Assembly: GCF_000143415.4 (NCBI RefSeq)
Contig: NW_003314363.1
Location: 310,001-374,000, forward strand
DNA: 64,000 nucleotides
Reading direction: 5' to 3'
Origin: Selaginella moellendorffii
Lineage: Eukaryota > Plantae > Lycopodiophyta
Below, one piece after another: positions 1 to 64,000 of the stretch. Below the pieces are notes generated by a model. It did not search any database. It saw only the letters and a list, made by a program, of their open reading frames with translations, and was not told the origin of the DNA. The number at the start of each line of letters is the position of its first letter. The first letter of the stretch is position 1. The position numbers were made by a program, and so were the translations under genes.

Positions 1-1099
1 TACAAAAAACTTTTGAAGCTAACTAGATTTCTCCAACACTATTGATGTTTATTCTCTATCAATAATATAAACTTATTATACTTTATATAATTAATAAAAA
101 AGTGTTTTTTCATTTCACTTTTCATTTTATATACTTTCGAGTATTCTTTTCACAATACTATCCATAGTACTCATGTGTCTCCATTTCTGTCTTTACCATC
201 TCAAAAAAGATTTAATAATAGTCTTTCGGGTGCATGATGTTGTAGTGTGTCACGAAAACATATATATCTCATCATTATTGTTTCTCCCAGCCACTAAAAA
301 CATATAGAGTATTTCTTGAAAGTGGCAGAATTGTAATTTCCTAAAATAAGTAAAAGAGCATTCTTTTTCACTTAATTTGTTGCGCCCTTTGTCATTGCAT
401 CTATCTCTAACTCATGATTATTATCTTCTCTTTCATTCTCTTGTGTGGTTTGGTTATGCTATGCAATGAGATAATTATTACATCTTCTAGCCCTTGAACC
501 TTGGGAAGAAAAATTGTGAAAGTTAAAATTACTAACATTAAAACCCACAGATATTTATGTGTATTTCCCTCTTTTTGAATAATAGAGTGAATAAAAATCC
601 ATAAATTCTAAATAGTATGCTATGACAAACCCCTTAAGAATGTATTCTAAAAAAGATCTAAGTCTTTATTTTATATGTAATAAGCTTACATCAACAGTTT
701 TTTTTTTTTCCTTTCAAACACTTATATGGCTTTACATAGAATCTTATTTCAAATTTAATAATTTTTTAATTTTGACAAACCTGATATTTAGTAGCCAGAA
801 AGCACACAATACAGATTTAAGGAAGTGACAAGAATATTTTTTCTGCAAACATAACAAACATCCTTATTATGGCATGTAGTAAATATTTAAATTGTTAGAA
901 TAAGAAGTGTTCTTTAGAACATTTTTATCTATATAATATGTAGAGGGTTATGAAATTATTAAGTTCACCATAACCTTAATATTTTAAAGTTTTTAATGTT
1001 TGTATTAAACTACAATTGAAACTTCAACTCAACTCACGAGCTCAACTTTTCAACTCGTGAGCTCTAAGTATGGTCCATGCTCATAGCTAATAAAGTTCT

Positions 1100-2730
1100 A
1101 TCCTCTTGATATTGGGCTTGGACCTTAAGTGTATAGTAAGAGAGGTTTTACTTGTGCAAGGATGGACAACAGGAGATCACTCAACTTGGTGAGTGCTTTC
1201 ACATTTGCCTATTCCTTTCCTAATTGTTTAATCCATAGCACATGTTCAAGGAGCTACAAATCAGTGGAGAATCCTTGTCATTGATTGTATCCAATGGATG
1301 GCAGCATATGAGGCATCCATATGAGTGTTTTTAAGTATTTATGGAATGCATTCTGATCTCTTCTTTTTCTTAGTGGCCTATGATATAGTGATTGATAGGC
1401 TGGAGTATTTCAATCTAGAAGCGCTTAGTTGTTTAACAAATATATATGTACATTCCCCATGTCCCAATGGGACTAATACAAAAATTAGGCATGCCACCCT
1501 CTCAATGAGCTACTCTATATGATCCTCTTGTGTCGCAACTAGACCTAGTCCCGGAGTAAAAGTGAACATAGTCGTCTCTTTCGGATCATGTTGATATCCA
1601 AGTCTCCCCTCGAATCAGACATAGAACAACATTTGGGGGGCACCACTGCTAGCAAATCTCGCCACCTACTATTCTGCCGAAACATGGGAGCCACTTGATC
1701 CTCCACTCCTCTAGCTGTCTTGGTTTCACCCGTTCTTTCAGGATGGCATAATGAAGACACACCACTATAAGAGTGAGTCTCCACCATGATGCCATTACCA
1801 TAGATATCCTTGCTTGTTGCCCATCGATGTGACAATGATTCCATGCTTCCCAAAGTGTTTGCACTCATGTCACTCTCCAAATGAACTAGCACTCATGGCT
1901 CATTGCCTGCATTTAGCTATTCCAGCACAGCCTTTGGTGATGGTATCCAAAACTCTTCAACAGGTACTATTGAGAGGTTGTACCAATCATCAAAGTAACT
2001 TACAATGTCGAGAGTTTGACAAGGGCAAGGATTCCCCAGATTAAATCAGTATAGCACATTTATCTCAAGGACTGCATCCCAGGAAAGGAGATCAAGAGCA
2101 TCAATACAATCAAGGTAAGAAACGTTTGTTCTTGGCACTAGGCTTTGAAGTTAACTAATCACTCACAGGAAGATGAGTGGCTGGCAAAGTTCCACTTGAA
2201 TGTAATTGTCATGAGGAAGAACGTTATCTTCATTGGTGCCTTCAATGTTGCCTTAGTTGGACCCCAGCAAGCAATGGTAACTTTTTTTTCCTTTATGTGT
2301 GAAACACATCACCTTGTCAACTTTTACAGTGGCTGACTCCAAAGGGTCCTCGAGTAACCGTGTTGAACCAGTCAATGCGTCCAAATGAGATTTTGGTTGA
2401 CCTCCTTCGATGAAAGATATTTCAGTCATCACAAGAAGTGCCGCCCGGAACTACTACAACGTGGTAGGAATTTGTGAGGAACTCTCCAACTTGGATCCAG
2501 CAGAGGAGAGTGTAGTTGCTGTGAAGATCTATGACGGAGAATCGCTCACGTGCATTGACGATCTCGATCAGCTCGGTGGTGGCATGGGGGCCAAGGTGAG
2601 GTGCGACAGAGTTATAGAGAAAGTGGTCAGGCAACATCGATTAAGAAGATCCACGGATATTCCTTGTTGTGTAAGGGTCGTCTCGAAAGTGCGAGAGGAA
2701 ATCACTCAAACGTGCCTCTACAAATGAGGC
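1100..2730 (-). other. Decayed coding-like or transposon-like relic next to an AT-rich non-genic stretch (1-1100)
   Basis: Minus-strand frames give protein-like fragments broken by many stops (ORFs 1545-1892, 1649-1864, 2422-2637). No diagnostic domain, TIR or LTR was recognised. Confidence 0.2.
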
Positions 2731-2951
2731 GGACGGTTTGGACGGTGGCGATGCGAGCAATAGCTATAAACTTGCTTGCTTACCGGAGACAACTCTTCCC
2801 TTTTCTAGGGTATTAGGGTTTATTATATAGTGAGCCGGGGCGAATATACTTTTGTGCAGAATTGGGTTTTCTCCTCTTTTTTTATTGCATCTTATGCTGA
2901 CATGCAAATACTCTTTGCAACAAGATTCAAGAATTATCCCCAGGGATTATC

Positions 2952-3441
2952 ATGGCGACAAGCTTCCAGGACGCGCCAGTCATTGTCCGCAATGCCGCCA
3001 ATGGGCGCAAGATTTTCATGGCCAAATGCTCAGACTGTCACGCAGTGGAGAGCGATGGCGGCCACAAGCTTGGTAAGGCCCAGCTGATCGATCGATTTTT
3101 GTCCTTGTAGTTTCGGAATTTACTGTGGCCCTTGATCTCGATCGGTTCCAGGCCCCAATCTCCACGGCTTGTTTGGAAGGCAAGCAGGGACCGCGCCAGG
3201 CTACGCATTCTCGCCGGCGAACAAGAACACGAAAGTAATCTGGGACGAGAGAGCGCTTTTCGACTACATTTTTGATCCGAACAAGGTACCACAGCCATTT
3301 TCTCTTGACGATAGCGCAATACTGGTCTGTTTCTCCTCCACTCCATCACAGTTCTTTCCAGGAACGAAAAAGCCCTATGATGGCCTCGCTTCCCCGCAGG
3401 AGAGAGTCGACCTGATCGCGTTTTTGAAAAGAGCGTGCTGA
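2952..3441 (+). CDS. Divergent mitochondrial-type cytochrome c (3 exons: 2952-3072, 3152-3285, 3352-3441)
   Basis: Spliced translation [114 protein letters not shown]. It has the CxxCH heme motif, GPNLxGLFGR and PGTK. Both GT-AG introns keep the frame. Confidence 0.92.
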
Positions 3442-3880
3442 CCGGCCGTAAATTTTCTGACTGCCTGTAGCCAGTTGCTGGAAGTTCTGAGAAGGGCTTG
3501 GCAATTCTGGCGGAATTTTCTTGACGATCCTCGTGTCCAAACGGGACATACCTATTTTGAGAGCGCTTTATCTCTTGAGGAACTTCATCGGTTTGCTTTT
3601 CGATTTTACTACTTCTTTTGTAGACTTTTACGACCTTTCGCACACACTGGATAATCTTATCTATGGTTTCGATTCCATTTATAATTAAAATGAAACACGC
3701 AAACTACTATAAATGTCACCATGTATGATCAACATATAGCTGGCTGGAACGTTGAAAAATCATAAACTGAGCTAAATTTCAATATTTACGTGTATAGTAA
3801 TGTAGTCGACGTAGAAATTTTGCATTCTAGCCGCAATGTGGAGTCATGTACTAGCTGAGTCGTCAAGATAAGCGTAGGAC

Positions 3881-3888
3881 TATATAAA
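3881..3888 (+). promoter_or_regulatory. TATA box of the CVNH gene
   Basis: TATATAAA about 90 bp upstream of ATG 3972. Confidence 0.55.
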
Positions 3889-3971
3889 CAACGCCTTTCC
3901 AGAGCTCAACTCATCTCTAGTTAAAGTTGTTTACTCATTTTCTTCTTGGTCATTTCTTGTTCTATCTCATT

Positions 3972-4402
3972 ATGGCATTTCGCGGGGTTTTCTTCCTGTG
4001 TATGCTGGTCTCGGCCCTTTCCATCATCCTGGTAAGAAAATATCATTCGATTGTCCGGCAAGAAGCTCACAATTTGGATATCTTACTATTACACAGGCTT
4101 GCCAGTTTTCTCGATCCTGCACTGATATCACCTTCGACAGGAATTCGACCGTGATGAGAGCCATTTGCAGCAGATCCAATTTGGAAACGAGGAACGCCTC
4201 CATCGATGTGAACAACTGCGTGGGCAGCAGCAATGGCATCCTCGATTGCTCATCCAACTTTGCCTCGCGATGCATCGACATCAGCTTCAATGGGCTCACC
4301 GTGGCTGCCCGTTGCAACCGCGGGGATGGCGTTCTCGTCTTCTCCAATCGCGACCTCAATGATTGCATCCAGAACGTCGAGGGAGTTCTCCAGTGCTGCT
4401 AG
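3972..4402 (+). CDS. Secreted cyanovirin-N homologue (CVNH) lectin (exons 3972-4031, 4097-4402)
   Basis: Signal-peptide exon MAFRGVFFLCMLVSALSIIL, then two ~50 aa internal repeats (FSRSC..I...AIC...SIDVNNCVG..NG.L / FASRC..I...ARC...RDLNDCIQNVEG.L), the CVNH pattern. Confidence 0.88.
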
Positions 4403-4740
4403 ATCCTTTTGGATGATCAAACTATATCCATATGATGAAAGATGAATAACTGAGTGGTCTCCCATATGATCTCTCTCCTTGTGATGTTAATAAAAAATGT
4501 TTGGCACGTATGAACAGCGCCCAATGTCGCTGTTCTGATCAAATAAAATTTACTCACGGAAGTTGTGGGGCTTTAAGACAGACTGGAAAATTTTACTTGT
4601 ACAACTTTTTCTCAATTTGTATAATTAGAATACGACAAAGACAAATCGATTTATATTAAATAAAGGTATATTATTTCTAATAAATGAGAATTTCTTTCAC
4701 TTTAAAGTCTACGATCACTCCTTATTAATGTCCCGTTTCA

Positions 4741-5189
4741 TCAAGGTTTAAAATCATAAATGTAGTCGACATGGGCTTGCTGTTCCTGATCACCAGAGAT
4801 AGTTGACTGACAACACACGATCATGCATGTCAAGAATATTGTCTCAAATACAGGATTATTTTACCTCCGGTTCGGCAATTTTTCCGGTGGAATTGGAATC
4901 CAGCTGATTAGCAATCGTAGCCATCACTGTAAAAAGACAAAAAGATTCAATCACGTAAGAACCAGGTTACACGCTTGCATGCAAGCGAATGCAGGCATGG
5001 ACCATGATGTTTCAAAAGAAACACAGAGATCATCAAATCCAATCGAGTTAGAGATCGGCATATTCAATCGAGATTGGAGAACAGGGATTGTAAGAAACGG
5101 TACATACCTGTTTCATTCTTCACTGGCCGAGAGGTCACAGCAGCAGCCACCAAGAGGACGAAGAAGAAAAAACTTAGTGCGCGAGACAT
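4741..5189 (-). CDS. Phytosulfokine-like small secreted peptide precursor, 69 aa (exons 5189-5108, 4926-4865, 4806-4741)
   Basis: Hand-spliced: MSRALSFFFFVLLVAAAVTSRPVKNETVMATIANQLDSNSTGKIAEPESTISGDQEQQAHVDYIYDFKP*. Signal peptide followed by RP, canonical GT-AG introns (181 and 58 bp) with matching phases, C-terminal AHxDYIY as in PSK precursors, and a TATA-like motif near 5276-5282. Confidence 0.8.
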
Positions 5190-5462
5190 GATCTAGAGTT
5201 TCTCTTGCAAAGAAAATCTATCAAAGAGAGACAAAGAGCCAATCAATGATATGATCAGCGTTTGTGTTGATATCGTATATATGCTACCGAGAAAAGGTCA
5301 ACCACTGCAGAACGGCCACGTCGACATGCAAAGTGGCAGTTTTGACTGGATGGCTGGAAACCAGACTTCCAGTTAGCTTTCCCTCTCCGAAATTACTGGA
5401 ATTCACTCGCGAGAATTCTTTTCATCCTGCTCATTTTTATTAACTTTTGCACATTGAAATTT

Positions 5463-7475
5463 CTAGAGTAAAAGCAAAATGGCTAGAGCTCCCAAGATCC
5501 TGGAGGGACTTCCACTGTTTCCACCCGATCTTTCGTCAGCTTGGAAAGCGGGATAGTTCTGGCACTGCGGTGATTTCACAATGTAGATCTGGTCTCCAAG
5601 GTGACTATCACCATACACGTCTTGGTTGCGGTACCACGTCCACAGGGCATGGGTATTGTTCTTCACCTAAAGAGAAAAAGAGCAAACTTCGATCGATCAA
5701 GAGGCTCAACTCTCGGGTTACCTCCAAGACGCCGTGACCAAAGCTTCCATCTCGCAGCGCGCTCCAATCCGGCTGCCTGCCCCAGCAGAATTGATTCGCC
5801 GCTGGTCCAGTGCTGAAGTTTTGAGCACAAACTCCACCGAATTGGGGGACGTTGTCCTCAGGCTTGGGGCACCTCCCCGGATCGTCGGCGTGCTCCGTGT
5901 CCACTCTCTCTACATTCCCGCCATCGCCCACCACGATGTAGAGCGGAGCGCACGGGTCCAGCTCGTAATTGTAAACTCTGTTCGTCCTCTCATAGGCATG
6001 GACCTGGAAGAACACCCAAAGGAAGTGGAACTCAAATGTGAGGATTCCTGTCGAGATCGAGAAGAGAGAGGGATTTACATGGCCATTGATGACAATGTCG
6101 ACGCCGGCATTGTAGAGAAGCTCCTCCATTTCGAGACGCATGCACTCGACCTCGCGGTAGTGGGAGCTGTAGCTATTGTACCACGGCGGATGCCACGCCG
6201 CCACGATCCAGGGCGTGAGGAGCCTGTTGACGCGCTGCAAATCATCCTTGAGCCACGCGAACTGAGCCCCTAGTGCCAAGAACCCTAAAAACAGAGCCCA
6301 AGAACCCTAAAAGGTGGGTACCTGTTCTGTTGTAGTCAATGTATCCTCCCAGCATCAGGAAGTGGATGCCGCCGACATCGAACGAGTAATAAAGGCTGGA
6401 ATTCGATCCAGGAGGCACCGAGAATCTGGCCTTGTATGATTCGAATGTTTTGCCCAATGCCTGGGGCTCGATCTCGTGGTTGCCCTCGATCACCATCATG
6501 GGCACCTTGGCCGTGAGCGGTTCCATGAATCTGGGAGCAAGGAAATCAGGGATTGGGTCGCGAATCTATAGTCTTGCTCTCACCTCCCCCAGTGATCCCA
6601 GTGAGGCTGATAAGTCTCCCGGATTGGCGCGTCTGGAAATGCGCAGCTAAAGCAGGGCGATCCAGTGCCATTGGTGATGTATTGATCCGAGTATGTGAGA
6701 TCGCCCACCATGAGGAGAAGCGAGGGATCGTTCCGGATGACATGATCGACCGTGGCGCTCGAGTTGTAAGTGAGTCCCAGATCGCCCACGACGGCGATCC
6801 TCGCGGGATAGCCGCGATCGTCCAGCGTCGTGAATGAGAGCTCCTCGCTCAATCGCTCCAGCGAGCTGCCGCATCGGTAGTAGTACGTCGTCGACGCCTT
6901 CAATCCTGCGCAGAGACTTCCCGAAAATTCCACGAATTTGCGCTCTAGATCTTACCATCGAGGAGGACGTGGTGATTGAATCCCGAGGTGTAATTGAGAA
7001 GGCCCACGAATGGATAGAGCTGGCTGTAGACCACCACCGATCCCTCCGCCAGGAAATTGTAGTTGTGAGTGGAAGTCCCATACAGGACAAAGCTCTTAGT
7101 GGTGGAAGGATCGAGGGGGACGACGTTGTCCCCGATTTGATAGTCCCCTGTTACATCAAATAGCACACAAATCTCACGATCGATCGATCAATTCACACCC
7201 CCAATCTCATGGATTTGATTACCGGAGACCCACGACACCCACATCGATCCATGATGCGAGAGCGCGAGCTTGATCTGCTCGGGAAATCCGTGGGGCCTCG
7301 TCCGCTGGAGCCGCGGATCATCGGTGGGCAAATCCTGGCTTCCTCGCCGCAGGGAGCTGTCGAATGGGATCGTGACTGGCTTGAACGGGCCCTCCAGCGT
7401 CGTCGGGATCGATCGCGAAAGCCCCGCGAGAAGAAAAATCTCCACCAAAAGGAAGGTCCTCCTTCTCCAATCCAT
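5463..7475 (-). CDS. Purple acid phosphatase (PAP15/PAP23 phytase-like clade), multi-exon, with signal peptide and hydrophobic C-terminal tail
   Basis: Metal-binding motifs GDLG, GDLTY, GNHE, AAWHPPWY and GH|VH, plus the N-terminal IPTTLEGPF..VTIPFD.SLRRGS.DLP signature. Confidence 0.93.
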
Positions 7476-7703
7476 TTATTCGCGGGAGAGAAAACACCGC
7501 AAAGCTCCAAGGACAATAAATACGTTTGGCGCCCCACCGTACGGACTGGAGAGCGTACTGTTTCACGCGCCATACGTTGCTGATGTGGCAAGCCCTAGCA
7601 TTTCAAATTTTAGGGCTAGAGCTCTTCGTCTTCTCGGGGCTCTGCGAGGCGAGGCGATGGCGTGCAGCAGGTGCATAGGGTCGGGATTTGAGTCTCAGTG
7701 TAG

Positions 7704-9311
7704 ATGGCAGTAGCGGCGCGGCTCCCGAGTGGATTTTTATGGGACAGGCGCGCGTTTCTTGCTGGGGATCGTTCTAGGGTTTCGTCGGTCCAGCGCGTCG
7801 ATCTGCGAGTGCAATGCTTTCATTCGCGTCATCATCCCTCGGTGAAGAGAGATTCGTGAGTCTTCCTTTCTGCTTGCAGACGGATTGACATTGCTCGATG
7901 TTTTTGTTTTGTTTCGGCCGAGCAGCAACACGGGGAAGGAATCGGAGTGCCTTGGCTGGGCCGCCAAGGATTCCTCGGGTGTCTTAGCTCCATGGAAATT
8001 TCCCAGAAGGTATGAATCGTTCTCATTCCATCTCCATCACTACATTCTTTTTGGAATGGCAGACCCTTGCGTTCTACCGATGTGAAATTCAAGATCTCCT
8101 ATTGTGGAATTTGCCACACAGACTTACACTTGATCCACAACGAGTGGGGTTCGTCCAAATACCCCATGGTTCCTGGGTAAGAAAGGCAGTCCGTCTGTCT
8201 GGGTTATAAACTGGAAGATCCAAAACAAGAACACTGGAAGGAAACATCCGGGTGACTAAACGTTTGGGTGAGATGATCGACCAGGCATGAAGTTGTGGGA
8301 GTGGTCACCGAGGTTGGTCCCGGTGCCAAGAAGTTTAAGGTTGGCGATCACGTTGGTGTGGGATGCATGGTGTTTTCCTGCCTAAAGTGCGACCACTGCA
8401 AGCACGGAGACGAGCAGTACTGCGATCAACTTATCTGGACGTATAACAGTCTGGAAGACGGGAAGATCACTTTCGGAGGCTACTCGGGATTCATGGTGAC
8501 AGACGAGAAGTAAGTGAGGATCTTTAGCAGCTCGTTTCTGAGACAAGTCTAACTCTTTTCTTCTCCAGATTTGTGTGCCGTGTTCCAAACAATCTTCCTT
8601 TGGACGCTTCGGCACCCTTGCTGTGTGCTGGGATCACCGTCTACAGTCCCATGAAGCACTTTGGCATGACGCAGCCTGGGAAGAACTTTGGCGTCGTCGG
8701 CCTCGGTGGTCTGGGTCATATGGCCGTCAAGTTTGGCAAGGCCTTTGGGATGAAAGTCACAGTTATCAGCACCTCTCCAAACAAGGAGAAGGAAGCCCGG
8801 GAAGTTCTGGGTGCTCATAACTTCATTGTCAGCCGGGACGCAGCTCAAATGAAGGTAACGAGCAATCCTTCCTGGGGACTAACTTCTTAAGTTTTTGATT
8901 CCAGAAAGCTGCGGAGACAATGGACTACATCCTCGATACGGTGTCTGCGCCGCATCCCCTGGATGCCTTGCTCGAGCTTCTAAAGATCGATGGAAAGCTC
9001 GTCATGGTGGGATTACCAGACAAGCCCCTTGATCTTCCGGCAGGAGTCATTATCTTTGGTACGCGAACTCTTTTGATCTCCTCGAGTTCTAAAAGGTTTC
9101 CATGGATCAACCAGGTCGTCGAACGCTTGCCGGTAGCTTCATCGGATCAATCAAAGAGACGCAGGACATGCTGGATTTCTGCGGCAAGAACAATGTCACG
9201 TCCATGATCGAGCTCGTCCCCATGGACTACGTCAACAAAGCTATGGAACGCCTCCGCAAATCGGATGTGAAGTATCGTTTCGTGTTGGACGTGGAAAAGA
9301 CTTTGAAATAG
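7704..9311 (+). CDS. CAD: Cinnamyl alcohol dehydrogenase family Zn-dependent dehydrogenase; probable extra 5' exon 7704-7855
   Basis: [33 protein letters not shown]-CxxCxxC-x7-C structural Zn site, GLGGLG and [10 protein letters not shown]. The start codon is less certain than the rest of the model. Confidence 0.92.
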
Positions 9312-9406
9312 AGAGAGAGGGAAAGAAGAAATTCCATTCAGTATAAACAAACATATGCCAAGAATTTTGATTAGGGTTTATCGAAGAGCAAGGGCGGGAG
9401 GGAGTG

Positions 9407-11119
9407 ATGGCGCTCGCTCGTCGCGTCTCTAGAAAGGCTTGTGCCACGCTCCTCCTGTCGATTCGAAGGTATGGAAAAATGTGGATCGCGATTGAAGGAG
9501 TGAGCTGAGATGCTTGTGTCACTTTGCGTGCCCCATCCAGGCATAGTACTTTCGGCATTGCCTTTGACATTGATGGCGTCCTTGTTCGCGCAAACAAGCC
9601 GCTGTGTGGGTCATCGCAGGCCCTTGCTCGTCTCTATCAAGAGCCCTCTTCAAAAAGCACGTATGTTGCTCTTTCTTCTTCTCTTATTGATTTTTTTTCC
9701 CTTTGCTGTGCCTTGCAGCCACGCTTCGTGTCCCTTTTATACTTTTCACAAACGGTCGGTAAGATGGTCTTTCTTCCTCTCGTACTGATCGTTTCGCATT
9801 TTTCTAGGTGGCGGGTACACGGAAGAGAAGAAATCCTTGGAGCTGAGCGAATTGCTGAAGATCAAGTTGTCAAGTGATCAGGCAAGCGGGATTGTACTTC
9901 ATGTTTGTTTTTCTTCACCATTTTCTCTAAGCTCCTGCGCGTTTGTACAGGTGTTCTTGAGCCACACTTCCTTCAAGGAACTTGCAAGCTGGTCAGTGGT
10001 TTAAACTGCGACTTTCACGTATGTTTGTGCGTGTGCCCGGATAGACAAGTGGACGTAAACGCTGATTGCGTGATGCAGCTACCGGGACAAGAGGACGCTG
10101 GCTGTTGGCAAGGGCGAGCCGGCTCAAGTGCTGCGGCACTACGGGTTCATGTAAGCGTGTTTCTTCGCTAGAGCTTCGACGCTGACAAGCATTATTGTAC
10201 TGCACCAGGAACGTGGTTGCGATGGACGATTACGTTTGTGAGTTTGAAAGCATTGATCCATTGGAACAGTACAAGCCGTGGTCGAGAGCTGGCTCGGCAA
10301 CATTGGCAGGGAGGGAATCGCAGGACGTTCAAGCTGTTTTTATCGTAAGCGACCCTGTTGATTGGGGCCGTGATATACAGGTCGTGTTTCTGGATTTTCA
10401 TTGCGGTGACAATATGGAGTGCTGGCTTGCAGGTGGTTTCTGATGTTCTAAATGGTGGAGGCAATCCTTTAAAAGTTGGTGGAAAGGCTCCGCCTTTATA
10501 TTTTGCGGCGGATGATCTTATCTATCAGGTGAAGAATCCACCTGGCATTCCTCGAGCTTTTGGAAGAACAAAAAAATTCATCTTTGTTTCATGTGCAGTC
10601 AGCATTTCCCGTCGTGAGATATGGGATGGGAGCATTTCGAATCGCGCTGGAAAGCGTTTATACCAGGTAAAACGTGATGAAGCTTCTGCATTCTTTACAC
10701 ATTCCTTGTGTTCAGATTAACCGGCATGCCAATGGTGTACACGTCTTTCGGGAAACCAAAACCAGCGACGTACAAACTCGTTAGAAAAGAATTGGAGAAA
10801 CTTGCTGGCTCTGTGGATCCATTGCAAACGATCTACATGGTTGGTGACAACCCGGCGACTGACATCCGCGGTGCAAAGGAGGTGGTGTGATTGTGCATAA
10901 TTCAACACCTTAACGTTGTCTTTAGGCAGGAAAGCCATGGTTTTCAATCCTCGTGAGGACTGGATGCTTCAGGGGAATCAACAACGACGAAGAGTTTCCA
11001 GCCGATGAGGTAGAATTTGTGAGTGATTTCTTTGCTTAACTCCGATATTTGTTCCTCAGGTCGTCGATAACATCGTCGAGGCAGTAGATTTTATATTGAA
11101 AAGAGAGGGACTAGATTGA
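9407..11119 (+). CDS. HAD-superfamily class IIA hydrolase (CECR5/HDHD5-like), multi-exon, with a mitochondrial-type presequence
   Basis: FGIAFDIDGVL (motif I), FGKPKP and IYMVGDNPATDIRGA (motif IV), SILVRTG. One GC-AG intron (donor 9882). Confidence 0.88.
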
Positions 11120-12252
11120 GACATCAACGTCGGTGTAGCTTGTAAGGACGTCTGGAATTTTTAATCTTTTTTTCCTTCTCATCGCTGGTTACCATCGGCG
11201 TTGAAAATTCGTCGTACGGAGGCAAGAGATCTTTCTTTTGCCCTACTAACATTGCTTGATGGAACGAAAACACGAGTTTTTCCATGCAGATCAAGCGGGC
11301 CTGTTCATAGTAAGCCAAATGTATCAATCGCGGATCGACAGAGGCATTTACAAGCCCTGTGGCGCTGGTGGTTGGTTGCAAGGGACAAAAGGATGCACGG
11401 AACAAGGCCACGGAGAGGTACGGTTTGGTGGATAGGGTGTCTCAATTGGAGTGAATGCTGCAAAAAAAGAAAAAAGAAAAAAAACCGCAACAGTATCCCC
11501 GTGTGGAATGCTTGTTGCCTTGCGCCCCTCTCCTTGTTGCTCTCTTCTCTTTTTTTTCTCTCTCTTTTCTCACACTTTTTCTTTTCGTTTTTCCAGTTCT
11601 GCGAGGATTCCAGCAGTAGGAGCCAGTTCTCTGGTTTTGATGGAGCTGGACGTTAGCGGCCTGCGAGCAACCAGGTAAGTTAAGTCGCCAGTTCCATTCA
11701 TTGTTGGAACGACTTCTTCCAGCGCTGCAGTGCAGTGCTTCTCTCACAGTGGCGTCGGTTATCTTTGCAGGAGGGGGAGCTCTCCATCGCCTCGGTGTAG
11801 CGCGATGCGACGAGAGCTTTGGTTCATCTCTTCCCGATCCAAAAGGTCGTAGCAGCATTTGTTGGAGATTCGGTGGGGCTTCCCTGTCTTTTGTCCGCTC
11901 GCTTGTTATTGGGACTAGCGAACCAAGCTTCCCGAGAAGACGAAGACGAAGGTGAGAAAGAAGAGCTCGCCGAGAATTTGTCTACGCATGTATGATCGTT
12001 ATCCTCATTTGCTTTTCTCTTTTGCTGAGAGGCCATCTTTTCTCTCTTCCTTGTTGTCTCGCAACCGCTAGCTAGGCGAGAAAAGAGACGAAGTTTTGAC
12101 CGACGGGTAGGATGGGGTTCCGCGAAAATCGCGACACGTGGACGGTCACGATGCTCGGCTCTCCGCGTTGCTTATATTCCCTTCTCTCCTCTTTAAAGGC
12201 GGGTTATATATTTTATTTTTCACTCGCGGGGTTTGAGCGTTTTCGCGGGGCA

Positions 12253-12732
12253 ATGAGCAAGAAAATGTGTGGCATTGCATCGCTCTTCCAGCAGAGAAAT
12301 TCCTCCTCGTCGTCGCCCCGGAGCCGGAGCTCCTATTCCTGCGGCTCCAATTCGGCTCTGGGATCCGACTGGCTGCAGCGCGTCTCCAGCTCCTCGTGGG
12401 ACGATCTCAGCAGCCGCTCCTCCTCTGCCATCTCCTCGCCCAATTGCGGGGAGGCGGCGCCGCCGGATGTGCCCGAGGGATCGCTGGCGCTCTACGTGGG
12501 GCGGAGCGAGCAGCAGCGCCGGCGATTCGTGGTGGGCACTGCCCATCTCAACAATCCCCTGTTTCGCCCGCTGCTCGACAAGGCCGCCGAGGAGTATGGC
12601 TACCACTACGAATCCGGGGCGCTCACCATTCCCTGCGACGCGCACCTCTTCCAGCACGTAGTCTGGCTGCTCGACCACAGCGATGATCCGGCCGCCCAAA
12701 TCGGCCAGCTCCTCAGCTGCGGCTCGTCGTGA
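12253..12732 (+). CDS. SAUR auxin-responsive protein (SAUR-1 of 7)
   Basis: Intronless; DVPEGSLALYVG...RRFVV...LNNPLFRPLLDKAAEEYGY...GALTIPC. TATA-like motif near 12205. Confidence 0.93.
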   Translation: MSKKMCGIASLFQQRNSSSSSPRSRSSYSCGSNSALGSDWLQRVSSSSWDDLSSRSSSAISSPNCGEAAPPDVPEGSLALYVGRSEQQRRRFVVGTAHLNNPLFRPLLDKAAEEYGYHYESGALTIPCDAHLFQHVVWLLDHSDDPAAQIGQLLSCGSS

Positions 12733-13099
12733 ATTTGGGCCTCGATCGCCCAGGTGATCGATCCTCTTGCCCCTCTTATCTGCGAGGATTTCTCTTCCAG
12801 AGCGCGACGACGTACGACCCAATGAATCTTCCCGCAGGGAAACAAAAAGCCTCTCGGGGTGAATTTTCGTTCGCGATCTCATACTCTCGCGCGCTGCTCG
12901 AGAAGAGATTTGTAACATCATCTCCTAGATAAATCAATCGATCGATCATGGCATAGAAACCACATTCGAGCAGCAGTGATGTACAGCGCTCCTCCTCTTG
13001 ATGCTGAAAGAGAGAAGAACAAATAGACTTATCGGGCGAGTATCGTCATGGAGATAGCAACACGCCAAAGTTTGTGTATAGGATCAATCGATCAATTCC

Positions 13100-15550
13100 A
13101 TGTATCCAATCAATCACACGTTCACTCACTGGATGGAGCAGTACGATCGATCCCGCCGATGATCGCTGTTCGTCTTACTCATCCCGTGAGCGCGAATGCT
13201 CTGGAGTGGAGGAATGGACTGGAGCCGACTGTGGAGCTGTGACACGCAAACGCAACGTGCTTGGGCGACCTCATCACACAGCCACATTGATCTTCCATTT
13301 GTCGGCCAGGAATCCGACCACTCTCCCAGCTCGTTCGAGCTCACCTGGAGAAACAGAGGAGGGAAAGAAAAGAGGAGGAATTTTTTAGAGGAAAAGGTGA
13401 TCCTCATTTAAAGATCTGGCTGGAGATTCTAGCTAATGCAATCACGCAGGAACCATGCTTCTGCTTTGGCACCAAGAATAAATAAAAGAGAGCGAGGTCC
13501 AAAAGCAAAACCGGAGAGAGGTCTTACAGCTTGGAAGCGTCGGCCTCTCGTTCCTGAAGTTCAAACGATGGACTTGTGCATTGATTGCACCGCAATAGAA
13601 CTCGCGGGAACTTCTGCATGGAAAGAGCGAGGAACTTATCAAAACCATCTTTTGCGATGAATAGTCGATCCAGTGCAATCGATCCATCCGAAAACAAAAG
13701 GAGTAGAGAGAGAGCGACGCCAACCTGCGTCCAGGATGAGAACTTTGACATGCAATGTCGGCTTCCAAAACGATCCAGTTCCCAAGTGGTCCATGCACTC
13801 CTCGCATCCCATTGCCAGGCTTTCAAACGCTTGTCTTGTATCCAGCAACAGTATGGCTCTATGTTTTTTTTTTTCTTTGTCTCTATGGCTTAGATCTCGA
13901 TTTCCTACACTTCGACAACACTTTTAATTGCTTGCTTGTGTACAGAGGATTTTATCTCTCAGATTCTTTGAATATATGGTGTTGGTGAAAAAAACCTGCT
14001 CGACTGCATTGCGCTTATCACCGTCTTATATGTTGACGCTCCATGAGCGAAGTTGCGAACACGCAAGCTGCAAACAATTCCTCCAGCACGACGCCTCCAT
14101 TGCCTCCCCCGCCTCGTCCACCACCGCTAGCTGTTTTGTGAAAACCCGCTCAATTTAACACTCGTCTTGAGCCGCCGCACTTACGTCTTGATGTTACCAT
14201 CCTACCGCACGACTTTGGTGATGAAAAAAGGCCAGGCTACAAAGGCGCATGCGACCGCTTGCATGCAACCGCTCGCTTATAATTAGGACTCTTGCAATGG
14301 AACCAAAAATTCAGAGTGTCTTTTCGACAAGTCCCAGAGTTCGGGGTGGAAAGGATGCCGTGATCAAGCAAAAGAAAAAAGAAGCCCCCAAAGCAAGTAA
14401 AGAAAACGTCACGCAACATAACCATCCTTAAAAGAAGATCCAAGAGACAAGAGAAAATTAGAAATTGCTTTAGGTGGAATTCTAAATATCATTTTTCTTG
14501 TGCATGACTGTCATCTTCAAGAGGTAATTCTAGACTCCGTCGTCGAGGGTTCACTTCCTCGGGTTTGAGGTCTGTGAACCTGTTGAGGACCTGCCTGGAC
14601 GTGACGCCGGGTGTGCTGTTGTGCTCCTCAATCTCCTTGTACGCCTGCTTGAACAACCCAAAGCGATACGCCTCCTCCTCTGCACTGGAGTAACTCTTGT
14701 GCCACTTCTCTTTCCACTCTTCAAACAAGCGCAACAACGCCGGATCCTCCTCCTCCTCCTCTATTGGTCTTCCCATACCCCTAGTAATGACCCGCTGCCT
14801 TTATTCTCATCTAGAAACATCATCCAGACCGTCGATATCAATGACATTCCTTTGACGATAAATGACCAGGATCATAGCAAACAAAGAAGAGAGAACCGTC
14901 GTATCCCATTGCCACGCTGCTGCTCACCGCAACCTCTTTTGAGTTGCTTCACAGGTTCGCTGGGAAGAAACAAGAAAAGCTGAGCGTTGGAAGCATAATC
15001 CTTTGATGAAACAAACAGACCTCGTAAGTTGTTGCCTTGGCGGGATCAAAGATCTTGTTTTGCTAGGTTCGATCGAAAAGACACCGCTGCAGTGCCTACC
15101 AAGCCTGGGAAGAAGAGACCATGACAAAGTTAGAAACCATGAAACAAAGAATGCGATTGACACTAAGGAGAAAATGATGAGAACTGATAGCAACCAGATC
15201 CCCGCTCTTCATGCATTCGAGGAACTTTTTTCGTCCTCATGCTTTTCACCGCAGCGGGAGCTAAGATTTTTCTTGCCTAGGCCAGCATCGATCTACGAAA
15301 GCGTCTATGTTGCTGGATCCCCGCCACCATCTGCACGCTCAATCCCTTGAAACTTTTTTTTGCCATCTAGAATAAGAACGCTCACCGGCGCTTCTGACAC
15401 TTAATTTATTGATCATATAACAAAAGGAGAGTGATCTCGATTTTCTTTAACAAAACTCTTCATTTCGCCCATTTGATCGTTCCAAAGTATCAAAATCGTC
15501 TAGTGTACTTGGAAAAAACTACATTTTCCTCCTCTTTCTACTTCATCCAG
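13100..15550 (-). pseudogene. Decayed tandem copy of the IGHMBP2-like helicase gene plus the 3' end of CWC22
   Basis: Collinear similarity blocks: 13170-13370 to 15910-16110; 13700-13860 to 16460-16620; 14085-14130 to 17034-17080; 14921-15000 to 17740-17820; 15280-15395 to 18450-18666; 15480-15548 to 19450-19520. Many indels and stops; the Walker A region is missing. Confidence 0.85.
14489..14776 (-). CDS. Stand-alone cysteine-protease propeptide inhibitor (I29) domain protein, 95 aa
   Basis: LFEEWKEKWHKSY...EEAYRFGLFKQAYKEIEEHN (ERFNIN-like)...LNRFTDLKPEE (GNFD-like). A stop follows and there is no peptidase C1 domain. Confidence 0.75.
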   Translation of the reverse strand: MGRPIEEEEEDPALLRLFEEWKEKWHKSYSSAEEEAYRFGLFKQAYKEIEEHNSTPGVTSRQVLNRFTDLKPEEVNPRRRSLELPLEDDSHAQEK

Positions 15551-15707
15551 CACATTCCAGCTTAGACGACGTCCAATATTGAATGACCAACAGTGAAGTA
15601 AGCAAAGGTTCGTCTTGTTCTCAAGCACTGAAGCATAGTTTTCCTACAGTGGAAACTGTAACTGTGAAAGAGATGAGGAATCTACTTGCTTTAACTCTTT
15701 CTCTGCC

Positions 15708-15822
15708 GAGGGGTTCACTTCCTCAGGTTTGAGGTCTGTGAACCTGTTGAGGAAGCCTGGACGTGACGCCGGGTGTGCTGTTGTGCTCCTGTACGCCTGC
15801 ATCAACAAGCTAAAGCGATACG
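15708..15822 (-). pseudogene. Second, deleted fragment of the I29 ORF
   Basis: Near-identical to 14546-14670 (ggttcacttcctc-ggtttgaggtctgtgaacctgttgagga...ctggacgtgacgccgggtgtgctgttgtgctcct) with small deletions. Confidence 0.85.
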
Positions 15823-15857
15823 ATTCTCTTATATTGAATCAATCACTCGATCAATCA

Positions 15858-18800
15858 CTAGGTGGAGGAGGAGTACGATCGCTGTTCCTCCTGCTCGCGT
15901 ACCACGACGATCCCGTAAGCGCGAATGTGCTGGAGGAGACGGCGGAGGAATGAATTGGAGCCAACCGTGGAGCTGTCACACACAATCGCGACGTGCTTGC
16001 GCGACCTCGTCACCGCCACATTGATCCTCCGCTTGTCGGCCAGGAATCCGACCACTCCCAGCTCGTTCGATCTCACCTGGACAAACAGAGGAGTTGATCC
16101 TGAGATATAGACTATCTGGCTGGAATGCAATCACGCAAGATCAAAAAGAAAGATTTTTACAAGATCCAAAAGCAAAAAAGAGGGAGATTTTACCATGGAA
16201 ATCACGACAGCATCGGCCTCTCGTCCCTGAAAGCTGTCGATGCTCTCGGTCTGTACGATATTTCCCAGGCTTTCCTCGTCGAGCCTGGCTCTCAAGAGAT
16301 GGACTTGTGCCAGGTACGGCGATTGTACGGCAATAGAACTTGCGGGAACTCCTGCATGTCAAAAGCGAAGAACTCAGCAATGAAAAAACCATCTTTTGCC
16401 GATCCATTAAGCAGCTAGAACGATACGATTGATCAATAAAATCGTAGTAAAAAGAGGAGAACGAAGGCAACCTGAGTGGATGAGAGCTTTGACATGCTCC
16501 ACAACAATGTCGGCTTCCCCATCGTTGTAAAACGATCCCGTTCCCAAGTAGTCCATGCACTCCTCGCATCCCATCGCCAGGCTTCCAAACGCTTTTCTTG
16601 TATCCAGCAACAGCATGGCTGCTCGTGTCCTCCACGTCTCCTATGAAAGCACGCAATCAAAGTGTAAGAAATCGAAAAACAAAATCTCTCTTTTTCCTGC
16701 CATGGAAGAAGAAGAAGAAAGTCGAAGAAGAAAGAAAGTCCAAGTACCTTGACTTGTGGTGAATCCGATAGAACTTGCTTGGCCACCAATGGAGCGGTCT
16801 TCACCAATCCTCCATACATCTCGCTCGACGCCCAGCTCGCGATGGCTTCGTTCATCCGGTACTGGACCTGGAGCATCGTGGTCATCACCGCGGAGTGGCC
16901 CAGCGACGTTGACGCTCGCTCCATCAGCGAAGTTGCGAGGCCTCCATCCACGGCTTCAGCTGAAAATACCGTTGGTGCCAGCTGACAGGCATCCCCGGCC
17001 AAAACCACGCGCGAGCTGCGAAGAATTCCAATCCAGCACGACGGTTCCATCGCCTGCCCGGCCTCGTCCACCACCGCCAGGTCGAATAACCCGGTTTTGC
17101 GAAGCGAAGGATCGCCAGCTCCAATGCTCGTGCACAGGACAACTTGGGCTGCCGCCAGGACCGCGGCTGGGATCTCCTCTTCCTTTTTTCTCATGGATTT
17201 GTCTAGCCTCCGCAAGTTCTTGTCTACCTCCGCCTTGATCTTGCCATCCTGGGACCGCATCGAAGTTCTCCTCAAGGCGGCTTTGTCGCTGGCAATGCTC
17301 CGCTTGAAGTCGACGAGCTCGGAGCTGACGATGTGAGTGAGCGATTTGGAGACGACCGAGGGCGACATTCTCACAGGATTCCCGACGCGAACAACCCGCA
17401 AGCTCGTGTCGCTGAGCCGGTCGACGAGATTATCCACCGCTGCGTTCGTAGGGGCTGTCGCAAGAACTTTGTCACCGCGAGCCACGGCCTGGATGATGAT
17501 CTCCGTCACTACGTTCGTTTTTCCTGTCCCCGGAGGCCCCTGGATCACGGCCACTGGCCTCGACTTGTCCAGCCCGAGCTGGATCGCTCGCCTCTGGGAC
17601 TCGTCAAAGGATGCTCCAGACAAAGTTGACGCAAGCAGCGAGTGAGTATCTTCAAGTTGGTCTTTGCCGCGAGCAAGTTTTTCGATCTCTTCTCCTTGTC
17701 CAAAGAGAACCGCGACGATGGCAGCTGCTGGATTGTCCTTGCTCACCGCAACTTTCTTGAGTTGCTTGAGTGCTTCACAGTTTCGCTGGGAAGAAACAAG
17801 CAAAGTTGAGCGTCCGAAATCCTTGACTGAAAGAAACACACCTCGTAAGTTGTTGCGTTGGCGAGATCAAAGATCTTGTCGATCCGTATTGAGCGACCCG
17901 ATAGCTTCATCAGCGCCCGGCCTCCACCGGGAAGAGCTACTTCGATAAACTGGCCATCTTCACAAAGCTTGTAAACGGAGCCTCGCAGACACTCAGTCGC
18001 AGGGATTCCTTGCCTGTTCGAAACTCTCACACAGACCATATCCCCGGGAGAGAGGCTTGTCGGAGGAAGCCGGTTTTGCGAGTTTTTGGATCGAAAGGAC
18101 ACCACTTCAGTGCCTCCCAAGCCTGAGAAGAAGAGACAGTCACAAAGTTAGAAGAAACCATGAAAGGAAGGAATGCGATCGACATATGCTCTCAAGCATC
18201 GATCATGCTCAACCTCACAGGGAGAAAATGATGAGACCTTTGAAGGAACTGACAGCAACCAGGTCGCACAATGCACCACACTCTTCATGCAAGATGGAAG
18301 AACTCGAAGAGCTCGAGGAACTCTTTTCCTCCTCCTCGTGATCCTCTTCGTCACCGCAGCCGGAGCTCAGCTTTTTCTTGCTGCTTCCATCGAGTGCTTG
18401 CTGTGTGGCAGCCAACTCGGCCTGTCTCTCTACGCTCAAGAGCTCGAGGTATCGATCTACGAAAGCGTCTACCTTGCTCTGGATCCCCGCCACCACCTCC
18501 TCGCTCAACCCGTTAAAACTCTTCTTCGCCACCTTGATCCTCGCGGAGCTTCGATGCTGGCCTAGATTTCAATCCAAATCACGTTAGCTCCACCGAGAAT
18601 GATCGGTCGGTATGATCGATCCCTGATCAAAGAGAATGACAAGGAAGAAGAAGAACGCTCACCGGATTTTGATCTCTTCTTGAACAACTTCCACGAATCC
18701 GTCTCCTGCCACTCCTCGACACTCCCTTGCTCCTGGAGATCCACCAGAGAGTTCTTGAGCTCTCGCTGGAAGTGATCATAGAGAGTGGGATAGTGATTCC

Positions 18801-19155
18801 TGGCTCGCTGGCACTCATCTTCCAGGCCCTCTGGAAGCTCCACCCTGTCGAGAAATGGCTGGACGAGCCTCACGAGCTCCTCCCCGACTCCCACTCTCTC
18901 CTCCACTCCAGCCAAATCACGCGCCCTCTCCGCCTCGGCGATCTCGGCCGCCATAGCCTGGATTCCTCGCCCCACCCAGCTCACCACCTTCTTCCCCAGC
19001 TCCCTGTGGCCCAATGGATTGCAGTCCTCGCGGCTCAAGGCCGCCACGATCGCGTTGCCGCTGTGAGCAAGATCCGAGCTAGGATTCATTCTCACCTTGA
19101 TCCTCCTGCCCAGGAAGCCATGCATCAAGAGCTCGGGATTGCAAACCGCGGCCAT
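15858..19155 (-). CDS. UPF1-like SF1 helicase of IGHMBP2/SMUBP-2 type with plant N-terminal extension (probably plastid-targeted), multi-exon
   Basis: QGPPGTGKT, APTNAAVDN, VVDEAGQ, LAGDACQLAP, QYRM, PY..Q, IDSFQGREADAV and RRINVAVTRSRK. The N-terminal HYPTLYDHFQREL block is recalled from the plant plastid orthologue group. Confidence 0.92.
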
Positions 19156-19486
19156 AGTGGTCAATCTCGAGCTCTTGGGGACGTGGGCTACAGCATCGCG
19201 AGCTCTCGTCGCCCACGAGCTCCAAACACGACCGCGCCACAAGAATTCGAGAGAACTTCCATGGCCCAGATCAAAGCGAAGTAATATCCAAGCGATTGGT
19301 TTTTGAGAAAAAAGAAGATTTTTACTCCATCCTTCTAGCATTCTTGCGAGATTGCGCGATAGTCACAAGGTTGTGAGGTTTCTCATGGAAAATCGAGATC
19401 GCTCTCCTTTGCCAACCAAGTGTTACATGGTTGATGATCGCTCTAGAGTTTCAAGTATCAAAATCGTCGAGTCTACCTGGAAAACT

Positions 19487-21289
19487 CTACGTTTTCCTCC
19501 TCTTTCTACTTACCTCATCCTCATCAGACTCGGATTCGCTAGAAGAAGAAGACGATGATTCCGACGAGCAATGGCTCTCCAAGCTCTTGAGGAACTCCCG
19601 CAAGCCATCCGTGAGACCACCTAGGCCGATGGAGGTTAAAAAGTTGATGGCGAAGCGTGTGCTCTTCGGGTTATCTCGCGGGAAGATGCCGGCCACACTT
19701 CCTCGCATCTGCTCGTCGTCTAGGCGCGCCTTCAGCTTGAGCAATCCCAGGTGATCCGCGAGCTCCTGGAAGAGGATCTTGATGAAGATGCGAGACGACG
19801 ACGTCGTCGCCTCCTCGCTCAAGCTGATGTACCCGAGACTCGTCCACGGGAGAGCGTCCGTTGCTAGCAAATGCGCGAAGAACCTCGCCACGTTCCTGAG
19901 CTTGTTGGTCTCGAGCCTGTGGATTGCTGCGTACTGGCCGAGGAAGCACTCGCCAAATTGCTGCTGGAACGTCTGGTTGATCATGCAAAGCCTCTGTCCC
20001 AAAAGCCCGTAGTATCTCTGGTACGTCCGCTCTTGGCAGCAGCATTCCAGAAGCATGATACATACCTCTTTCTCCTGGCCTGGTTCCATCTCCATCTTTA
20101 ACAGCTTGTGCCCAGCCTCTTCAAACCCGACGCTGGACATGATCGTCAGATAGATGGTCCGCCTGAGATTCACCAGATCTGTTTCAGTGACGTCTTGAAT
20201 GCCCTGCGAAGGATCTTCTTCCTCTTCTTCGTCTTCGCCATCGTCGGGATCATTCGGCTCCGAGCCATTCTTTTCCTGCTTTCCAAGAATGCTACTTTTG
20301 ATGGCCTCGTATTTCTTTTCGTTCTCCAAGTAATCCGGATCCTCAGAAAATATGTCAAGGCCGCTCTCTGGATCCAGGTCCTTGTCCAGGAGCGAGATCT
20401 GGTGCGTCTCCTGGTCACCTTCCACGACAAGATCCACCTCTCGCATGATCGCTGGATGCCCCTGGAAGTTGGACTTGCGCAGAGCAAAGACGTCCTCGAT
20501 CATAAACTGGACACGCTTGTCGATCTCTCCCTCGTGAAGCACAGCTCGGAGCCGATCGAAGACCATCTGGAAGCACTTGGGCGATATCCCCAGCAGATAC
20601 GCTCCACATTCCTTAAGGAATCCCACAGCCACCTCCACACTATCATCCGTTGGAGTCTCCAGCAGCAGCATGAGCAGCTCCAACGCAATCACCTCGTGCG
20701 CGACGCGTTGATTCACCAGGTGCGCCAGGAGCTTCGTCAAAGAGAGCAAAACAGGCTTGTCATTCCTCTTGAAGACCCTGCGGAACTGGAGGATGATTCT
20801 CGTCAGCAGTAGCCCTCCGAGAGCTGGAAACCTGGAGTTGATCACCGCGACTAGCCCGGCAAAGACGTGCGTCAAGGCCGGAGATGCCATCTGCGACTTC
20901 ATGCACGACCTCGCGAACAATCCCCTGCCCCGGACCAAGTTCTCAGCGATCAGCTCCCTGGCGATGTCTTCCACGTTGGAAGCGCTCACCTTGTTCATGA
21001 GACCATTGATGCTCTTGCGCAGAGCCTCCCAGGCCATCCTCTGGTACGCAACGCTCGCCTTGTCTTTCACGTCGCCCATCATCTGGGCGAGCTTGGAGGG
21101 AGGAATGTAAGTCCCTCCACACCGTCCCAAATCCTTGTCTTCTGTATAGTCGCCTTGCCTAGCCTCATTCTCTCGGGCTCTGGAAGCTCTACCTGTGCGG
21201 CCCTCATCTGCGGCGATGGCGCCGTAGCTTAAATGGCTGCCATACCTGTATGCTGGAGACGATGGCGGCATCGCCACCGCCGCGGCCAT
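19487..21289 (-). CDS. CWC22: Pre-mRNA splicing factor CWC22 (MIF4G + MA3), single exon
   Basis: GGTYIPPSKL, YQRMAWEALRKSINGL, ENLVRGRGL, LVNLRRTIYLTIMSS, IHRLETNKLRN, TTSSSRIFIKILFQEL and TRFAINF.TSIGLGGLT. Confidence 0.96.
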   Translation of the reverse strand: MAAAVAMPPSSPAYRYGSHLSYGAIAADEGRTGRASRARENEARQGDYTEDKDLGRCGGTYIPPSKLAQMMGDVKDKASVAYQRMAWEALRKSINGLMNKVSASNVEDIARELIAENLVRGRGLFARSCMKSQMASPALTHVFAGLVAVINSRFPALGGLLLTRIILQFRRVFKRNDKPVLLSLTKLLAHLVNQRVAHEVIALELLMLLLETPTDDSVEVAVGFLKECGAYLLGISPKCFQMVFDRLRAVLHEGEIDKRVQFMIEDVFALRKSNFQGHPAIMREVDLVVEGDQETHQISLLDKDLDPESGLDIFSEDPDYLENEKKYEAIKSSILGKQEKNGSEPNDPDDGEDEEEEEDPSQGIQDVTETDLVNLRRTIYLTIMSSVGFEEAGHKLLKMEMEPGQEKEVCIMLLECCCQERTYQRYYGLLGQRLCMINQTFQQQFGECFLGQYAAIHRLETNKLRNVARFFAHLLATDALPWTSLGYISLSEEATTSSSRIFIKILFQELADHLGLLKLKARLDDEQMRGSVAGIFPRDNPKSTRFAINFLTSIGLGGLTDGLREFLKSLESHCSSESSSSSSSESESDEDEVSRKRRKT

Positions 21290-21310
21290 AGCCCTTAATC
21301 CTTCTCGTGT

Positions 21311-21342
21311 AAACCCTAAAACCCCCTAAACCCTAAAACCCT
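21311..21342. promoter_or_regulatory. Telo-box (AAACCCTA) cluster in the ~240 bp divergent CWC22/TypA promoter
   Basis: aaaccctaaaaccccctaaaccctaaaaccct. Telo-boxes are established elements of plant translation and RNA-processing gene promoters. Confidence 0.6.
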
Positions 21343-21529
21343 TTCTACAAAGGAGAATATTTTAGGGCTGACGGTAATGGCGATAGCAAGCGTGTGGTAT
21401 GAAGCAGAGAATCGTCGCCCAAGGGTTTAAGCGACTGGTGGACAAAAACCCTCCTTCCTTTCTACCGCGGAAAAGAGAGGGCATTTTTCTCCTCCTTGTT
21501 CCTCCCATTCTTTGCTCCGGTGCTCCACG

Positions 21530-24458
21530 ATGGCGATGGAGATTGCCGCCACCGCCTCAAGAGGGCTACTCCAGTCCACCACCACAAGCAGCACCGGCAG
21601 CATTAGCGGTAGCAGTAGAGTTTTGGCTAGATTCTCCGAGGAGAAGCGGCTGATTGTCGACAAGCTCGAGCTTGGAGCGCTCCGGAAGCGATCGCTGCAG
21701 CTCAATTTGCGTAGGATTGCTCCGGCGCCGCGATGCCGAGTTGCCACAACCGAGGAATCAGTCCAAGGTGAGGAAGAACTTCTATTCTCTAGAGGATTTT
21801 CATCTCATAGTCTTTTCTTGTTTCCATCTAGTCAAGGACGCTCCAAAGAAGCTGGACTTGAGGACTGATATAAGGAACCTCGCCATCATCGCTCATGTCG
21901 ATCACGGCAAGACCACGCTGGTGGATGGAATGCTTCGACAATCCAAGGTAGAGCAGTTCGTTTTCTTTTCTTTCTTTTGCATATGGTTCTCCTTGCACGA
22001 GTGAAGGTTTTCCGGGACAACCAAACAGTCCAAGAGCGAATCATGGATTCCAATGATTTGGAAAGAGAGCGAGGGATTACAATTCTCAGCAAGAACACGG
22101 CCATCACGTACAAGGGGACGAAGATCAATATCATCGACACACCGGGTCACTCGGACTTTGGAGGAGAAGTGGAGCGTGTTCTTAACATGGTTGACGGTGT
22201 TCTTCTCCTCGTAAGAACTCTCTCTTCCATGCCAACTTGGAAGCAATCTAGAAACTTTGTCTCAAAGTTCTTTGTTTCTTTTAGGTGGACGCTGTGGAAG
22301 GTCCCATGCCACAAACGAGATTTGTTCTCAAGAAAGCTCTGGCGCTCGGCCATAGAGTTATTGTTGTTGTCAACAAGGTGGACAGGCCAGCAGCTCGGCC
22401 GGACTACGTTATCAACATGACTTTCGAGCTGTTCTTGGAGCTCGAGGCTTCTGACGAGCAAGTAAGCTCTCGGAGTGCAATGCTGTTTCCAATGGTTTCT
22501 TTGCTTTACAGTGTGACTTTCAAGTAATCTATGCGAGTGGCCTCAAAGGACAAGCTGGCCTGGAACCAGATGCTCTTGGGAACGACCTGGAGCCTCTTTT
22601 CGAGGCCGTTCTTCGTTGCATTCCTGAGCCCCGCGTGCAAATAGACGCCCCTCTCCAAATGCTTGTAAGTTCCTTGCCAAATGTTCTGTCGATATGGTTT
22701 GATTGTTTGATCGTTTCATGCTCCTCAGATAACCAACTTGGATTATGATGAGCACAAGGGACGCATTGGCATTGGAAGAGTGAACGCTGGCACATTAACC
22801 AAGGGCGAAGTCAAGGTATGTGATAGCTTTGGTGCTGTGCTTCTCTTTTGGAAGAAATCCCTCACTTCTTTCTCAGATTTGTAAGCCGGATGAAGCTGAC
22901 AGGGTTGGCAAAGTGAGCGAGATCTTTGTTTTTGAGAACTTTGCGAAAGTTCCAGCCGTTAAAGTCGTGGCTGGTGATATATGCGCTTTTGCTGGGATCA
23001 ACGATGTTATGGCAAGTAGCTTCACCGACTTAGAGTGCGAGAGATTCACGTTTCTTTCTTACTCCACAGATTGGAGAAACGGTGGCAGACAAGGCAAATG
23101 GCGTACCACTTCCTTCCATTAAAGTAGAGGAGCCCACGGTGAAGATGTCTTTTTCTGTGAACACTTCACCATTTTCCGGGCAAGAGGTTGTAAACTACTT
23201 TCACTTGCTTTCGTGTTTGTGAGGTGATTTATTTTTCTTGTCTTGGTTGCAGGGAAAGTTCGTTACCAGTAGGAATTTACGTGATCGGCTCTATCGCGAG
23301 CTTGAGAGAAACCTTGCGATGAAAGTAGAAGACGGCGAGACTGCTGAGACATTCATTGTCAGTGGAAGAGGCACACTTCACATAACAATTTTGATCGAAA
23401 ACATGTAAGTTCTTGCTTTGTTTTTCATATTTCTCATTCTTGTCGTGCAGGAGGAGAGAGGGGTACGAGTTCATGGTTGGTCCTCCCAGAGTAATCCATA
23501 AAGTGCTGAACGGAAAGAAACTCGAGCCTTACGAGGTACTTTGTTCTTCGCAAAAAATTCTTTCTGCTACTTACGAGCAAAGCACAAAAACTTGGATAGG
23601 ATGCTATTGTTGAAGTTCCCGAGCAGTACGTTGGAGCCGCAGTTGATCTTCTCGGCAAACGCCGTGGACAAATGCTCGACATGCAAGCCTCGGAGTAAGT
23701 GAAGTAGTTTAAAGCTTAAGTTTAAAGCTTACTAGTTCTCTGGTTGGTTCTCCAGACTTGGAAACACCATCTTAAAGTATAGGCTCCCGACCAGAGGCCT
23801 CTTGGGGATCCGAAACTCCCTCCTCTCCGCGAGCCGAGGCACGGCCATCCTCAACACTGTTTTCCACGGCTACGAAGAATTCGTTGGTGATATTAGCACC
23901 AGGGAACAAGGATCGCTGGTAAGCACCAGAATGCATGTTCCAAAGAAAAGTAGGAGGAACAATTCAACATCTTTTGCTAGCTAGTTCTTCCAGGCTTTTG
24001 TCAGCGAAGTCACCTCACTCTCACTGTGTTTCTTGCAGGTGGCCTTTGAGACTGGGCAAACAACATCCTACGCTCTTTGCAGCTGTCAAGAGCGAGGACA
24101 ACTCTTTCTGGATCCTGGTGTGGAAGTCTACAAAGGACAGATTGTTGGCATCCACCAGAGGCCAGGCGACCTTTCCATCAATGTCTGCAAGAAGAAAGCA
24201 GCCACCAATATCCGGTCCAACAAGGAGCAAACTGGTATTGTCCGATGTCCTCTTTGTATCCCTTTGTACTTCATCATCTTTTTGACTCGTTCTTCTTTCC
24301 CAACTTTTTTCTTTCTCGCAGTTGTGCTGGATGCACCACAAGACTTTAGCCTGGACGACTGCGTCGAGTACATTGAAGAGGACGAGCTGGTTGAAGTAAC
24401 TCCAGTGAGCGTGAGGATGTGCAAAAATCCCCGGATGGCCAGGCGAGGTGGCCGATGA
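21530..24458 (+). CDS. typA: Plastid TypA/BipA translational GTPase (SVR3-like), multi-exon
   Basis: Ser/Thr-rich transit peptide; [59 protein letters not shown] and ELVEVTP. One GC-AG intron (donor 23012). Confidence 0.96.
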
Positions 24459-25568
24459 TTTCCAGATAGGATTGATCGATTGCTAGAGTTGCGAGGGAGG
24501 TACGACTCGTGCTAAGTTTCAAGTGTATAGCATTCATTCCAGGCCCAGGGTAGGACCTCCGGAAAGAACACTTGTAAGCTATATCTGTAAAGACGAGAAA
24601 GATCGATCGTAAAGATTCATGACGAGAAATTTAATGGGCTTATCGAGCGAGTGTTGGATCAGGTCTGTCTTTCATAGAAAAACGAGCTCTTTTTTTTTTT
24701 CTCTGCGAATCAAATTGACAGGCAAGAGTTTTCAGTCTTGATTGATGGTGTTTCCCTTTAAATTTTCTTCTTTCTCTCCTTGCCAGTCCTGGTTTGTTTC
24801 TTGCCTGCCAGTGGATGATGGATTGAATTTATGGTAGTCATGAATTATCCATGGTTTTTGGCTATGGTTTCTTCTCCTCGCAGCTTTCATCCAATCTTCG
24901 CAACTTGCATGGCTTGCTCCCCAGCGACGCTGCCACCTCCAGTTCTCTCACAAGTTCGCATTTAAAGTCTCCCATATGTGGAGCGGCCTGGGAAAAGCAG
25001 CGATCCAAAGGACCAATTCCATCGTTTCACTCGCAATCACAGCCTCGGGGAGGGAGAGCCGCAAATTCGATGGCGACTTCTTGTTAGTCACTCCATCCAT
25101 GGTCTCCATTAATCAAAGCGCTCTCGCGAGGATTCATGAACTGGCGACCCGTGAAAACCATGGGAAGTCCATCGCCATTCTTTCTCACGCCACACACTTG
25201 GAGGGATAGATATATTATCAATCGACTGGAGAGGGGAATTGCGAGATCTCGGCGATCACGGGGTCGCGATTTTGGGTGTGTGGTCGCTGCCGCCAGCGAT
25301 CGCTTTTACTAGTGTGGAGGCGGAGAGTGACTCCCACGTGATGGTGGTGGCCCGGCGCTCTTCCTCTCTGGGCGGGCATTCCCTTTCCCTTCACTATAAA
25401 AACCCAGCTGGGCACTGCCAATTCCACTCCATCATTTGCTACGGCCACAATCTCTTCGCATTCCATCCGTAGAGTCGATCAATCGATCCATTCCATCGAT
25501 AGCAGCAGATTTAGGGTTCTTCCAAGATTTTAAATTTCGCGGGATCTTGGCAGAGAGCGAAGAGAGAA

Positions 25569-25970
25569 ATGCCGATTTTGGGAGCCAAGATGCAGCGTCT
25601 CGTCTCCAAGATCAAGCCCCACAACCTGGATTTCACCGCCCATCACCATGATCTCGATCTGGACGACGATGGCGACCTGGATCAGCCGCCGCGGGACGTT
25701 CCAAAGGGATGCTTGGCTGTCTACGTGGGCTCGAGCGCCAGCGGCGGCGACAGGCAGCGCTTCGTTGTATCCACTCAGCTCCTCAGCAATCGATTGTTCC
25801 GGGCGCTGCTGGATCGCGCGGCCGAGGAGTATGGATTCGAATCGCCGGGGGCTCTCACCATCCCTTGCGAGGCCGTGCTCTTTGAGCACTTCATCTGGTT
25901 GCTGGGAAGGAACGATCCCGCCGCTGCCAGGATCGAGGTGGACGAGCTTCTCAATTTCTACAGCTCGTGA
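25569..25970 (+). CDS. SAUR protein (SAUR-2)
   Basis: DVPKGCLAVYVG...RFVV...LFRALLDRAAEEYGF...GALTIPCE. TATAAAAA at ~25394. Confidence 0.93.
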   Translation: MPILGAKMQRLVSKIKPHNLDFTAHHHDLDLDDDGDLDQPPRDVPKGCLAVYVGSSASGGDRQRFVVSTQLLSNRLFRALLDRAAEEYGFESPGALTIPCEAVLFEHFIWLLGRNDPAAARIEVDELLNFYSS

Positions 25971-27331
25971 TAGATCATCAAGGAATTCGTTCTCATCGTT
26001 TTGGCGGTCGCGAGGCGAGGATAGAATGCTTTCGAAGGAATTCAAGAGCTCTTGTGAGGCGTGCTTCCATGGTCGCCCTCTTTGTCACTTGACCGTTATC
26101 TATCATCTCCAAAAATCGCCTATTTTCCAGGCTTGTCTTTCAAGAACAAGATCAAGAATCGGTTTGTCACACTAGTGTTTGATTCAATCGCAAATAACAA
26201 TCACTGTACTTTCATGTTCACAAAAATTTGGGAAGAATGATAATGATCAATCACCCTCTCATGATCGATCGCTTGCAACTTTAAGAAATTCGAAGATCTT
26301 TTGTTTGGAGCTGAGATTGGTGTTGGATCAGCTCTTTTCTATTCCGTTGTGCACATGATCACGATCTTGCCAGAGATCCATCCCATTTTCTCCCAAGAAT
26401 TTTCTATCGTAGTGTCAGCTTCTCATGCCAACTTCACGCGCAATCTAGCTTGGCTAGTAGCTAGCTCCACGTTTCGATCCAAAAAAAATAAACAACGATC
26501 CAAAGAACTAGAAACTATCGTTATTCCCCGAGAGAATGGATCCAAAAATTCAACACGCCGCTATAACTAGATCACACGCTGCCAACTGCGAAGAACACAT
26601 TGAAATCCCAAAACCGGGATCTAAACAATTCAATGAAGTTGGCACACGCCAACGCAAGTTGGATTGGATCTTTTCCCTCCGCCGCAAGATAGAAAAATCC
26701 CCAAATTTTCTAATGGAAGAACATCACTGTTCTCGACATAGTTTTCAGTTTTCTATGGTTTTCTATGGTTTTCTGCAAGCTCCAGAGCATGGCAGTTAGG
26801 TTGGTGCCAAAGGTTGACGCTGGAAAGCAAAGTTTCCACATGGGAAGCGTACGAATCCATGTCGTTTGCTCGTAATTTATAAGCCTGGTTTGGAAGTTCC
26901 TTCTTTTTCTGGTGGTGCCATTGCTCATGGATGGTGGATCGTTCGTTTGCGCATTAAATTCGCTACTGCCATGGAAGAAAAAGCTTGCTAACTTCCACAC
27001 AGCCAAAGCGATTCCACCAGTATGCTTTAAATGCCTTTGCTTGATTGAGAAATTTTATATACATTTGCTTTAGATCCAGGCTCTTGTTTGTGATCAAAAT
27101 GATCAAAACTAGAGAGGAAATTGGTCGATCGAGATCCAGCCACGCATGATGGGTGGCTTTTCGTTTTCCCCTCTTCCAGCACTTGGGGCGCCGCAATTTC
27201 TTCGACCGGCTCAATCACCCCAGTGGAGGATCGATCGCCCTTGGAGCCCCCAAGAGAAAAGATGAAAATTTGAGGAACCTCGAGCTAGATCTTGGATCCA
27301 CTGTTATAAACCACCTCTTCCGTGGATCCCT

Positions 27332-27760
27332 TCACGAGTAGAAGGCCATGAGATCGTTCACCTCGAGCATCGCAGCGGCGGGATCGTCGTTGCTGAGAAG
27401 CCATAGAAAGTGCTCAAACAGGACTGGATCGCATGGGATCTCGAGAGCTCCGGAGTTCCTGTATCCATACTCCTCCGCCGCCCTCTGGAGAAGAACTCCA
27501 AACACTGGATTCGTGAGGAGGTGCGTGCCAACCACGAATCTCCTCCTCTTCTTCTCGGAGCTCCCGACAATCACCGCCATACACCCCTTTGGAACATCGG
27601 CCGGGATGGAGAAATCGGCATCTTCGTCGCTGTCGTAGCAGCATGACCCATGGCTGCTCATGCTGCTCGCGCTGCTGCTAGACGAGCTAGATCTCTCGAG
27701 ACTGAGCCCCTTCTTGGAGGCCGATCGAAAGAAGCTGCCAATCTTCGCAAGAACCGCCAT
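27332..27760 (-). CDS. SAUR protein (SAUR-3)
   Basis: DVPKGCMAVIVG...RRFVVG...PVFGVLLQRAAEEYGY...GALEIPCD. Confidence 0.93.
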   Translation of the reverse strand: MAVLAKIGSFFRSASKKGLSLERSSSSSSSASSMSSHGSCCYDSDEDADFSIPADVPKGCMAVIVGSSEKKRRRFVVGTHLLTNPVFGVLLQRAAEEYGYRNSGALEIPCDPVLFEHFLWLLSNDDPAAAMLEVNDLMAFYS

Positions 27761-28509
27761 TCTATACGATTGAATTGCAGAGAATTTGGAGAGAGCGACT
27801 TATAGATGAGAAGCTCTTGGCTTAAAGTGAGCTCTGGAGACGATGGAAAAGATGGATGGTGTTTTGGGGCAGCGAGGAGGCGGCCCTATATACTCCCGCG
27901 ACTATTACCACAGTTAAACCCAATCCAGATAAAGAAAGAAAGAAGAGACTATCTTATAATTTCCTCTCTGTCTATCTATCCCACGCGATGGATCACTCAA
28001 GAACACACCGAAATGCCAATCAATCAATCACAGCGCGACCAGCGAATTGTAACAGTGGTTGGGGCGCAGCTCCAAAGCACAAGGACTGGCGCTGCCTCGA
28101 ATGCTTGAGTGCTCCTGCCCGGGGCCTGGAGCTTATGTATGCCAGCGGCGGAACAGAGCACAGTGGGAGCTTTCAATTTTGCTAGTGGGCGATCGGGATT
28201 TCTTGGTGGGCAGGCGCGTTTGACCCCCGCAAAGCGACCCATTTCGGCCGATTGCGCAATTCCGGTTCGCGCCGGTGTGTCTTTCAGGTTCTTCCCACCC
28301 AAGAGACAATGTGGAAAGAGACGCAGCGTACGGTGAGAAGTTCCACATGACGTGAAAGAATTGTTTATAGGAATGCCCCGCGGTGGAAAACAGCTTCTCG
28401 GGAAGAAGGAAAGGAAGCCAAATTTCCAGCTATGCAAAGTTTATGATCATCACATGAGCTTTTGTCAACTCCTCTCACATTCACAGGGAAGTTTTACCAG
28501 CGCGGTCGT

Positions 28510-28597
28510 TCTTGGCACACCCAAATCTAGCACCTTTGCGGGGCCTTTTTGATCTTGGCACACCCAAATGTCACGCTTTTGCGGGGCCTTTTTGATC
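28510..28597 (+). repeat. Imperfect tandem repeat, two copies of ~43 bp
   Basis: tcttggcacacccaaat...tttgcgggcctttttga occurs twice, back to back. Confidence 0.85.
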
Positions 28598-28749
28598 TGC
28601 GAGAATATTTTGTTATTAGGACCAGTGTCACCTTCAAACAAAGACTTATGTTATATCGAATCAAACAAGACTTTGGAGAGAACATATGATATCTAATCCG
28701 GATGATATACTTATCCTTTCACAGCTCCAACCTTTCCGAGGAGCGAATG

Positions 28750-30685
28750 TCACGCACTGACCAAGTTGAGCACGGCCGAAACCAGATGCAGTGAGCCAGT
28801 GACGCAGACAACGCTTCCAGGATCCAAATCCGCAGCTTTCCTGGCAGTCGCTAGAGCATCTACGACTGACTTGGAGATTTCCACGGCGATCTCAGGCTTG
28901 ACTTTACTCCATGCTTCCGCAAGAGCTTCTGTAGTGGCAGACCTCACACTGCTTCCAGCCACGTCCGCAGTAGTGACGACTACCAGGGTTGGTCTTGCAT
29001 CTGGACAAAAGTCTTAGATAAAGAAGAGAATAACTAGAAACTTGGCTGACCATCGGAGAACGCAGACGCGAATTTCAAGTGATCTTTGTCCAAAGCCATT
29101 GCGGTCACCAGTATGAGAGGTCGCGAGGGAAATGCAGTTTTCAAGGTGGTTCCTAGTGCTGCTGCTGATCCGGGAGTATGTGCTGCATGGAAGAAATACC
29201 ATCTCAAGTTCGGATTTGCGAGGAGTTTTTCTTACCTCCATCTAATATGACCCTCGTTGAAGTAAACCCGAGGCTCTTTACTTGTTCATGGGTGAGAATC
29301 TGGAACCTCCCCAATATATTTGTTTGCTCCAGGCCCGTTTGAAACGCCGCGTCTGGGATACGCCAGCCTACACATTCAACAAGTAAGCAAATGAAAATGT
29401 CGTGAATAAACACCACCTTCCACTCGAAGGGACAGTGCAGCACAGATTGCTGTTAACGCGTTGTCCACTTGATGAGAACCAAACATACGCATTCTACAAT
29501 TGTCTAAGAATAAATCCTGCAGATGCCAGAGTTAAAGCTGCTGAGGACACTCGAACAAAAATAAAAGAAGAAAGAAAGCATGAAAGAGGTTTACCTCGCC
29601 TGCACATCGTATACGCATATTGCAAACTTGAAAGCAATCACTTTCATCCGTTCGAATGCTTTTGATAAATCCATGTACGTCCTTCCCAAAGGCACTAAAG
29701 ACGGGAGCATTCCTTGCCGATGCCTGTGTCCTTATGATACTCTCGGCAACAGGGCTCACCTGACGACTAAGAACAACCTGATAGCAAAATCTTAGCGTTT
29801 AAGATACGTGCAAAAAAAAAAACATACCGGACGTCTTTCCTTGATAATACCGGCTTTCGCTAAAGCGACGGTTTCTAGACTTCCGCCCAACGCTTCCAGA
29901 TGTTCTTCGCCAATTGAAACAATGACGGACGCTGCAAGGCCTTCCGAATCAATCACATTCGTAGCGTCCCTTGCGCCACCAAGACCTGCCTAAGAACTTA
30001 AGAAAGAACAGCTTAAGAAAAAAAAAAGAAACTGTGACTAACCTCAACAACGGCAATGTCTACACTCTCTTGTGCAAAGTACTTGAATGCCAAGGCGGTA
30101 AAAACCTGCAAATGGACGATGGAACCAACAGTGAATCACTTGAGAAAAAAAGAGAGAAAAAGCCATGCCTCACCTTAGCACGCATCTCACCTCGAAATGA
30201 GTAAGCGTATGGTTTTCAGCTTCAATTACTTTCAGCAATGATTCACGAACACCCCAAAACAAATCATCCAATCCATTTGTCGAGATTGGTTTTCCCACGC
30301 AGATTCTCTCGTGAATGCTCCTCAAATGCGGGCTGCGAAAATCGCATGAGCTTGATCGTTTTACATCGAAAAACTTACCTCGTATAAGTTCCCACGGAGA
30401 ACCCAGCAGCACGCAAAATGCTGCTGAGAAACGCAACAGTCGATCCCTTTCCTTTGGTGCCAGCGACGTGCACTACCTGAAACATGCCCCGTATTGGATC
30501 GAGAGACGCCAATCCATCGCACTTACTGGAAATTTCGAGAGAGGATTCCCGAGGCTAGAAACCAGGCGGCGCATTCTCCCAAGATCAAACCCCTTGCTCG
30601 TGTCTGTGCCTGCGTCCTTCGGCACGCCCAGCCGCTCGAGATCCCTCAGCTGCTGGAGGAATCGCAGCGCCCCTCCCTCCGCCAT
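28750..30685 (-). CDS. Dihydrofolate synthase (FolC family, DHFS-type), multi-exon
   Basis: [20 protein letters not shown] (plant DHFS-type N-terminus), [40 protein letters not shown] and [10 protein letters not shown]. Confidence 0.9.
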
Positions 30686-32374
30686 CGCTGGAGCGCTCTA
30701 AAACCCTAAAAGATATTCCGGGATTGTTTTCAAAAAGCTAGGGCTGACAAGGACGCTGACTCCGCATTAAAGCTTACGTGGGCGAATGGAATTTGAGCTC
30801 TCGGGTTTGAATGCGGCGAACAGGGGTGTTGGGAGGCAGGCTCTGGAGGCCGGCCTGGATCATTTGGGCGATGATTGGGTACTCGCATAGTACGGTTCCG
30901 TCGATTTAATGCGAAAGCTCTTGATTGATTCATTCATCGCTGTCGCTGGCGCTGGGCAACTGCGGTGCTCGTGATATCGGTTGAAAATTTTCAATGAGGA
31001 CCAAAACGACAAGCGCTGGACTGGACGATCCAATCGCGTGCCGCTGCCACTGACGGGATCAATCAATTCGGCTGCTGCGAGCGAGCTACAACGATCAAAG
31101 GATTCATTGCGATCCAGAGCAGGCCTCACAAGACAAATGTGCGCAGAGAAAAGGGATTGATTGATTGAATACAACGATCATCAATCAATCGGCTAGAGGG
31201 CTTCGCAGTGACCACTTGGTGGGAGAGAGACAAGGAGAGGTTTTTATGATCTTCACATGGCAATCGAAGCGCTGGTTGTCTAGTGGACCAGGATGAAACG
31301 ACACAAACTTACAACTCACACACAACGAACAACTGGAAAATTTTCTAGAAAAGGAAGAAAAGGTTGGAGCGGGAGAAAACCGATTAAACCGTCACAAACA
31401 AAGTTACCTTCCTCGATTCATCGCAATCGATCGTGACAAACTGATCATCACTGCTGCTTGGGAATTGGATCGATTCTGGTGAAACTTTGCTGTTTCGCAA
31501 CGGCGAGGAATGCGAAGCTTTGGATTCCGTTTTCTTTCTTTATCTCTCTTTTCTCTCGCATCCATCACTGCCATGTTTGCTCGTCAGTGATCTCACAGCT
31601 CACTTGCTAAAGATCAAGTGTCATGTGTGTGTGTGTGTTGGTGGCGGTCTCAAGTTTGCGTAGTGGACACTATACTGTATAGACTTGTGTGTGTGCTGTT
31701 CGAGGACTTTGTCCGTGGAAGACAAAGCACAGCACAAACCAACATGTAAATTTGCCCAGGCCTGGCATTCGCAAGAACCGAGATTGCCCATAAGTCGTCA
31801 CGTTGGTGATGACACCACCATATACCGTAGAAACAGTGCCCGAAACACTAAACAATGGCCTAGGAAACGAGTTCCCGAGTAGAAAACTCTAGTTTCTTTG
31901 GCACCTTGCTCATTAAAATCGACTTCTCAAGTAGAGAAACCATATTCTATCAAGCAAATGTTGGCTTGACTGGTATCCAACAAGCCCGATTCAATGCCCG
32001 GCAGTGGCAGGGCCAAAGATTAGGCCACTCCAAATGCGGCGAGACAAAGCTCTTTCACTCCATCCATCCATTTGAGCTGGGCCAGAGTGTAGTGTACTGC
32101 GCCAGTCCGTCCGAGCTGGAGGAAGAACACACAGCGATCACGCCGCCCAGTTGGGTGGTGTGATGGATCCATCGCATCAATCCATCCATCAAAAGGATCT
32201 CCCCCAACCTCTTGCAAGGATTATAAAAAAGTAGAGCGCGCGAAAAAAAAAAGCATGGAGAGGCCTTTCGTTGGATTTTTGGGGGAGAGCGATGGATCGA
32301 ACAGGTGAGTTCGATTAGAAAACTAGGGCGGAGGTCTGACCGGTACGAAACGACCACGGCCTGGCGCCCGGAAG

Positions 32375-32392
32375 CATGTGGGCGCCCATGTG
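32375..32392 (+). promoter_or_regulatory. Paired CATGTG E-box/HUD elements upstream of SAUR-4 (TATA at ~32478)
   Basis: gCATGTGggcgccCATGTGa about 90 bp upstream of TATATAAAA; resembles hormone-responsive elements in SAUR promoters. Confidence 0.35.
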
Positions 32393-32681
32393 AGGCCCGG
32401 CTTGTCCGATTCCACTGCTCGCAACTGCTGGTCTTTAATTTTTTCCCTGACACTGCCACTCCAATTTGGATCCATCGTATATAAAATCCCCAGCCCTCCC
32501 CCGGAATCCCCAAATCCAAGCAAAGCGAGCAAGCAAGGCAAGGAGAAGCAAGCAGCATTGTGTTCTATAGATCTATCTATCTCTCTATCTTCCTCTCTCA
32601 ATCGAGAGCGAAGATATATCAATCACACTAGCAAAGCCCAACAGCAAGAAGAACTCTCCATCCATCTCTAGCTCTACATCC

Positions 32682-33152
32682 ATGGCTTTTCTGGCAAGGA
32701 TTGGAAGTCTGCTCAAGTCCGCCTCGATCAAGAAGAGATCTGGGCGCAGCCTGGATCGCTCCTCCAGCAACAGCAGCTGCTCCTCGCTCGGCTCCTCCAC
32801 TTCCGCGGCCTGGGACTGCTGCTACGACAGCGATCTCGACGTGGACCAGGCCCCCGATTCGTGCTCCTGCTCCATCCCCGCCGACGTTCCAAAGGGATGC
32901 ATGGCGGTCATTGTCGGGAGCTGCGAGAAGAAGAGGAGGAGGTTCGTGGTTGGCACGCATCTCCTCTCGAATCCGGTGTTTGGGGTCCTGCTCCAGCGCG
33001 CGGCCGAGGAGTACGGGTACGAGAACTCGGGCGCTCTCGCGATTCCGTGTGATCCCGTCCTGTTTGAGCACTTTCTATGGCTGCTCAACAACAACGATCC
33101 CGCTGCCGCGATGCTTGAGGTGAACGAGCTCCTGGCTTTCTACGCGTCATGA
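32682..33152 (+). CDS. SAUR protein (SAUR-4), close paralogue of SAUR-3
   Basis: SAUR core nearly identical to 27332-27760 (SIPADVPKGCMAVIVGS.EKKRRRFVVGTHLL.NPVFGVLLQRAAEEYGY). Confidence 0.93.
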   Translation: MAFLARIGSLLKSASIKKRSGRSLDRSSSNSSCSSLGSSTSAAWDCCYDSDLDVDQAPDSCSCSIPADVPKGCMAVIVGSCEKKRRRFVVGTHLLSNPVFGVLLQRAAEEYGYENSGALAIPCDPVLFEHFLWLLNNNDPAAAMLEVNELLAFYAS

Positions 33153-34540
33153 CCGAGCATCTTCATCCAAGAGAGCACTACTGGGATTCATCACGATCGA
33201 TCCATCCAGATCCAGAGCAAAGAGTGCCCAGCTCGGCTCGGCAAGGAAGAAGAGACTGAAAGAGGAGCACGAGCACGGGCTTCATTTGAAGAGTCTACAG
33301 CTTGTTCGAGAGCACATTTTGGGCTCTAGATCTGGTGCTGCTCCACCGAAATTGCGCATTGCAATTCGTGACGGCGGCGTGACTGTGATCGATCGTATCA
33401 ATTGTTTTCTAGCTCACACACACACAAGAATACTACTAGTATTACAATACATTTCCTTGTCATTCAGTCAAAGATTTACTGAGGTCCATGTTGAAGAGCT
33501 AAAATGACATTTGAACATGCTCACTGTTGTTTTGAAGTGGTAGATTTTAGAGGAGTTTGAAGTGCCCAAGATTTCAGTGCCTCAAAGCTGGGGTCCGGGC
33601 AGTTGGGCTCACTGACCACCCAAAAAATCCGCCCCTGAAATGTGCGCTCCTCCCTCCACAAGTTCATCTTGTGGTTCACCTTCTGATTTCAGTTTCTGCC
33701 TTCTGCCGCTGCATGCAACAGCAGCTGCTGCCTTATCAACCAGCATCTCCCATCAATTCTCGTCCCAGGCCTGGCTTCAATTCCCACTTTCTGTGTGTAC
33801 TCGTACTTGGGATATAGAATGGAATAGATCGAAAATCCATATAGCGAAATATGACCCGCTGTTCTTCCTCCAGCCCCATGTTGCCTTATTCTCCAAGGAC
33901 GACGGGACGGACGGAGTAAGGTACTCTGGACTTCTTCTTTTCTCTCTGGTGGCTACGTCTCCACAGATATAATGCGCTCCACTCCACCTCGAGCTAGCTC
34001 GATCTATGCCACAGAAACAGAAGCGATGAAATTGCAGCCACGAAAAATTACTGCACACGGATCAAACCTGTCGCCGCCAACAGTAACCGAACCAAACCGC
34101 TGCACAAGCCAACAAAAGGTACGACGGAAAAAGTTGGCCTAGATGGAAACACTTTGTAGACATTGCATGGCCAACCCCACATATATTAGCTGGCCACACT
34201 CCTTGTTATTAAATTTCTCCTTTACTTTGCCTTTTTCTGGCTATTTGTCTTTGGTTCTTTCGGTTGTGCCGGCTTCGAGCAATGTGGCGTGAGATCATCA
34301 TTCCAATTCCGTGCTGAGATCACCTCCATTTTGATCTATGATTCTGCTTTGGCCCGGGCAACTTTTTTGTTAATATGGTGTCATCAAAAAGCGAGAAAAA
34401 GAGAATCCATCCAGGTGTGCTTCACATCGCGGTCACTGATTTTCACTCCAGTCGAGCAGTATATCGGGTCCTTGGTATCCATCCCTAGGACACACGCATT
34501 TCTTGTATAGAGATCGTAGAAGATCAGTCAGTCGCTAGCA

Positions 34541-35017
34541 ATGACGATCCTTTCCACCAAGTTGAGAAGATTGCTACTCAGCGCCGCCGGCAAAGCCCGC
34601 GCTCTCTCCCCCTCCTCGATTCGCATCGCCTCCTTCTTCAGCTCCTCCAGATCAGACTCCTCCCGATCAAACAGCTCCAGGTGCGACGAATCCGATGGCT
34701 TCTCCGATCGAGACGACGGCGACGGCGACGCGGAGATCCAAGAGAAGTATCTCGCGGATGTCCCGCAGGGCTGCTTTGCTGTATACGTGGGCCGCGACCG
34801 GCAGCGCTTCGTGGTCGGGACGTGCTTGCTGCGCGATCCCCTGTTTAGGGTTCTTCTGGACAAGGCCGCGGACGAGTATGGCTTGGATCGCCAGGGCGCG
34901 CTGCTCATCCCCTGCGAGGCTGTGCTCTTCGATCACATTTGCTGGCTGCTGGGCAACAATGATCCGGCGGCGGCGAGCCTGGAGATGGAGGAGCTCCTCG
35001 ATTTCTACTCCAGCTGA
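34541..35017 (+). CDS. SAUR protein (SAUR-5)
   Basis: DVPQGCFAVYVGRDRQRFVVG...PLFRVLLDKAADEYG...GALLIPCE. Confidence 0.93.
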   Translation: MTILSTKLRRLLLSAAGKARALSPSSIRIASFFSSSRSDSSRSNSSRCDESDGFSDRDDGDGDAEIQEKYLADVPQGCFAVYVGRDRQRFVVGTCLLRDPLFRVLLDKAADEYGLDRQGALLIPCEAVLFDHICWLLGNNDPAAASLEMEELLDFYSS

Positions 35018-35842
35018 TTTGGATCAAAGCTTCCTTTCGTCCTTTGATTTGCTGACACTAGCTCTCCCCATTCTTTTGTATCAACTGGTATATAATCTAA
35101 GATTGTGAGCGTGGTTGACGCACCACCAGATGGATCATGGATTCCACCACACGTCGCGATCCAGCGCGAAGCAGTGCGAGCTTGTGGAAGATTCTGGGAC
35201 GAAATCCACCGTTTCAAACAAGACATTTCCAGGGAACCTTTTAGATTCTTCCCTTGCAGAGTGATTGATTGCGCCAGCACAAAACAAAACTTGTGCTTCT
35301 ATCACGATCAATCAATCAATCAGTCGTCGTGAGATGGAGGAGAGCCGCCTTAAACAACGTTGTATTCTACAATTTCCCCTTGTGGGGCATTTTTTCTATG
35401 GTTAACCGCTCCTATATATCGTTGAAAAATGGCACCGAAACCCATAGTGCCCCGCACATGATCAAGTTTGACATTTATTTTGTCATGCGTTGTTTTTCCA
35501 GAGAGCCAAGCAAACCTAGCGTGCAAAACTTCTTAGATCCCGCAAAGCGGCATTTGCACTCGGCTTGTTTCATCCCCGATTTGGTCATTCAAAGTAAAAA
35601 CATCCACGAAACACTGAACCCTCTGGTCTGGCTCACTTGTCCCCCTGTGATATCTCCCATCAACTTTAGTTATTTCTACATTGTCTTGTTCTTCTCTCCT
35701 TTACGTTGCGTTTTGCCCCAAAAAGATTCCCCACGGCGCGGCCACGCGGCGGATCGAACCCCCGACCCCTTGACCCCGGTCAAAGCCCCGGTCAATCATT
35801 CAATCCCTTTTTATTTGTCCAACAAAACCGTGCACACGGCAG

Positions 35843-36113
35843 GTACCCCCGGCGTACCGTACGGCGGGTGGGCAGTTTCAGTTTCCCAGAGACAGCCACA
35901 CGTGGCAGCACCAGATTTGCATCAGTAAATGCGGTGCCGTACCCGGCCGTAGCACGGAATCACGGGGAAACGCTTAGCGTCGCCCCGTACAAACGGCCGG
36001 CTCTGAGGCCGTCGCGGCCCGGCAAAGCAATCGTGATCGTCCGATGGCATTCATTGGTCCGGTTAACGAACGGCCCAACCGACTGACCGTCCGTACGCAC
36101 CGCGGCAGCGTAC
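35843..36113. promoter_or_regulatory. Candidate enhancer upstream of SAUR-6: seven GTAC cores plus adjacent AuxRE (GAGACA) and G-box (CACGTG)
   Basis: GTAC at 35843, 35854, 35859, 35939, 35987, 36093 and 36110; GAGACA at 35889-35894; CACGTG at 35899-35904. Confidence 0.5.
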
Positions 36114-36753
36114 GGTCGAGCGCGCAGTTTGGTTTACCTACCTTTGCGTGAAAACAGTCAAGTGGTGTCTGGAAGTAAAAAAAAAAAAACCATGGCAGCG
36201 AAAGTCACAAGTGGAAGTAGTCACATGATGAAAGGATATTCGCTGCATTAGAAACTAGAGAGAGGAGGATCTTCTCTGTGCTTGGAACTAGTTAAAGTGT
36301 AAGTGATGTTTTTGCTTAGATGTTGTTAGGTTTTTATATAACTGCTGAGTAGTTGGGGAAGAGTTCCTTCATCCCCTTGGTGTGGTGCCACTAGGTAGGG
36401 CAGAAAGAAAAAGGAAAAAAAATTGGGCATTGTTTTTGGGTTGTAGACTGGATCACTACTCCACATTGTGAGAGGAGAGAGTCTCAGCTCCAAAACTCCA
36501 TTCTAATCGCGAGCTAGTTTAAATACCCGCGGCGGCTTTCTTCTTTCCCTAACCGCCAACGCGTTCCTTGTGTTTGAGAAGATCATCAATCGAGTGTCTG
36601 TGTGTTCTCCTTTTTTTTCTCTCTTTTCTGGCTGTGTGGTCGATCGAAGTGAATGTGAGGAAATGGGCTGGATCTAGGCCGCATTGGGTCTCTTGGGTTC
36701 CAATCCGATCCTCCTGGGTCGCGCTCCATCGCCAGATCTCCTCGCGCGCGGCA

Positions 36754-37272
36754 ATGCACGTCCATGGCTGCAGTGGCGGTGCCACTCGCGGCAGCATCGC
36801 GCGCGGCCTCAAGAGGCTCAAGCTCCTCCAGCGCTTGAGATCCTCGCGGGTGTCGAGGGATCACTATTCCTCCAGCTCCGGGAGCAGTAGCCTCGGCTCG
36901 GATTGGCTCCAGCGCACGTCCAGCTCCTCCTGGGAGCTCTTCAGCGAGGAGGAGGGCAGCCACAACGATGGCTACGATCACCATAGCGACGACGAGGAGC
37001 TCTATCTCCCAAAGGACGTCCCCGAGGGGTTCCTCGCCGTCTACGTTGGCGAGGAGAGGAAGCGCTTCGTGGTGGATGCCCGGCATTTGAATCACCCCTG
37101 GTTTAAGATCTTGCTGGAGCGATCGGCGGAGGAGTTTGGCTTCGATCACAAGGGCGGCCTCACGCTCCCTTGCCGAGTCGTGGTGTTTGAGAGCCTCCTT
37201 GGTGTTCTTGAGCGTGGCGATACTCCCAGCTTGAAGCAGCTCGCCCAGATCGAAGAGCTCCTCGCGGTATAG
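36754..37272 (+). CDS. SAUR protein (SAUR-6)
   Basis: KDVPEGFLAVYVGEERKRFVV...LNHPWFKILLERSAEEFGFDHKGGLTLPC. First in-frame ATG at 36754. Confidence 0.93.
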   Translation: MHVHGCSGGATRGSIARGLKRLKLLQRLRSSRVSRDHYSSSSGSSSLGSDWLQRTSSSSWELFSEEEGSHNDGYDHHSDDEELYLPKDVPEGFLAVYVGEERKRFVVDARHLNHPWFKILLERSAEEFGFDHKGGLTLPCRVVVFESLLGVLERGDTPSLKQLAQIEELLAV

Positions 37273-38181
37273 GAGGGTGAGGTTCGTGCAAACCACCATT
37301 GATTGATCTCCTTCTCTTATTTCCTTTCTAGAATCTAGTGAGAAAGAAAAAAGAAAAAGCTGAGGAAGTGGTGCCATTGTCACTAAGAATGCGTGCGCGC
37401 CCTCCTCGCTCTCTCTCTTTCGCACAAAGTGTATGTAAAAGGGAGCAGAGTTTGAAGCTGGAATTTTCTTTCGTTCTTTTTGTTCCCTTCCAGTGATCAA
37501 TTCGATCACCTCAATTCAATCAAGCTTAGATCATGGGTCGCTTGTCACTTTCGATTCCATAGATGATCACCTCATGGTTTCTAGACGAGGACGAGTATAT
37601 TCGGCTAATTTGAGCGATTGTTGTGGGCCTAGGAGATTCCCCCGGAATTTGTTTTTGTTTCGTATGCTTGCGGCTCGAATCCTGGCCGGCTCCTGTCGTA
37701 CACAGACAATTTGGTACGTAAATTAATTTATCCAGATGGAAATAAAATGCTATCACCGAAACTTAACTGTAATGATAAGCTATATACATTTTATTATTTA
37801 AAAATAAAAACACACTTCTCTTTTTCCTCTGATGTCATTGTTTTGAAAACTACTTCGATTACTCGACTTCCATTTTGTGTCAAACTCTTAAAAATGTGAT
37901 ATTGTGATATCTTTAAAACGAGGGAATTGATACGATACGTGCAAAGACGTTATCTCACATATAGTTTTACGCAATAGTGAAACACCTCGTCGTATTGGAG
38001 CGATGGCATCTTAATTTTTACAAGCAATCCACTCACACTCAACAGCTTCTGGTGTTACAAACACCTCTCTTGATTTTGATTCTTCTCCCTGCAAAAACTC
38101 GGTATCAAAAATGCCTCTGTTTGAGCCGAATTCCAGAGAAGTTGCCGGGAGATTTGATTGCTTCGCATCGATCTTCTTCCT

Positions 38182-38604
38182 CTAGCCGCTTTGGACGCTG
38201 AGGAGTGTCAAGCTGTGAGGCGGTGAAGGAGGACGAGGACCAGGAGGAGCAGCTGTTTCGCCGCTTGCAACTCTCCACAAGAGATCCTCAAACACCTCGA
38301 CTTCGCAGTGGATAGTGAGCCCCCCATTGTGATGGTGTCCAAACTCCTCCTCCGCCTTCTCTAGCAGCTCACGGAAGAGTCGGTGATTCAAGTACTGCGT
38401 CTTGAGGAGGAACCGGAGGCGCTCCGGGCCAACGTAGACAGCCAGGTAGCCTTGCTGAACGTCCCTGGAGCGGCAATCCTCGGAGTCGGAGTCGTCATAA
38501 ATTCTGGAGCTCGGAAAGCAGCGGCCGGGAAAGGAATGCGCCCTCTCCAGGGAGGCTAGCTTCTGGTATCTCTTGAAGCTGCTCCACACCTTTTGCACCT
38601 TCAT
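38182..38604 (-). CDS. SAUR protein (SAUR-7)
   Basis: DVQQGYLAVYVGPERLRF...YLNHRLFRELLEKAEEEFG...GGLTIHCE. ATG at 38604. Confidence 0.92.
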   Translation of the reverse strand: MKVQKVWSSFKRYQKLASLERAHSFPGRCFPSSRIYDDSDSEDCRSRDVQQGYLAVYVGPERLRFLLKTQYLNHRLFRELLEKAEEEFGHHHNGGLTIHCEVEVFEDLLWRVASGETAAPPGPRPPSPPHSLTLLSVQSG

Positions 38605-39408
38605 CTTGGCGAGAAAAAGCGAGCTAAAAACCAGACCTTCGGAGGAGAAAAGGAGAGAACCGACACAGCTCGATCGAAGAGGAACCGTTCGTTTGATCCA
38701 CTCTTTTCTCTCCTCTCCTCTCTTCTCCCAGAGAGCCGAGACGCGAGGAACAAACAGGCCTGATAAGCACGAAACGGCAGTGAGAAGAATAAAAAATATA
38801 TATAGCGGAGACGAGCGTGGTGGGATCACCCAGCGTGGTGCCGGCTGCCTACACCACGCGAGCAGCTCCAAGAAAATATACACGCTACCTTATCTCGCGC
38901 AAAGTCAATGGCTCCTGCTCCAGAGAAAGCCGGCTCTTTTCAGCACTGTGTAGAGGCATTTCACCTCCGCAGAATCACCAGCGGTGTCATCCGAGAGCTC
39001 CGGACTCTTGCCTCAACGCAGATGGATAACGCTCACTTGTCCTCTTGCAGAGCTTTGATTCATTCTCTCCACCGCCCTTGCCGCTGTAGAGAGTAAGTCA
39101 GCCGCGAATAATATCCAAAAGAGCGGAGGTCACCGTAAATACGTTGTTCATTGTGACTTGTCCAGATGAGCTCGGATATTTCTGATATTTGTTTCCCCCC
39201 GTCGGGCGCCGGAACGAAAGCGAACGGGGATTACTCTGCGACGAGCGGGTGGCGAAATGGAAATTCTCTTGCATTGACAGGCCGGTCACTGAGTCCAACT
39301 ATAGCTGAAAGAACCAAAACGAAGAAGAAAAGTGGACAAAGAAAACTATTAAGTCTTGGCTTGTGTCTGTTTTATGCAGTGACTTTAGCGGGGTGGGAAT
39401 CTCCGGGT

Positions 39409-39928
39409 CTATTCAGGTGCTCCACCTGGTACTAGCTGCGCAAGAATTTGCCAATGTGAGAAAGAATATAAAAGAGAAAACCTCTCTATAATGAGGAAAG
39501 ACAAACTAAAGCTTACGATTGCAATGTTGTTCCCGTTGAGAAGAATTTGGTCCAGCTTGGTGATTCGTTTGCCATCGGGCGTGATCTCACTGCAAGAAGC
39601 CTGTTTAGATGAATGGAAACAATCCAAAGAAAAACAACTTTGAGTCACAAATCTTGCCCAAGCAAAGCCGGCAAAAGAACTAAAAAAGAAGAGAAACTTA
39701 CTACTCGGTCACGTCTTCTAGAACCATATTGACGTAAACATCAAAGCCACGCAGCGTTCCAACGAGCTCCTTGTCGCCCTTCATGATTACCCAGATTTTG
39801 GAGCCAATGCATCGATCGATGAGCTCTACGGCAAGCGATGCGTCAAGCAATCGCGTCACTGGAATCTAAAGAGAATGCGAATGCGAGCGCTTACCCGATG
39901 GAAGGAGCTGCGATGGATTGTGCGCCAT
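39409..39928 (-). CDS. LSM5: Sm-like protein LSm5 (4 exons)
   Basis: [11 protein letters not shown]|[41 protein letters not shown]|[25 protein letters not shown]|LVPGGAPE. Confidence 0.96.
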
Positions 39929-40197
39929 TGTGCCACGCGAAGAGGAAGCCCTAAACCTCGCGATGCCGAGGAATATCCGTGTTTGAGATAACCTAGATCG
40001 GGCGGGAAAACTCGAGGACAAGTGGCGGATCCAACGGCTACCCTAGAAAAGCTTCAAAGAGGGCATCGCGTCCTTTCTCAAGCTCGTCGACTCGCCAGGG
40101 ACAAGAAGAGGAAAACCATTCGATCGATCGATTGTCCCATTCCAGCACCGATGCGGCCAATCCCTCCTCCACCGCGCAGCTCCAGCGCGAGATCGAG

Positions 40198-40689
40198 ATG
40201 GACTTGCGCAAGAACATAGACAGGATCTCGTCGTCGCAACACAGGGTCAAGATCCTCACGCTCCTGGCGGTGTCCGGGACCGTGGCATTGATCATCATCG
40301 TGAGGAGGAACAACCAGGGGTCGCGGGGGCGCGTCAATAGCCCCGGATTTGGGAGCTCGTCGCCGAGCAGGAACAACCAGGTCTATTCCTCACCGGATCC
40401 GCCCAGGAAGCAAAACATCTCGGCGCCGCGAGGGCACTCGGATCAATCATGGAGCTTGCAATCGCTCTACCAGCGCAGCCGGCCAAGCCGCGGGCAACGC
40501 GCAAAGGATTTCGCGCGCCGGGTCCGGCATCGATGCTACGTCCATCGCCTGGATTTCCTCTTCCTGGCGGCATTGATCGGTTTGGGCATTTACGCTTATG
40601 GATTTTCGGAGAGGAGGTACCAATCCCAATACAGTAGCTACAATCCACTCTACTACTACCAGCAGGACCCGGATGGCTGGTTTTCCTAG
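40198..40689 (+). CDS. Hypothetical small protein with two hydrophobic (TM-like) segments
   Basis: Uninterrupted 163-codon ORF filling the LSm5-RPL9 gap; ILTLLAVSGTVALIIIV and FLFLAALIGLGIYAY. No family recognised. Confidence 0.45.
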   Translation: MDLRKNIDRISSSQHRVKILTLLAVSGTVALIIIVRRNNQGSRGRVNSPGFGSSSPSRNNQVYSSPDPPRKQNISAPRGHSDQSWSLQSLYQRSRPSRGQRAKDFARRVRHRCYVHRLDFLFLAALIGLGIYAYGFSERRYQSQYSSYNPLYYYQQDPDGWFS

Positions 40690-40844
40690 CGAGGCCGAAG
40701 AGGTTTTTAGGGCTCCTCCTCTGGACTAATGTACACAATAAGCTAATTAAAATTATGAATTTAATTAAGGGAAAACGTAGAATATTCCTTATCCCCCTAG
40801 GGGTTTTGGCAATAGCGTTTTTCTTCTTTCTGGGAGAAAGGGCA

Positions 40845-41820
40845 ATGGCCGCGGCACTTCCCGTCTTCGAAGGGCTTCGATGCGCCACGACGAGCAGCTC
40901 GGTGAGTTTTCAATCGGTCGATCGGCGTGCTTGCGGCTGAAAATCTCATTGTCTGGCGCTCTATTTGGCCGAGTAGGCAAGGCTTGATGGCGTTTCGCTG
41001 GGAATTTCGCAGCCCCGGAGGCTGCGAGTGATGGCGAACAAGAGATCTGTAAAGACTAGGCAGGTAATGCGACTCGCATCCGAAAATGTGGCTCGATTGT
41101 GGACATTTTTCTATCTTTTTTTTTTTTGCTTTCACAGATTATTTTGTCTGAGGATGTCGAGTTTCTCGGCAAGACGGGCGATCTCGTGAGCGTCAGGGCT
41201 GGGTATTTCCGGAATTTCTTGTTTCCGAAGGGCAAAGCAAAGATGGCAACACCGGAATATCTAAAGTGAGTCCGTGTGCTTCTTTCTCACGGTGTATCGA
41301 CTACTTTGGTGAATTCTTGTGTGTATAGGGAGCTCAAGCTTGAGGCCGAAAGAAAAGAGAACGAGAAGAGGAAAGTAAGTTGTAGTTTTCTGCCTCCCTC
41401 TTTGTGTTGAATATGAATCTGATGGTGCTATCTGCAGTTGAGAGAGGATGCTGAAGCTCTGGCACGGGAACTGCAAAGACTAGGACCTCTCAGCGTGAAG
41501 CGTAAGCGTGGAATGGCCAGGCTGATTTTCGGAACGTAAGTTTCTCGATTTGTTGGGACTTCATAATACCGAAGTTGTCTTGCTCCATGCAGTGTGACTA
41601 CCCAGGATTTGGCCGACATTATTGAATACCGGACGAAGAAGTAAGCACATCTGTGATTGTCTTCTAATTCTCTATAGCACTCATTTCTTCTCATTGCAGG
41701 AAAATCGACAAAAGGAACATGACCGTCCCCGAAATCCGAGAGATTGGAACGTACACAGCCGAGGTCAAGTTGCATCCCGAAGTAACAACTCAAGTAAAGA
41801 TCACCGTGGTGGGAAGCTGA
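40845..41820 (+). CDS. RPL9: Plastid 50S ribosomal protein L9 (7 exons)
   Basis: Transit peptide, then [43 protein letters not shown] and [18 protein letters not shown]. Confidence 0.95.
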
Positions 41821-42021
41821 GGCAAAGTTGTGAACTTCTACATGTAAGTAGAAGCGACTTTGCAAGCGTTCTGACTGTGAGCCTGCAGCAAGGCAAAAGT
41901 GGGAGGCTCGAGCTGCGAGACACAGCTCGCCTGTTTCTTCGTTTATCTTGACGAAAAAGTCGGCTTTTCCTTACGACCCGACTTATAGGGCTGTGAAATT
42001 CCGAGTTGTGATGAACCAGCT

Positions 42022-45000
42022 ATGGTGCTTCATCCGGGTTTGAATTGTTCGTGCTTTCCTACTACTTCATCGTCTTTCAGTGACTCAACTCAAGCTCCTG
42101 GCAGGTTCTCGCCGGCTCCGTCTTGTGTGTACGTGAATTCTCGTCCAGCAGTGAAGCAAGACAACCATAGCTCGAGTAGCTCGAGATTGGAAGCTGGCTT
42201 GGAGAGATATCCTCCTCTTCTGAGGCAATGCGGAGCAGCAAGAGATCTCTCGCAAGCCAGGCGGCTGCACGTAGAGATCATAGAGAACGGGCTAGACAGG
42301 GAGAGGTTTCTGGGAAATCTCTTGGTACAGGCTTATGGAAAGTGTGGAAGTCTCCAAGACGCTCGGACAGTCTTCGATGGCATGGTGGACAGGAATCTCT
42401 ACTCGTGGACACTGCTGATAGGAGCCTATGCCCAGAATGGGTTTCACAGGGAAGCACTGGACTTGTTCTGGGCGATGGACAGGCAGCCAGACAACGTTAC
42501 GTTCTTGACAGTACTGTGCTCTTGCTCGAGCTGCGGAGATGTTGCAGAAGGCCGAGCTCTTCACGAGAGGATACGATGCAGCAGATTTGAGCGAGACACG
42601 ATGGTGGGAAACGCACTCATCAGCATGTATGGCAAGTGCGACAGCTTGGTCGACGCCAGAAGCGTTTTCGAGTCGATGGACTGGCGGCAGAGAAATGTGG
42701 TGTCGTGGAATGCAATGATCGCAGCGTATGCCCAGAACGGGCATAGCACTGAAGCTCTGGTTTTGTACTGGAGGATGAACTTACAGGGGCTGGGGACGGA
42801 CCACGTTACGTTCGTCAGCGTTCTGGGTGCATGTTCTTCCTTGGCACAGGGCCGAGAGATTCACAACAGGGTGTTCTACTCTGGGCTGGATTCGTTTCAG
42901 TCGCTGGCCAATGCACTGGTGACGATGTACGCGAGGTTTGGGAGCGTTGGTGACGCGAAGAGGATGTTCCAGAGCTTACAGACGCGGGACGAGACATCGT
43001 GGAACGCAGTGATTCTAGCTCACTCTCAAAGCGGGGACTGGAGTGGTGCTCTTCGTATCTTCAAAGAGATGAAGTGTGACATGAAGCCAAACTCCACCAC
43101 TTACATCAACGTGATCTCTGGGTTCTCTACTCCAGAAGTGCTACCGGAAGGCAGGAAGATTCATGCTGAGATCGTCGCAAATGGTTTCGACTCGGACTTG
43201 GTGGTGGCCACGGCACTTATCAACATGTATGGGAAGTGTGGAAGTTCGCATGAGGCGAGGGAAGTGTTTGACAAGATGAAGAAGCGAGACATGGTCTCGT
43301 GGAACGTGATGATCGGGTGTTACGTCCAGAACGGGGACTTTCATGAGGCACTGGAACTTTATCAGAAGCTGGACATGGAAGGATTCAAGCGGACCAAAGC
43401 AACGTTCGTGAGCATTCTCGGCGCGTGCTCTAGCGTGAAAGCTCTAGCTCAAGGCAGGCTCGTTCATTCCCACATACTGGAGAGAGGCTTGGATTCGGAG
43501 GTTGCTGTGGCTACTGCTCTGGTAAACATGTACGCGAAGTGTGGGAGTCTGGAGGAGGCGCGGAAAGTTTTCAACGCCATGAAGAACAGGGACGCGGTTG
43601 CCTGGAGCACGCTGATAGGGGCATATGCAAGCAATGGATATGGGAAGGATGCACGCAGTCTCTACGAGGGAATGGTCAGGGAGGAACTCAAGCCGGACAA
43701 TGTCACCTTTATGAGCTTGCTTGGAGCTTGCTCGAGCTTCGAGGAGTGCTCCTGGGTGGACTCGGAGATTGTGAAGAACGGGTTTGGGAAAGACGCGGTG
43801 GTTGGAACTACGATGCTCAACACTTACGGGAAGCACGGGAGAGTCGAAGAGGCGAGGAAAGTATTCGACAGGCTGGGATCGCGCGACACCATCTGCTGGA
43901 ACGCCATGATCACGACTTACGTCCAAAACGGCTGTGCGGTGGCGGCCATGAAGATCTTCAGGGAGATGACCGGCGCCGCTGGCTTGAAGCCCGACGCCGT
44001 GACTTTCATCGCCGTGTTAGAGGCCTGCGCGAGCCTGGGCCGCCTCTCGGAAGTCAAGGCCCTCCACGCGCAGATATCCGAGAGCGAGCTGGAATCCAAC
44101 GTGGTGGTGACGAACACGCTGATCAACATGTACGCGCGCTGCGGGAGCCTGGAGGAGGCCGAGCGGCTGTTCGCGGCGGCCAAGGAGAAGACGGTGGTGT
44201 CCTGGACGGCGATGGTGGCGGCCTTCTCCCAGTATGGCCGCTACGCGGAGGCGCTGGACCTCTTCCAGGAGATGGACCTCGAGGGAGTGAAGCCGGACGA
44301 CGTGACTTACACGAGCATCCTGTTTGTGTGCACGCACGGCGGCAGCCTGGAGCAGGGGTGGCGCTACTTCACGGACATGGCGGAGCTCCACGGCCTGGCT
44401 CCAACGGCGGACCACTTCGCGGCGATGGTGGACCTGCTGGGACGATCCGGGCGGCTCTTCGACGCAAAGGAGCTGCTGGAGAGCATGCCGTTTGAGCCGG
44501 ACCCGGTGGCGTGGATGACGTTCCTGACGGCGTGCCGGATCCACGGGAAGCTGGAGCTGGGCGAAGCCGCGGCAGAGAGAGTCTACGAGCTGGATCCGTC
44601 GAGCACTGCTCCTTACATCGCCATGTCCAACATCTACGCGGCTCACGGGATGTGGGAAAAGGTGGCGAGCGTGAGGAAGAAGATGGAGGAGAGGGGGCTC
44701 AAGAAGCTGCCGGGGCTGAGCTTCATCGAGGTGGACGGGAAGCTCCACGAGTTTAGCTCCGGCGGGAAGTACCATCCCAGGACGGACGAGATCTGCGAGG
44801 AGCTCACGCGGCTCCACGGGCTGATGCGCGCGGCGGGCTACGTCCCGGACACCAAGGCGGTGCTTCACGACGTGAGCGAGGGGGAGAAGGAGACGATGCT
44901 GTTGTATCACAGCGAGAAGATGGCCATCGCGTTTGGGCTGGTGAGCTCGCGGGGGAGCGGCGAGCCCATCCGGGTGGTGAAGAACTTGCGGGTGTGCTCC

Positions 45001-45123
45001 GACTGCCACACCGCCACCAAGTTTATCGCCAGGATCGCTGGTCGGGATATCATCCTCCGGGATTGCAATCGATTCCACCGGTTTAGCAGCGATGGGAAGT
45101 GCTCGTGTGGGGATTACTGGTAG
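42022..45123 (+). CDS. PLS-class PPR protein with E1-E2-DYW deaminase domain (organellar C-to-U editing factor), single exon
   Basis: Repeated P-L-S triplets (VVSWNAMI, MYGKCGS), PG box (KKLPGLSFIEV), HSEK, CSDCH and terminal DYW. Confidence 0.97.
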   Translation: MVLHPGLNCSCFPTTSSSFSDSTQAPGRFSPAPSCVYVNSRPAVKQDNHSSSSSRLEAGLERYPPLLRQCGAARDLSQARRLHVEIIENGLDRERFLGNLLVQAYGKCGSLQDARTVFDGMVDRNLYSWTLLIGAYAQNGFHREALDLFWAMDRQPDNVTFLTVLCSCSSCGDVAEGRALHERIRCSRFERDTMVGNALISMYGKCDSLVDARSVFESMDWRQRNVVSWNAMIAAYAQNGHSTEALVLYWRMNLQGLGTDHVTFVSVLGACSSLAQGREIHNRVFYSGLDSFQSLANALVTMYARFGSVGDAKRMFQSLQTRDETSWNAVILAHSQSGDWSGALRIFKEMKCDMKPNSTTYINVISGFSTPEVLPEGRKIHAEIVANGFDSDLVVATALINMYGKCGSSHEAREVFDKMKKRDMVSWNVMIGCYVQNGDFHEALELYQKLDMEGFKRTKATFVSILGACSSVKALAQGRLVHSHILERGLDSEVAVATALVNMYAKCGSLEEARKVFNAMKNRDAVAWSTLIGAYASNGYGKDARSLYEGMVREELKPDNVTFMSLLGACSSFEECSWVDSEIVKNGFGKDAVVGTTMLNTYGKHGRVEEARKVFDRLGSRDTICWNAMITTYVQNGCAVAAMKIFREMTGAAGLKPDAVTFIAVLEACASLGRLSEVKALHAQISESELESNVVVTNTLINMYARCGSLEEAERLFAAAKEKTVVSWTAMVAAFSQYGRYAEALDLFQEMDLEGVKPDDVTYTSILFVCTHGGSLEQGWRYFTDMAELHGLAPTADHFAAMVDLLGRSGRLFDAKELLESMPFEPDPVAWMTFLTACRIHGKLELGEAAAERVYELDPSSTAPYIAMSNIYAAHGMWEKVASVRKKMEERGLKKLPGLSFIEVDGKLHEFSSGGKYHPRTDEICEELTRLHGLMRAAGYVPDTKAVLHDVSEGEKETMLLYHSEKMAIAFGLVSSRGSGEPIRVVKNLRVCSDCHTATKFIARIAGRDIILRDCNRFHRFSSDGKCSCGDYW

Positions 45124-45434
45124 AGAGAGAGAGAGTTCCAGCAGCAGCGGCGCCGCCCGCCCCGCCGCCATGGTGTGGAAGATATAGTACTTAATGCTGG
45201 TCGTGCTCGTGTTGTGAATCTCCCGTGGTGGCGATCGTTACCACCACCACCACCACCACCACCAACAGTAACACAAATTCATTTACAAAGAATTTTCTCT
45301 TTTTTTCTTGAATATTCTTTTAGCCAAGAAAAAGGAATACAAAAACTTTGAATGAATTTAGCATGATTGAGTTTTTACTTCGAGAAAAAGATAAAATGTC
45401 TTGCAAAAACTTTGAATGTCTCCACAAGCATTAT

Positions 45435-46436
45435 TTACATTGTCGCTATTGATGGGGCTGCGTTGTTGATTTTAATCCAAGCTGGCCTCAAATTTCCACT
45501 CGCAGTCGTCATTGTCAGGAGCACTCGCCTGGCTGTGTCCTCAGCCTTCTCTTGGAAATATGGCATCTTCAAGGCGTCTTGCGCCGAGATCCTCCTCGCC
45601 GGATCAATCGCTAGCATCCTCTTGAGCAGCTCCACCGCATCGGGGTCTTTAATTCCGCTCCTCGCGTCCTCGGCTTTCCACCGCGCCATCTTCTCCAAGA
45701 TCCTCTTGCGTGCTCGCTCTCGGCGCCTGTCTTGATAGCCCATGCCACAGCCATCGATGTCCAGCTTCTTGGCGAAATCAGCCACAAAGTAGTCGAGCGA
45801 GTCCCAGTCCTCCTCGTCGGTCACGTCAAAGGGATTGCTACCCAGGAGCATCTCCGCGAATATACACCCGGCGCCCCACACGTCGATTGCGGTGCCAAAG
45901 CTGGTGGCACCCTTGAGAAGCTCCGGAGCGTTGAACGTTAGGGTGCCGACCTTGTTCGACCAGGGGCGTGTCCGCAGCCTCCTCGCGGCAGCGAAGTCCG
46001 CCAGCTTCACCACAAGCTTATTCTTCTCTCCATCCCTTTTGACGAGAACGTTGCTCGTCTTGACGTCTTGGTGAACGATTCTGTGCGCGTGAATCCACGC
46101 CAGGCCCTCGAGGATCTGGCGCATCACGGCCCTGATGTCGTGCTCCCCAAGCTTGCGTGACAAGATCACATCGCTCAAACTCCCGTCCATGAGCTCCATC
46201 ACCATGAATGTCCCCTGGTTGTTGCAGGTCAACCCAAGAAGATTGACAACGTTGTCGTGCGCTACCTCTTCCAGGATCTCCGACTCGTTGATGATGGCAT
46301 CGTAAAGGTACTCGTGCTCGTACATCTTCTTCATGGCTACTTTGTCTCCAGTCTCTCGGTGGAACCCAACCCTCACCTCTCCGTCGCCTCCAGCGCCTAG
46401 CAACCTCGCGTCACTCGCCCACACATAGTCTGCCAT
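45435..46436 (-). CDS. Atypical CDK-like Ser/Thr protein kinase, copy 1, single exon
   Basis: LGAGGDG, VAMK, HQDVKTSN, ADFA, GT..FNAPE, IDVWGAGCIFAEML and RRISA.DAL.MPYF. Confidence 0.9.
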   Translation of the reverse strand: MADYVWASDARLLGAGGDGEVRVGFHRETGDKVAMKKMYEHEYLYDAIINESEILEEVAHDNVVNLLGLTCNNQGTFMVMELMDGSLSDVILSRKLGEHDIRAVMRQILEGLAWIHAHRIVHQDVKTSNVLVKRDGEKNKLVVKLADFAAARRLRTRPWSNKVGTLTFNAPELLKGATSFGTAIDVWGAGCIFAEMLLGSNPFDVTDEEDWDSLDYFVADFAKKLDIDGCGMGYQDRRRERARKRILEKMARWKAEDARSGIKDPDAVELLKRMLAIDPARRISAQDALKMPYFQEKAEDTARRVLLTMTTASGNLRPAWIKINNAAPSIATM

Positions 46437-47189
46437 CGCTCGAAAAAATGAATGGTTAGGAAAACCTAAAGGATTTGTTTTGCAGAAAAAGGCACCTAGC
46501 TTCAAGAAAAAGATGAGAAAAGGGAGTTTATTTTAATTACAAATGTAAAAAGAAAGGAAAAAAACTCTTTAAATCTTGCTGCGGGCAGCATATTCTCCTT
46601 GAGCTTCCTTGATCATGTCCAGCCCTACGTTGGGTGCGGTTGCAGAGGACCTGTCTGGGATCGTCAAGAGAGCACCATAACTACACACACACACACAAAA
46701 AAGTAAAGAAAAAAAGGATCAGAAAGCATATAAAAAGAAAATGTGCCAAGCTTTTTTGTTTCGGTTTTGGCTATTGAGGGCCGAGATGTAAAACGCCAAC
46801 GTTTATCTCAAAGAACCATGAGATCGCCCGGGTGCAAAAGGTTGAGGCGTGGTACTCCTGCAAAATCACAGCATATCTCTCACTTACACACACACACACA
46901 CACAAAGGAGAGATTTTAAGCTTGGTGATAAAAAGTGGTAGAAAAAAATGACCAAACAACTTAAAAGGTGCAAAGAGAAGAAAATGGCCAAAAGGTTTTT
47001 AGAATCTGACCATTTTTTTCTCTCATACTTTTACCCATCTTACCTTTTTCTATAATATAAAAAAGGTGGTGACAGAGATTTTTAAAAAAACATTGGAGTT
47101 CTTGATGAGTGTGAGAGTATTGAAGCTAAAAAAAGGTGGTGAAAATCGTGCAATGAGAAAAAAATCTGACTGGGGTAAAACTAATGTGG

Positions 47190-47485
47190 ATTAAAAAAAG
47201 CTGGGTGTTTGGTTTTTTAGGGCTCTTGACGATGACGTGAGAGAGAGCGAGAGAACGGGCGATCGACGATCGGCGCGGCGGCTGCGCGCGCGCGAGGAGA
47301 ATCCATCCATGTCATCAGAGCAGCAGCAGCAGCGGCTGGAGCGGGAGCGGCGACAAGGCAAGTAAGAAGAAGATGAGCAGCGGTGGCGCCATGGCGGCGG
47401 AAATGGGGATCCCCAGCGGCGCCCTGGAGCGCATCTTCGTCCGCCTGGACCGCGACGACGTAGCGCGCTCGTGCGCGGTGTGCCG
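47190..47485 (+). pseudogene. Truncated 5' copy of the F-box gene, joined to the PPR fragment
   Basis: Matches 50718-51058 but has a frame-shifting deletion after the first ATG (47309). The frame from ATG 47373 runs into the PPR sequence out of frame. Confidence 0.85.
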
Positions 47486-47502
47486 TGAAGATCTTCAGGG
47501 AG

Positions 47503-48658
47503 ATGACCGGCGCCGCTGGCTTGAAGCCCGACGCCGTGACTTTCATCGCCGTGTTGGAGGCCTGCGCGAGCCTGGGCCGCCTCTTGGAAGTCAAGGCCCT
47601 CCACGCGCAGATATCCGAGAGCGAGCTGGAATCCAACGTGGTGGTGACGAACACGCTGATCAACATGTACGCGCGCTGCGGGAGCCTGGAGGAGGCCGAG
47701 CGGCTGTTCGCGGCGGCCAAGGAGAAGACGGTGGTGTCCTGGACGGCGATGGTGGCGGCCTTCTCCCAGTATGGCCGCTACGCGGAGGCGCTGGACCTCT
47801 TCCAGGAGATGGACCTCGAGGGAGTGAAGCCGGACGACGTGACTTACACGAGCATCCTGTTTGTGTGCACGCACGGCGGCAGCCTGGAGCAGGGGTGGCG
47901 CTACTTCACGGACATGGCGGAGCTCCACGGCCTGGCTCCAACGGCGGACCACTTCGCGGCGATGGTGGACCTGCTGGGACGATCCGGGCGGCTCTTCGAC
48001 GCAAAGGAGCTGCTGGAGAGCATGCCGTTTGAGCCGGACCCGGTGGCGTGGATGACGTTCCTGACGGCGTGCCGGATCCACGGGAAGCTGGAGCTGGGCG
48101 AAGCCGCGGCAGAGAGAGTCTACGAGCTGGATCCGTCGAGCACTGCTTCTTACATCGCCATGTCCAACATCTACGCGGCTCACGGGATGTGGGAAAAGGT
48201 GGCGAGCGTGAGGAAGAAGATGGAGGAGAGGGGGCTCAAGAAGCTGCCGGGGCTGAGCTTCATCGAGGTGGACGGGAAGCTCCACGAGTTTAGCTCCGGC
48301 GGGAAGTACCATCCCAGGACCGACGAGATCTGCGAGGAGCTCACGCGGCTCCACGGGCTGATGCGCGCGGCGGGCTACGTCCCGGACACCAAGGCGGTGC
48401 TTCACGACGTGAGCGAGGGGGAGAAGGAGACGATGCTGTTGTATCACAGCGAGAAGATGGCCATCGCGTTTGGGCTGGTGAGCTCGCGGGGGAGCGGCGA
48501 GCCCATCCGGGTGGTGAAGAACTTGCGGGTGTGCTCCGACTGCCACACCGCCACCAAGTTTATCGCCAGGATCGCTGGTCGGGATATCATCGTGCGGGAT
48601 TGCAATCGATTCCACCTGTTTAGCAGCGATGGGAAGTGCTCGTGTGGGGATTACTGGT

Positions 48659-48660
<2 letters not shown>
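47503..48660 (+). CDS. N-terminally truncated PPR-E1-E2-DYW ORF (385 aa from the first in-frame ATG); functional status uncertain
   Basis: Intact frame with 4 aa differences from the parent; HSEK, CSDCH and DYW retained; no transit peptide. Confidence 0.55.

Positions 48661-48692
<32 letters not shown>
48658..48692 (+). repeat. (AG)n microsatellite right after the DYW stop, longer than in copy 1 (45122-45135)
   Basis: Visible directly in the sequence. Confidence 0.9.
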
Positions 48693-48983
48693 TTCCAGCA
48701 GCAGCGGCGCCGCCCGCCCCGCCGCCATGGTTTGGAAGATATAGTACTTAATGTTGGTCGTGCTCGTGTTGTGAATCTCCCGTGGTGGCGATCGTTACCA
48801 CCACCACCACCACAGTAACACAAGTGGTTCATCGTTTACAGAGGATTTTCTCTTTTTTCTTGGGAATACAAAAACTTTAAATGAATTTAGCATGATTGAG
48901 CTTTTATATGATTTACTTAGAGAAAGATAAAATGTTTTGCAAAAACTTTGAATGTATACACTCACAGTCTCCACAAACATTGT

Positions 48984-49985
48984 TTACATTGTCGCTATTG
49001 ATGGGGCTGCGTTGTTGATCTTAATCCAAGCTGGCCTCAAATTTCCACTCGCAGTCATCATTGTCGGGAGCACTCGCCTGGCTGTGTCCTCAGCCTTCTC
49101 TTGGAAATATGGCATCTTCAAGGCGTCTTGCGCCGAGATCCTCCTCGCTGGATCAATCGCCAGCATCCTCTTGAGCAGCTCCACCGCATCGGGGTCTTTA
49201 ATTCTGCTTCTCACGTCCTCGGCTTTCCACCGCGCCATCTTCTCCAAGATCCTCTCGCGTGCTCGCTCTCGGCACCAGTCTTGATAGCCCATGCCACAGC
49301 CATCGATGCCCAGCTTCTTGGCGAAATCAGCCACAAAACAGTCGAACGAGTCCCAGTCCTCCTCGTCGGTCACGTCAAAGGGATTGCTACCCAGGAGCAT
49401 CTCCGCGAATATACACCCGGCGCCCCACACGTCGATTGCGGTGCCAAAGCTGGTGGCACCCTTGAGAAGCTCCGGAGCGTTGAACGTTAGGGTGCCGACC
49501 TTGTTCGACCAGGGGCGTGTCCGCAGCCTCCTCGCGGCAGCGAAGTCCGCCAGCTTCACCACAAACTTATTCTTCTCTCCATCCCTTTTGACGAGAACGT
49601 TGCTCGTCTTGACGTCTTGGTGAACGACTCTGTGCGCGTGAATCCACGCCAGGCCCTCGAGGATCTGGCGCATCACGGCCCTGATGTCGTGCTCCCCAAG
49701 CTTGCGTGACGAGATCACATCGCCCAAACTCCCGTCCATGAGCTCCATCACCATGAACGTCCCCTGGTTGTTGCAGGTCAACCCAAGGAGATTGACGACG
49801 TTGTCGTGCGCTACCTCTTCCAGGATCTCCGACTCGTTGATGATGGCATCGTAAAGGTACTCGTGCTCGTACATCTTCTTCATGGCTACTTTGTCTCCAG
49901 TCTCTCGGTGGAACCCAACCCTCACCTCTCCGTCGCCTCCAGCGCCTAGCAACCTCGCGTCACTCGCCCACACATAGTCTGCCAT
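48984..49985 (-). CDS. Atypical CDK-like kinase, copy 2
   Basis: Intact ORF with 14 aa differences from copy 1. Confidence 0.85.
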   Translation of the reverse strand: MADYVWASDARLLGAGGDGEVRVGFHRETGDKVAMKKMYEHEYLYDAIINESEILEEVAHDNVVNLLGLTCNNQGTFMVMELMDGSLGDVISSRKLGEHDIRAVMRQILEGLAWIHAHRVVHQDVKTSNVLVKRDGEKNKFVVKLADFAAARRLRTRPWSNKVGTLTFNAPELLKGATSFGTAIDVWGAGCIFAEMLLGSNPFDVTDEEDWDSFDCFVADFAKKLGIDGCGMGYQDWCRERARERILEKMARWKAEDVRSRIKDPDAVELLKRMLAIDPARRISAQDALKMPYFQEKAEDTARRVLPTMMTASGNLRPAWIKINNAAPSIATM

Positions 49986-50852
49986 CGCTCGAAAAAATGA
50001 GTAGTTAGGAAAACCTAAAGGATTTGTTTTGCAGAAAAAGGCACCTAGCTTCAAGAAAAAGATGGAGAAAAGGGCATTTATTTTAATTACAAATGTAAAA
50101 ATAAAGGAAAAAAACTCTTTAAATCTTGCCTCCTTGAGCTTCCTTGATCATGTCCAGCCCTACGTTGGGTGCGGTTGCAGAGGACCTGTCTGGGATCGTC
50201 AAGAGAGCACCACCACTACACACACACACAAAAGAAAAGAAAAAGGATCAGAAAGCATAGAAAAAAAAACGTACCAAGCTTTTTTGTTTACCAGAATTCT
50301 TGGGTTTTGGCTATTGAGAGCCGAGATCAAAGAACCGTGAGATCGCCCGGGTGCAAAAGGTTGATGTGTGGTACTCCTGGAAAATCACAGCATATCCCTC
50401 ACTCACTCACACACACACACACACACACACGGAGAGATTTTAAGCTTGGTGATAAAAAGTGGTAGAAAAAAATGGCCAAACAGCTTAAAAGGTGCAAAGA
50501 GAAGAAAATGGCCAAAAGGTTTTTAGAATTTGATCACATCTTTTGTATACTTTTGTATACCATCTTACCTTTTTCTTTAATATAAAAAAGGTGGTGACAG
50601 AGATTAAAAAAAAAACATTGGAGTTCTTGATGAGTGAGAGAGAGAGGTGTGTGTGAAGCTAAAAAAAGGTGGTGAAAATCGTGCAATGAGAAAAAAAATC
50701 TGACTGGGGTAAAATTAATGTGGATTAAAAAACGCTGGGTGTTTGGAGAGGGAGGGTTTTTTAGGGTTCTTGACGATGACGTGAGAGAGAGCGAGCGAAC
50801 GGGCGATCGGCGATCGGCGCGGCGGCTGCGCGCGCGCGAGGCGAATCCATCC

Positions 50853-52355
50853 ATGTCATCAGGGGCGGAATCCAGCGAGCAGCATCACCTCAGCAGCAGC
50901 AGCAGCGGCGGGAGCGGGAGCGGCGACAAGGCAAGTAAGAAGAAGATGAGCAGCGGTGGCGCCATGGCGGCGGAAATGGGGATCCCCAGCGGCGCCCTGG
51001 AGCGCATCCTCGTCCGCCTGGACCGCGACGACGTAGCGCGCTCGTGCGCGGTGTGCCGCCGCTGGAACCGCGTCATCTGCTCGGAGGCGTTCCAGCGGGT
51101 CTACCGCAAGCAGCACGGCAAGCAGCCCATGACGTGGGAGTGGCTGGCGTCGATCAAGTCCGCCCAGCGCAAGAAAACTCCCGGAGGAGACGAAGAGCAT
51201 GTTAATGCGGAGGAAGAAGATCATTGCCAGCAGCAGCAGCAGCAGCCTCAAGACGATCGAAACGAGGTGGTGGTGGTGGCGGAAGAGGCGGACAAGGAGG
51301 AGGACGAGCGGCGGCGCTTCCAGCTGGTGGCGTGGAACCTCCAGTTGCGGCGGAGCTTCACGCTGCTGGACATCGCGTGCTGCCCGGCGGCGCCCCGCAG
51401 CCACCCGGACCTCTGCTGGCTCGAGTTCGCGGCTACCTCCGGCGGCGGTGCTGGTGGTAGCGAGCTCCTTGCCTGGGCCTGCCGCCACACCCCGACCTCC
51501 ATCCGGGTGGCCGCCGACCCCCTCCACCCGAGCTCCGTCCGGATCATCCCCGCCCCGCCAGCTTTCCCGGACCCCGTCGTCTACGAGTTTCGCCTCGGCC
51601 TCGCCCGCGACAACCACCATCTTGTTCCAGGCCAACCAAGCTCGCAGCATGCCCGGCTTCTTCCCAGCTCGCTAAGCTCGGAGAGTCGTGGAGGAGGAGG
51701 ATTCAAGCTGGCGCTTCTCCGGCTCGGCTTCCCCCATGCCGACTCTGCCACCGCTCACGCCTGGGCCGTGGCCAACGTCTACCACTCCGCCACCCGCCAG
51801 TGGAGCTCCTTCAAAATCAAGCTCGACGGCGATCTCAAGCGCTGGGGCGCCTCGGTGGTGTGCAAAGGCCACCTCTACGTGCTCCTCCGCCCGCCCGGCC
51901 GGCACGGCCCCGGCGTCGGGCTCATCAGCCTCAACATGTCCGCCGCCGTGGATCCCTTCGGCTACCACGACGTCGTCCTCCCCGGCTTTGCTTACGAGTG
52001 GCACGACGTGATGGACCTGGTGGACCGCTCCGGCACGCTGCTGCTCGTCGTCTTTAGCTTTGCGAAGTCTTCCCTGTCCATCTTCCAGGCCGAGGACGCC
52101 GCCCCAAGTCGGATGTCCAGGACCGCCACATCGCGCTGGCTGCCGCTCAGCACCATGCCGGGTGGCGCGTGCGCGCAGTTTTGCAAGGAGCTGGAGACGC
52201 AGTGGAGCTACCGGTGCCGCGGCTCGAGCGAGTGCATCTTCTTCGCCAACACCCGCGGGGGCCCGGGATTCGTGTTCTGGATCACGCGCAAGTCGTGGCA
52301 CAGGATGCACTTCCCGGACGTCGACAGCCGGTACCTCTTTGCTCTTTCGGTCTAA
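50853..52355 (+). CDS. F-box protein, single exon
   Basis: IPSGALERILVRLDRDDVARSCAVCRRWNRVI (F-box), followed by a beta-rich C-terminal region (VYHSATRQW, VVCKGHLY). Confidence 0.85.
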   Translation: MSSGAESSEQHHLSSSSSGGSGSGDKASKKKMSSGGAMAAEMGIPSGALERILVRLDRDDVARSCAVCRRWNRVICSEAFQRVYRKQHGKQPMTWEWLASIKSAQRKKTPGGDEEHVNAEEEDHCQQQQQQPQDDRNEVVVVAEEADKEEDERRRFQLVAWNLQLRRSFTLLDIACCPAAPRSHPDLCWLEFAATSGGGAGGSELLAWACRHTPTSIRVAADPLHPSSVRIIPAPPAFPDPVVYEFRLGLARDNHHLVPGQPSSQHARLLPSSLSSESRGGGGFKLALLRLGFPHADSATAHAWAVANVYHSATRQWSSFKIKLDGDLKRWGASVVCKGHLYVLLRPPGRHGPGVGLISLNMSAAVDPFGYHDVVLPGFAYEWHDVMDLVDRSGTLLLVVFSFAKSSLSIFQAEDAAPSRMSRTATSRWLPLSTMPGGACAQFCKELETQWSYRCRGSSECIFFANTRGGPGFVFWITRKSWHRMHFPDVDSRYLFALSV

Positions 52356-52763
52356 CGATTCGTCGTGGTTTTTTTTCCTTGGTTCTCTTTTGTTTCGGTC
52401 GTCTCGTTTTCCGGTTCTGCTTTCGTACCTTCCCAGTTTATATGGTTCTTGTGAATACTGTTCTCTTTTTTGTTGGTCTAGCTCCTCAAAGTGGTGACCT
52501 CGAAAAGTTGTTTACATCTTTTCTCCCCCGATTTTTGAGAGCTATGAACTGTAAGCAGCAGCAGGAACTTAGTTTTTACTCTTGCGAAAAGAAGGAAGAG
52601 AGGCACCTGCTAAGAATGCTAGCCAGCTTGAGCAGAATCCTCCTGTGATTCACAAAGCCGGGTTAATGCACAAAACGCTTCAACTAAATGAGAGAGTTAT
52701 ACCTGACTTGCCTCGATTGTGGAAAGAAAAATCCGCCTCACTGCTCGTACTGCTCGCGTGGTT

Positions 52764-54551
52764 TCACGTTCGTTGCGACGTGATTGCTCTTCCCTGAGCG
52801 TTAACGCTTCTCCCCCTCGCCGAAGTCCTCGTCTTGGACGGGAGTTTCTTGAGCATCTCCTCCTGGGTGATCTTCATGTAGAAACCAGTCGTCATCCCGT
52901 GCTGCTTCACTACGTTCGAGAGGCAGTCGTGCTGGAGCTCATCCTTGTGCTTGTCTTTGAGCTGGATCTTCCCGTCTTTAAGGCTGAGGAACAAGGAAAC
53001 TCTCTCCTTCTCCTTCTCGGACTTTGACGGAGCAATAGCAGTAGAAGCAGCCTGCTCTTGACATGCGATCGTCTCTTCCAAGCTACAGTTCCATGCCTGC
53101 CTGATAAGCTGTGCCTCCTCGCTCAAAGACGTCAGGAGCTCCTGGAGAAGGTCCTTGTTTCGATCTTCAAACAGAGCGCGGTATGGACTGAGAGACTTCG
53201 CCGAGTGCTTCACCTCCTCCCGGATGGTCTTCTGAGTTTCAGCAATGCTGCTAGCCGCGGGTCGCTCTTCTGCCAACGACTCCGGAGGAGGTTCTTCTCC
53301 TTCTTTCGAATCCTGCTCGTCACTCGAGGCTGAGTACTCCGACTGGCTGCAGCACGCTGCTTGATCCAATGAAGACATCCGACGTAGGAGTTCTCTGAAG
53401 AGGAGATACTTTGTAACTTCGGCTGTCAGATCGGAGGATGGGCTCCGCGTTCTCCTTCTCCTTCTTGGGAGAGTCCCAGCGAGATCTAACGTACTGGAAC
53501 TGGATACGTTCGTGGGATCGTCTTGATTGTGCTGGGAGCTCCACGTCGATGTCTCGAGAACAACACTTCCACTGCTACTGGCGCATGCACTTTCTTCCAC
53601 CACCAACGGAGCTTTTGAGAGATCCACCGGATCCGTGGTACTGCTACCACCTTGTACTCCGACGTCAACGTAGATAGCACTAGCGTTGTCAAACTCTGTG
53701 CTGTCTTCCTGGAGCTTAGAATCCACACCGGTGCTGACAAAAACAAAATCGTCGTGTTGGAGTTGTGACTTTGAATCGCTGCTGCTGTGATCGGCAGCCA
53801 CCATGAGGAGCCCGCAAGAGCAATCCGTGAGCACGTCATGGTCCTGGAAGAACTTGGAAGATTGAGCCACGGGTTGCTCGCGAATTTCCGCGGCATGGTC
53901 AGAGATTTGGTTGTTCCGCCTGAAAGGCAACTGCAAGCTCTTGCTGATCTTCCACCTCCTCCACACCTGGACGCATTCGGCTGGAAGTAGCTTCGTCTTG
54001 AAATCCACAGTAGAAATCCCAGCCTTGAAAGAGATGAAGCTGTAAGCCAGTGGAAGCTTTTTTCTTCCCTCAGAAGCCATCACTGCATCGTCTCCTCCTC
54101 CTCCTCCTCCTCCTGGGAAGTGCTGACGACCGCAAGTGGAAGGATGGTGGCGTCCCAGGAAATTCTTCGCAACGAGCTTGTCTTTGATCCTGGCAGGATT
54201 GCCGCAGTGCTTCTCCCACTGCCTCTGGATCCACTTCGTGTGCCTGTTGTCGATGAGCTTCTTCTTGAGAAGGCTCTTGCAATCGCAGAGGCTAATCTTC
54301 CTCTGCGATCGAATGCTGTGGCTCTTTCTGACGGTCTCCTCCTGCTGCTTGCCTCCACCGTCCTTGGCACCTTTCTTGCTGCTAGCACCCCAATCGCAGC
54401 ACAGATCGTCCGTGTCCAGCGCCACGTCGAACGACACCTTCTTCACGGCACCATCGTCGGCGAGGATCTGGTGGTAATCGATGAAGCTGTGCTGCTCATC
54501 GCTTGCCGCGGAGAAGAAGCAATCCAGTTCTTGCGCCGTCACAGGCCACAT
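52764..54551 (-). CDS. Hypothetical Ser/acidic-rich protein (~595 aa) of unknown function
   Basis: Uninterrupted 1.8 kb ORF with protein-like composition. No domain recognised; both ends uncertain. Confidence 0.6.
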   Translation of the reverse strand: MWPVTAQELDCFFSAASDEQHSFIDYHQILADDGAVKKVSFDVALDTDDLCCDWGASSKKGAKDGGGKQQEETVRKSHSIRSQRKISLCDCKSLLKKKLIDNRHTKWIQRQWEKHCGNPARIKDKLVAKNFLGRHHPSTCGRQHFPGGGGGGGDDAVMASEGRKKLPLAYSFISFKAGISTVDFKTKLLPAECVQVWRRWKISKSLQLPFRRNNQISDHAAEIREQPVAQSSKFFQDHDVLTDCSCGLLMVAADHSSSDSKSQLQHDDFVFVSTGVDSKLQEDSTEFDNASAIYVDVGVQGGSSTTDPVDLSKAPLVVEESACASSSGSVVLETSTWSSQHNQDDPTNVSSSSTLDLAGTLPRRRRRTRSPSSDLTAEVTKYLLFRELLRRMSSLDQAACCSQSEYSASSDEQDSKEGEEPPPESLAEERPAASSIAETQKTIREEVKHSAKSLSPYRALFEDRNKDLLQELLTSLSEEAQLIRQAWNCSLEETIACQEQAASTAIAPSKSEKEKERVSLFLSLKDGKIQLKDKHKDELQHDCLSNVVKQHGMTTGFYMKITQEEMLKKLPSKTRTSARGRSVNAQGRAITSQRT

Positions 54552-57527
54552 TGATTCAATCACTTGCTGCCGCCGCCAAATCTCGGTCGCCCTGCCGCCG
54601 ATTGCTGGCGAGAATCACACATACCTTCTCGCGCAAACCATCGCGCTTGCTGGAGGGGCGGAAGAATGCCGCGCTTCTTAAATCGCGCCCCTACGCCCAC
54701 TCCCGATTAACGGTCCTTTGACCTATCTCGCCATCCAACGGCCCATCTCCCTAATTTTAAAACTTAAGTGGGCGGGAGCTCTAAGATGGCGGCGTCGCTT
54801 TCGCGCGCGTGGGTGACGCGCGGCCTACCGCCGGCAACGAGAACTGTTTTTCTGGTGCTCACGAGAACACTGTGGACGGCAAGTAGCCAACACTGTGCTT
54901 GCGAGCGATCGCGCGGTCAGTGAGTGTGAGGTTTTCTCTGAGCACTGCGCTGCAAATTGGTGTATCGATCTCGAATTCCAGTCTCTCTTGGCGCGTAATG
55001 GCAGCAACCAGCAGCAGCGATGGAATCGACCAGTGCGTGAGCATCTCCACAAGCATGAATTCTTGCAAGTGGGAGAGCAAGAGCAATTTATAGATCGATC
55101 GAGGCTTGTCTAGCTAGACATCGAAATGGACTGAAGAACCACATAAGAAAAGGAGAAAAAACACTCTCCTGGCACTCCCCTGTCCTGTCCCTCCCTTGTC
55201 GACTATTACAATACTCTTTAATCGAGCTGGGCTGTGCCCTGTACTCGAATCCGCGACTTCTCCCTCTGTTCTTAAAGTTTTCCCCCGGAGTGAATTCTCT
55301 TGACGTGGGTGGCGCCCAAAACGCTCTACGTCGACTTGGGTCGTCACGATTTGGCATCACCAATGGTGGGTCGAGCTCGAATTTATCATCTCAATCCGCG
55401 CTTGATCGCAATTTGGGCATCCTGGTCGCTTTTTCTCGTGCTTTCTTCGTGGACCCGGGCCCAAGAACTTTAACCCGTGTCAGGGAGGGCGAGTGTGTGT
55501 GAGTGAAGTGATTGCGATCTGCCCTTTGTTCGCTCGCGCGCCTGGCATTGCACATGGAGGAGCATCACAGCCGGTATAGATAGACAGCGGCGCAGCGCAC
55601 CACTTCCAGCCAACAAGAGCAGCCAAATTTGTTGGGATCAAGCGCTCCCAAGCTTGATTGATTGCTGGAATGATCATCGATCGAATCCAGAGATTATTCC
55701 AACCCCTCCAATATTCTATTTCCTCTGTTAAAAGATAGCTTTGCAATGCCTTTTGCCGCTGGATAGCACTCCAATCTATGCGTTGCAAGCCAGTCCAAGC
55801 CAGGCCAGCAGCACTTGCGCTCATGATTTTGCCTTCTTTTCTTTCGCTCGCCACCTTTTTCTCGTAGCCCGTACTAAAAGAATCGATCAAAGGTATATGG
55901 ATATGTATGCGTTGATTTTTCCGTGGGAGTTAGTTTAGCCTAATGGAGGATCAAGGGTCATGGCCACGATCATCTCCAAAATCTCGATCGTGGGATATCT
56001 GACCAGATCTTACGTTCCTTTCATTCCGTTTGATATGACCATCACCAAACACGGAGCAATTACAGGAATCTCCTGAAATTGATCGATGGATTTGCGCGTG
56101 TGACGCGAGCGGGACGAGATCAATCGGAAAATACCTTAAATTTTCGCTTTCACGATAGACGACCGTTCATTGCCGACAGTGCGAGAGCGCGTAAGTGCCC
56201 AGTGTTAAAATTTGCGAGTAGAATGTGTCTTTCATCCAGATTTTGACGAAAACCACACCCATGGGTCCCTTGTTGAGAAATTGCTTGACGAGCTTGACGA
56301 TGACACGAATCCAAAAGGTGGCGGTGGTGTGGATCCAAGCAAGATTAACGATTCCAATGTTATAAACCTCTGGGAATCTAGAGATGTGCCCTCCTCGATC
56401 GCAGCGATGGATTCATCGATCTGGCTGGCTGGACCAGCAAGCACAGGGAGAGCTAACGCAACACGCGCCCACATTCCCTGGATATGATATCTATACACCC
56501 ACAGACAATTGTCTCTGGGTTTGATCCATAGTTTTCCACCCAGACTTTCAACTGTGGTAAGAACCCTAACTTAGTTCCCGCCATCCAAGCTTCCATCAAA
56601 GCTAAGATTCCCACATGGAAAGCCTCGTTGGAATTTAGGTCTGGAGGACCATGGAGTTCTTAAGTTGGGACCCACACAACATTATAACGCTTGTGGTCTT
56701 GGGTCTACTCCCACGCTACTATTTGATCGATCCTTCCATCCTCTCTCCCATAACGATAAAATAATATCGCATTGGAATCAATCGCTCGATCGATCAGCCA
56801 GTGGCCATGGTCGTCGGGTCGCGACGTGGTCCCAAAATTCAAATCAATAGCTCTCTCTTATTTCATTCCTTACGATCAGTGTAGAACTCTACACTTGACA
56901 AGAGAGAAGCTTCTAAGAGCCCTAAAATTTAAATCGGTTTTATTAGTACTTTAAATTTGAAAATGGGCGCGATAATCCAAACCCAAACCGGGTCAAGAAG
57001 GCGTGCCGTCGGTACACAGGCAGTGGCGGCCCAGCAGCCAACCGCGTCGTGCCATCTCTGCCGCTGGGCAATGATAGTGGGCCACGTGGGGCCGCCCCAT
57101 TAGTTCCAGCTTACGCCCTTCATGTGGCTCCAAAAACCCCTCCCCTCCGGAGTTTCCATCTTGAGAGAAGCGATAGAGCGCCGCAACAGAGTAACAGAAG
57201 CGGCAGAGGGATTGTTGGCCACGCAAGGGATTCTTGTTTGATCAGGGCGCGTGAGCGAGCTAGGGTATAGCGATTCGTGCCGCCGTCATCGATTTCTTGG
57301 TTCCGGAGCAGCACAGTTGCATCGGATTCGCCTTTTCTTGCTTGGCCTGATCAAGCGCTTCCTTTTCCTCTTATCTTTCTTGGATTCCTGGATCTCCGTG
57401 AGCTCAGGAGCACGGATTTCCTTGGATTCTACTGCGTTCCTGGCTGGCATGCGCGATATTTTGGCTCTGTAGTGAAATTCTAGCGGTTCTGTGGGAGATT
57501 TTGTGGAGCATCGGTCGATCGAGAGCT

Positions 57528-59334
57528 ATGGCCGCTGCTGATTCGTCGTCTCGGCCTGTGCTCCGGCGAACGCAGCCAAAGGTGTTGCCAAAGACTCCTC
57601 CGGCGGCCCCCAAGCCGCTCAAGAGTGCTCCATCAATTGCCAAGAAACCATCCCCTCCTCCGGTGCCAGCGGCCGAGAAGATCAGCACTCCAAAGCTCCG
57701 TAGCGTCCAGATTCCAGTGCCGGGTCCAGCGGTTCTCAAGCCCGTGGCCGCGGATTTGAGCCCGGCGTCTGTTCTTCACGATCAGCCTAGCATTGTCGAC
57801 GAGGAGGACGATTCTTCCAGCATTGCCAGTAGCAGCTGCCACAGCAGCCCGTGCTTCAAGAAAGATCCCTCTTCCTCGCTTCTAAAGGGTGGGAAGAGCG
57901 TGGCAAAGAAGGCGCCGCCGAGAAAAATTCCAGAGGCTCCCTCCACTCCCGTGATAGCGAAGAGGACGACGACCACGATGTTTCCTTCTCCTCAAGAAGT
58001 TCTCGCCCAGAGGAAGCTCAAGATTTCTCACTACGGCCGCAAGCAAGGCTCGCCCAAGGCTGTGAAAGTCGTTCTTCCGGAGGAATCGCTCAACTCTCCT
58101 GCCACCCAGAAGCGATGCGCTTGGATTTCGCCTCAATGTGGTGAGTTTTTTTCTCCAGTGTTTTTTTTTCTTTCTTCAATGTTTGCTTCGTTTGTGGTGG
58201 GTTGTCAATCCGTCTGGTGAGCTGCTCGAATCTTTGCGTGATTGTTCTTTGTTTTGTTTCGCTTTGATTCTTCATCTAAAGCCTTTTTCAATGCAGATCC
58301 CGCGTACATCGCCTATCATGACGAAGAATGGGGAGTTCCTGTGCACGATGACAAGTAAGAGCTGGATCCTGTTGAGCTTTATTTTAGTATTGCTTGCTCG
58401 TTGCTGTTCCTATGAGTTGTTGCTTTCACTGTTCCTATAAGTTGTTGCTGATCCATCTGGTTTATTTTTTCCTTTCCACTTGGTGGTGTTGATGCAGCTT
58501 GCTTTTCGAGCTCCTGGTGCTAGCCGGTGCGCAGTCGGAGATGGGGTGGTCCTTAATTCTCAGCAAGCGAGATTGTTACAGGTTGGTAGCCACTGCTTCC
58601 ACTTCTTGCTCGTTTCTTTGCCTTCTCTTTTACTTTGATTCTACGTTGAATTTCTTGCACCTCGAGGGAATTGTGAACAGCGGGCATTAACGTGTGGATG
58701 TTTTCCTTTCTGTTTTCCCTTCTACTTCATCCAGGCGTGCCTTCCAAGGCTTCGATCCAGCAGCAGTGGCAGCCTTTGACAAGAAGAAAGTTGCTGCGTT
58801 GAAGAGCGACGTGGACATATATCAGCAGGAGGGAAAGCTCCAGGCAGTAATTGAGAATGCGGGACGTGTTCTACAGGTAACAGTTCATTCTTTCACGTCC
58901 CGATATTTTCTCCTTTTTTGCTTCCCTTTTTCCGTGCCTCACTCACTGTTCGACTGTTCGATGGCCAGATTGTCCAAGAATGTGGATCACTAAGCAATTA
59001 CTTGTGGGGCTTCTTGAATCACAAGCCCGTGACGCCCAACTTCCGGATGCCGGCCCAGGTCCCCATCAAAACGTCCAAGTCGGAGTTCATCAGCAGGGAC
59101 CTTGTCCGGAGAGGCTTCTCGTGCGTCGGGCCGACCACCGTCTACTCGCTCATGCAAGCCGCGGGGATGACCAACGATCACACCACGCAGTGCTTCAGGC
59201 ACAAGGAGTGCGCTGCCGCTGCCGAGGCGACGACGATCAAGACTGGAGCTCCATCGCCGAGCTTCGCAATCGCTAGCGCTGACAACCGAGATAACCTGAC
59301 GAGCAGCAGGAACAGCAGCGTTTTTGTTCACTGA
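57528..59334 (+). CDS. DNA-3-methyladenine glycosylase I (TAG) family protein, plant type with Pro/Ser/Lys-rich N-terminus, multi-exon
   Basis: KRCAWI, YIAYHDEEWGVPVHDD, LFELLVL.GAQ...W..IL.KR, ISRDLVRRGF..VGPT and GMTNDH...CFR. Confidence 0.93.
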
Positions 59335-59673
59335 TTTCCAGGGACGGAGTGGGGGCGATGATCGATCAAAAGGCAAGCAAAAATCGCCCATCGCCACAGC
59401 AAGAAGAGAAAGCTTTCGTCTCTCTCTCTCTTTTCTTTCCTCCCATTTACTTATTTTGTTGTACACTACAGAGCTTTTGTATTATACGTGTTGTGTTTGC
59501 TCTAAAAGTCAAAGAAGTCAACTTATAAAAGTCTTCACGTGAAAGAAATTCTAAAAAAGTTAACAGTCAAAGAAAGTCAAAAACCATTGTAGAACATTTT
59601 CCTGTAACCATTTTTTTCTCTCTCTCTTTTGTTTGTTTTTTTGCTTTTCCTTTTCATGGATGTTTTAGAATAA

Positions 59674-61500
59674 TCAAACCACCTGGAAAAGTTGGTCAAG
59701 GTGAGGCAAGGGAGAATTACGCCTTCTATCTTGTTGGTGGAGTTTGTGGTTTTCTTGCTGCTGATCTTGGTGTTGATCCTGTTGAGGCTTGGCCAAGACG
59801 AACAGCATGTCCCGCATAGCAGCCTGGTTTGGATTTGAGATCTTACTTAGGCCGAAGAAACGTTTATATAAAACGCTAGAACTTTACCTGGACGCTGCTC
59901 ATCGCAAAAGATCCAGCCCCGACATTCATGCCGGGCTTCAATGGATCGTCAATCCACAAAGACGTTGGCTGGAAGCTCGGCTCCAGCGCAAACATCCCTC
60001 CAGAGCTACCATTCGAGCCCTGGTTGGAAGACAAATCCAAAACGCAAATGAGAAGAGGAAGAAGAGAGTAAAGTGTGGAGTACCTTGAGTACGATCTTTG
60101 CTCTTGAGAAATCGAATTCCTGTCCAAAAATGTGAAGGAACCCAATCAAGAGCGTGCCAAGATTTGGTGCACCTGGAGCTTGGAGTGACACTAGCAAGTC
60201 ATCCACAATCCTCCAAGCCCGGGAAATAAGCTCCTCCTCTTGACACGGAGGCCTCGCGGCGGACACACAACCGTCCTCGGACGCCGTGGTAGACGCGGAC
60301 GAGTCCGTGAGATTTGTCTCGTCGTCCTCCGAGTCGGATACCTCGGACGATGCCACCGAATGATGATTCGCATTCGCAGGTGCTGAAACACCGTTTTTAT
60401 TGCCACTCCACGACACAGGCACTTGCTGCTAAAACGAACGCGAAGAAAAAAAAAAACAGAAAGCGATGAAAGACATGGAGAGAAAAGCTGGTTCTCTCTT
60501 GCGAAACTGGAAAAGACGATTGCTTCTTACCTCGAGGTAGAAGACGAGCAAGAGCGTGAGCGAGAAGGAGCCCAGGCCACCAGTGTAGACGTTGTTCAAT
60601 CCCTTGCAATGCAGGAAGGACTTCATGAGGAGCACCTGCAGCGTAACAGTGATACTTCACCACAGAAGTCGAGCGGGGATATCAACCTTCATACGAAAAG
60701 CGAGAAAGCTAGGCGCGTACCAGAGGAGCCAGCGCCGGGAGCTGGCGGAGTTTGTCGAGGACGTACTCTCTCGCGGCGGCTCCATTGTGGACAATCGCCG
60801 GAGAGATGGCTCCCGGCCTCTTCTTGCTGCTGCTGCTGCTAGTCCTGGAGCCTCCCCGCGACTTGCCACCGAGAGTTACGTCGATGGCCACCGGGGGAGC
60901 GTCGTCCGAAGCTACGTCCGGGAAAGGGTCGCAGCACAGCTTGATCACCGGCATGGAGGCCGTCTCGATCGTCATCAGCGACTTACACCACCTGTGGTGC
61001 TCCTTGAACTCGGCCGCGAGGCTGCGGATGAGCGGGAGGAAACCTCTCGCACCGTAGCCCCCGTCTGCGAGAACCGGAGGCGCTGGCGTGTCCAAAACGA
61101 CGACGTCCACGTCGCTATGTGGAAGGCACAGGCCTGTTGCGAACGAGCCAAACACCTGCAAGAACAAAGCTCAAGTTCCAGTCTTGTAAGAAAGAAACGA
61201 AAAAAAAAAGACCTCAACATCAGCTCCAGGCCAGAGCTGCTTCACTCCCCGTCGGACGCAATCCACCGCGGCCTCGGCCCGTGCTCGAGCCGCGGGTGAC
61301 GGCCTCGCAGTGCGAGCAAACTCCAAGATCTCGGCGTGGAGCACTCCAAAGTTGGAGTCCACGTTTGCCGCCACCGCCGGCGAAGGCAGCGAGAAAGCCG
61401 CCGGAGGGACGAGCATAACCGGGACGCTCCATGCAGCTCCAGGGATGTAAGTTTGATCCCTCTGGACGGGGCGATACCAAAAGCCATCCATCTCGCTCAT

Positions 61501-61532
<32 letters not shown>

Positions 61533-63082
61533 GGAAACGTATCGGTGTCAGGAGCGGAACGTGTGGCAAAGTCGTGAACGAGTGGAGCTGTATGAGTGGC
61601 AGCTTCTTCCTGTTGTTGGTGTTGTTGGTGTTGCTACTGGCATCGTCCCTTTGCTTCCACGGCTTTGGAGCCTTTCCCTCCGGAGCTTCCGACTTCGCGT
61701 CTGTGAAACCATTGCCAGTGATCTCGCTGTTGACGGCGGGATCCGGATCGTGTAGCCGGCCCATGATCGCTGCTGGAGAAGCAGCAGCAGCAGCATCCAG
61801 CTTCACTGCAGGAACCTTGGAGCTCCCGTTGCTTTTAACTGCAGCACTCTCCCTTTCTCCAGGTTGCATCCCAGACTTGAGAGCTGCTACGTACGAACCC
61901 CGGGAGGTGGAGCATTCCACTCCATCTTCTCCTCTATCACTTTCGCTCGCCAACACCCCCACCATTTTGTTGGTGCATGCAGCAACTTCGTCCCTTATCG
62001 CGTCACCACCTACATTATCCACTGCCAAATGCTCCCCGTTCGACGAAGATCTCCAGGCCCGGGAGAGATCTGCTCTACTCAAGCTCGTGCCCGTTGTGAA
62101 GCCATTCCGTTTTCGCGGAGAGCTCGCAGGGCCTGGCTTGGGCCAGTTTATCCGAGGCTTGCCGCGCACTGTCTCCCACTCGCTGCCATCGGATGATTCA
62201 AGCCTCTGGTTGCTGAAAAGCTTGAGCAACGCTGCTGTCTGCAAAGTTTCCAGGGAATTAAAAAAAGAAAGAAAAAATTTAATAAACGAATTAGTACAAA
62301 GTTGCGAGTACCTCGGACATGGACAGCTCTAGCCTGAATTTCTTTGCTTCATAATGGAAGAGTACCGGCCGAAAGGCATCCTCTTCAAGCGGTGCCCGAT
62401 TTTCTCGAATCCGCACGCGAACCTGGATGGATTCTCCCGGGTGTAAGTTGATGATCTACCACCCTTTGCAGTTAGATAGAACTACACGCAACTTACCTGC
62501 GCCGGATATCTGGAAACATCAACTCCGGACCTCGCATCCTTGTTGATCCAAGCATCCGGCTCGATATTCAAGCCACCATCACTAGATGCCTACAAGTAGA
62601 CGCAAAGTATTAAACCAAAACAAAAGAAGAACTTGGAATAAGATGGTTTTCTCGGGCTCACCTCAAATACTCCGTGCAAGCATCTGTTACTGTAGTTGTA
62701 GAGAAATAGTGGCAACCCTTTGCGTATGCCTTTGACGGAATCAATGAAACTCCTTGGCAGCCCTGCAGAGAGAGAGAGAGAGAGAGAAAGAGAAGAGGAG
62801 AACAGCACGATCGATTCAACACGGATCTAAACAGAGCAATTTGAAACAGTCACTCCATCCAATTAAGAACAACCAAAAAAGAAGCGAAGAGAAAATGGGA
62901 GAAAACGAAAAAAGACAAAAGATTTTACCGAAGAGGCACCGCTCAAAGTCTTCGGGCATGGTCTCATCGTTGCAAAAGAAGATGAATCCGCCCAGCGGCT
63001 GCTCGTGCGGGGACAATCGCGGTACCTCCTGCGGCACGCGCCGCTCCAAGAGAAGCCTGTGATGGTGCGCATTCACAACCAT
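59674..63082 (-). CDS. DCD-domain / TRF4(PAPD5)-like non-canonical poly(A) polymerase fusion protein, 10 exons, ~883 aa
   Basis: Exons 63082-62929, 62762-62662, 62589-62497, 62422-62312, 62238-61213, 61155-60721, 60635-60531, 60428-60084, 60019-59888 and 59823-59674, all GT-AG and phase-consistent. DCD: GGFIFFCNDETM...LFGLP...GLPLFLYNY...LHGVFEAS...YPAQVRV. NTase: FGSFATGLCLPHSDVDVV, IDVT, GGLGSFSL and IDDPLKPG.NVG. Confidence 0.88.
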
Positions 63083-63565
63083 GTCTGTGTCGCGGCCAAA
63101 ACCATCCAAAGAAGGGAGAAATCTCTGAAATCTCAACAAAATCCTTGCCACGGAGAGAAGACACCGATTCCAAGCGCTAGAAATCTCACTCCGCCCGCCC
63201 CGGCGGGCCTGATTAGCTCCGTCACCGGGGCGAAAGCTTCCAGAACAGCAAATTCGTGGAGAATCTCAGAGAATTCGGCTGCTGCGGGGGAGAGAGAATG
63301 AAAAGCCCTAATCTCTTCCACACAAACCCTAAAAAATTTAATGTCCCGTGTCAAACTATATCGCTGAAAGCCTTTTTTTTTTTCTAAAAGACCACTATCT
63401 CTTCCGGGTTCCCTGGTCCAGTTGCCAAAGCGAAAGGAGAAAAATTCAACCAAAGAGTGTCCTCCTCTGTACGAAGCACTCCAAATTTTTTTTCCAAAAT
63501 TCCTTTTTTTTTTCCACGGCGAATGAATGATATATATATTTTTGTCTCGAGAGCAGTCGCGTCCT

Positions 63566-64000
63566 CTAAAAACCTCCAAAAATCGCGAGGAATGCCTCCG
63601 CGTTGGTCAGGTCGTTGAGAATCACGGCATTCGTGCCGCTGGCTTGACGCAATTCACTGCCGGTGAAAATCCCGGTGCACACGGCGACGGGAAGAGCGCC
63701 TCCGAGCTCGGCCGCAGCGACGTCGTTGGGCTGTAGAAAAAAGTTTTTTTTTTTCTTGTGAGCAAAGATGGAAAGAACAAGAAAAAACGTGTTTTTTTTT
63801 TTTTTTTCTCTTTGCTTACCGTGTCGCCAACGTGAGCGTGCAGACGGATGGTCTTGTCGAAGAGCTGGAGAGCTTTTTGGCGAGAGAGCTTGACGAGCTC
63901 GCCGCGGTCTTCATGGTCACTGCCAAATCTTCGCAAGACAAGAGAGTTTTCTCTTCGTCTTGATGGGAAAGAACGACCGAATCGAAGAACTTACCCTCCG
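63566..64000 (-). CDS. 3' exons of a HAD-like hydrolase (continues beyond the window)
   Basis: SDHEDRGELV...HVGDT|PNDVAAAELGGALPVAVCTGIF (HAD motif IV); stop at 63566-63568. Confidence 0.75.

Follow-up and report, generated by a model that had tools for sequence, protein, structure and literature searches.

An old, expressed cytochrome c paralogue of Selaginella moellendorffii with lysine in place of Met80: a putative non-respiratory heme protein

Introduction

The three-exon gene SELMODRAFT_130669 of Selaginella moellendorffii, located at positions 2952-3441 (+) of the analysed window (scaffold GL377667.1:310001-374000, a stretch of 64,000 nt), encodes a protein with lysine in the column of the axial ligand Met80, and raises the question of what a mitochondrial cytochrome c altered in this way can still do. 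To our knowledge, Met80 is regarded as essentially invariant in mitochondrial cytochrome c, and hardly any Lys-ligated form is known apart from conformers induced by pH or made by engineering. These conformers have been studied for decades as a model for ligand switching and peroxidase activation. A gene of the kind described here would hard-wire the Lys-ligated state, kept by selection until synonymous sites saturate, and, if this is true, it would provide a natural system for asking what role a low-potential cytochrome c plays in the intermembrane space. The existing database label of the product (XP_002989918, 114 aa) is "cytochrome c", which probably overstates its function. An earlier note on this DNA had suggested that the gene is a paralogue repurposed outside respiration, with a young pseudogene as the alternative.

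Gene structure and the ligand column

The spliced product of the exons within 2952-3441 is identical, in every letter, to the database protein P0012 (XP_002989918). Translation places the start codon, a plant-type N-terminal extension and the N-terminal helix in exon 1 (2952..3072, +), which retains G6, K8, I9 and F10, ends on base 1 of the split Gly29 codon and matches Pfam PF00034 on its own (E 2e-4). The same exon carries the heme-attachment motif CSDCH (3027..3041, +), assigned by translation and alignment to Cys14, Cys17 and His18 (horse numbering); all 78 canonical sequences agree in these three columns, and the Lys80 gene retains them. Intron 1 (3073..3151, +; 79 nt, GT..AG, phase 1) occupies a position common to the canonical Selaginella and Populus genes. 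Exon 2 (3152..3285, +) encodes residues 29-73 in horse numbering, and retains G29, P30, L32, G34, R38, G41, N52, W59, Y67, P71 and K73; its changes are Y48F (found also in the canonical Selaginella copy), Y65F, L68I, N70D and K72N. It is followed by intron 2 (3286..3351, +; 66 nt, GT..AG, phase 0) and by exon 3 (3352..3441, +), which encodes the remodelled ligand loop (3352-3393), the C-terminal helix and a terminal Cys, and closes with TGA at 3439-3441. The 3' untranslated region (3442..3700, +) is delimited by transcript contig ends at 3631-3700. The intact reading frame, splice sites and CxxCH motif listed in the earlier note are all present in this model.

Two features of the gene deserve separate mention. 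In this allele, intron 2 (3286-3351) is in frame and free of stops, so its retention would add 22 residues ahead of the ligand loop; in the other haplotype it is 11 nt longer, and the RefSeq isoforms recorded there differ by 8 inserted residues (X1) or by a changed C-terminus (X3). The last residue of the protein is Cys (3436-3438; horse position 102), found there in just 2 of 78 canonical green-lineage sequences. This terminal Cys resembles that of yeast iso-1 in placing a free thiol on the C-terminal helix.

The best solved-structure match of exons 2 and 3 is rice cytochrome c 1ccr (HMMER against the PDB). In the HMMER alignment the ligand-loop stretch faces PGTKMVFPGLKKPQER of the rice protein, and the codon AAG at 3370..3372 (+) falls in the Met80 column, as had been claimed. 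SELMODRAFT_130669 therefore lacks Met80 as sixth ligand; its only Met residues are Met1 and that at horse position 11, with none near the distal face. Alignment with 78 green-lineage cytochromes c also bears out F82Y, N70D and the loss of Lys72, Lys86 and Lys87 (K72N, K86A, K87S), and adds further conserved-column changes: V81P, Y74F, I75F, L68I and Y65F. The change P83D likewise adjoins Lys80. In the lysine ring that docks to complexes III and IV, taken as K8, K13, K27, K72, K73, K79, K86 and K87 together with Phe82, four members are thus altered (K72N, K86A, K87S, F82Y), and the docking lysines K8, K13, K27, K73 and K79 are retained; the pI of the protein is 9.1.

These residues bear on whether the protein is still a respiratory carrier between complexes III and IV, an isoform in the manner of yeast iso-2 or testis cytochrome c whose ligands are unusual. 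The predicted fold, the CxxCH motif, the five retained lysines and the basic pI are what such an isoform would have, but the lack of any Met beyond the two named and a docking face altered at K72, K86, K87 and F82 argue against it. Published potentials of Lys-ligated cytochrome c are about -137 to -145 mV (PMC12188557), around 400 mV under the working value near +250 mV and too low for electrons from cytochrome c1. Because of this potential and the changes at K72, K86, K87 and F82, a complex III-IV role is considered very unlikely.

Haplotypes and transcripts

A second copy of the gene (P0001) is located on GL377576.1, where its neighbours are, as at GL377667.1, a purple acid phosphatase, an alcohol dehydrogenase, a hydrolase and a SAUR gene. 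Because the neighbouring genes match, this copy is assigned to the other assembled haplotype. It has AAG at the Lys codon as well, and its coding sequence differs at five bases, of which three change an amino acid (R62G, D70Y, F97Y) and two are synonymous. The stretch 3350-3379 and more is covered by contigs of four public runs, each from a different study, and these contigs agree on every letter of the codon. The earlier note had asked for confirmation of this codon, and AAG is the only reading in the second haplotype and in the contigs of all four runs. A sequencing or assembly error at the Lys codon, for which no point speaks, is ruled out by the two independently assembled haplotypes and by contigs of four separate studies, and its probability is practically nil.

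The RNA origin of the four runs is a guess, and the exact splice joints show that spliced transcripts are among their contigs. Both introns are absent from the contigs of the gene, cut exactly at the GT..AG borders. The joint of exons 1 and 2 (3071/3072 to 3151/3152) is present in contigs of three runs and that of exons 2 and 3, which skips 66 nt, in all four; a single 530-nt contig crosses both joints and reaches position 3697 in the 3' UTR. The contigs of the four runs include both alleles. Expression, another point to be checked, is thereby established in the sense that the gene is transcribed and correctly spliced, contigs giving the presence of a transcript and not its level.

The 5' side is less uniform. 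One contig of one run (X1) carries 31 loose 5' letters before position 2935, with no AG ahead of 2935. These letters match neither the window (at up to 3 mismatches) nor, by exact search, the fetched loci, which included the allele loci with 10 kb on each side of the gene; they could represent a distant 5' exon or a contig chimera. Upstream of the ATG the haplotypes stay alignable for about 120-130 bp and then lose homology (window about 2652-2835 versus L002:9701-9890). The 117 bp nearest to the ATG show 8% difference and three indels; both alleles are nonetheless found in transcript contigs.

Origin, age and selection

Profile search identified the canonical cytochrome c of Selaginella, SELMODRAFT_171122 (P0352, 111 aa), with PGTKMIFPGLKKPQ. 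Its gene lies on another scaffold, GL377631.1, and has introns at the same two positions and in the same phases as the Lys80 gene, which confirms the earlier view of SELMODRAFT_130669 as a paralogue standing beside a Met80 copy. The Lys80 gene has the land-plant CYTC structure, with a phase-1 intron in Gly29, a phase-0 intron after Lys73 and the N-terminal extension, and its intron positions match those of the canonical Selaginella gene and of the Populus genes. Since intron positions and phases are shared, the Lys80 copy arose by DNA-level duplication; a retroposed origin is ruled out by the same introns. P0352 is on record at two scaffolds with one sequence, which is taken to mean that the two haplotypes encode an identical canonical protein.

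The canonical Selaginella gene (L003:3001-3468) is itself unusually diverged; its protein departs from the green consensus in 26 of 111 columns, among them Y48F, F36I and a Cys at position 43. The canonical protein and the Lys80 paralogue have Y48F and F97 in common, and this sharing of residues hints at a duplication within the Selaginella lineage.

Comparison of the Lys80 gene with the canonical gene, with exon blocks kept apart, gave differences at 130 of 330 bases (pS 0.77, pN 0.29, dN 0.37). The synonymous sites are fully saturated, and dating of the duplication by dS consequently fails. In the protein tree of green-lineage cytochromes c both Lys80 alleles fall inside the land-plant (embryophyte) clade with support of 85/94, a placement that does not fix the branch point within land plants. 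The branch of the Lys80 alleles measures 3.3 changes per column, whereas end branches have a median of 0.096.

The distribution of these changes is not random. The Lys80 protein is off the green consensus at 46 of 111 columns; it keeps 45 of 59 columns conserved at 97% or more, and only 20 of 52 variable ones (p=9e-5). The ligand loop and docking face (residues 65-87) hold 11/16 of the conserved-column changes (p=6e-4), namely Y65F, L68I, N70D, K72N, Y74F, I75F, M80K, V81P, F82Y, K86A and K87S. The proposed clustering of changes in the ligand loop is therefore confirmed, with the predicted fold and the heme-attachment core retained. When neutral drift was simulated from the canonical coding sequence to equal protein divergence, a stop-free frame survived in 4% of cases, with indels left uncounted.

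The two haplotypes provide a second, more recent comparison. Their coding sequences differ at 5 of 345 positions (1.4%) without any indel, whereas the adjacent noncoding DNA, made up of the introns, 117 bp on the 5' side and as much of the 3' flank as can be aligned, differs at 27 of 418 positions (6.5%) with nine indel events (p=4e-4). The coding sequence is thus about 4.5-fold less divergent than the noncoding DNA next to it; nonsynonymous sites alone also differ from noncoding ones (p=8e-4), and about seven coding indels would be expected where none was found (P=6e-4). Judged by these substitution patterns, the data show that purifying selection has acted on most of the Lys80 protein, both over the long term and recently, and that its ligand loop and docking face are remodelled. 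They likewise show, by the same kind of evidence, a constraint weaker than that on the respiratory gene, the allelic differences being three nonsynonymous to two synonymous (3:2) and the canonical protein invariant.

A different reading is that of a transcribed duplicate without function, perhaps a second isoform which worked for a long time, lost Met80 recently and is now decaying. The 3:2 allelic ratio and the very long branch in the protein tree are in its favour, as are the young tandem Lys80 copies of Populus, with dN/dS of about 0.3 to 2.5, and the lack of orthologues in the searches carried out. Word-index searches of general collections (with exon 2-intron-exon 3 and with P0012) returned nothing above 60% identity except the two alleles of S. 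moellendorffii, and an exhaustive representative search gave mostly multi-domain bacterial cytochromes, with single-domain matches at most 57% identical; all of these collections were general ones. Decay is nevertheless difficult to reconcile with the low coding divergence and the missing indels between haplotypes, with changes that follow family conservation and group in one functional region, with a frame, start codon, four splice sites and CxxCH that are all intact, and with transcription and splicing of both alleles, and it is held to be unlikely. The young pseudogene suggested earlier is disfavoured in particular, because pS is saturated at a pN of 0.29, the open frame is improbable under drift and the coding sequence is conserved relative to noncoding DNA. 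The marks of a processed or decayed pseudogene were looked for and not found: the introns are kept and spliced, the frame is open, the substitutions are non-random and the coding sequence is conserved relative to its flanks.

Fold and heme attachment

The Lys80 protein scores 45.4 bits against PF00034 (cut-off 21.3). Its AlphaFold2 model, built from a 65-sequence alignment, has a pLDDT of 78 and a pTM of 0.73, and Foldseek matches this model to rice 1ccr with a TM of 0.80 (E 4e-13). According to the model, the protein keeps the cytochrome c fold. A look-up in the ESM Atlas gave generic cytochrome c clusters only.

The sequence contains the features of a substrate of HCCS (system III), namely an N-terminal helix with G6, K8, I9 and F10 ahead of the CxxCH motif, here CSDCH with its proximal His. 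No lycophyte retains maturation system I, and all of them use HCCS (PMC10879542); cytochrome c without a Met ligand is still hemylated by HCCS (PMC12767661). Given the retained helix residues, the use of HCCS in lycophytes and its tolerance of a missing Met, covalent attachment of heme to the Lys80 protein by HCCS is plausible.

Lys80 in other plants

About 360 relatives were fetched, and of these only the Selaginella alleles, a paralogue of Populus and two Asteraceae proteins have Lys at the Met80 column (P0307, P0366-P0371, P0343 and P0350 for Populus and Asteraceae). The Populus paralogue is present in P. trichocarpa, P. alba, P. tomentosa and P. euphratica, reads PGTKKDF and mostly carries N52H (loci L005:6001-7334, L007:6001-7329 and L008:6001-7117). 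The Asteraceae proteins read PGTKKFF in Cynara, and PGTKKAF with N52H in Deinandra. In three Populus species the Lys80 duplicate stands in tandem with the canonical gene, some 4.7 kb away from it. The two neighbours differ by a dS of 0.01-0.04, and their dN/dS of 0.3 to 2.5 derives from 1-3 synonymous differences only, counts too small to tell relaxed from positive selection; gene conversion between the tandem copies is likely.

Two further sequences were noticed during the survey. Lycium ferocissimum XP_059289610 (P0293, "cytochrome c-like") has Ile at the Met80 column (PGTKIVF) and is otherwise canonical. A fish "cytochrome c domain" protein, P0175 of Phoxinus phoxinus, has a very long tree branch (4.6) and is perhaps another divergent paralogue.

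The trees indicate that Lys80 arose independently at least three times in plants (Selaginella, Populus, Asteraceae). With the nine single-base neighbours of ATG taken as equally likely, finding Lys in three of four losses of Met80 has p of about 0.005, a post hoc calculation. Lys may be favoured for keeping the heme six-coordinate, either in a new function or as the least harmful replacement. A wider proposal would treat the Lys80 cytochromes c of land plants as a natural class of His/Lys-ligated, low-potential, non-respiratory c-type heme proteins of mitochondria, with Selaginella as an ancient member under selection and the recurrence as a sign of ligand selection; it is offered tentatively, and we lean against it. 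A literature search, mostly outside subscription journals, found no paper on natural Met80Lys cytochromes c and none describing the Selaginella, Populus or Asteraceae copies. The independent copies in Populus and Asteraceae open the question to tests in transformable plants.

Proposed function

The reading preferred here, to which we give about an even chance, is that SELMODRAFT_130669 is an old, expressed and selected duplicate encoding a non-respiratory, HCCS-matured heme protein with His/Lys ligation and low potential, the chemistry being predicted from residue changes. The gene is an old duplicate, made at the DNA level, of the mitochondrial cytochrome c gene of land plants; it is still transcribed, spliced and under purifying selection, and its distal heme face has been rebuilt by replacement of Met80 with Lys, alteration of loop residues 68-83 and loss of the docking lysines K72, K86 and K87. 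Selaginella HCCS would recognise the N-terminal helix and the CxxCH motif, both intact in the apoprotein, and add heme to it covalently in the intermembrane space. The iron would then be held by His18 and a lysine amine, from Lys80 or possibly Lys79; the resulting heme would be low-spin, and its potential would lie several hundred mV under that of the canonical protein. Since laboratory Lys-ligated cytochromes c show this ligand pair, a potential near -140 mV and the absence of the 695-nm band are predicted. At such a potential the protein would not shuttle electrons from complex III to complex IV, and its role as a heme protein may instead lie in low-potential redox reactions, ligand binding or the handling of peroxide.

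Several points count against this proposal. Pro81, directly behind Lys80, may keep the amine off the iron, and dN/dS is near 1 in the Lys80 copies of Populus, which are comparable. The general collections searched gave no orthologue in a second species, although an old paralogue would be expected to have orthologues, and the constraint is weaker than on the canonical gene.

The main alternative with a functional gene leaves the lysine unbound, the heme being five-coordinate or ligated by water or hydroxide, and the protein mainly a peroxidase, or a binder or sensor of NO, CO or O2. The evidence of constraint and expression serves this reading equally well, the changes V81P, F82Y and P83D near Lys80 alter the loop backbone, and the diverged heme crevice of Pfcyt c-2 leaves its iron pentacoordinate at -278 mV (PMC12767661). 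Against this, loop lysines readily ligate ferric heme in laboratory variants with weakened Met (PMC12188557), and Lys has arisen at the column at least three times, compared with a chance share of about 1/9 of single-base ATG changes, which points to ligand choice. An unbound lysine is accordingly regarded as rather improbable, and His/Lys ligation remains the preferred reading.

Comparison with known systems

The closest known system is the canonical land-plant cytochrome c (SELMODRAFT_171122; rice 1CCR), with which the Lys80 protein shares the class I fold (predicted, TM 0.80), the CxxCH motif, the N-terminal extension, the length and the two intron positions and phases, at about 55-57% identity. 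In contrast to the canonical protein, it has Lys for Met80, a remodelled loop 68-83, no K72, K86 or K87, a roughly 30-fold longer branch, and Cys as final residue.

Laboratory Lys-ligated cytochromes c reportedly include the M100K variant of Paracoccus versutus c-550. The alkaline conformer and the Thr-to-Val variants of yeast iso-1 in the K79G background (PMC12188557) have the same pair of His and lysine amine as is expected here. These forms are engineered or pH-induced, most of them still with Met80, whereas in Selaginella the Met is absent in the genome, the surrounding loop is changed too, and Lys ligation is predicted from sequence.

Cytochrome c-2 of Plasmodium falciparum, with the apicomplexan c-2/c-1.5 clade, is likewise an old divergent paralogue beside a canonical copy (PMC12767661). 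The heme crevice has changed more than any other part of it, HCCS carries out its maturation, and chemically it is incompatible with the respiratory chain. However, Pfcyt c-2 retains an unused Met81 and has an insertion, and the Selaginella protein has neither such a Met nor a domain insertion; the origins are independent.

The "cytochrome c-like" paralogues of Populus (XP_011031557, POPTR_019G076101) and Asteraceae (Cynara XP_024963452, Deinandra KAK9077038) show the same exchange of Met for Lys in an intact frame. Unlike the Selaginella gene, they are young and retain K72, K86 and most of the loop, and they have separate origins.

Heme 2 of TsdA from Allochromatium vinosum is a natural His/Lys c-type heme whose lysine is supplied by a distal loop (PMC6879331). 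In contrast to the Selaginella protein, TsdA is a bacterial diheme enzyme in which the lysine adjoins a Met that takes over on reduction, and the two proteins are unrelated in family and fold.

Follow-up and report, generated by a model that had tools for sequence, protein, structure and literature searches.

Gene structure

Between 4741 and 5189 on the minus strand, the window (the whole 64,000-nt stretch of Selaginella moellendorffii DNA analyzed here) contains a small mis-annotated three-exon gene that is transcribed and spliced, as judged from assembled contigs, and encodes a predicted secreted mini-protein resembling a divergent form of the plant growth hormone phytosulfokine (PSK). It is referred to below as the YIYDF gene. 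The three-exon splicing proposed in an earlier note on this DNA was reproduced. Of the 81 boundary combinations lying within 1 nt of the claimed exon ends, one has GT-AG at both introns, and this sole combination gives a minus-strand open reading frame of 69 aa ending QAHVDYIYDFKP (AHVDYIYDFKP).

The coding part of exon 1 (5108..5189, 82 nt) ends in phase 1. Codons 1-20 (5189-5130) encode the predicted signal peptide and are followed by R21-P22 and five further codons. Intron 1 (4927..5107, 181 nt, GT..AG, phase 1) leads to exon 2 (4865..4926, 62 nt), which encodes a variable proregion, and intron 2 (4807..4864, 58 nt, GT..AG, phase 0) to the coding part of exon 3 with its TGA stop (4741..4806, 66 nt). 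Exon 3 carries A-H-V-D (residues 59-62, 4765..4776), a PSK-type pre-peptide motif in which Asp62 is predicted both to direct sulfation and to mark the cleavage site; the predicted mature pentapeptide Y-I-Y-D-F (residues 63-67, 4750..4764), with boundaries set by analogy with PSK; and a two-residue tail, K-P, with the stop (4741..4749). All of these features are on the minus strand. At the composition of the window, the AHxDYIY motif, searched for with a stop within 10 codons, has a chance expectation of ∼0.0002 per window for the motif alone. For a haploid genome, assumed by us to be 106 Mb, ∼0.09 such PSK-type motifs are expected before a signal-peptide exon or splice support is required.

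The region upstream of the ATG (5190..5380, minus strand) is a possible 5′ UTR of at least 190 nt. It contains a 9-codon upstream ORF (5327-5298, minus strand), which overlaps an ABRE/G-box-like ACGTGGC element. The TATA-like motif of the earlier note is present as TATATA at 5281-5276, 87 nt upstream, and its role as a start-site element is doubtful: it is not supported as a start site because one transcript source (X2, below) carries a substitution at 5278 and has an exon-1 contig that reaches 5380.

Transcript contigs

RNA-type contigs were taken from two runs, X1 and X2, which were guessed to be RNA and are not recorded as such. Both behave as RNA, since neighboring genes are spliced in the same runs; the contigs cannot tell strand, start or expression level. 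X1 has the same organism code as the DNA runs. A 151-nt X1 contig links exons 2 and 3 through the predicted joint 4865/4806 and has 0 differences to the window over 4711-4806, where the other haplotype deviates by five substitutions and a 4-nt deletion. The window allele, or an identical copy, is therefore transcribed.

The joint 5108/4926 was found in an X2 contig, and the X2 exon-1 contig (5108-5380) covers both the possible 5′ UTR and the upstream ORF. The X2 source (organism B) may be a close allele or a paralogue. Relative to the window allele it has Ala17Thr, a 12-nt in-frame insertion in exon 2 and an alternative in-frame acceptor for intron 2 (CAG at 4788-4786, minus strand), which lies 21 nt downstream, starts the exon at 4785 and is seen as the joint 4785/4865. 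The coding indels and the alternative acceptor of X2 all preserve the frame; its upstream region has an 11-nt deletion. The acceptor reads CAG in the window allele and CAC in the other haplotype (locus L001), so a 62-aa isoform is possible for some alleles only. The joint of intron 2 is thus seen in a contig identical to the window allele, and that of intron 1 in a contig of a close allele or paralogue.

Precursor protein

The signal peptide, R-P start and acidic prodomain described earlier are borne out by a hydrophobic N-terminus, by R21-P22 and by a proregion pI of 4.5. Apart from the initial Met-Ser-Arg, residues 1-20 are hydrophobic (Kyte-Doolittle values up to 2.96), and a predicted cleavage pattern V-x-S (V-3/S-1), judged by eye from hydropathy, stands before R21. 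The 69-aa precursor has no Cys, no RR or KR and two N-glycosylation sequons. Asp-Phe at positions 4-5 of the pentapeptide and the lack of a Cys pair and of a dibasic site were confirmed in the spliced ORF. The product is a short precursor and is probably disordered.

Annotation and haplotypes

A word-seeded protein search with the 69-aa product returned a single relative, SELMODRAFT_409681 of S. moellendorffii. This JGI model belongs to locus L001, which is the other haplotype of the same region (∼97.7% identity over 9 kb). The gene had been called hidden, and this holds for exon 3, which is unannotated; exons 1-2 are already in the model, which has the same exon 1, uses intron 1, skips the motif exon and splices instead into sequence antisense to a CVNH gene. 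The 113-aa model is not accepted as the main product, because its third exon runs antisense to the CVNH gene, its joint appears in no contig, and in X1 exon 2 is instead spliced to the exon with DYIY.

In the L001 haplotype the frame is open, all four splice sites are intact, the pentapeptide is identical and the protein ends AHVDYIYDFNP. The tail is thus N-P there, and Asn in place of Lys68 argues against the fixed -K-P extension suggested by the earlier note. Six coding differences separate the haplotypes, four nonsynonymous (G42A, E48G, Q55H, K68N) and two synonymous. This 4:2 ratio is compatible with neutrality, and selection is not demonstrable from two haplotypes. Residues 57-67 are unchanged, which is weak evidence as only ∼0.96 changes are expected there.

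The upstream neighbor is a purple acid phosphatase gene on the same strand, with its stop ∼275 nt before the ATG; downstream lie the CVNH gene and a cytochrome c gene, both convergent. The window holds no paralogue of the YIYDF gene; a signal-peptide-like match at 39347 has neither a start codon nor a motif exon.

Comparison with phytosulfokine precursors

PSK precursors were retrieved with two PSK sequences as search seeds. The 178 sequences obtained are the basis of the counts below, which refer to returned database sequences only, all angiosperm where named. AH[LTIV]D is present in 165/178, and A59-H60-V61-D62 conforms to it. Y[IV]YTQ is present in 177/178 and the Cys pair with the dibasic site in 176/178; the YIYDF gene has none of these. 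Its pentapeptide also departs from the wider pattern Y[IV]YT[QN] of the PSK types described (PMC10796568). A terminal Pro is found in 142/178, mostly as KP or NP. The C-terminal tail is 2 residues in the YIYDF gene versus 4 in 163/177 PSKs. Its precursor length of 69 aa (62 with the alternative acceptor) compares with ∼70 aa for the shortest retrieved PSKs and with a published range of 80-120 aa (PMC10796568).

The Pfam search recommended by the earlier note gave a divided answer. PSK (PF06404) was the sole family to match, and it did so on the motif (residues 58-65, E 0.97), with 11 bits versus a cut-off of 25. With our own profiles, one built from 74 PSKs and one from most of the 178, the YIYDF protein ranked first among 6,800 shuffled and six-frame null sequences; these matches are weak (E 0.04 and 0.24) and miss the Thr-Gln. 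Since the pentapeptide, Cys/dibasic and Pfam cut-off tests fail, the gene was filed as a PSK-related variant and not as a PF06404 member. Alignment with PSKs keeps R21, G-D-x-E, A-H-x-D-Y-I-Y and the terminal K-P, with a gap in the YIYDF protein where PSKs carry the second Cys and RR.

The closest gene structures were those of the PSK6/At3g44735 clade. There, too, a signal peptide is followed by Arg, an acidic proregion, AHxD-Y-I-Y near the C-terminus and a short Pro-ended tail. Intron phases are 1 then 0 in 4/4 genes compared (Arabidopsis, Magnolia, Aquilegia, Dioscorea), as in the YIYDF gene, and the middle exon is 50-77 nt versus 62 nt. In two of the four, Magnolia and Aquilegia, intron 1 has exactly the same offset as in the YIYDF gene, seven codons from the propeptide Arg. 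The position of intron 2 is not exactly alignable, and the distance from it to the first Tyr differs, at 26-27 residues in the clade and 14 here. By our own estimate from typical plant phase frequencies, the 1/0 pair has a chance probability of ∼1 in eight. Phase-1 introns after signal peptides are common. The shared phases and offset support PSK homology, short of proof, and on these sequence comparisons the YIYDF gene probably descends from a PSK.

Other known systems resemble the gene in part. PSK3/4-clade propeptides begin R-P and include AHVD variants (7/74). The four PSK3/4 genes differ in having two exons with a single phase-0 intron, and the clade has the canonical pentapeptide, the Cys pair and the RR site. 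Putative bryophyte PSKs (Marchantia YIYTSQ and Physcomitrium, compared by description; PMC8462819) share a non-canonical PSK-like motif in a non-seed plant, but they lack the Asp before Tyr and, in Marchantia, keep Thr4, whereas the YIYDF gene keeps the Asp and has changed position 4. The nematode PSK-theta mimic DYIYDN (PMC13081851, preprint) shares the D-Y-I-Y-D core with Asp4, a signal peptide and a variable proregion; unlike the YIYDF product, it is an animal effector of root-knot nematodes with Asn at position 5, and the likeness is presumably convergent. PSY, RGF/GLV/CLEL and CIF/TWS1 are likewise secreted precursors that carry a DY sulfation site close to their C-terminus, but mature PSY, RGF and CIF peptides have 13-21 residues with Pro/His/Asn motifs (Table 1, PMC8462819), whereas only I-Y-D-F-K-P follows the D-Y here. 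Membership of the PSY, RGF or CIF families was rejected on these six residues after DY and on the lack of any Pfam match except PSK.

Searches for relatives and literature

HMMER (1.84 billion representatives) and ESM Atlas searches returned nothing; these are weak blanks, the query having been a 30-residue unspliced C-terminal piece with 9 intron-encoded residues. Two pattern scans of metagenome DNA gave 0 and 7 matches. Six of the seven were examined and rejected as relatives: each sits within a longer, unrelated ORF that continues well past the motif, and their number is about what chance predicts. The seventh, L012, carries a human-gut metagenome label and is not taken for human DNA. Metagenome contigs L008 (170-193) and L009 (26-49) carry a tandem 9-residue repeat (GTAHVxxIx), one unit of which reads AHVDYIYD; it is unrelated to the plant gene.

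The suggestion that the gene is lineage-specific fits these results, no homologue having been found outside S. moellendorffii in the searches made. That it is early-diverging is unsupported, as the putative Marchantia PSK retains Thr4. As Thr4 is common to a bryophyte and to seed plants, the simplest reading is that Asp4 is a derived state of the Selaginella line.

According to two reviews, PSK is confined to seed plants (PMC10796568, PMC13074997). A survey lists PSK-like genes for moss and liverwort; its text names none from a lycophyte (PMC8462819). YIYDF or DYIYD was found in no plant paper, and no statement on a Selaginella PSKR was found, in the literature searched, which excluded most subscription journals. 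A 2026 preprint on nematode PSK mimics describes the theta class, DYIYDN, and states that plant PSKs lack the Thr-to-Asp change (PMC13081851). Asp4 has so far been reported only in nematode PSK mimics.

Proposed function and alternatives

The gene is real and expressed and, on these comparisons, a probable divergent PSK homologue. By analogy with PSK, we lean, with little better than even confidence, towards a functional, derived homologue of PSK precursors that would work as PSK does, with sYIsYDF as its mature form and perception of the PSKR type. The precursor would enter the secretory pathway and be cut after Ser20. Golgi TPST would sulfate Tyr63, which follows Asp62, and probably Tyr65 as well. 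Cleavage after Asp62 by an apoplastic subtilase specific for Asp, and trimming of the tail, would then leave sY-I-sY-D-F. By binding to a PSKR-type receptor kinase (LRR-X, with an island domain) that acts with a SERK co-receptor, this peptide would promote cell proliferation or expansion. Both TPST sulfation and SlPhyt2 cleavage depend on Asp at −1, and when an Asp comes after the peptide, SBT3.8 cuts in front of it (both PMC10796568); a TPST gene has been reported in S. moellendorffii (PMC8462819). In the lycophyte lineage the Cys pair and dibasic site would have disappeared and Thr4-Gln5 would have become Asp-Phe, and because of that change the receptor pocket is expected to have changed too. 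In PSKR1 the sulfates are held by Lys508 and Asn424, and residue 5 is contacted by Arg300, Asn346 and Phe506 (PMC11211552). Against a PSK-like product, Asp4 could itself be a cut site for Asp-specific subtilases. A bolder form, in which an expanded Asp4 sulfopeptide family without the Cys/dibasic module, perceived by a receptor of altered specificity, has replaced canonical PSK in Selaginella, is held only tentatively and is doubtful.

It is rather unlikely, though the best placed of the alternatives, that a PSK-derived gene yields no PSK-type pentapeptide, its mature product being an 8-mer D-sY-I-sY-D-F-x-P or sYIsYD and its receptor no PSKR orthologue. Such an 8-mer would begin with DY as PSY, RGF and CIF do, and the short tail and the missing dibasic site and Cys pair fit it. 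Asp66 offers another subtilase site given the SBT3.8 and SlPhyt2 specificities, and Phe5 or an extension may misfit the residue-5 contacts of PSKR1 (PMC11211552). However, AHxD matches the PSK form exactly, and in PSKs the cut comes after it; PSK tails that get removed usually end in Pro, and residue 68 differs between haplotypes.

We regard it as improbable that this copy arose by duplication within a PSK-like family and is now decaying, weakly expressed and without a function of its own. The 4:2 haplotype differences, the loss of conserved PSK elements and a contig depth of 5 to 19 (contig depth being a poor measure) would agree with decay, and with the ATG so close behind the phosphatase stop the transcript could be read-through. 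Yet the frame and four splice sites are intact in both haplotypes, indels are in frame, and residues 57-67 are unchanged, a weak point as given above. As to read-through, summed depth suggests that 5381-5413 is bridged by no contig, and an AATAAA at 5441 would end the phosphatase mRNA.

Least probable, and in our view very unlikely, is an unrelated Selaginella secreted peptide that is PSK-like by convergence or chance, with a core that might derive from the adjacent cytochrome c paralogue: profile scores are sub-threshold, the motif can converge, as in nematodes, whose DYIYTQ and DYIYDN have no known origin in plant genes (PMC13081851), and exon 3 matches the cytochrome c gene at 21/25 nt, a level reached by 2/3000 random 66-mers, but this match is post hoc and weak at 20 nt (58/3000), its mismatches (His60, Val61, Tyr65) are PSK-consensus positions, and convergence would have to account as well for the RP start, the phases of both introns, the offset of intron 1 and the terminal Pro.

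If the YIYDF gene is a PSK homologue, it contradicts the claimed absence of a Thr-to-Asp change from plant PSKs (PMC13081851). A spliced lycophyte gene with the exon structure of a PSK fills the gap left by the reviews and the survey cited above and suggests that PSK signaling is older than seed plants. The plant PSKs described do not vary at position 4, and a five-residue peptide with Asp4-Phe5 therefore offers a cheap and direct test of ligand-receptor co-evolution. Were an Asp4 family to exist as outlined, its peptides and their receptor would form a naturally occurring pair orthogonal to PSK-PSKR of seed plants, and plants would have their own counterpart of the nematode DYIYD mimics. The locus also illustrates why such genes get missed, annotation having skipped the one exon that bears the motif.

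Neighboring genes

The CVNH-domain gene (3972 to ∼4420, plus strand) encodes a secreted product and has an X2 contig depth >100,000 with many variant contigs, which suggests a highly expressed multi-copy lectin family. It is missing from the JGI calls in L001, where the JGI model of the YIYDF gene runs antisense into it.

The cytochrome c gene (2952-3441, plus strand) is a divergent paralogue that is spliced and expressed, with both introns joined in X1 and CxxCH intact. It has GTKKPY where canonical proteins presumably have GTKM, which we take to mean that the Met80 ligand is replaced. Its codons ALFDYIFD (3252-3276, plus strand) and the exon-3 codons AHVDYIYD (4753-4777, minus strand) are inverted, in frame and 1.5 kb apart; the likeness is probably chance. 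An exact 12-mer of exon 3 is present at 3799-3810.

Elsewhere in the window, the translation of ∼21900-22400 (plus strand) reads like an exon of what we take to be a TypA/BipA-type translational GTPase. A DYW-type PPR gene (plus strand) and a protein kinase gene (minus strand) are tandemly duplicated at 42022-46505 and 47485-50054, the second PPR ORF being shorter.
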